Made by a program: the position numbers and the translations under genes
Shown: positions 1-32,000 of the stretch, one piece after another
Position numbering within the stretch: position 1 is the stretch's first letter
Layout of the letters: the number at the start of each line of letters is the position of its first letter
Assembly: GCF_018398935.1 (NCBI RefSeq)
Contig: NZ_CP074694.1
Coordinates: forward strand, 4,200,001-4,232,000
DNA from: Telmatocola sphagniphila
GTDB lineage: Bacteria > Planctomycetota > Planctomycetia > Gemmatales > Gemmataceae
DNA: 32,000 nt
Reading direction: 5' to 3'
The notes under the pieces: model-generated
The model's input: only the letters and a program-made list of their open reading frames with translations
What the model was told of the DNA's origin: nothing
Databases searched by the model: none

Positions 1-275
1 AAAAGGCAGCTTCCAATTCGGCCATAACGCGAAGTTTCCCGGTTGCATGGGATTCCGACTTTGGCATTTTATGAGGGCGGGGGTGGGAAACATACCCATA
101 GACGGAATCGAGTGGCGCGACTCATAACGTCGATTTGAATTTGACCTGTTTAATGAGAAGATTTTACCTATTTTAACGCCACATTTGTCCCAAGCTTCTT
201 ATTTCTGATATTCGATTCAACTTGCGCAGTCGATCCCTTCTGTATATTCGTCTAATTGATTGCGGGAGCCTGGCT

Positions 276-2000
276 ATGTCTGGTTTTACGGGAAGGCTAG
301 TACCGATTTTCGTTGTGTCGCTAATGCTGTGGCAGACGGGTCGGGCGCAGGAACTTCAGTCCGTAAAGATTGTGGCCGTGGGAAATAATCCGGCGGTCGA
401 TTTTCAGGAGCCCAAGAAAGACGCAGTCGATACCAAAACACCCAAAGTCGATCCGAAAGCCAAGACTGACGAGCCGAAAAAAGACAAGAAAGAGGATGCC
501 AAGGACAAGAAGGAGGCGAGCGTCATTCCGGATATTCCGGTGGTAGCATCGACCGATGCCTCGCAGTATTTGTCGAACCGGGCTCGCTATACCCCCACCA
601 TGCTCGGCGATCTGAACAGCCGATACACGACGGCGACTACACCCGTTCGAGTCCTATTAAAGGGGACGGCATTCAATGAATCGGTTTTGGGAGGAACCGG
701 GTTTATCACTTTACCCGGAACGCAGGAGAATCAAAAAGTCCCCATTACATTAGCTCAAAAACCGGTTCGTTATACCGTCGATTTGACCGCGGATTATTAC
801 GAACATTTGCGAATTCCCTATGTGGCCGCGGGGGCTTTCAAGATCTCCGAGAACGAAAGTCCGCGACCGTTGGATCGCATTTACGTGGATTACAACTACT
901 TCTCGAGTGTGTCTCGAGATGTAGTCAACATTCCGGGACAGATTACCGCAGCTCAGCTGACGAATTTCGGGATTCCCACGGCGGTCGGACCTCAGACTCC
1001 CATTGAAATTGCTGAATTCGCCAAGATCGCCAACTACTTCAAGCAGGCCAAAGGAATCAATGCCGCCGCATACAACGCTTACATTCAAGGGGTGCTGGTC
1101 AGCGGCGATGCACTGCATCCAAAGATCTCGGACCCGGCTCTGGGCAGTTTGATTAATGCCACGATCGCCGCGATCAAAGCGGCCAATCCGACGATCAAGT
1201 ATGGCCGACCGTTCCCGAACAGTATCCCGATCTACCAGACCGGTTCGATCACGGTCAGCGGCGGGCCGTTCGGTTCGAATCAGCCGATTACTATTGCACC
1301 AACCAACCTCAGTCAGCACGCGGATATCAATAGGGAAACCTTGGGATTTGAAAAAACCTTCCTGGACGGCGACGCCTCCTTCGGTATGCGTCTGCCCATT
1401 ATTCAGGTGGCTGGAATTGATGGTTCCAGCGAATTAGGCGATATCACGGCTATCTTTAAATACGCGTTCATTAATAATCTGGAAACAGGGAATCTTCTGT
1501 CGGGTGGTTTGGCCGTGACCGCACCGACCGGCCGATCGGCCAGCACGATAGATGGTTCGATCCACTCCACGCTCATTCAGCCTTACATGGGGGTGATTTA
1601 CAATTTAAGCGAAAAGTGGTTCGTGCATGGCTTTACGGGGATCCTGGTACCCACCGACTCACGCGATGTGACATTCTTGAGCAATGACTACGGCTTGGGC
1701 TATCGACTGTATCAGGCCGAGGATGCATCCAGTACGATTTCCTCGATTATTCCAACCCTGGAATTACATGTAACCTCGCCATTGAATCATCGCGACCAAT
1801 TCGAACCCGCGTTCATTCCGGATACGGTATCGCTAACCGGGGGCATCACTTTTGGAATTGGTGCTCGAACGAGTCTGGCAATTGCTGCCAATACTCCGTT
1901 AACAGGTCCCAAACCCTACGAATACGAACTGATGGTTCAATTGAACTACAACTTCGGTTCTCTGCCCCCGACCACGAACTACACTCCGATATCTCGCTAA
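276..2000 (+). CDS. secreted protein, probable outer-membrane beta-barrel protein with Lys/Asp-rich N-terminal linker
   Basis: Track ORF 222-2000. The ATG at 276 has GGGAG 7 nt upstream and gives a Sec-type signal, MSGFTGRLVPIFVVSLMLWQTGRAQE. A K/D/E-rich low-complexity segment spans 408-521. The motif KISENESPRPLDRIYVDYNYF and later amphipathic strand-like segments (GFEKTFLDGDASFGMRLP, ITAIFKYAFIN, YELMVQLNYNF) resemble planctomycete OM barrel proteins. The family call is from pattern memory only. Confidence 0.6.
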   Translation: MSGFTGRLVPIFVVSLMLWQTGRAQELQSVKIVAVGNNPAVDFQEPKKDAVDTKTPKVDPKAKTDEPKKDKKEDAKDKKEASVIPDIPVVASTDASQYLSNRARYTPTMLGDLNSRYTTATTPVRVLLKGTAFNESVLGGTGFITLPGTQENQKVPITLAQKPVRYTVDLTADYYEHLRIPYVAAGAFKISENESPRPLDRIYVDYNYFSSVSRDVVNIPGQITAAQLTNFGIPTAVGPQTPIEIAEFAKIANYFKQAKGINAAAYNAYIQGVLVSGDALHPKISDPALGSLINATIAAIKAANPTIKYGRPFPNSIPIYQTGSITVSGGPFGSNQPITIAPTNLSQHADINRETLGFEKTFLDGDASFGMRLPIIQVAGIDGSSELGDITAIFKYAFINNLETGNLLSGGLAVTAPTGRSASTIDGSIHSTLIQPYMGVIYNLSEKWFVHGFTGILVPTDSRDVTFLSNDYGLGYRLYQAEDASSTISSIIPTLELHVTSPLNHRDQFEPAFIPDTVSLTGGITFGIGARTSLAIAANTPLTGPKPYEYELMVQLNYNFGSLPPTTNYTPISR

Positions 2001-2006
2001 TTGGAT

Positions 2007-2639
2007 TTAGGGAGCAAGTCGTTCCCGAATCCAGACGCCATTTTCCAGACGATACCTCAATCGGTCGTGCAGACGGCTGGGTCGCCCCTGCCAGAATTCG
2101 AAGGCATCCGGTACCAGCCGATAGCCACCCCAGTGTGGCGGCTTGGGGATATTATCGCCGAACCGGGCCTTCAATTCGGCTTCCTTCTTTTCCAGCACAT
2201 CGCGACCGGCAATGACCGAGCTTTGTTCCGAGATCCAAGCCCCCAACCGGCTACCGACGGGCCGGGAATGGAAATATCGCTCCGATTCCTCTTCGCTGGT
2301 TTTGACGACTCGCCCTTCAATGCGTACCTGTCTTTCCAGTTCGACCCAGTAGAAGACCATGGCCGCGAAGGGGTTGTGATCGAGTTCATTACCCTTACGA
2401 CTGCAGTAGTTCGTGAAAAAGACGAATCCTTTGTGATTGCATTCCTTCAAAAGAAGTATCCGGGCGGCCGGGCGGCCTTCCGGGGATACCGTGGCCAGGG
2501 TCATGGCCGTCGCTTCCGGATGGTGTGCATCGACCGCCTGATGCAGCCATTTCAAAAACTGATTGATCGGATCGACATCGGCTTCCGATTCCAGCAATCC
2601 GCCTCGTTGATATTCCTTGCGTAAATCAGCAATTGTCAT
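2007..2639 (-). CDS. pdxH: pyridoxamine 5'-phosphate oxidase
   Basis: 210 aa. Motifs [31 protein letters not shown] and the C-terminal [27 protein letters not shown] are the classic PdxH signature. ATG at 2639. Confidence 0.95.
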
Positions 2640-2749
2640 CGCCGTGACTCGCTTCAGTAAGTTTCAGATCACGGAGATATTGTAGGCGAGAAATCAATCG
2701 TTTCGGCGGATGTTTCGTTAGCCAAATCCCAAAATGAACTCAGCGCAGG

Positions 2750-3532
2750 CTATTTCAAATCCTTACTCAGCATCGTCGGGCACCAGTTCTGTTCGATGAA
2801 TTGGATGATACGCTCTGTACCATCCTCGTGCGAAACGAAAGGACTGCTTTTTGGGCTGTACATCGCGTCGGTGAGATCGCGCACCAGAATGCATTTTTTC
2901 CCGGAACGGGTCATCGATTTGATAGCAAAGGAACGATTAAGCACACACATATTAGTGTGAACGCCCATCATTAGAAGCGTGTCGATATTCTTCGCCTGCA
3001 TCAGAGCGTAGACCTCGCTCCCATCGGCGGATACGTAATCTTTCGCCTCGTCTACCGTCAGTGCGGGATGCTGACGCTTCCAGGCGATATAGGGCTTCAC
3101 CGGATTGGGATCGTCGCAGCCGCCATCTCGATCGTCGACGGGACAAGGCGGGTCGGGGAGATTCACACTGACCGGTATCTTCGTCTTCGGCAGATCCAGC
3201 ATTCGCTTGCGGGCCGGGGAATCCTTGTAGTAGGCCATGCAGTCTGACGGGGCATGCACGATGGTGATGCCTTTTTTTCGGGCCGCCTGTAAAACCGGTT
3301 CCATCTTCGCGGCCAGGGCGCCGCATCGTTCCGTCGCTTTATCGCACCAGTGTTTATCCCACATGTCGCAAATGACGATCAGAGTTTTCGAAGGATCCAG
3401 CTTCTCTGATACCAGAACTTCTTTCGTCGTGGTTTGATTTTTGAAGGGAGCGACTCGAGTACGCAACTCGACAGGAATCTCTTCAGCAAAAGCAGCCGTT
3501 GGGCAGAATAGAAAGAGTAGGATTCGCAGCAT
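2750..3532 (-). CDS. secreted isochorismatase-family cysteine hydrolase
   Basis: Track ORF 2750-3535 begins with TTG. The ATG one codon in (3532) has GAGGAG 8 nt upstream. Signal peptide MLRILLFLFCPTAAFAEE. Isochorismatase-like elements are LIVICDMWDKHW (Asp), GITIVHAP and LLMMGVHTNMCVLNRSF (nucleophile Cys). Confidence 0.7.
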   Translation of the reverse strand: MLRILLFLFCPTAAFAEEIPVELRTRVAPFKNQTTTKEVLVSEKLDPSKTLIVICDMWDKHWCDKATERCGALAAKMEPVLQAARKKGITIVHAPSDCMAYYKDSPARKRMLDLPKTKIPVSVNLPDPPCPVDDRDGGCDDPNPVKPYIAWKRQHPALTVDEAKDYVSADGSEVYALMQAKNIDTLLMMGVHTNMCVLNRSFAIKSMTRSGKKCILVRDLTDAMYSPKSSPFVSHEDGTERIIQFIEQNWCPTMLSKDLK

Positions 3533-3537
3533 CAATA

Positions 3538-3575
3538 AGTCTCCTCAAGTCGAAAATGATCTACTCGGGGAGACT
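3538..3575 (-). promoter_or_regulatory. intercistronic hairpin that pairs the SD of the hydrolase gene (AGTCTCC/GGAGACT)
   Basis: Perfect 7-bp inverted repeat, 3538-3544 with 3569-3575, and a 24-nt loop. On the minus strand the 3' arm GGAGACT overlaps the GAGGAG SD and ends 5 nt before the ATG at 3532. Confidence 0.3.
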
Positions 3576-3605
3576 ATCACATCGGGATTAATGGAGCCAA
3601 CAAAA

Positions 3606-5228
3606 TCAACCGAACCAGGCGGGCATCTGCCCGGCCGGAGGCAACTTGATGACATTCATAGTCTGAATTTTCTCGTGAGCCTTCACGGCCTTTAAAGCCG
3701 CTTCAGGAGGTGTGCTGTCCAGATTCAAGAACGCTACCGCTTCGCCGCCGGGGGTCATTCGACCCAGAATCATAGAGGCAATATTCACATTGTTATTTCC
3801 GAAGATGCTACCGACAAACCCGATCAGGCCGGGCACATCGCGATGCGTGAAGGCAAAGAGTATGCCATCGAGGAAGGCCTCCAGGCGCCATTCATTCCAC
3901 TGCACCAGACGCAGGTACTGGTTGCCAAACAGAGTTCCGCTGGCCATGTTCGATTTGCCCTCGGAAGTGTGAACGGTAGTCTGTAAGAGGTTAGCGAAAT
4001 CCCCTTTGGACGGATTGGAGGATTCCACAATTTCGATGCCGCGCTCGCTGGCCAGCAGCACCGCATTAACGATGTTAGCCCCACCTTCGAGATAAGATTC
4101 CAACAAACCGGCCGCGAAAGCCGCCGTGAGCAACTTGGTATTCTTTCGGGCCAGATCCCCTTTAAAAACCAGTTCGGCTTTCTGAATCGCCCCGTTAGCC
4201 ATCTGAGCCTGCAGCAAACCGAGACGCCGGGCCAGGTCGACGTACTGCCGGATCTCTTCGAGTTCCGCTCGATTCACTGCAGCCATATTCACGGCAAATT
4301 GGACGATCCCTTTATTCAGAAAATCCACCAGCAACTGCGAGGCCTCGACACCGACCGCCTCCTGAGCTTCAACGGTGGAAGCGCCGAGGTGGGGAGTCAA
4401 AACCGTGTTTGGAGCAGACAATATCGGATTATCCGCGGGAGGTGGCTCTTCTGTAAACACATCGAGACCTGCCCCGGCAATGTGTCCGCTTTGCAAAGCT
4501 TCGCTCAAAGCCCGTTCGTCGATAATTCCACCACGAGCCACGTTCAACACCCGCGCCCCTTTGGGAAGCAGGGCCAACTCCCGGGCACCAATCAGACTCT
4601 TCGTCTCGTCGTTCAGTGGCGTGTGAATGGTCAGAAACTGCACCATGGGTAGCATCTGATCGATATTCGCCACCGCCGTGATGCCGAGTTCCTTGGCTCG
4701 ATCCGATGATAGAAACGGATCGTAGCCGACGATTTTCATATCCAAGCCCTGACAGCGCTTGGCCACTTCCCGGCCGATACGACCCAGACCGATGATACCG
4801 ATCAATTTCCCGGCCAGTTGGGTGCCGACGAACTTATTTCGCTCCCACTTACCTGCTTTCATGCTGGCATGAGCCGCGGGTATCGGACGGACCAGACTCA
4901 TCAAAAGAGCAATAGTCTGCTCAGCGGCAGAAACGGTGTTTCCGCCGGGCGTGTTCATCACCACGATGCCCTTTCGAGTCGCGGCGGCGACGTCGATATT
5001 ATCGACGCCCACCCCGGCTCGAACGATCGCTCGAAGCTTACCTGGGTTCTCCAGTAATTCGGCGGTAATTTTGGTTCCCGAGCGCAGGATAGCACCATCG
5101 GCATTGCGCAGCGCCGCCTGAAGCTCGTCCCCTTTCAGACCGGGTCGGTTGTCGATTTCCAGGCCACCCGATTTTAAAATCTCAAGTCCTTGGCCTTCCA
5201 ACTTGTCACAGAGCAGAACTTTCGGCAT
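3606..5228 (-). CDS. serA: D-3-phosphoglycerate dehydrogenase, long (type I) form with C-terminal regulatory domains
   Basis: 540 aa. NAD-binding motif GKLIGIIGLGRIGREVAKR. 2-hydroxyacid dehydrogenase core NVARGGIIDE...LDVF..EP...TPHLGAST. About 200 aa of C-terminal extension is typical of ASB+ACT-containing SerA. AAGGAAG SD upstream of the ATG at 5228. Confidence 0.95.
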   Translation of the reverse strand: MPKVLLCDKLEGQGLEILKSGGLEIDNRPGLKGDELQAALRNADGAILRSGTKITAELLENPGKLRAIVRAGVGVDNIDVAAATRKGIVVMNTPGGNTVSAAEQTIALLMSLVRPIPAAHASMKAGKWERNKFVGTQLAGKLIGIIGLGRIGREVAKRCQGLDMKIVGYDPFLSSDRAKELGITAVANIDQMLPMVQFLTIHTPLNDETKSLIGARELALLPKGARVLNVARGGIIDERALSEALQSGHIAGAGLDVFTEEPPPADNPILSAPNTVLTPHLGASTVEAQEAVGVEASQLLVDFLNKGIVQFAVNMAAVNRAELEEIRQYVDLARRLGLLQAQMANGAIQKAELVFKGDLARKNTKLLTAAFAAGLLESYLEGGANIVNAVLLASERGIEIVESSNPSKGDFANLLQTTVHTSEGKSNMASGTLFGNQYLRLVQWNEWRLEAFLDGILFAFTHRDVPGLIGFVGSIFGNNNVNIASMILGRMTPGGEAVAFLNLDSTPPEAALKAVKAHEKIQTMNVIKLPPAGQMPAWFG

Positions 5229-5292
5229 TCGCGTCTTCCTTCGCGGTGGGGTTAAGCGGCAGAAACTAACAGTTACGAAGTATCAAACGAAA

Positions 5293-6426
5293 TTAACTGG
5301 CCAGTTTCTTCTGAAAGGCGGCCACACCTGCTCCCGGTTCGAGTTTGAAACCACTTTTCAGTAGCGTCAATTCGAGAGCCGACAGAGCCCCGAGAACATC
5401 GAAAGGATCGCACCAGCCCATATGACTGAGCCGCCAGATCTGTCCTTTAAGATTGTCCTGTCCATCCGCCAGTTTATAGCCGTACTGCTTTTCGAGAGCC
5501 TTGAGTGTGGCGCTGCCGTCGATGCCCTCGGGAACGACGATAACCGTCAAGGCATTATTGGGCCGTTGAGCAAACAGCTTCAGGCCCATGGCGGTAATCG
5601 CTGCCCGGGTGGCCTCGGCCATCTTCGCATGCCGCGCCCAGAGATTTTCGATTCCCTCGGCACGGATCCTCTTCAAGCTGAGCCGCTGGGCTTTGATGAG
5701 CGTGTTGGCCGGCGTAAAGGGAGTATCGTTCTCGGCAATTTTGGCTTTATATCGTTTGAGATCGAAGTAAAAAGAACGCGTTGCGGTATTGGATTCGATC
5801 ACCTTCCAGGCTTTGTCGCTCACCGAGACGTAAGCCAGTCCAGGGGGCATCATCAGGGCTTTCTGCGAACCGCTGACGTTGATATCGATCTGCCATTCAT
5901 CGGTTTTGCAAACCATGGCCCCCAATCCGGAGATGGAATCGACGCAGAGAAGGGCCTTTGTTCCGGCGACAATTTTGCCATAGGCTTCGATATCGTGCCC
6001 TACGCCCGTGGAAGTTTCACTCAATGTGGCATAAACCGCCACCGTGTCGGGATTCTTTTCGAGAGCCTCTTTCAACAACTGGGGATCGACAGCGCTCCCG
6101 TAGGGTTGCTCCACAATTACCAGATTAGCCCCAAAGGCTTTTAAAACGCCCCGCCAGCGTTCGCCCCAGCGACCCGCCGTGAGCAGAATCGCCTTCTGTC
6201 CTGGGGCAAGAACATTAGAAACGGCCGCTTCCATTCCGCCGGTGCCCGAACTGGTCAGCACGATGACCGGATTCTTGGTCTGGAAGACATATTTCAGATC
6301 TTCCATCACTTCATTGAGCGCCGCTTTTTGTTCCGCTGTCCGGTGATAGGTCACCGGCTTGGCGAGTTCCAAAAGCGTCTCTTCCGGTACGGGGGTCGGG
6401 CCAGGCGTAAACAGACGAGGCTTCAT
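5293..6426 (-). CDS. class-V (AGXT/serine-pyruvate type) PLP aminotransferase, candidate phosphoserine aminotransferase
   Basis: 377 aa. N-terminus LFTPGPTPVPEETL. PLP-lysine motif VSGSQKALMMPPGL. GGAAGGA SD. It lies immediately upstream of serA on the same strand (64-nt gap). Confidence 0.9.
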   Translation of the reverse strand: MKPRLFTPGPTPVPEETLLELAKPVTYHRTAEQKAALNEVMEDLKYVFQTKNPVIVLTSSGTGGMEAAVSNVLAPGQKAILLTAGRWGERWRGVLKAFGANLVIVEQPYGSAVDPQLLKEALEKNPDTVAVYATLSETSTGVGHDIEAYGKIVAGTKALLCVDSISGLGAMVCKTDEWQIDINVSGSQKALMMPPGLAYVSVSDKAWKVIESNTATRSFYFDLKRYKAKIAENDTPFTPANTLIKAQRLSLKRIRAEGIENLWARHAKMAEATRAAITAMGLKLFAQRPNNALTVIVVPEGIDGSATLKALEKQYGYKLADGQDNLKGQIWRLSHMGWCDPFDVLGALSALELTLLKSGFKLEPGAGVAAFQKKLAS

Positions 6427-6502
6427 ATTCCGCTAATCCTTCCAGCGAAGAGGATAATTCAGATCGTTATTGTAAGGATTCGAGAAATCCGAAAAGGGCT
6501 CG

Positions 6503-6544
6503 CGCAAAAATGAGATACTGGGCAACTTGAAGGGTGTTGCCCAG
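6503..6544 (-). terminator. rho-independent terminator candidate after the 156-aa gene
   Basis: Perfect 9-bp stem CTGGGCAAC (6518-6526) / GTTGCCCAG (6536-6544) with a 9-nt loop. On the minus strand it is followed by UAUCUCAUUUUU. It starts 24 nt after the stop at 6568. Confidence 0.5.
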
Positions 6545-6567
6545 GAGTTTTCTAAAATGAGGTTTAA

Positions 6568-7038
6568 TTAACGGGCAGTAGAAGCACGAGCGGCCCGAAT
6601 TCTTTCGAGCAGATTGTTTCGAGAATTCACAGTGTTCGGTGACGGGTTTTCCCCGGCCGGTTGCAGAGGAGGCAATGGAGGACGCGGCAGCAGTTCGGTG
6701 GGCGGCGCCGCTTCAATTTCGGTCTGTTTCGCGGCTTCGCTCGCCTTCAAGGCCAGATCGGGGAACATCGTTCGCAGTTCATCGATTTTGACGAATTTTT
6801 CCCATCGCAGATAGGAAATATTACTTAAGGGCACAAAGAACGCCCGGCCTTCCTCGGTCTGACCTGCCAGTCGACCGCGAAAAACTAGATATTTGACATC
6901 CGTTCGAACCACCGTATCGAGGCAGATTTCATTGCCGTTTGACAAAACAACTACAAATTGGCCGATTTGATCTGGGGGCATCAGTGCCAGAATGGCCTTC
7001 CAATCTTCTCCGTTCATGGATTCCATGGGATCGCTCAT
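6568..7038 (-). CDS. hypothetical protein (globular N-domain plus Pro-rich tail)
   Basis: 156-aa ORF with balanced composition, then PPTELLPRPPLPPLQPAGENPSP and a basic C-terminus. A terminator follows it. No family recognised. The start is uncertain (M1/M5/M8). Confidence 0.55.
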   Translation of the reverse strand: MSDPMESMNGEDWKAILALMPPDQIGQFVVVLSNGNEICLDTVVRTDVKYLVFRGRLAGQTEEGRAFFVPLSNISYLRWEKFVKIDELRTMFPDLALKASEAAKQTEIEAAPPTELLPRPPLPPLQPAGENPSPNTVNSRNNLLERIRAARASTAR

Positions 7039-7152
7039 CTCCGTCTCAGAACTCTAGTATCTACCTTGACTCTACTTCAGAAAAGTTCGGAGTGCACAGA
7101 AATTAGGAGCCAGAATCTCAACTATTTCCGGCTACCCATCTCTCGTCAGGCC

Positions 7153-8112
7153 TTAATGTTGCGACACAGACAAAAACTGTTCGTAATAACCCGCCATTTG
7201 CCGGACTGTGCCATCCGGATCGGTTTTTCGCATCTGCTGCAGTCGTTCTGCAAATTCCGAGACATTGCGCTCGGCCGCCACCCGGACCGTGCCCAGGCGT
7301 ACGGCCGCATTGGAATCCCGGCTGAGTCTTTCCAGCCAGCGGACATCCAGTTCCCGATCTCTTCTCAAGTCCAGGAGCAGATCCAATCTTTCGCGGGGAT
7401 CGGGATGGGAAATTCGTCTCGCCAGCCGAATCATTTCTTCGTCCAAGCCTCGCGTTTTCAGGCAGGATTCGCAAATGGCACTGATCTCGGGATCTTTGTC
7501 GTGCAAAAATGGAATCAGGGATTCGGTATCCAGGCAATCCCGACCCGTTTCCGAACCGGGTCCCACCAGAAGCAGGGCCATTTGGCGAACCTCTTTTTCC
7601 GAGTCTTTCAAGCGGAGCAAAACCAACTCGGGATGCTCAGGAACCTTGTGACGTACTGCGGAAACGACTTCCTTTCGCAGTACGGCATCCCCCTTTTTCC
7701 AGGGATCCAGTGCGACGACATATTTAGTGCGAAGCAATTCGGGTAAGAGATCCTGGATTATCTTTTGCGATTCCTCAGGGCAAACCGAATGAATTTCCGA
7801 GATGCAGGAAATCAGCTGATCCGCCATCTCCGGTTGCTCTCCCCAGACCGGGAGAACGGCTTTCAGGATCCGACCGGCCGCTTGGCGTTTCGAACTTTCT
7901 TGGGATTTCAATGAATTCAAAATCCGATCCAGCCCGACTTGTCCCCGACTGGCGAAATTGATGGCAAGCTTGGGGTCGATTTCCGAGACGCTCTGCAGGC
8001 GGTACCAGTCATACTCGAGTTTCAGCGCGTCGTACTTCCAGAGAGCGAGGCCCGCCGCAAGCAATATACCACTAAATCCAACAAACAGAACGCGCTTCGA
8101 TAGCAACTTCAT
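7153..8112 (-). CDS. membrane-anchored HEAT-repeat protein
   Basis: Track ORF runs to 8148, but the ATG at 8112 has GGAGGG exactly 6 nt upstream. N-terminal TM segment VLFVGFSGILLAAGLALW. Recurrent HEAT-like units (DSEKEVRQMALLLV, HPDPRERLDLLLDL, DSNAAVRLGTVRVAAE). Confidence 0.7.
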   Translation of the reverse strand: MKLLSKRVLFVGFSGILLAAGLALWKYDALKLEYDWYRLQSVSEIDPKLAINFASRGQVGLDRILNSLKSQESSKRQAAGRILKAVLPVWGEQPEMADQLISCISEIHSVCPEESQKIIQDLLPELLRTKYVVALDPWKKGDAVLRKEVVSAVRHKVPEHPELVLLRLKDSEKEVRQMALLLVGPGSETGRDCLDTESLIPFLHDKDPEISAICESCLKTRGLDEEMIRLARRISHPDPRERLDLLLDLRRDRELDVRWLERLSRDSNAAVRLGTVRVAAERNVSEFAERLQQMRKTDPDGTVRQMAGYYEQFLSVSQH

Positions 8113-8333
8113 GGGGATCCCTCCGCTGAGAGTGAGTAATTCTTTCAAAAATTCCCTCTCTCGGCAAGACCAACCCAGCGGCGAGGATCCGCACTTCCGC
8201 CATTAAATTTGCCCGGGCCGCGAGTTCTCCAGGCAGGAATGGAAAGATTGCCTCCCGTTTGGCACTACCCCGATTCCCCGACAACCTCTATAAATCCTTG
8301 ACGTTCTCACACCTGATTCAGGAAGCGATTTCC

Positions 8334-9533
8334 ATGAAGATTCATGAATATCAAGCCAAGGAATTGCTCGCCGCCGCAGGGGCTGCGACTCCCAAGCATA
8401 TTGTTGTGCACACTCCGGAAGAAGCGGCGGCGGCTTTTGACCAGCTCTCGAACGGGGGCGGGGTGGTCGTCAAGGCGCAGGTCCATGCCGGCGGTCGTGG
8501 TGCCGGGCAACTGCTCGGATACAACGAGAAATTGGGCGGTGTGAAGTTCTGCACCAGCAAGGAAAAAGCCAAGAGTGTGGCTGAATTAATGCTCAAATAC
8601 CCTCTGAAAACCAAACAGACGGGTCCGGAAGGGCAGAAAGTTTCCACCCTGATCGTCCAAGCTGATGCGGAACCGGTGAAGGAATATTATCTGGGCATGG
8701 TCCTGGATCGGGCGATCGGTCTCCCCGTCATCATGGCCAGTACCGAAGGCGGTATGGACATCGAGGAAGTCGCTCATAATACCCCGGAAAAGATTTTGAA
8801 GCGAGCAGTCAACCCGCTGACGGGCTTGCTTCCCTTCCAGGCACAGGCCCTGGCCTTCGATCTGGGCTTCACTCCCGATCAGGTGCCTCAGGTTGTGAAA
8901 ATTCTTCTCGCCCTCAGCAAGGTGTATCTGGAAAAAGACGCCACCCTCGCCGAGATCAACCCGCTGGCTATCACCAAGTCGGGCAAAGTGGTTTGCCTCG
9001 ATGCCAAGATCGATTTCGACGACAACGCCATGTTCCGGCACGAAGACATTGCGAAATTACGCGATCTCGCCGAAGAAAATCCGGCGGAAATTCGAGCCGG
9101 CAAAGCTAACCTGAACTTCATTCAGCTCGATGGCAACATCGGCTGCCTGGTGAATGGGGCCGGGCTGGCCATGGGCACGATGGACATCATCAAGTACTCC
9201 GGCGGCGAACCGGCCAACTTCCTGGATGTCGGTGGTGGGGTAACACCGGAAGCTGCGATCGAAGCTTTCCGAATCATCCTAGGCGACCCCAAGGTCAAAG
9301 GCATTCTGGTGAACATCTTCGGCGGTATCGCTAGCTGTGCACTGATTGCCGAAGCCCTGGTCAAAGCCGGACGGGAAGTTGGTTTCAAGGTGCCCGTAGT
9401 GGTGCGACTGGAAGGCAATCAGGTAGATAAAGCCCGGGAAATTCTCAAGGCCGCGCAGGCGGAATTACCAATGATTCGCAGCGCCCCGAATCTGACGGAA
9501 GCGGCCAAGATGGTCGTCGCCGCCGCAAAATAA
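8334..9533 (+). CDS. sucC: succinyl-CoA synthetase (ADP-forming) beta subunit
   Basis: MKIHEYQAKELL N-terminus (ATG 8334, internal to track ORF 8259-9533). ATP-grasp region VVVKAQVHAGGRGAG. C-terminal GCLVNGAGLAMGTMDII...NFLDVGGG...VNIFGGI. Confidence 0.95.
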   Translation: MKIHEYQAKELLAAAGAATPKHIVVHTPEEAAAAFDQLSNGGGVVVKAQVHAGGRGAGQLLGYNEKLGGVKFCTSKEKAKSVAELMLKYPLKTKQTGPEGQKVSTLIVQADAEPVKEYYLGMVLDRAIGLPVIMASTEGGMDIEEVAHNTPEKILKRAVNPLTGLLPFQAQALAFDLGFTPDQVPQVVKILLALSKVYLEKDATLAEINPLAITKSGKVVCLDAKIDFDDNAMFRHEDIAKLRDLAEENPAEIRAGKANLNFIQLDGNIGCLVNGAGLAMGTMDIIKYSGGEPANFLDVGGGVTPEAAIEAFRIILGDPKVKGILVNIFGGIASCALIAEALVKAGREVGFKVPVVVRLEGNQVDKAREILKAAQAELPMIRSAPNLTEAAKMVVAAAK

Positions 9534-9596
9534 TCTCAAGCATCGCCCAACTTGAACTCCTGGATTAACCTCGGCTTTCACCACAGGATGCTCCTC

Positions 9597-10460
9597 ATGA
9601 GATTTGCAATATTTCTAATGGCACCGGCCATCTGTCTGATTGGCTGCGGCCCGGCACGGGTGAAGCCGACTGCTACGACTACCGAAACGACCACCCCTGC
9701 AGTCTCGAAATCCACAACGCCCGTAAATAACGAAGTCAAAAAAGACAGTTCGGAAAAGACCAATAAATCCGCTTCGCTCCCCATCAAAGAACAAGCCGAA
9801 CAATTCCTGGCCCGATTGTCCAAAGGCGAGGCCAAAACGAGTGAACTGAGCGCGGCCTTCAAAAAGCAGATCACACGGCCTCGAAATACAGAAGAGAAAG
9901 CACTCGGTTACTCCGACTCCCTGGCCCACGACTGGCTCGATAAACTGGCTGGGGCAACTTACAAGAGCAACTCGAATTTCAGCCAGCTCACCAATCAGTA
10001 CACGCTCATGGGTACAGTCACTGGTGGTCCGAAGACGGAGTATTTCGTGCTTCGCATGGTTATGCTGCCGGGCAAAACGCCGGAAGTGAATTGGTTTCAT
10101 CGCTCCAACCTTCGGGCCGGCGATCGCACGGCTCAAGCCAGCCCTGATGTCGACGCCGCACGCGACTTTTTAGAGGTGGCCGGCAGTGGTCAGGAAACTC
10201 TCACCGCATCGCTGTTGACCCCGGAATTCCGAGCGAAGATCGCTGAACCGCTGAGTTCCGACAAGGAGTTCGGTTACAACATTGGCATGTTGAATTTAAA
10301 AATCAAAGCCTGGCGAGCCACGGCAATAACCATGACCGTCGGCAACGACCTGGGCACCTTCAGCGGTGAATTGATCAACGGCGATCAGAAGAAAAGCTAC
10401 AAGTTGAAGCTGGTGAACAAAGACGGTAACTGGCTGGTCGAGAATTTCGAAGTGCAGTAA
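9597..10460 (+). CDS. lipoprotein with two tandem NTF2/DUF4878-like domains, inserted between sucC and sucD
   Basis: The ATG at 9597 (AGGA 9 nt upstream) gives MRFAIFLMAPAICLIGC with lipobox LIGC. A Thr-rich linker TATTTETTTP follows. Two similar ~100-aa halves (see finding). Confidence 0.75.
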   Translation: MRFAIFLMAPAICLIGCGPARVKPTATTTETTTPAVSKSTTPVNNEVKKDSSEKTNKSASLPIKEQAEQFLARLSKGEAKTSELSAAFKKQITRPRNTEEKALGYSDSLAHDWLDKLAGATYKSNSNFSQLTNQYTLMGTVTGGPKTEYFVLRMVMLPGKTPEVNWFHRSNLRAGDRTAQASPDVDAARDFLEVAGSGQETLTASLLTPEFRAKIAEPLSSDKEFGYNIGMLNLKIKAWRATAITMTVGNDLGTFSGELINGDQKKSYKLKLVNKDGNWLVENFEVQ

Positions 10461-10532
10461 TTCGATTTGCTAGAAAACGGACTGCATGAGCGGTCTTCTG
10501 AAATATGGCAGGGATTTTACCAAGGGAAACAC

Positions 10533-11411
10533 ATGAGCATACTTGTCGACAAGAACACACGAGTAATCTGCCAGGGACTGGGCAAGGCCGGTACCTTCCA
10601 CTCCATTCAATGCCGGGAATACGGCACTCAGATGGTGGGAGGGATTACTCCGGGCAAGGGCGGACAGGTAAAGGAAGGTTTCCCGTTATTCAATACGGTC
10701 TATGACGCCGTGCGTAAGGAAGGTGCCACGGCCAGCATGGTGTTCGTACCGCCGCCGGCCGCCGCGGATGCCATCATGGAAGCGGCGGATGCAGGGATTA
10801 AGGTCATCATTGCAATTACCGAAGGCATTCCGGTTCTGGATATGGCACGTGTGGCGGCCTTCCTCAAAGAGAAGCCAGGCGTCCGCCTCGTCGGGCCGAA
10901 CTGTCCCGGTGTGATCACGCCAGGCGAGTGCAAAATCGGTATCATGCCGGGTTACATTCACAAACCGGGTACGATTGGCGTGATTAGCCGCTCGGGCACA
11001 CTGACCTACGAAGCCGTGTTTCAATTGACGGCTCTCGGGTTGGGTCAGTCAACCTGTGTGGGAATCGGTGGAGACCCGATTATCGGCACCAATCAGATCG
11101 ACTGTCTAAAACTGTTCCAGGATGACCCGGGAACAGAGGCTATTCTGATGATCGGTGAAATCGGTGGCACCGCCGAAGAACGGGCGGCCGAATACATCGC
11201 CAAGCATGTCACCAAGCCAGTCGCCGCGTTCATTGCGGGCCAGACCGCTCCTCCGGGTCGGCGGATGGGTCACGCGGGCGCTATTATCTCGGGGGGTTCG
11301 GGAAGCGCTGTGGATAAAATTGCCGCTCTGAAGAAGGCTAACATCGAAGTGGCTCCTACCCCGGCCGATTTGGGCCAGGCCGTGAAGACCGCGATGAGCA
11401 AGAAGAAATAG
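10533..11411 (+). CDS. sucD: succinyl-CoA synthetase alpha subunit
   Basis: [16 protein letters not shown] start (ATG 10533, AAGGGA SD). CoA-binding fold. SRSGTLTYE and phosphohistidine loop [11 protein letters not shown]. Confidence 0.95.
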
Positions 11412-11536
11412 TTACGGTGAATCGATCGTAATTCCATGGTAATTACACAAAGGGAGACGCGGAAGCTTTTCCCTCTTTTACGTGATGTCCCTGCAGATTT
11501 TCATTTTGTGAGGGCTAGAGATCGAGAATCCCTGCC

Positions 11537-11842
11537 TCAGGTGGAGGTCGCTTCCCGAAACTTTCGGGCCAGATCTTCCCTAGGGTTGAGGAAGCGATCT
11601 CGGGTTCCTGGAACCAGATCGAAAATCGAAGGCGCTTCCAGCGACTCCTCTTCTGTCAATCGACAAGCCTGCTGCCGACGAACCGCGTCTGAAAACAATT
11701 TCGGAAGACAGCTTTCGCAGCAAAGTGAATAGGTTTTCAATTCCTTGGTTAAACCGTCACTCCAGCGCGAAGCCACCTTATAGAGAGCAATCAAGCCACA
11801 TTCCGGCGTGTAGCAATGGATCGGGTACGGCTTCATCGACAT
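11537..11842 (-). CDS. hypothetical small Cys-containing protein
   Basis: 101-aa ORF with Cys pattern C-x4-C ... CC-x2-C ... C. Its composition is more protein-like than the overlapping R/S-rich plus-strand ORF 11436-11732. No SD, no recognised family. Confidence 0.45.
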   Translation of the reverse strand: MSMKPYPIHCYTPECGLIALYKVASRWSDGLTKELKTYSLCCESCLPKLFSDAVRRQQACRLTEEESLEAPSIFDLVPGTRDRFLNPREDLARKFREATST

Positions 11843-12010
11843 ATCTTTAAACGATCCATTTCTTGATCTCCAGGCGATGCTGCGCCCCTATTAGTCGATT
11901 TTCCATTCTGCCGATCTGGTGGCTTCCGTCAAGCAGCTAACCATCCTCGAAATGGATTTTTCTCAAAAAATTGAACTCGAAACTTGTCATGCGCTGCCAA
12001 CTAAATAGCC

Positions 12011-12058
12011 TAGACTTATCATCAAAATTAGTCTTACCTAATTTATATGATAAGATTA
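12011..12058. promoter_or_regulatory. large imperfect palindrome (21-bp arms, 6-bp spacer), candidate operator in an AT-rich promoter region
   Basis: Left arm TAGACTTATCATCAAAATTAG (12011-12031), spacer TCTTAC, right arm CTAATTTATATGATAAGATTA (12038-12058). 17 of 21 positions are complementary, including perfect sub-blocks CTTATCAT/ATGATAAG and AAATTAG/CTAATTT. It ends 27 nt before the TTG start at 12086. Confidence 0.4.
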
Positions 12059-12085
12059 AACTAATTTAATTGTTAGGAGATCCAA

Positions 12086-13126
12086 TTGAACAGACACCTG
12101 ACTAAGCGTAATGGCTTTACCCTCATTGAGTTACTGGTTGTAATCGCCATCATTGCAATTCTGATCGGCCTGCTATTACCGGCAGTCCAGAAGGTCCGGG
12201 AAGCGGCTGCCCGCGCTCAGTGCAGCAATAATCTCAAGCAAATCGGCCTGGCCCTGCACAATTACGAAAGCGCCAATGGCTACTTCCCGACTGCCTACAA
12301 GATGCTTTCCACATCTGACCCCGCCGCGCCGGCGGGAACCGGCACGTTTGGGCCATCGGTCTTAGTGCTGATCTTGCCCTACTTGGAACAGGACAATCTT
12401 TATGCGAAAATCGACATTACCAAGGCAGCGCTCAATCCAGTGAATATGCCGGCGAATAATTCCGCTTACTCGACTTCTGTAAAAGCGTTTCTCTGCCCTT
12501 CCACCCCCGCGCCTACCACCGTGGACTATTCAAACGAGTTGTCCAACAGTTTCAATAATTTCGGGATTACCGTCAGCTTTCCCACGGGGCTGATCTTCGG
12601 AAGAGCGGACTACGCGCCTGATGCGGGGATGCAGGCCGAGGAACCGGGCATCAACATCAATGCCGGAGCCTCAATCATTTGCCAGCCACCCGATGGACCG
12701 GTACGCATCACTGCGATTACCGATGGTACTTCGAACACAATGATGATCGTGGAAGACGCCGGTCGGCCCACCTGGTACGGTAGCAAAGGCCCTGCCCTGG
12801 TATCCGGTTACAGTGGCGCCGCCGGCACGACCCCTCAAGGCGGCGGCGGCTGGGCCGATCCTCTGAACTACATCGCCACCAATGGGGCCGATCCTCTCGG
12901 CACTGGCATTGCCGCTGGAGGGAATTTCATGGGAATTCCCGCCGCTCCCTGGTCCTGCGGTAATGGCTGCAGCAACGACAGCGAAGTTTTTGCCTTTCAC
13001 ACCGGCGGCAGCAACGTCTGTTTTGGAGATGGCTCCGTACGCTTCGTGAAAAACGGTCTAACCATGGGCCAGATGCAAGCCCTGCTCAGCCGAGCGGGCG
13101 GTGAAATTATCAATTTCGAATATTAA
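12086..13126 (+). CDS. DUF1559 protein with prepilin-type N-terminal cleavage/methylation leader
   Basis: TTG start with AGGAGA SD 5 nt upstream. KRNGFTLIELLVVIAIIAILIGLLLPAVQKVREAAARAQCSNNLKQIGLALHNY is the canonical planctomycete DUF1559 N-terminus. C-terminal FHTGGSNVCFGDGSVRFV motif. Confidence 0.9.
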   Translation: MNRHLTKRNGFTLIELLVVIAIIAILIGLLLPAVQKVREAAARAQCSNNLKQIGLALHNYESANGYFPTAYKMLSTSDPAAPAGTGTFGPSVLVLILPYLEQDNLYAKIDITKAALNPVNMPANNSAYSTSVKAFLCPSTPAPTTVDYSNELSNSFNNFGITVSFPTGLIFGRADYAPDAGMQAEEPGININAGASIICQPPDGPVRITAITDGTSNTMMIVEDAGRPTWYGSKGPALVSGYSGAAGTTPQGGGGWADPLNYIATNGADPLGTGIAAGGNFMGIPAAPWSCGNGCSNDSEVFAFHTGGSNVCFGDGSVRFVKNGLTMGQMQALLSRAGGEIINFEY

Positions 13127-13140
13127 GCAGGAGCCAGAAC

Positions 13141-13557
13141 GTGCGAAGTTTGTATTTTTTCCTGGGAAGCCTGCTGGCATTAGCAAATTCTGCTTGCGGC
13201 GATCAGAACAAGATTTACCCAGTGAGCGGCAAGGTGACCTATAAAGGCTCCCCGGCGGAAGGAGCCACGGTTTTCTTCCACCGCCAAGGGGGCGACCCGA
13301 TAAACGATCCGATGATTATGGGCATCGTTCTTGCGGATGGTTCCTTTGAAATCGTCTGTGGTTCGCAGGGCAAAGGTGCGCCGCCAGGCGATTATGACGT
13401 GTTGATCGAATGGAAACGAACCCTAGGCCAGTTCAAAGGCGGCCCGCAACATGGACCTGATAAATTGAAGGGCCGTTACGCAAGTCCCAAGCAACCGCAG
13501 CTGCATGCCCTCGTGGAGGCGAAGCCAACTGTTCTACCGCCATTTGATTTGAATTAA
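13141..13557 (+). CDS. small exported protein, carboxypeptidase-regulatory-like fold, DUF1559 partner
   Basis: GTG start with AGGAG 8 nt upstream, 14 nt after the DUF1559 stop. Signal MRSLYFFLGSLLALANSAC (Cys at the cleavage site, possible lipoprotein). YPVSGKVTYKGSPAEGATVFFH is typical of the small beta-sandwich proteins that follow DUF1559 genes. Confidence 0.75.
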   Translation: MRSLYFFLGSLLALANSACGDQNKIYPVSGKVTYKGSPAEGATVFFHRQGGDPINDPMIMGIVLADGSFEIVCGSQGKGAPPGDYDVLIEWKRTLGQFKGGPQHGPDKLKGRYASPKQPQLHALVEAKPTVLPPFDLN

Positions 13558-13602
13558 AACGGACACTCGGTTGGGCCGCGAAAAAATTTCTGGGGAGCCT
13601 CG

Positions 13603-14334
13603 CTATTCGGATGGAACTGCCGAACAGCGGCTATCCCCCAACTCATCCAGGGCATTCTGTGCGGCCAGGGCCTCGGCCTTTTTTTTACTCGGCCCCCAGG
13701 CCGGTTTGAACCGACGATCGCCCACTTCCACTACAACTTGAAAGGAGCGCGAGTGCTCCGGCCCCTGCTCGTCCAGCACTCGATAGGTTGGCGTTTGACA
13801 GAACTTCTTCTGGCAAAGTTGCTGCAGGTTGGACTTGGCGGCGTTCAGAAGATCTTCGTCTTTCAGAACTCTATCGATTTCCGGTTTCAGGAATTTCAAA
13901 ATGAAATCCCGAGCGACCGCAAAGTTGGAATCGAGATAGACGGCTGCCACGAGAGACTCAAAAGCATCGGCCAGAACGTTGCCGGGAATTTTCGGGTTGC
14001 TGCGGATGGCCCGGCCCAGAATCATGAAACGGGCCAGTTCCAGCTGTTCGCTGAATTTGATGCATGCTTCCTTGGCCACCACGGCGGATTTGATCTTCGT
14101 CATCATCCCTTCATGGAAATTGGGATGCTGGAGATACAATTCCTCAACGACCACAAGCCCTAGAACGGCGTCCCCCAGAAATTCCAATCGCTCGTTCGAA
14201 TGCTCCCGAGTATTCGCCCCGGAGGTGTGCGTAAGGGCGGCCACCAGTAGTTCTCGGCGTTGGAACTTGTAGCCGAGAATATTCTCGAGTTCGGCCCAAT
14301 TATCTTCTTTCGCGGTATTCGTAACAGCCGTCAT
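13603..14334 (-). CDS. rnc: ribonuclease III
   Basis: Signature NERLEFLGDAVL. Catalytic region DAFESLVAAVYLD. C-terminal dsRBD ...GPEHSRSFQVVVEVGDRRF...GPSKKKAEALAAQNAL. Start is either the ATG at 14334 or the upstream TTG at 14373, which has GGAAGG 9 nt upstream. Confidence 0.92.
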   Translation of the reverse strand: MTAVTNTAKEDNWAELENILGYKFQRRELLVAALTHTSGANTREHSNERLEFLGDAVLGLVVVEELYLQHPNFHEGMMTKIKSAVVAKEACIKFSEQLELARFMILGRAIRSNPKIPGNVLADAFESLVAAVYLDSNFAVARDFILKFLKPEIDRVLKDEDLLNAAKSNLQQLCQKKFCQTPTYRVLDEQGPEHSRSFQVVVEVGDRRFKPAWGPSKKKAEALAAQNALDELGDSRCSAVPSE

Positions 14335-14421
14335 ATGGAACCCGACGAAGCTTTCCCCAACCCCTGGCTGCAATCATTGCCGCCTTCCATAAAGATAATC
14401 AATGGGAGAGTCAAAATCCAA

Positions 14422-15105
14422 ATGAATCGGGATGCTATGAGTCAAAAGTTCGCGGCCTTGTGGGATGTGGATGGAACACTTGTCGACACCGGCGAAATGC
14501 ACTTCCGAGCCTGGAGGAAGATGTCGCAAGAGTTAGGGGTCGATTTCACCCGGGAACACTTTCGCGCCACCTTTGGAAGACGTAACCCGGAAATCATCCG
14601 CTTTATTTACGGCGATCATATTTCCGAAACGGAAAGTCAGCGGATCGCAAATACCAAAGAACGTTATTACATGGACGAGGCTCGGCAGGGAGTCCAACTG
14701 CTTCCCGGCGTCCGTACTTTACTGGAACAGCTTCAAAGGGCCGATTTCAAACAGGCGATTGGCTCGTCCGCTCCTCGCGCTAATCTCGAACTGATTTTGG
14801 ATTTAACGGACTCCCGCATATTCTTCGAGACTGTCGTGGCAATGGAGGACACTTCCCGAGGCAAACCCGATCCCGAGGTGTTTCTTACCGGGGCAAGCCG
14901 TCTTGGGATTACGCCCTCGCAGTGCGTTGTCTTTGAAGACGCCGTGGCGGGAGTTCAGGCCGCTAAAGCAGCGGGAATGAAGTGTGTGGCCGTGACCTTT
15001 GTTGGCCATCACGGTGAGGAGAAACTTCTTGAAGCCGGTGCCGACCGCTGTGTAAATCGGCTGGATGAACTTACGGCGGACGATGTTCGGAAATTATTTA
15101 AATGA
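14422..15105 (+). CDS. HAD-superfamily hydrolase, beta-phosphoglucomutase-like subfamily
   Basis: Motif I ALWDVDGTLVDT, motif II IGSSAPR, motif III/IV GKPDPEVFL...VVFEDAVAGVQAAKAAGM. Start is the ATG at 14422 (GGGAGAG 11 nt upstream) or at 14437. The long upstream part of track ORF 14260 overlaps rnc and is rejected. Confidence 0.9.
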   Translation: MNRDAMSQKFAALWDVDGTLVDTGEMHFRAWRKMSQELGVDFTREHFRATFGRRNPEIIRFIYGDHISETESQRIANTKERYYMDEARQGVQLLPGVRTLLEQLQRADFKQAIGSSAPRANLELILDLTDSRIFFETVVAMEDTSRGKPDPEVFLTGASRLGITPSQCVVFEDAVAGVQAAKAAGMKCVAVTFVGHHGEEKLLEAGADRCVNRLDELTADDVRKLFK

Positions 15106-15903
15106 GTATTCCGGGCTGGGGAAAACCCCATCCCGAACCTCTTCCCGGAACTTCTCCGCGGCCTGGCGAATCGCAGAGCCCAGATCGGCGTATCGCTTTA
15201 CGAATTTCGGCCGGACCTCATCGAACATCCCCAGCATGTCCTGAACAACCAGTACTTGTCCATCACAATTCGGGCCGGCTCCGATGCCAATAGTGGGGAT
15301 CGTCAACTTTTTGGTGATTTCCTCCCCAAGTGGAGACGGAATGCATTCGAGGACCACGGCAAATGCCCCCGCTTGCTCAACGGCGAGAGCATCCTCCAGA
15401 ATCTTCGCCTCATTCCGCTGCACTTTGAACCCGCCGAAAGCATGGACACTCTGCGGCGTCATCCCGACGTGACCCATCACGGGAATATCACATTCGACGA
15501 TCCGGCGGATCGCCTCGGCACAGCGAATCCCACCTTCCAATTTCACAGCCTGGGCACCGGCTTCCTTGAGCATTCGCCCGGCGCTGATAATTGCCTGCTC
15601 GGCACTGGTCTGGTAGGTCAGAAACGGCAAATCGCCAATCACCAACGCCCGGCGAGCGGCCCGACTAACGCAGCGCGTATGGTACAGACTTTCTTCCAGG
15701 GTCACTGCCAGAGGATTGTCGTTCCCCTGCATGACCATTCCCAGGGAATCGCCAACCAAAAGAGCATCCACGCCCGAAGAATCCAGCAATAATCCGGTGG
15801 TGTAATCGTAAGCCGTGAGAACGGATAGTTTACGGCCAGCTTTTTTTGCGGTTAAAAAATCAGGAACGGTCATGCGGACCGTCTTTTTGGGTGTCTCAGC
15901 CAT
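15094..15903 (-). CDS. panB: 3-methyl-2-oxobutanoate hydroxymethyltransferase
   Basis: 269 aa. LSVLTAYDY, LLVGDSLGMVMQG, AVKLEGG and VMGHVGMTPQS are PanB hallmarks. Its 3' end overlaps the HAD gene by 12 bp. Confidence 0.95.
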   Translation of the reverse strand: MAETPKKTVRMTVPDFLTAKKAGRKLSVLTAYDYTTGLLLDSSGVDALLVGDSLGMVMQGNDNPLAVTLEESLYHTRCVSRAARRALVIGDLPFLTYQTSAEQAIISAGRMLKEAGAQAVKLEGGIRCAEAIRRIVECDIPVMGHVGMTPQSVHAFGGFKVQRNEAKILEDALAVEQAGAFAVVLECIPSPLGEEITKKLTIPTIGIGAGPNCDGQVLVVQDMLGMFDEVRPKFVKRYADLGSAIRQAAEKFREEVRDGVFPSPEYSFK

Positions 15904-16014
15904 GCGATTTTCTCTTCCATCCTTCCATCTCGCCCTTTTCGATTGTAGGGTTTAGAGGTAGAGCGGGATCGCCCGACCAGATCGGAAATTGAAAAGGAAT
16001 AGGGACTTCCAAGG

Positions 16015-16020
16015 TATAAT
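16015..16020 (+). promoter_or_regulatory. perfect TATAAT -10 hexamer upstream of the DCC gene (short-leader transcript candidate)
   Basis: TATAAT at 16015-16020, 18 nt before the ATG at 16039. No SD in between. The only -35-like TTGAAA lies 20 nt upstream, which is poor spacing. Confidence 0.25.
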
Positions 16021-16038
16021 GATTAAAGAAGTCGAAAC

Positions 16039-16461
16039 ATGACCACACTGACCGCCAACAAATTGGAATCTCAAGCCTGCGTTCTATTCGATGGCGACTG
16101 CCGGTTCTGTCAGAAATCGGTTGCGTTGCTGCGGAAGCTAGACTGGCTGCAGCGTTTGAGCTTTCATAATGCCCGGGACTTCGATACCATCCCTCCGCAC
16201 ACCGTTGCTTTGGACGCCGATCGACTCCTTCAGGAGATGCACGTACTCACTCCGGAGGGCACAAAGGCCTTTGCTGGCTTTAAGGCCTTCCGCTGGATCG
16301 CCGGCCGACTTCCCGCCCTTTGGCTAATAGTGCCTTTTCTGTATATTCCCGGTGTACCTTTTCTCGGGCAGAAGTTGTATCTTTGGGTGGCTCGGAATCG
16401 CTATGGATTAGTCCCCTGCCACGACGGACAGTGTGCCGTGCCATTGAAGAAGAAAAAATAA
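16039..16461 (+). CDS. DCC-family thiol-disulfide oxidoreductase (DUF393)
   Basis: 140 aa. The N-terminal VLFDGDCRFCQKSV motif (DxxCxxC) and overall size match the DCC1/YuxK family. Confidence 0.85.
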   Translation: MTTLTANKLESQACVLFDGDCRFCQKSVALLRKLDWLQRLSFHNARDFDTIPPHTVALDADRLLQEMHVLTPEGTKAFAGFKAFRWIAGRLPALWLIVPFLYIPGVPFLGQKLYLWVARNRYGLVPCHDGQCAVPLKKKK

Positions 16462-16487
16462 GTGCCCAGTCAGAACAGAAAGTAAGG

Positions 16488-17489
16488 ATGAGCAGACGTA
16501 CCATTTCCACCTTGCGCGATGGAGATTCCGTCGACGAAGTTTTTCTCGCTACCGACAAACAGCTTCGCAATAACCGCAACGGACAATCTTTCATTCAAGT
16601 CACGATCCAGGATCGTTCCGGGAATTTGACCGGTCGGGTTTGGAATGCCGGGGAAGCTCTCTTTCGAACCTTCGAAATCGGGGAATATATCCGGGTTAAG
16701 GGTAAAGCGCAGTTGTTCCAGGGTGCCCTGCAACTGATCGTCAACAACATCGAGAAGATCGACTCTTCAGGTGTGAATCTCGCCGATTTTCTACCGCGTA
16801 CCGAACAGGACATCACCAAACTGTTCGAGCGTTTGCGCGGCTATCTGATGAAGCTGACCAACCCCTATCTGAAATCGCTGGCCCAGTGTTATCTGATGGA
16901 CGACAAGTTCGTCGCTGCATTCTGCCAGGCCCCAGCCGGGGTGAAAGTCCACCACGCCTATGTAGGCGGTCTTCTCGAACACGTCACCACCATGATGGAT
17001 GTGGCCGACCGGATTCTGCCCTTTTATCCCGACGTGAATCGCGACCTTCTGATGATCGGCGTTTTTCTGCACGACACCGGTAAGATTCGCGAATTGACCT
17101 ATGAAAGCGCATTCAATTATTCGGATGAAGGCCAGTTGCTAGGCCACATGAACATCGGCATTGAAATGCTGAAACACTATGAGGGGCAGGTTAAATCTCT
17201 GCTGGGCGAGAATATGCCCGAAGATCTATCGGTACGGCTGAAACATATGATAATCAGCCATCACGGCACGGCTGAATTCGGAAGTCCGAAGATTCCCATG
17301 ACCCCGGAAGCCGTCGCTCTGCATGCCATCGACAGTCTGGATAGCCGAATCCACATAACGGTTCGGGAGATCAAGGACGATGTGATAAGCAATTCGAACT
17401 GGACACCCTACAACGCCGCGCTGCAGCGTAAACTATATAAGGGGCCGAAGCCGAAAAATGGCACTCCGGCCCAGGAAGACGAAGATTAA
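16488..17489 (+). CDS. yhaM: OB-fold + HD-domain 3'-5' exoribonuclease, YhaM family
   Basis: ATG 16488 (AAGGA SD), internal to track ORF 16320-17489. OB fold region NGQSFIQVTIQDRSGNLTGRVWN...RVKGKAQLFQGALQL. HD region HHAYVGGLLEHV...GVFLHDTGKIREL...GHMNIG...ISHHGTAEFGSPKIPMTPEA..LHAIDSLDS. It aligns by eye along the whole length with B. subtilis YhaM. Confidence 0.88.
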   Translation: MSRRTISTLRDGDSVDEVFLATDKQLRNNRNGQSFIQVTIQDRSGNLTGRVWNAGEALFRTFEIGEYIRVKGKAQLFQGALQLIVNNIEKIDSSGVNLADFLPRTEQDITKLFERLRGYLMKLTNPYLKSLAQCYLMDDKFVAAFCQAPAGVKVHHAYVGGLLEHVTTMMDVADRILPFYPDVNRDLLMIGVFLHDTGKIRELTYESAFNYSDEGQLLGHMNIGIEMLKHYEGQVKSLLGENMPEDLSVRLKHMIISHHGTAEFGSPKIPMTPEAVALHAIDSLDSRIHITVREIKDDVISNSNWTPYNAALQRKLYKGPKPKNGTPAQEDED

Positions 17490-17503
17490 TTCTTCGCAAA
17501 AAT

Positions 17504-17553
17504 CGGAGCACTGTAAATAAGCCCGCGAACCTCTTCCGACCGGGCTGGCTCCG
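17504..17553 (+). promoter_or_regulatory. nested stem-loop in the yhaM-rnr intergenic region
   Basis: Outer stem CGGAGC (17504-17509) / GCTCCG (17548-17553). Inner stem AGCCCG (17520-17525) / CGGGCT (17541-17546). No U-run follows. It ends 7 nt before the rnr ATG at 17561. Confidence 0.3.
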
Positions 17554-17560
17554 TTAGGAT

Positions 17561-19684
17561 ATGCTCATGTCTTTGAAATCGGATATTTTGTACCACTTGA
17601 AAAAGATGAAATCGGCCACGGTAAAAGGCCTGGCCCACGAGATGGAAGTCTCCGCTGGCGAAAAGAGAGAATTCAAAAACGCTCTTCAGACACTTCTCCA
17701 AGAAAAGAAAATTGACCTCGGACCGGGGGATCTGCTCACCCTGACGAAAATCCCCGTCGAAGATCGAACCGGACTGTTTCGCAAGCTGCCCAGCGGCCAC
17801 GGTATCGTCACGATGCCGGCCAAGCCCGAGCGCGATCCAGTCGAATGGTTCATCAAACGAGAAGATACTCTCTCGGCCATCACGGGGGATACGGTGATGA
17901 TCGCCCCGGCGAAGTCCCGGCGAGATCTGCAGGGAGCCAGCGAGCGGGCCGTTGTCGTTAAGATTGTTACCCACGGTAAAAAGACTTTCGTGGGAACCTA
18001 TATCGAGAAAAACGATAGACCACTCGTCCGCATCGATGAAGATCAATTCGAAAGATCGGTTCTGGTTAAAGAATCGCTTCCCGATCTACTTCCCAAAGAT
18101 CGCGTCTGGATCGAAGTCCTGGAATTTCCCACCGACAACGCCCGCGGTTCGTGTCGAATCCTGGAGAAACTCGGCGAGGCCGGGGATATCAACACCGAAG
18201 AGCGGGCACTATTGCGCAATCTCGGCATCTCGGAAACGTTTCCTCCAGAGGTTCTGTCCGAGGCGCAGCGAATAGCCGCGGAGTTCGATGAATCGATCAA
18301 GCCGGGCCGTGAGGATTTCACTCAGGATCTGGTTATTACGATCGATCCTAAGGATGCCAAGGATCACGACGATGCGGTCAGTTTGACTGTCGATCTCACC
18401 ACGCAGCACCGGATCCTGACGGTACATATCGCGGACGTCAGCTATTTCGTATCTCCCGGCGGGCCTCTGGATACCGAAGCTCGCAAACGCGGCACCAGTG
18501 TTTACCTGCCGATGCGGGCGATACCGATGTTTCCGGAACTCATTTCGAATCATGTGGCCAGCCTGAAAGAGGGCGTGACTCGATACGTCAAAACCGTGCA
18601 AATCGAATACAACGCCGCCGGGGCGCGAATCTCGACCCGTTTCGCAAACGGGGTGATAAAAGTTCGGAAGCGATTCAACTACGACGAAGTCCAATCATTC
18701 ATCGAAGCTCAGCCGGTCGATTGGCCGGAGGATATGCAACAGGCAGTCCGGGAGATGCACCGATTCTCTCGAATACTGCGCGAGCGACGATTCCAGCGCG
18801 GCAGTCTCGAATTGCAGATGCCAGAGGTGCGCCTGGGCTACAACCGCGACGGAGAAATTACCGGTGCGAATTTCACTCAGTCCAACGCCAGCCATCAACT
18901 GATCGAAGAATTCATGCTGGCGGCCAACGAAGCGGTGGCGGGCCATTTTCGACAACTGGATGTCCCGTTCCTTCGCCGGATTCACCCTTCGCCACTCCCG
19001 CAAAAGCTGGAGTCGTTTGCCGAGTTCGCTCGCTCGCTGGGATTCAAGATTCAGAATCCGACGAGCCGGTTTGAACTCCAGAAACTGCTGGAGGAGAGTT
19101 CTAAAACGGAGCATCGCCACTCGGTCCATTTCGCATTTCTGCGCAGTTTAAAACAAGCAGTTTATTCCCCCGATCGGGAAGGCCATTTCGCTCTGGCGAG
19201 TGAAGATTACTGCCACTTTACATCCCCGATTCGAAGGTATCCCGATTTGACGGTGCATCGACTTTTGAATCAGTGGATCAAAAAGGGGCGGATCAGCTAT
19301 CAGGCCGACGAATTGAAAGCTTTGGGCGAATTGTGCAGTAAGCGGGAGCGTCTGGCCGAGGAGGCCGAGCGCGGTGCCGTGGAACTGCGGCTGAAAGAAT
19401 TCGTCCGCAAGAATTTCGGTCTGGAATTCGATGCGAAGATCACCGGCGTCATCGAACGGGGCTTTTTCGCACAGGGAAATACGATTCCCATTGAAGGGTT
19501 CGTTTCGGCGGAGGAATTCAAGGGCATCCACTTCGACTACGACCCGGCCATGCACACCTTGCAGGGTCGGCAGTCACGTCTCTCGTTCCGCCTCGGCCAA
19601 CCCGTGCGGGTGAAGTTGATGGGGATTGAAGAAGAGCGGGACAGAATCCGCTTGAAGTGGGTAAAAAGAGTCGTTGAAGAATAG
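17561..19684 (+). CDS. rnr: ribonuclease R (RNase II/R family 3'-5' exoribonuclease)
   Basis: 707 aa. RNB motif I ITIDPKDAKDHDDAVS. YLPMRAIPMFPE. HFALASEDYCHFTSPIRRYPDLTVHR. C-terminal S1 domain FDAKITGVIERGFFAQ...VRVKLMGIEEERDRIRL. The start could instead be the third codon, ATG at 17567. Confidence 0.95.
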   Translation: MLMSLKSDILYHLKKMKSATVKGLAHEMEVSAGEKREFKNALQTLLQEKKIDLGPGDLLTLTKIPVEDRTGLFRKLPSGHGIVTMPAKPERDPVEWFIKREDTLSAITGDTVMIAPAKSRRDLQGASERAVVVKIVTHGKKTFVGTYIEKNDRPLVRIDEDQFERSVLVKESLPDLLPKDRVWIEVLEFPTDNARGSCRILEKLGEAGDINTEERALLRNLGISETFPPEVLSEAQRIAAEFDESIKPGREDFTQDLVITIDPKDAKDHDDAVSLTVDLTTQHRILTVHIADVSYFVSPGGPLDTEARKRGTSVYLPMRAIPMFPELISNHVASLKEGVTRYVKTVQIEYNAAGARISTRFANGVIKVRKRFNYDEVQSFIEAQPVDWPEDMQQAVREMHRFSRILRERRFQRGSLELQMPEVRLGYNRDGEITGANFTQSNASHQLIEEFMLAANEAVAGHFRQLDVPFLRRIHPSPLPQKLESFAEFARSLGFKIQNPTSRFELQKLLEESSKTEHRHSVHFAFLRSLKQAVYSPDREGHFALASEDYCHFTSPIRRYPDLTVHRLLNQWIKKGRISYQADELKALGELCSKRERLAEEAERGAVELRLKEFVRKNFGLEFDAKITGVIERGFFAQGNTIPIEGFVSAEEFKGIHFDYDPAMHTLQGRQSRLSFRLGQPVRVKLMGIEEERDRIRLKWVKRVVEE

Positions 19685-19690
19685 TCTCGC

Positions 19691-20143
19691 TCAGACGGGT
19701 TCGTTTCTCAGCACGCGAAAACCAAAGCCCTCCAGATCGATCATATCCACTTTGCCCCCTTCACCGTTGATATCCGAACCCGATTCGATCATCAGTCGTA
19801 CAAAGCACCAGATATGGGCGGCCTCGCCGTTGTGATCGTAGCCGTTGGCGTCGGTGTCGGATTCGATCAGCCAGTACCAACTCCTTCGGTCGGTCCCCGA
19901 ATCGGTCGCTTCCTCTTGCCAACCTTTTAACGTTCTTTCGACAGCTTCCCGCGCAAGCTTCCAGACCTTGTCCGTTTTGATTTCGATGGAAAGTTCGTCG
20001 GGGGTTTGAGTAAATTCCGTTCCGGGAAGCAGGCGAATCGCTTCGAACAGGCGATGCTCGATGGCCATGCAGCGCCAGGGTGACCAAAGGTAAAAAGTGA
20101 TGCCCTTGGTAATGAAGGTCATGCCGTAAAGATTGATGTTCAT
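19691..20143 (-). CDS. hypothetical acidic Trp-rich protein
   Basis: 150-aa ORF with AAAGG 8 nt upstream of the ATG at 20143. No recognisable family. Convergent with rnr, 6-nt gap. Confidence 0.55.
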   Translation of the reverse strand: MNINLYGMTFITKGITFYLWSPWRCMAIEHRLFEAIRLLPGTEFTQTPDELSIEIKTDKVWKLAREAVERTLKGWQEEATDSGTDRRSWYWLIESDTDANGYDHNGEAAHIWCFVRLMIESGSDINGEGGKVDMIDLEGFGFRVLRNEPV

Positions 20144-20376
20144 TGATGAACCTTTGATGAATTTCCCCTCATGTCAGATTATGAAATTTTCGGATGAGTT
20201 GCCGTTCGCGGTCGAATCCGATTAACCAGAAGGAAGGAATTTATTTGGATCGCGTTCAGGACGTACCGCATTTCGACCGCCCAAAATGCCAGACGAGTCT
20301 AGCCCGAACCGTTCCAGATAGGATCATTTCTTTTGAGAAAACCGCGTAAGGAAGCCATCTGCCCGGCCGAGGATCC

Positions 20377-21834
20377 ATGGAGCCTGCATCGAACCGTCTA
20401 CGCCTCTCCGTCATGATGTTCGGGTTATATCTGATCGTCGGCGCCTGGGCGGTTACCCTGGCGACTTACCTGATCAGTTCGCCTCTACTGGGTGGGCTCA
20501 GTTTTTCCGCCAAGTACGTCAGCTGGATTTACAACACTTGGGCCTTCGGCGGGCTACTCGCCCCCATCTTCATCGGTCTGTTGGCCGATCGACTTTTTGC
20601 CGTTCAGAGGTTATTGGCTCTCTTCAGCTTTCTGGGAGGAGCATTGCTGATTTTCGTCGCCTTGTGGTGCGAATCGCAACAGGCGAACATTGAATCCATC
20701 TATCGAGATTTAACGCAGGCCATCACCATCGAAAATCGCCCGATGCTCGATCTGCAGATGGAAATGCTCGCCGATCCGCAGGCGCTGGATCCGGAACTGA
20801 AACAGAAATTGATTGCGGAACAGAGGAACTTACTCGAGGACCCGCGACTGAGCGAAACAGTCGATCACGCTTTTTATACCCTCTTTGGGCTGATGTTCTG
20901 CTATTGCTTCTGCTGCATCATGACTATCGGCTGCAGTAACGTGATGGGCTTTCGCAATCTGGCGGAACCGCAGAAAAACTACGGCCGAATTCGGCTGTTC
21001 GGCACTGTGGGGTGGATTTTCGCCGGGCTGATAGTTGCGTTCAGCGGCACGGCCATCTCGCATTTTCCGCTCTTCTTTGCAGCGGGCCTATCGTTCGTCA
21101 TGGGCGTTTACCATTTGACACTCCCGCACACTCCCCCTCTGGGTCAAGGCAAAACCTTGGGCGAAGCTTTTGGCCTCCCCGCCCTGCAATTGTTTCGCGA
21201 ACGACCGTTTCGCATACTGCTGGGCAGCGTGTTTCTGATGTCGATGGTCCAGCAGTTTTATGGGGTATACGCCAATAAATTCCTGAACGATCTGCACCTT
21301 CCCAGGCCGGCGGGTTTTCAAACCATCGCCCAGGTCGGTGAAGTCTTGTGCATGGCCATCCTGCCTTGGGTAGTCGATCACTGGGGGATGCGAAAAACCA
21401 TGCTGGCGGGACTACTGGGTTGGACGCTCCGCAATGCGCTGTTCAGCACCTGCGAAGTCTCCATTGTTTCCTTCGTCGGACTGCCTATTCATGGTTTGAG
21501 CTTCGCCTTCTTCTTCGTCACCGCCATGATCTACGTGGATCGACAGGCCCCTCGAAAACTGCGAGCCAGCAGCCAGGGCATCTTTACATTCATTTCTAGC
21601 GGTATGGGCGTCCTTTCCGGAAACATGCTGGCGGCCTGGGTGGTGAAGTTGAATACCCAGGGGGAAATGATCAATTGGCAACCGGTGTGGGTCGTCCCCA
21701 TGCTGATGAGTGCCGGGGTTCTCGTCTTTTTCTGGATCGGTTTTCGGCCGCAGCTCGACAAAGTGCATCTGGAACCGGGAGAAGCGGGGAAACATTTGGT
21801 CGAGGATATCGAGGAACTCGCCAGCGCCAGTTGA
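20377..21834 (+). CDS. MFS transporter, nucleoside:H+ symporter (NupG/YegT-like) family, with large hydrophilic loop insertion
   Basis: 485 aa with about 12 hydrophobic segments. N-terminus RLRLSVMMFGLYLIVGAWAVTLATYL resembles the NupG/XapB/YegT N-terminus. A ~65-aa hydrophilic insert lies between TM3 and TM4 (20668-20868). Confidence 0.8.
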   Translation: MEPASNRLRLSVMMFGLYLIVGAWAVTLATYLISSPLLGGLSFSAKYVSWIYNTWAFGGLLAPIFIGLLADRLFAVQRLLALFSFLGGALLIFVALWCESQQANIESIYRDLTQAITIENRPMLDLQMEMLADPQALDPELKQKLIAEQRNLLEDPRLSETVDHAFYTLFGLMFCYCFCCIMTIGCSNVMGFRNLAEPQKNYGRIRLFGTVGWIFAGLIVAFSGTAISHFPLFFAAGLSFVMGVYHLTLPHTPPLGQGKTLGEAFGLPALQLFRERPFRILLGSVFLMSMVQQFYGVYANKFLNDLHLPRPAGFQTIAQVGEVLCMAILPWVVDHWGMRKTMLAGLLGWTLRNALFSTCEVSIVSFVGLPIHGLSFAFFFVTAMIYVDRQAPRKLRASSQGIFTFISSGMGVLSGNMLAAWVVKLNTQGEMINWQPVWVVPMLMSAGVLVFFWIGFRPQLDKVHLEPGEAGKHLVEDIEELASAS

Positions 21835-21887
21835 TATAACTCCGAAAGGCAGTGAAAAACTTTCGCTCTGGATAAAGGCGAACGAAG

Positions 21888-22685
21888 ATGTGGCAAAATC
21901 CCGTCAAAAAAGCTCTGAAAGAAGGTAAAGCGTCGGTCGGCACCTGGCTATCGCTCGGTAATGTGGCCGCCGCCCGCTTTATGGCACGGACGGGCTTCGA
22001 CTGGCTGAATGTTGACATCGAACACAGCATGGTGGGCATCGAAAACACGGTCAACATCTTCGCCACCTGCGCCGACATCGGCTTCCCCTGCTTTGCCCGA
22101 GTTCCGAGCAATCGGCACGATCATATTAAGCGAGTGTTGGACAACGGAGCGCACGGCGTGGTGGTTCCCATGGTCAACAGCCGGGAGGAAGCGGTCTCGG
22201 CCGTGGCGGCCATGCATTATCCGCCTTTGGGAAACCGTTCCGTCGGCGGCGGTGTGCACGCTTTGAATTTTCACACCACGGCCACCGAATATTATGCCAA
22301 AGTGAACCAGGAACTCTTGGTCGTGCTCCAGTGCGAACACATACTAGCCGTCGAGAACGCGGACAATATTTTTTCGGTGCCCGGTATCGACGCTATCTTC
22401 GTCGGCCCCAATGACTTAGCGGCCAGCATGCGGACGAAAGAGGGAACGCTGCCTGCACCGAAAGCATTTGAAGAGGCTTTGCAGCATATTCTCAAGAGCT
22501 GCCAGAAAAACAAGGTGGCTCCGGGAATTCACTGCGGCACGGCCGAGGAAGCTCGCAGGAGAATCGATGAAGGATGGCAGTTTATCGCGATTGCCAGTGA
22601 ATTGAAGATGATGCTGGATGGGGCGAAATCGACTCTAACGCAACTCGGAAGCCAACGAGCCAAGTCGGACTTGGCCCGCTATTAG
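21888..22685 (+). CDS. HpcH/HpaI-family 2-keto-3-deoxy-acid aldolase
   Basis: 265 aa. GTWLSLGNVAAARFMARTGFDWLNVDIEHS, ARVPSN....IKRVLDNGAHGVVVPMV and IDAIFVGPNDLAASM match the HpcH/HpaI aldolase fold pattern. Confidence 0.88.
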   Translation: MWQNPVKKALKEGKASVGTWLSLGNVAAARFMARTGFDWLNVDIEHSMVGIENTVNIFATCADIGFPCFARVPSNRHDHIKRVLDNGAHGVVVPMVNSREEAVSAVAAMHYPPLGNRSVGGGVHALNFHTTATEYYAKVNQELLVVLQCEHILAVENADNIFSVPGIDAIFVGPNDLAASMRTKEGTLPAPKAFEEALQHILKSCQKNKVAPGIHCGTAEEARRRIDEGWQFIAIASELKMMLDGAKSTLTQLGSQRAKSDLARY

Positions 22686-22687
22686 GC

Positions 22688-23644
22688 TTACTGCGTGAAA
22701 ACGCCCATCTTGCGGAATTTCTCGTAACGCTCGGTCATCAGCACATCGAGCGGTTTGCGAATCAAGGAGCGCAAACTCCTGGTCAGGTAGCTTTTAAGAA
22801 TATTGGCCATCTCCCGGGGGTTGCGATGCGCGCCCCCCAGTGGCTCATCGATCACATCGTCAACGACCCCCAGTTTGTGAAGATGGCCCGAGGTTAATTT
22901 CAGGGCATCGGCCGCAAGGGGTTTGGTCTGTTCGTTAGCCACTTTCCAGAGAATGCCCGCACACCCTTCCGGCGAAATGACCGAATAGTAAGCGTGCTCC
23001 AGCATGGAAACCCGGTCGCCGACGCCGATACCCAGCGCTCCGCCGGAGCCCCCTTCCCCAATGACGATGCAGATGATGGGCGTTTCGATCCGAGACATTT
23101 CCAGAATACTGGTGGCAATCAGCAGGGCCTGACCGCGCTCTTCCGCGCCGATGCCGGGGAATGCTCCCGGTGTATCGATCAGGCAGATGATCGGAATTCG
23201 ATATTTGGCGGCCAGCTTCATTTTCGAAAGGGCTTTGCGATAGCCTTCCGGATGAGCACAGCCGTAAAAGCAGGTTTGTCGCTCCTTGAGCGTTTTTCCT
23301 TTCTGATGCCCGATCAGCATGACTTTCTGTCCGCCGATGCGGGCGAAGCCGGTGCGAAGAGCCCGGTCGTCGCCAAAAGCCCGATCCCCATGAAGCTCGA
23401 CGAATTCATCGAAAATCATGTTGGTGTAATCGACGGTTTGCGGTCGGTTAGGGTGCCGGGAGACGAGCACGGTTTCCCAGGCCGATAGGCTGGCGTACTT
23501 CTGTTTCAGCAGACCATCGAGTTCTTTGCGAATGCGCCGAATTTCGGTGGTCTGGGCCGGATCCGCCGCCTGTTCCAGACGAGAAAGGGCCTGCTCCAGC
23601 GCGTGAATGTCGTTTTCGAACGGTAAGGGTGCGGGTATGCTCAT
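22688..23644 (-). CDS. accA: acetyl-CoA carboxylase carboxyltransferase alpha subunit
   Basis: 318 aa. LDFE-type N-terminus (LPFENDIHALEQ), HPNRPQTVDY, IDTPGAFPGIGAEERGQ, GEGGSGGALGIGVGDRV. Confidence 0.95.
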   Translation of the reverse strand: MSIPAPLPFENDIHALEQALSRLEQAADPAQTTEIRRIRKELDGLLKQKYASLSAWETVLVSRHPNRPQTVDYTNMIFDEFVELHGDRAFGDDRALRTGFARIGGQKVMLIGHQKGKTLKERQTCFYGCAHPEGYRKALSKMKLAAKYRIPIICLIDTPGAFPGIGAEERGQALLIATSILEMSRIETPIICIVIGEGGSGGALGIGVGDRVSMLEHAYYSVISPEGCAGILWKVANEQTKPLAADALKLTSGHLHKLGVVDDVIDEPLGGAHRNPREMANILKSYLTRSLRSLIRKPLDVLMTERYEKFRKMGVFTQ

Positions 23645-23656
23645 TGCGAAATTCTA

Positions 23657-24523
23657 TTAATACTCTTCCTGGGTCTTCACCTGCGACTTGAAAATGCGAA
23701 TCTTCCGGAATTCCATAAGAACTTCGTGCATGGTGGAAGGGCGTTTATCGCGCTCCTTCTGCATCATTCGCAGGATCAGGCCAGCCGCCTCATCAGTAAT
23801 ATCATTGTTATGATATTGGACGGAGTCGGGTTTCTGATAGACGACCTTGTTCATCAGGTCGTTTGTATTCATTCCCGTGAAGGGTTTCTTAAACGTCAGC
23901 AACTCATAACAGGTGGTTCCGAAACTGTAAACGTCGGCTCGGGGATCGATTAATTCTCCCTTCAACTGCTCGGGCGACATAAAACTGGGCGTTCCCTGAG
24001 CCTTCCTTCTTCGATGGAACGTTCTTGCAAAAAAGCCTTTTTTCCACCTCTTCGAAATGGCGAAATCAATTAGCTTCAAATCTCCCGCGGCGTTCACCAG
24101 AATATTATCCGGCTTCACGTCGCAGTGAATCCAGCCATTGCCGTGCATGTACGCCAGTCCCGTGGCGCATTGCTTGAAGATTTTCGCGGCATGTTCCTTG
24201 ATGAAATCCCGGTCTTTATCGAAGAGCCTCTTGCGGAGACTGCCGGAGGGGAAATATTCCATGATGAAAAACGGATTGGTCATCGACTTGTCCGTCTTCA
24301 CGATTCGGATGATATTCTCGTGGCGGAGCTTGATGCCGATTTCCGCCTCGTGAAACAGAACACGGCGCTGCTCCTGATCGTCGGCGCGTTCCGGCAACAG
24401 GACTTTCATGGCGAAGTGGCGGTTGCTTTGCGGTTCGACGACTTCGAAGACCTGGGAAACCTGCCCGGTCTGAAGCAGCGAACGCAACTTGTAACCGCTG
24501 ATCATCTCATTGATTTCGGCCAT
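23657..24523 (-). CDS. minimal Hanks-type Ser/Thr protein kinase (kinase domain only, atypical motifs)
   Basis: 288 aa. Lys in FAMKVL. Catalytic loop HCDVKPDNILV. DFA instead of DFG. GTPSFMSPE. The glycine loop is reduced to QTGQVSQV. GGGAGAAG SD. Confidence 0.9.
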   Translation of the reverse strand: MAEINEMISGYKLRSLLQTGQVSQVFEVVEPQSNRHFAMKVLLPERADDQEQRRVLFHEAEIGIKLRHENIIRIVKTDKSMTNPFFIMEYFPSGSLRKRLFDKDRDFIKEHAAKIFKQCATGLAYMHGNGWIHCDVKPDNILVNAAGDLKLIDFAISKRWKKGFFARTFHRRRKAQGTPSFMSPEQLKGELIDPRADVYSFGTTCYELLTFKKPFTGMNTNDLMNKVVYQKPDSVQYHNNDITDEAAGLILRMMQKERDKRPSTMHEVLMEFRKIRIFKSQVKTQEEY

Positions 24524-24553
24524 GTTGGCTTCTTCTCCCGTTATTGGCTTGTG

Positions 24554-25498
24554 CTACCAGTACTCTTCGAAATGAATATTGCCGCGGAATTTGAGCGTGG
24601 CATTATCCGCCGCGAAGCCCCGCTGTTCCAGAAGTTCGATAACTCCGGTGGTCTTGGGGAAGACTCTCTCGCCGGTCTGAGGATCCTTTTCGGGAACGCC
24701 AATCATCTTGGGATTTCCGCACAGGAACACGTGGGTGCTGGCCGGGTTGAGTTTCTCACCCAGATGAGCTTCCATCTGCCCACCGGTGATGAGATCCTGA
24801 ATGTAGATTTTATGGGCGAGATTATCAGTCTCGCGAGTAGTTAAGGGAAGATACATGTAGTTGGGGAAGCGGGCCATCAGCTTCTGATGCGTTTCGTAAT
24901 AGCCCAGATCCTTGCGAAGACGGACGCAGCAGGCGGAAAGAATTTTCCCCTGATGACCATTCTTGAGCAGTTGCCAGATCATATAGTTGTGAGGCGCTTC
25001 CCCGGTTCCGGTCGACAGAAGAATGACCGTATCCTCGGATTTCACACCTTCGAGGGTATAATGGCCGGTCACTTTCTCGCCGATGTTGAGGCGATCCCCC
25101 TCAGTGAGCATGAACAGACGTGGTGTCAGGACCGGGGCCTTCGTCGGTTCGCTGCCTTCGCGAACCAGAACGATATAAAATTCGAGAAATGGCTGGATCT
25201 CGACATCGAGTAGATTCTGTTTTTCGTCGAGAATGGAACAACTCAGCGAATAAGCCCGACGCATCAGCCGACTTTCGTCTTCCGGCTTCAGATTTTCCAT
25301 CTGAGTCCCGGGAAAACGGGGCTCCCAGTTTCCCAGACCGAGCGAACAATACTGCCCGGGAAGAGCCACCGGCTTCGGGAAGTCCGGCTTCACCCGCAGA
25401 ATCATCAGGTCGCTGTGAGTTTTTTTGACGCTGAAGACGGTACCGTTATACCGTCTCTGGCGTAATTCATCGATTTGAGCGGGTAGTAATCCCGTCAT
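24554..25498 (-). CDS. ferredoxin/flavodoxin-NADP+ reductase (bacterial Fpr type)
   Basis: 314 aa. FAD motif RAYSLS. NADP motif VILLSTGTGEAP. FLCGNPKMIG. The C-terminal aromatic ...HFEEYW is as in Fpr-type enzymes. Confidence 0.85.
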   Translation of the reverse strand: MTGLLPAQIDELRQRRYNGTVFSVKKTHSDLMILRVKPDFPKPVALPGQYCSLGLGNWEPRFPGTQMENLKPEDESRLMRRAYSLSCSILDEKQNLLDVEIQPFLEFYIVLVREGSEPTKAPVLTPRLFMLTEGDRLNIGEKVTGHYTLEGVKSEDTVILLSTGTGEAPHNYMIWQLLKNGHQGKILSACCVRLRKDLGYYETHQKLMARFPNYMYLPLTTRETDNLAHKIYIQDLITGGQMEAHLGEKLNPASTHVFLCGNPKMIGVPEKDPQTGERVFPKTTGVIELLEQRGFAADNATLKFRGNIHFEEYW

Positions 25499-25526
25499 GG
25501 ACTCATCCTAACTCGTCGGATCAACC

Positions 25527-26402
25527 TTACACCTTCGCAATGCTCTCGCGAAGGTATTTCACGCAGGCGGCCACGTCCTGGGTCGGCTCGTCATCATGAT
25601 ATTCGTATTCGATGCTCATGAAGCCACCAAATTTCACTTCCTTCAAAGCTTTTAGAACTTCGGGAACGTTCAGCACCCCCTTGGGATCGCCGAAGACGAC
25701 ATTGTGATCGGCTTTATTGTCGTTATCCTTGAGGTGGAAGCCGTAGTTCCGCTTGCCCATAATTTTAATCTGCTGCACTACGTCGAGCGGTTCGCCTATC
25801 AGCGCCATGCGAATCAGGTGACCGGTATCCAGACAGGTTCCAATCAGTTCATTGTGATCTTTCACCGCGGCCATAATCTGCTCGGCTGTCGTCCACAGTG
25901 CTTTCTCTTTTTTGGCCAGATTGGTCGGTCCGTGGGGATGGATGGCAATGGCGATCTTGTATTCTTCGCATAGCTTATCGAGCGAATCGAAACTGTCGCG
26001 GGAGGGATTGGCCGTGAGGTATTTCAGATCGATGCTTTTGGCGAAGTCGAAGAGCTTCTTGTTGGCTTCGTGATTTTTGGTGAAATTTTCCACGCCGAAA
26101 GAAATCGGAGTTACGCCGTGGTCTTTGCAGAGCTTCATCACCGCTTTGATCTTTTCCGGGCTGCTGTTGACCGGAAAGTGGCCGCTGTAAAATTCGACGT
26201 GAGGAATCTTGAGCGCCGAAATTTTCTCGATGGTTTTTTCGAGGCTGAACTTGCGGAAGGTGTAGGACTGAATGGAAAGGTGAAAACCGCCATCCTTTGC
26301 ATCGTCTGCAAAGGCATTGCGTCCGAGAGCCAAACCGGCCAACCCAGCCACACCCATCTTCAGACAATCCCGACGGTGGAGAGAAACCGTATCGCGCAGC
26401 AT
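25527..26402 (-). CDS. Tat-exported sugar-phosphate isomerase/epimerase (xylose-isomerase-like TIM barrel)
   Basis: Track ORF runs to 26435, but the ATG at 26402 has GAGGAAA 6 nt upstream. It gives a Tat-type leader MLRDTVSLHRRDCLKMGVAGLAGLALGRNAFA. TIM-barrel pattern ...IAIHPH...CLDTGH...GFHLKDN...MSIEYE. Confidence 0.85.
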   Translation of the reverse strand: MLRDTVSLHRRDCLKMGVAGLAGLALGRNAFADDAKDGGFHLSIQSYTFRKFSLEKTIEKISALKIPHVEFYSGHFPVNSSPEKIKAVMKLCKDHGVTPISFGVENFTKNHEANKKLFDFAKSIDLKYLTANPSRDSFDSLDKLCEEYKIAIAIHPHGPTNLAKKEKALWTTAEQIMAAVKDHNELIGTCLDTGHLIRMALIGEPLDVVQQIKIMGKRNYGFHLKDNDNKADHNVVFGDPKGVLNVPEVLKALKEVKFGGFMSIEYEYHDDEPTQDVAACVKYLRESIAKV

Positions 26403-26500
26403 GTGATTTTTCCTCAATTCGGGCGACAATTTCATTGTGCTTCGAACCGGAATTTCGGCCAGATGGGATTTAGGGGAAAGAGCGTTTAATCGGCGAATCT

Positions 26501-26525
26501 GAAAATCGAGTCGGGCAAGAACTCG
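26501..26525 (-). terminator. weak terminator candidate after the anti-sigma gene
   Basis: On the minus strand, CGAGU-ucuugcccg-ACUCG (5-bp stem, plus-strand 26507-26525) is followed by AUUUUC. It starts 5 nt after the stop at 26531. Confidence 0.3.
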
Positions 26526-26530
26526 TCATT

Positions 26531-27754
26531 TCAGGAAGGAAGGGGTCGCAGAATCACGATCAGCGGCTTAACATCCGGTTTGTTATCACCGCGCTGATCC
26601 AGAAACTGCCGACTCTCTTTACTTGGAAGCAGATTGGTTTTTTCAGACAATGGAACTACCAGGAACTGGTGGGCAATTTTGGCGTTACCGCGAATCCCCT
26701 GGGTTAACCGGCTGCCAGTATTCAATTCCAAGGGTTGCTTAGGATCGATTGGCGTAGAGACCTTACGATTAAGTTTCAGCTGCGCCGTCGGGACACCGAT
26801 GGACCGGCTCAAACGTTCCAGATCCGATACCTGATGGGGGAAGAACACGAAGCTTCCGAAGAAGGTGTCCTCTTTGGTCTTGGAAGCTCGCAGAACATCG
26901 TCTTTACCCAACTGCTGCAATAGATTTGCGATCTCCGACTGGTTCAAACTCTCGGTGAAGAAGACCAATTCCAGAAGCTGCTTGCGTTTGAAAGCTTCAG
27001 CAATTCGTGAATCGACATGGCCAACTAAATTGCGAGCTTTAAGAGCCGTTTGAAGCGTTTCGGAAGCCTTGGCTATATCTCGGGTGAAGATATCCACTCG
27101 AACAATCTCTTCTCGGCTGAGTTCCGTAACCAACTTTTTGAACGGGTAATCCTGCTCGAGATCTTTGAGCGGAAAGAGGAGCGGCAAGCGTCCGGAGGGG
27201 GCGATATTGAACTGCACTTCGGAGCGGAACGGATTGGCCAGAATTTCATCGACTTCCCGGGGTGCGGGCAGGATTTCAGCCGTGGGTAGCGCTTCACGAT
27301 TGGTTTCGGCACGCGGAATTTGAACGAGTTGGGGGCTCGACACAGTTTCGGGCGTTATCTCTGGTACCGTTGGTATTTGAACTACTCGAAGCTCCGGCTT
27401 GGATTGCTTTGCTAAATCGCCCGGGCTACCTTTGTTGGAGTAGAAAATTCCCACTCCGGCGAACAATAGTAAAGATGCGGCAATTGCAACGATTGTGCGA
27501 ATTCTGCGGGCTGTACGGCCTACATTCGCCGGTTTGACAGAATTCAGCTTTTGAATCACCCGATTTTGGACAGAAATCGGCCGGGTTTCTTCCGTAGCGC
27601 GGCGAATAGCACCGCGCATAGTCAGGAATGCCGCGTGCAATTGGCCCGCTTCGGGGTTTTCCGCAATCAATCGAAGCGCCGAAGCCTTCTCGGCGGGGTT
27701 CAATTCCCCATCGATGTAAGCGGAAATCAGTTCTCGGTCTTTGGCTTTCAACAT
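26531..27754 (-). CDS. single-pass anti-sigma factor with large uncharacterised extracytoplasmic domain
   Basis: 407 aa, starting 7 nt after the ECF sigma stop. N-terminus DRELISAYIDGELNPAEK is the anti-sigma N-domain pattern but has no Cys or His-x3-Cys-x2-Cys. TM segment IVAIAASLLLFAGVGIFY. About 290 aa of C-terminal domain with no recognised family. Confidence 0.7.
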   Translation of the reverse strand: MLKAKDRELISAYIDGELNPAEKASALRLIAENPEAGQLHAAFLTMRGAIRRATEETRPISVQNRVIQKLNSVKPANVGRTARRIRTIVAIAASLLLFAGVGIFYSNKGSPGDLAKQSKPELRVVQIPTVPEITPETVSSPQLVQIPRAETNREALPTAEILPAPREVDEILANPFRSEVQFNIAPSGRLPLLFPLKDLEQDYPFKKLVTELSREEIVRVDIFTRDIAKASETLQTALKARNLVGHVDSRIAEAFKRKQLLELVFFTESLNQSEIANLLQQLGKDDVLRASKTKEDTFFGSFVFFPHQVSDLERLSRSIGVPTAQLKLNRKVSTPIDPKQPLELNTGSRLTQGIRGNAKIAHQFLVVPLSEKTNLLPSKESRQFLDQRGDNKPDVKPLIVILRPLPS

Positions 27755-27761
27755 TTTTGGG

Positions 27762-28334
27762 TCAGGGTTCGATTTCCAATCGCTCCAGGATTGTCTTCAA
27801 TTCTTCGCGGGCCCGGTGCAGCCGACTGCGAACCGTTCCGACAGGTATTTCCAATATCGAAGCAATTTCTTCGTAAGGAGTGTCTTCCACGTCCTTGAGC
27901 ACAATAATCAATCGATGTTCGGTCGACAACATCGACAAAGCCCGCTGCACTTCAGCGGCTTTTTCCCGACGATCCAGCGGACGCGTGGGATCGGTCGAGC
28001 TAATTTCGCCGGCAATTTCAAGGCCGTTTTGATCTTCGCCCCGAATCGCTTCCACAGAAATCAAGGGCTTTTTGGATCTTAGAAAACTTACGGCCGCGTT
28101 AAAAGCTATTCGATAGAGCCACGTATAGAATTGCGATTCACCCCGGTATTTCGCCAAGGACTGAAAAGCACTAATAAAGGCTTCCTGACAGACATCCGCC
28201 GTATCTTCGGGGGAATGCAAAATCTGCCGGACGGACCGGTAAAGCCGGTCCTGATGGCGTTCGATCAGTTGGCCGTAAGCGGAGGTGTCGCCCCCTTTTG
28301 CCCGGCTCAAAAGCTCTGCATCGTCAGCAGCCAC
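27762..28334 (-). CDS. ECF (group 4) sigma-70 family RNA polymerase sigma factor
   Basis: 190 aa, GTG start. Region 2: DVCQEAFISAF...FYTWLYRIAFNAAVSFLR. Region 4: YEEIASILEIPVGTVRSRLHRAREEL. Confidence 0.92.
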   Translation of the reverse strand: MAADDAELLSRAKGGDTSAYGQLIERHQDRLYRSVRQILHSPEDTADVCQEAFISAFQSLAKYRGESQFYTWLYRIAFNAAVSFLRSKKPLISVEAIRGEDQNGLEIAGEISSTDPTRPLDRREKAAEVQRALSMLSTEHRLIIVLKDVEDTPYEEIASILEIPVGTVRSRLHRAREELKTILERLEIEP

Positions 28335-28353
28335 GGGTTACTCTGTAGGGAGA

Positions 28354-28379
28354 GACGGTTAAAGTATAAGGAAAGTTCC
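28354..28379 (-). promoter_or_regulatory. ECF-type promoter candidate GGAAC-N17-CGTC upstream of the sigma gene
   Basis: The minus strand reads GGGAAC tttccttatactttaac CGTCTC. The -35 is at plus-strand 28375-28379 and the -10 at 28354-28357. The -10 ends 19 nt before the GTG at 28334. Confidence 0.4.
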
Positions 28380-28415
28380 CGGAAAACATCATCGCTCGCC
28401 AAATCCCGGCGAAAC

Positions 28416-28434
28416 ACCTATAAATAGGTATACT
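28416..28434 (+). promoter_or_regulatory. palindrome ACCTAT-aa-ATAGGT overlapping a TATACT -10-like hexamer upstream of uvrA
   Basis: ACCTAT 28416-28421, ATAGGT 28424-28429, TATACT 28429-28434. It ends 31 nt upstream of the uvrA ATG. There is no convincing -35. Confidence 0.25.
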
Positions 28435-28465
28435 AGATCAGTCAGCACACCACTTGAGCGGGTAC

Positions 28466-31400
28466 ATGGAAAGTCAGCAGATCGTCATTCGCGGTGCTCG
28501 CGAACACAATCTCAAGAATGTAGAACTTCAACTCCCCCGCAACAAGCTTATCGTTTTCACCGGTGTATCCGGGTCGGGGAAAAGCTCACTCGCTTTCGAT
28601 ACCCTGTATGCCGAGGGCCAGAGACGCTACGTCGAAAGCCTCTCCAGCTATGCCCGGCAATTCCTGGGTCAACTCCCCAAGCCCGACGTCGATTTTATCG
28701 GCGGTTTGTCGCCCACCATCTGCATCCAACAGAAATCGGCGGCCCAAAATCCCCGTTCCACGGTCGGCACAGTCACTGAAATCTCCGATTTCCTACGCGT
28801 TCTTTATGCTCGCATCGGGCTGGGCCATTGTTCTGAGTGCGGCCGACCGATCACAGCGCAATCCCGCGATCAGATGATCGAGCGGATTCTGGCCCTCCCC
28901 CCCGATTCGAAATTCCTAGTCCTGGCACCGATGGTCCGCGGCCAGAAAGGGGAATTTAAGGATTTCTTCGCCGAGCAATTGAAAAAGGGGTTTGTCCGCG
29001 CCCGTGTTGATGGCCGAATTGTCCGCATGAGCGACGATTTGAAGCTCGATCGAAAAATCAAACACTTCATCGAAGTGGTGATCGATCGGCTCGTCGCTAA
29101 CGGGAAGAATCGTACTCGCATTGCCGAGGCCGTCGAGCAAGCCTTGAAGCTGGGCGGCAGCAACTGCATCATTTCGGTTGAAAAGGAAAAACTCAAAAAG
29201 CCGGCCGAAGCTACAGAAAGCGACGGGAACGAATACGAAGATATCCTGCTTTCCTCCGACTATGCCTGCACCCATTGCGGTATCAGTTACGAACCCCCCA
29301 GCCCGCAGTTGTTCAGTTTCAATTCACCCCAGGGAATGTGCTTGGAGTGCGATGGCCTGGGAACCCGTTTCGCCTTCGATCCCACTCTGCTGGTTCCCGA
29401 CGAAGAGAAATCCTTTGAGCAAGGATGTTTCCCGATCGTTGGTCCTTTAAAGGGAATGGGCCGCTGGCGCAAACACATTTTCGAAGGGGTCGGAAAGACG
29501 CTCGGGATCAATCTGAAGACTCCCTGGAAAAAGCTCCCCGCGGAGCAACAAAAACTCCTCCTTTACGGCTCCGGCAAACAGCACATTACCTTCGAATGGA
29601 AGATGCGCGGCGGTAACATCTGGCGGCACGGCGGAGAATGGGAAGGGGTCATTCCTCAACTCATGACGAGCTTCAAGAAGACGGCCGCCGGGCCACGCCG
29701 TCACCAGCTCGAAAAGTACATGCGGGTGCAGAAATGCGCCGCTTGTGGTGGACACCGACTCAATCCCCAGGCTCGTGGCGTGCGCGTCGCCAATAAATCC
29801 CTGGTCGAGGTCGGTTCCACGCCCATTGGTGAGCTGAGCGAATGGTTTGAGATTCTTCCCAAAAAACTCGATGCGATTCAAAAGATTATTGCCGTCGATT
29901 TGTTGAAGGAAATTCGAAGCCGATTGACCTTTCTCCTCAATGTGGGGCTCGATTATCTGAATCTGGATCGCACGGCTCCCTCTCTGTCCGGCGGCGAAGC
30001 TCAACGCATTCGGCTGGCCGGGCAGATCGGTTCCGGCCTCGTGGGCGTGTTGTACATTCTCGACGAACCGAGCATCGGACTGCACCCGCGCGATAACGAA
30101 CGACTGCTCGCCAGTCTCGAGCGGCTGCGCGACATGGGTAACACCGTCCTGGTTGTGGAACATGACGAAGACACGATGCGGCGCTGCGATTTTCTGGTCG
30201 ATTTCGGGCCGGGACCGGGAGTGCGCGGCGGACAAATCGTGGCCGCGGCCTCGCCCGCCGAGGTGATGGCCTCCGGAGTCTCCCAAACTGGCCAATATCT
30301 TTCTGGAAAAATTCAGATTGAGATCCCCAAGGAACGAAAGGCTCCGGGGGCCCGGAAGATTTCCATTCGCGGCGCCCGACACAACAACCTTAAAGATGTC
30401 TCAGTCGATATTCCGCTGGGACTATTCGTAGTCGTTACGGGAGTCTCCGGTTCTGGCAAAAGCTCCCTCGTGAACGAAGTTCTGCTGGAAGGTTTGCGAT
30501 CGCTGGGACGGGAAGCCAAACAGGAAAAGTCGGAGGAAGAGGAAGAGCACCTGATCGAAGATCAGGTCATCGGTACGCGCTGCGATAAACTTTTAGGCGC
30601 CGATGAAATCGACAAAGTGATCGACATCGATCAGAAGCCGATCGGGCGGACGCCTCGCTCGAATCCGGCGACATACATCAAGCTTTTTGATGAAATTCGC
30701 AGTCTTTTTGCTCAAATGAGCGAATCTAAACTGCGCGGCTACCAGCCGGGACGCTTCAGCTTCAATCGTCCCGGCGGCCGTTGTGAGAGCTGCGAAGGGA
30801 ATGGCTCGAATAAGCTCGAAATGGACTTCCTGGCCGATGTCTGGGTCACCTGCCCGGTGTGCGAAGGCAAGCGCTTCAATCGGGAAACTCTTCAAGTTCG
30901 CTATCGCGGCAAGAATATTTTCGAAGTACTGGATATGGACGTGCAGGAGGCTCTGCAGCACTTCGAAAACGTTCCCAAGGTCCGCGCCATGCTGCAGACA
31001 CTGCATGATGTCGGGCTCGATTACATCAAATTGGGGCAGGCTTCCCCCACCTTATCTGGCGGCGAGGCTCAGCGCATAAAATTGGCACGCGAACTCTGCC
31101 GACGAAGCACCGGCAAAACGCTCTACATTCTCGATGAACCGACCACCGGCCTGCATTTTGAAGACATCCGCAAGCTTCTGGAAGTGCTGCATGGCTTCAC
31201 AGCGGCGGGCAATACCGTTCTGGTGATTGAGCATAATCTGGACGTTATCAAAACGGCGGACTGGATTATCGATCTGGGACCAGAGGGGGGTAAACGGGGC
31301 GGCGAGATCGTCGTGACTGGCACACCGGAAACTGTGGTCGCCTGCAAAAAATCGCACACCGGACAGTCACTCGCTCCATTCTTCCAGAAGAAGAAACTCA

Positions 31401-32000
31401 ACGGAAGGCCGACGAAGCCCACCGCGGAAAAGACTCGCGCGGTAAACGAGCGCATCACTCATATTTGCGTCACCGGAGCTCGCCAGAACAACTTGAAGGA
31501 TCTAACCGTCCGGATACCGCGAGAAGAAATGTCGGTCTGTTGCGGACCCAGCGGTTCCGGGAAAAGCACTCTGGCCATCGACACGATCTATGCCGAAGGC
31601 CAACGGCGGTATGTGGAAAGCCTTTCCAGTTACGCCCGCCAGTTCCTGGGACAGGTTCAAAAACCCCGGGTAGAATCGGTCAGCGGGCTTTCACCAGCTA
31701 TCAGCATCGAGCAGAAAACCACCAGCCGCAGTCCCCGTTCCACAGTGGGAACGATCACGGAAATCTACGATTATCTCCGCGTTCTGTACGCCCGGCTCGG
31801 CCAACCCTACTGCCCCAATTGTCAACTGCCGATCGGCACTCAATCGGCCGATGAGATCATTGCCAAAGTTATGGCACTTCCTGAAGGCAGTAAGCTGTAT
31901 ATCCTCGCGCCGCTCGAGCCGCGCGGCCAGGAAACCTACCAGATTCTCTTCGATGAAATACGATCCGGAGGTTACGCCCGCGTTCGCGTTAACGGTAAAA
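28466..32000 (+). CDS. uvrA: excinuclease ABC subunit A, tandem UvrA-UvrA fusion (3'-truncated by window end)
   Basis: Not in the supplied track. I translated frame 2 manually from ATG 28466 to 32000 and found no stop. Module 1 (28466-31453) contains [56 protein letters not shown], Zn modules CSEC/CTHC, CLEC/CAAC and CESC/CPVC, two LSGGE motifs, a second Walker [13 protein letters not shown], and [10 protein letters not shown]...[10 protein letters not shown]...DLGPEGG. Module 2 starts at 31454 with [17 protein letters not shown]...[37 protein letters not shown]...CPNC.... Confidence 0.9.

Follow-up and report, generated by a model that had tools for sequence, protein, structure and literature searches.

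Nucleotide excision repair (NER) depends on UvrA, which must dimerise for DNA binding, with each UvrB touching domains of both protomers (PMC11985968). According to the hand-off model, the interface of the UvrA dimer loosens or separates once two UvrB are bound (PMC11985968). Two questions have been raised for bacterial NER, namely how the symmetric UvrA2-UvrB2 complex gives way to an asymmetric pre-incision complex in which a single UvrB sits on the damaged strand, and whether the UvrA dimer must come apart for lesion hand-over (PMC11985968). Class II UvrAs (UvrA2, DrrC, Ecm16; PDB 2vf7, 7sh1) are likewise UvrA paralogues with two nucleotide-binding domains (NBDs), and are without the first Zn module and the UvrB-binding domain (PMC9328131).

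Double-length proteins with a head-to-tail UvrA-UvrA layout, likewise annotated simply as UvrA, occur in Chlamydiaceae. The uvrA gene CT333 of C. trachomatis is 5,361 bp in length and encodes 1,786 aa; five transposon insertion mutants of it were recovered (PMC6686042). The corresponding NCBIfam model NF001885/PRK00635 has 1809 positions. Both lengths agree with the original prediction made for the locus described here, which had put chlamydial proteins at about 1,800 aa.

Fusion of two half-size subunits is also how full-length proteins of the ABC superfamily arise. There, as in the tandem described below, an obligate homodimer becomes one chain, the halves of which are then free to diverge. 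UvrA differs in that it already contains two NBDs, so that its fusion yields four, and in having no membrane domain. Our literature search found no study on tandem, double or class III UvrA; an older review reportedly sorted UvrA paralogues into classes, possibly including duplicated forms.

A tandem uvrA gene with two class I-type modules

The analysed window comprises 32,000 nucleotides and covers at most the 5′ 60% of a planctomycete (Gemmatales-like) tandem uvrA gene (Table 1). Frame 2, described as open from 28424 to the window end, indeed holds 0 stops in 1192 codons, with a TAA immediately upstream. The first Met codon is ATG 28466, and alignments to homologues begin at residue 1 of the homologue. 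The gene is missing from the supplied ORF list, as had been remarked, because that list omits ORFs running off the end of the source. On the UvrA equivalog model NF001503, the encoded fragment scores 1634.5 bits in two stretches.

Table 1 Features of the tandem uvrA locus in window coordinates
Feature	Position	Strand	Remarks
Putative anti-sigma factor	26531..27754	-	RseA_N, 26.6 bits; downstream of ECF sigma gene
ECF sigma factor gene	27762..28334	-	Pfam Sigma70_r2, Sigma70_r4_2, Sigma70_ECF; divergent from tandem uvrA
Tandem uvrA, 5′ part	28466..32000	+	3,535 nt, 1,178 codons; ORF runs past window end
Module 1 (complete class I UvrA)	28466..31372	+	aa 1-969; NF001503
Walker A of NBD-I, module 1	28562..28588	+	GVSGSGKSS, aa 33-41
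22-aa block, module 1 copy	28607..28672	+	protein identical to copy at 31589-31654
Second Walker A, module 1	30440-30466	+	aa 659-667
Inter-module linker	31373..31474	+	aa 970-1003, 34 aa, SHTGQSL to GAR; basic, low complexity
Module 2 N-terminus	31475..32000	+	aa 1004-1178; ends at window edge
Module 2 Walker A	31544-31570	+	first Walker A of module 2
22-aa block, module 2 copy	31589-31654	+	protein identical to copy at 28607-28672
First Zn1 Cys pair of module 2 (CPNC)	31811-31822	+	start of UvrB-binding domain also in window

Module 1 alone yields 1361.6 bits on NF001503 and covers model positions 3-941 of 943. This score is above the cutoff of 1147, as is the score on TIGR00630 (1311, cutoff 730), bearing out the expectation of a complete class I UvrA from ATG 28466. 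The module consists of NBD-I with UvrB-binding and insertion domains, NBD-II and three Cys4 Zn modules, and the Pfam domains UvrA_inter (PF17760, two stretches), UvrA_DNA-bind (PF17755) and ABC_tran (PF00005) were detected in the fragment. All ATPase motifs of both sites (Walker A, Walker B, LSGGE, H-loop) are present. The two Walker A sites, two LSGGE signatures and three Cys4 modules that had been claimed were all located, with LSGGE at aa 507 and 863, Walker B at aa 529 and 886 and Cys pairs at aa 122/268, 292/424 and 773/796. The nearest solved structures, 9gxk, 2r6f, 3zqj and 3pih, match module 1 over nearly its full length.

The linker was found to be basic and in frame as proposed, with bounds that differ from the earlier 31375-31453 (Table 1). 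The same SHTGQSL-to-GAR spacing in 105 tandem proteins has a median of 36 aa (range 29-73) and contains 20% R + K. In canonical UvrAs, the two tails together measure about 19 aa; the ~34-aa basic linker is little more than both natural termini plus about 15 residues. It is short and, judged by its composition, unstructured. An exact 40-nt search with linker DNA gave no match in the GTDB representative genomes, and hence no copy of the contig.

Residues 997-1178 match positions 5-184 of NF001503 with 278 bits and share 54.7% identity with module 1 over 181 aa, which substantiates a second UvrA N-terminus running past 32000. A second PF17760 stretch also lies in this module. Module 2 stops at its aa 182 in the window, and its completeness here rests on relatives.

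Compared to canonical class I UvrAs (9gxk, 2r6f, 3zqj, 3pih; NF001503/TIGR00630), the tandem modules share the full class I domain set and motifs, but the protein consists of two covalently joined protomers and has about 1,950 aa or more instead of about 940. It is also distinct from class II UvrAs. Module 1 possesses both the UvrB-binding domain and the first Zn module, the first Cys pair and the domain start of module 2 lie in the window, and no module of the window's family (family C, see below) is without this region. On the chlamydial model NF001885, the window fragment reaches only 855.3 bits. Values of full-length relatives (P0001, 1387; L015, 1410; the Chlamydiae MAG L018, 1484) are likewise below the cutoff of 3054 bits.

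Age, distribution and conservation of the two modules

Two modules are present in each of the best 120 database relatives, which reach up to 73% identity and belong mostly to Planctomycetota. Both modules are complete in 109 proteins (database hits and locus ORFs). In a tree of the modules of 107 tandem proteins together with 48 canonical UvrAs, module 1 and module 2 form separate clades, each found in 100 of 100 bootstraps. The window's module 1 is placed within the module 1 clade, with P0001 and P0002 as nearest neighbours. Within a protein, modules 1 and 2 are on average 54% identical; compared to the canonical homodimer, the ‘dimer’ is therefore fixed and asymmetric.

The dN/dS ratio is about 0.11 for each module, with 0.11 also for module 2 against the Gemmatales orthologue L002, and synonymous sites between modules 1 and 2 are saturated. 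Together with the separate clades, these values uphold the proposal of an old duplication under purifying selection rather than a mis-assembly. The in-frame UvrA-UvrA fusion is genuine and ancient, and its halves have been separate in evolution since before the divergence of the phyla carrying family C. When the long-branch sequences L018, L021 (Fibrobacteres) and L022 (‘delta proteobacterium’) were added, support for the module splits fell to 0 of 100. We do not take this drop as evidence against a common origin.

Among the best 150 cluster representatives (50% identity), about 135 have double length. At least three deep families can be distinguished among them, extending to Latescibacterota, Poribacteria, Chlamydiales, Fibrobacteres, Polyangia and Heimdallarchaeota MAGs. 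The window's protein, with both modules in one frame and a module 1 orthologous to the other module 1s, belongs to family C, which comprises Planctomycetota and others, including MAGs labelled Latescibacterota, Poribacteria, Gemmatimonadetes, Fibrobacteres and Heimdallarchaeota. The suggestion of a PVC-superphylum trait is contradicted by these MAGs and by the existence of further deep tandem families. The environmental Chlamydiales tandems P0247 and L018 group with family C on the module 2 side, in a tree containing no Chlamydiaceae sequences. The three deep families, compared by mean distances, may stem from one fusion event or from several. The tandem layout is old, widespread and abundant in public data under the plain name UvrA.

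Motif conservation was counted over 108 module 1 and 107 module 2 sequences. The Walker A Lys occurs in 100% of module 1, module 2 and canonical UvrA sequences. Conservation of the Walker B Asp-Glu, LSGGE, the H-loop His and all 12 Zn cysteines is close to 100% in both modules, and the UvrB-binding domain occurs in every module 1 and module 2 of family C. The four ABC ATPase sites per chain that had been postulated are thus conserved in both modules across the family. Degenerate ATPase sites in one module were also considered and rejected, since all motifs are conserved in both.

Other features distinguish the modules. Of the canonical UvrA columns conserved to at least 95%, module 1 retains 253 of 308 and module 2 retains 208. 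Rates of evolution are higher in module 2 than in module 1 for every domain. Module 2 also carries a fixed switch of E568 to R beside the NBD-I H-loop, and its insertion domain is lost in several lineages, as seen in the Poribacteria protein P0109. Both halves appear functional, and at the level of the residues compared their asymmetry is mild. Specialisation of the halves, as originally anticipated, is weakly suggested by the greater divergence of module 2, whereas no loss of ATPase or Zn motifs points to it.

Possible arrangements of the encoded protein

Canonical UvrA functions only as a homodimer. Our preferred reading, which we consider probable, is that the single chain represents two class I protomers arranged head to tail as a slightly asymmetric pseudo-dimer. 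The product is likely one polypeptide, since the junction has neither a stop nor a start-like codon and the linker is short. Modules 1 and 2 would fold back on each other to form an intramolecular pseudo-dimer. A single chain would then correspond to UvrA2 and contain four ATPase sites, two each of the UvrB-binding and insertion domains, and six Zn modules. We infer that such a chain would search DNA for damage, recognise it and load UvrB, as happens in ordinary NER. Because the halves have evolved separately since before the phyla diverged, it may act as a sensor with built-in asymmetry, combining a module 1 that stays near canonical UvrA with a module 2 that has more freedom to change. Two points count against this reading. 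A covalent tether would constrain the loosening of the dimer at hand-off, and ‘one chain’ fails for the part of the lineage in which the gene is split (see below).

The faster evolution of module 2 and the loss of its insertion domain in several lineages would also fit a dimer of tandems, in which the modules pair across two chains and eight ATPase sites come together, or a module 2 that is a fused paralogue with its own job, comparable to the part that class II UvrAs play in drug or damage tolerance. Families in which the tandem is built from class II-type modules do exist (25 II-II representatives), and stand-alone class II UvrAs have NER-independent roles (PMC9328131). However, module 2 of family C retains the UvrB-binding domain, Zn modules and ATPase motifs, which is the signature of class I UvrAs in NER, and modules 1 and 2 have remained a fixed pair in their co-evolution across phyla. 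We regard both variants as rather unlikely.

Still less probable is a heterodimer of two UvrA-like proteins, generated by a cut in the linker after translation or by an additional internal start for module 2. A basic, low-complexity and probably exposed linker would suit cleavage, and relatives tolerate gene splits between NBDs with a GTGA stop/start overlap, so that separate chains evidently can assemble. These natural splits are located elsewhere and not at the junction of the modules, though, and no in-frame ATG, GTG or TTG is present between aa 960 and 1009. The first start-like codons after the junction (TTG at aa 1010, ATG at aa 1022) are both within the conserved core of module 2. As for an artefact, be it an overlooked stop codon, a frameshift or two neighbouring uvrA genes collapsed or joined into a chimera during assembly, obvious frameshifts were seen in related Nanopore-type MAG loci (L005 and the tail of P0006), but nothing positive was found for the window. 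More than 100 independent assemblies, representing several phyla, show the same uninterrupted junction. Even in the 22-aa block, which is identical in both modules as originally reported, 13 of the 22 codons (14 nt) differ, and repeat collapse is therefore ruled out. The chance of an artefact is negligible.

As a sequence feature, a double-length UvrA is ordinary; the value of the tandem chain lies in being a natural experiment for the two NER questions of complex asymmetry and dimer separation named at the outset. In tethered ‘protomers’, each of the four ATPase sites and either UvrB-binding or insertion domain could be altered one-sidedly, which is impossible in a homodimer.

C-terminal domain, gene splits and gene neighbourhood

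Close relatives feature an unannotated C-terminal domain of about 345 aa with a twin repeat, in a part of the gene beyond the window's coverage. Carriers are L002 (73% identical) and P0241 (63%), a 50%-identity cluster representative of 2,334 aa; relatives range in length from about 1570 to 2060 aa. The domain has no sequence match in Pfam or PDB, its listed homologues are all fragments of UvrA genes, and many of its Trp, His and Arg residues are invariant. AlphaFold yielded a pLDDT of 35.7 from the single sequence and of 92 with an alignment of 80 sequences. We tentatively suggest, while judging it somewhat doubtful, that the window gene extends for about a further 3.5 kb, with this domain at its end. 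The domain might be a new NER accessory module on an asymmetric single-chain UvrA, for example by forming an additional saddle that binds DNA, lesions or partners. If this is true, the planctomycete UvrA would be a distinct repair machine beyond a fused dimer.

Some close relatives have a gene that is split within module 2, at the inter-NBD linker, with the stop/start overlap mentioned above. The C-terminal domain and these lineage-specific splits are the parts most likely to give something new.

Upstream of 28466, no promoter-like site was found in a scan that covered promoters other than the ECF type. The divergent ECF sigma gene also adjoins tandem uvrA in the loci L081 and L082, which is noted as context only. 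At the position of the putative anti-sigma factor, these two loci carry an ORF of 385-435 aa without a Pfam match.

Reading frame and module structure

The tandem uvrA frame comprises 1192 codons from 28424 to 32000 without a single stop, is immediately preceded by a TAA and has its first Met at 28466. It is absent from the ORF list, as the original prediction had pointed out; this list omits ORFs running off the end of the sequence. The NCBIfam equivalog for UvrA, NF001503 (cutoff 1147), was matched by residues 1-996 of the product with 1361.6 bits over model positions 3-941 of 943. Pfam profiles identified the UvrB-interaction domain (in two stretches), the UvrA DNA-binding/insertion domain and ABC_tran. 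The Walker A, LSGGE and Cys modules that had been described for the first UvrA unit (module 1) coincide with the motif positions found.

SHTGQSL (aa 963-969) is followed by a basic stretch of 34 aa and then by GARQNNLK, the start of a second UvrA N-terminus (module 2); no start-like codon was found at this junction in the window. The N-terminus of module 2 yielded 278 bits on UvrA model positions 5-184 and is 54.7% identical to module 1. A block of 22 aa is identical in both modules at the protein level and differs in 13 of its 22 codons, exactly as predicted. All factual statements on the fusion that could be checked by frame, profile, motif and codon analysis were borne out. The tandem uvrA is one reading frame coding for two complete, conserved class I protomers with four intact ATPase sites; of module 2, only the N-terminal part lies within the window. 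Between conserved anchors, the linker of the tandem proteins has a median length of 36 aa (range 29-73), and Ala, Arg, Lys and Pro are abundant in it. In canonical UvrA, the two free tails together amount to approximately 19 aa.

Coordinates of features in the window and in related loci (L) and database proteins (P)
Feature	Location	Strand	Remarks
Walker A, module 1	aa 33, 659		motif positions
LSGGE, module 1	aa 507, 863		motif positions
Walker B, module 1	aa 529, 886		motif positions
Cys pairs, module 1	aa 122/268, 292/424, 773/796		motif positions
ECF sigma factor and putative anti-sigma factor	window 26531-28334	-	divergent from uvrA
C-terminal domain (~345 aa)	L004:13520-14638
C-terminal domain (~345 aa)	L002 ORF aa 1729-2105
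C-terminal domain (~345 aa)	P0043 aa 1665-2010
C-terminal domain (~345 aa)	L082:14150-15211
Split tandem uvrA, first part	L082:8001-13082		1693 aa; GTGA overlap 13079-13082
Split tandem uvrA, second part	L082:13079-15211		710 aa, NBD-II and extra domain

Relatives and distribution of the tandem form

Among 8000 matches obtained from 5.8 billion proteins, each of the best 120 has two modules and a length of 1570-2060 aa; the top identity is 73%. Where the source gives a name for these 120, it is 'excinuclease ABC subunit UvrA', and the named sources are Gemmatales, Gemmataceae, Isosphaeraceae, Pirellulales, Planctomycetaceae, Gemmatimonadetes and Poribacteria. With module 1 as phmmer query, two modules were found in each of the best 120, module 2 aligning to module 1 positions 5 to ~970. 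A genome scan with one genome per species revealed the same contiguous junction in planctomycete MAGs (Phycisphaerae, Gemmatales (locus L002, 73%), Pirellulales, Blastopirellula, Mariniblastus and Kuenenia) and in MAGs of Latescibacterota, Poribacteria, Chlamydiae, Fibrobacteres and a 'delta proteobacterium'. The number of independent assemblies sharing this layout rules out a missed stop at the junction, while a repeat collapse is ruled out by the codon differences between the two copies.

The window is planctomycete DNA. It contains a DUF1559/N-methyl protein at 12086-13126 and agrees with L081 and L082, two Gemmata-like loci, in the gene order Ser/Thr kinase, NAD-binding oxidoreductase, AP_endonuc_2 TIM barrel, anti-sigma factor, ECF sigma factor and divergent uvrA. 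The ECF sigma gene occupies the same position beside uvrA in both loci, and a regulatory link of the divergent sigma/anti-sigma pair to uvrA is possible. Elsewhere in the window, ORFs 222-2000 (+, 592 aa), 13141-13557 (+, 138 aa) and 19691-20143 (-, 150 aa) gave no Pfam match at E ≤ 1e-4. A 302-aa ORF (9552-10460), likewise without a Pfam match, lies between sucC-like (8259-9533) and sucD-like (10467-11411) genes, which is unusual for a normally adjacent pair.

When 1.84 billion cluster representatives (50% identity) were searched in full with HMMER, approximately 135 of the best 150 were double-length. Module typing of 109 representatives with two full modules assigned 40 to class I + class I without insertion domain, 31 to class I + class I, 25 to class II + class II and 13 to mixed forms. 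The class II + class II tandems are ~1,600-1,680 aa in length (among P0241-P0390). Neighbour-joining separated the representatives into at least three deep families; within each family, the same proteins make up the module 1 and the module 2 clade. Among the 42 representatives of family A are a Planctomycetota protein and the 'delta' MAG, and the 29 of the class II-type family B include Polyangia. Family C, to which the window belongs, comprises Planctomycetota, Latescibacterota, Poribacteria, Chlamydiales (P0247, L018), Fibrobacteres and a 1916-aa protein of several Heimdallarchaeota MAGs. Tandem UvrAs thus exist in many module combinations, and with at least three deep families, fusion of UvrA protomers looks either recurrent or very ancient. 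The heimdallarchaeal tandem (P0244, P0400, P0402; 1,916 aa; NCBI MCE7749780.1, MHA1218230.1) is of the class I + class I type, is 46% identical to that of the window and comes from several MAGs that bear the label Candidatus Heimdallarchaeota or Heimdallarchaeaceae. Its presence there could be due to transfer from bacteria to Asgard archaea or to erroneous binning.

NCBIfam holds a dedicated equivalog for the chlamydial long UvrA (NF001885/PRK00635, 1809 positions). The C. trachomatis protein CT333 is 1,786 aa in length, and five transposon insertion mutants were recovered in it (PMC6686042). On NF001885, the protein of the window and the full-length relatives reach 855-1484 bits, compared to a cutoff of 3054, and thus fall outside this narrow family; instead, they take their name from the ordinary UvrA model, which is matched twice. 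A search of the literature collection available found no paper on the tandem form, which is also absent from a 2021 NER review. This kind of UvrA is already known and annotated, but unstudied.

Age and divergence of the two halves

We split 109 complete tandems (database matches and related-locus ORFs) into their modules and aligned them with 48 canonical UvrAs drawn from the same one-genome-per-species scan as the tandem loci. Within one protein, module 1 and module 2 are on average 54% identical (range 44-61%). Neighbour-joining with 100 bootstraps placed the module 1s in one clade and the module 2s in another, each with 100/100 support, when three long-branch tandems were left out; with these included, the two splits were not recovered. 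In comparison with L002, the orthologue from Gemmatales, module 1 and the visible part of module 2 both evolve at a dN/dS of 0.11 (dS near saturation), and synonymous sites between the window's two modules are saturated (pS 0.78). Duplication and fusion are therefore older than the split of these lineages, and both halves have been maintained.

Walker A lysines, Walker B Asp-Glu pairs, LSGGE signatures, H-loop histidines and all twelve zinc cysteines are ~100% conserved in module 1s, module 2s and canonical UvrA. Every module of the aligned tandems has the UvrB-binding region. A few lineages, among them Poribacteria, Fibrobacteres and the delta-proteobacterial MAG, lack the insertion domain in module 2. 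Divergence is greater in module 2 than in module 1 for every domain. Canonical UvrA has 308 columns with a conservation of at least 95%, and of these module 1 keeps 253 and module 2 keeps 208. The only fixed switch, E568 to R, is located in module 2 next to the H-loop of NBD-I.

UvrA binds DNA as a dimer only, and each UvrB contacts both protomers, one at its UvrB-binding domain and the other at its signature-II domain; with two UvrB bound, the UvrA dimer interface is loosened ahead of the hand-off (PMC11985968). We consider it fairly probable that the two modules of one chain fold together as an intramolecular pseudo-dimer equivalent to UvrA2, which would load UvrB in ordinary NER. Alternatively, tandem chains might pair with one another, module 2 might have a separate job, or the chain might be cleaved into two proteins. 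In the favoured pseudo-dimer, module 1 would act as the conservative half and module 2 as the more variable one.

C-terminal domain and split genes in relatives

Many planctomycete relatives possess a conserved region of ~345 aa after module 2. It is part of single ORFs of 2,330-2,425 aa in loci L004, L006, L007, L009, L013 and L014; L002 and P0241 (2,334 aa), which represents the window's cluster, have it as well. The domain has no match in Pfam or to PDB sequences, features many invariant Trp, His and Arg residues and consists of an internal duplication of two ~150-aa units (27% identity, E = 2e-8). Among the matches listed for its 300 homologues, all are fragments of UvrA genes; most source names are excinuclease ABC subunit A, and the organisms given are Gemmataceae or Planctomycetes. 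Foldseek with a confident AlphaFold model of the domain (pLDDT 92, pTM 0.71) found only weak local likeness to the DNA-binding (C-terminal) domain of T4 MotA and to type III secretion chaperones.

In one sub-lineage of Gemmataceae, the tandem gene is split at the inter-NBD linker of module 2 with a GTGA stop/start overlap, resulting in one chain of 1,630-1,740 aa and another of 710 aa. Seven independent proteins (P0040, P0051, P0062, P0065, P0066, P0092 and P0118) end in this same linker. The overlap suggests translational coupling of the two parts. The Phycisphaerae-like MAGs L001, L003, L010 and L011 are split at the equivalent linker of module 1 instead. In L001 (7069-8444), the module 1 pieces are ~1.2 kb apart with a 189-aa ORF between them. 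The two ORFs of L001 carry short in-frame peptide-coding repeats in their linkers (SQSAIRNSQ..., SREGIPA..GARRDSRTS), which recall reports of REP insertions inside uvrA genes (PMC3733652).
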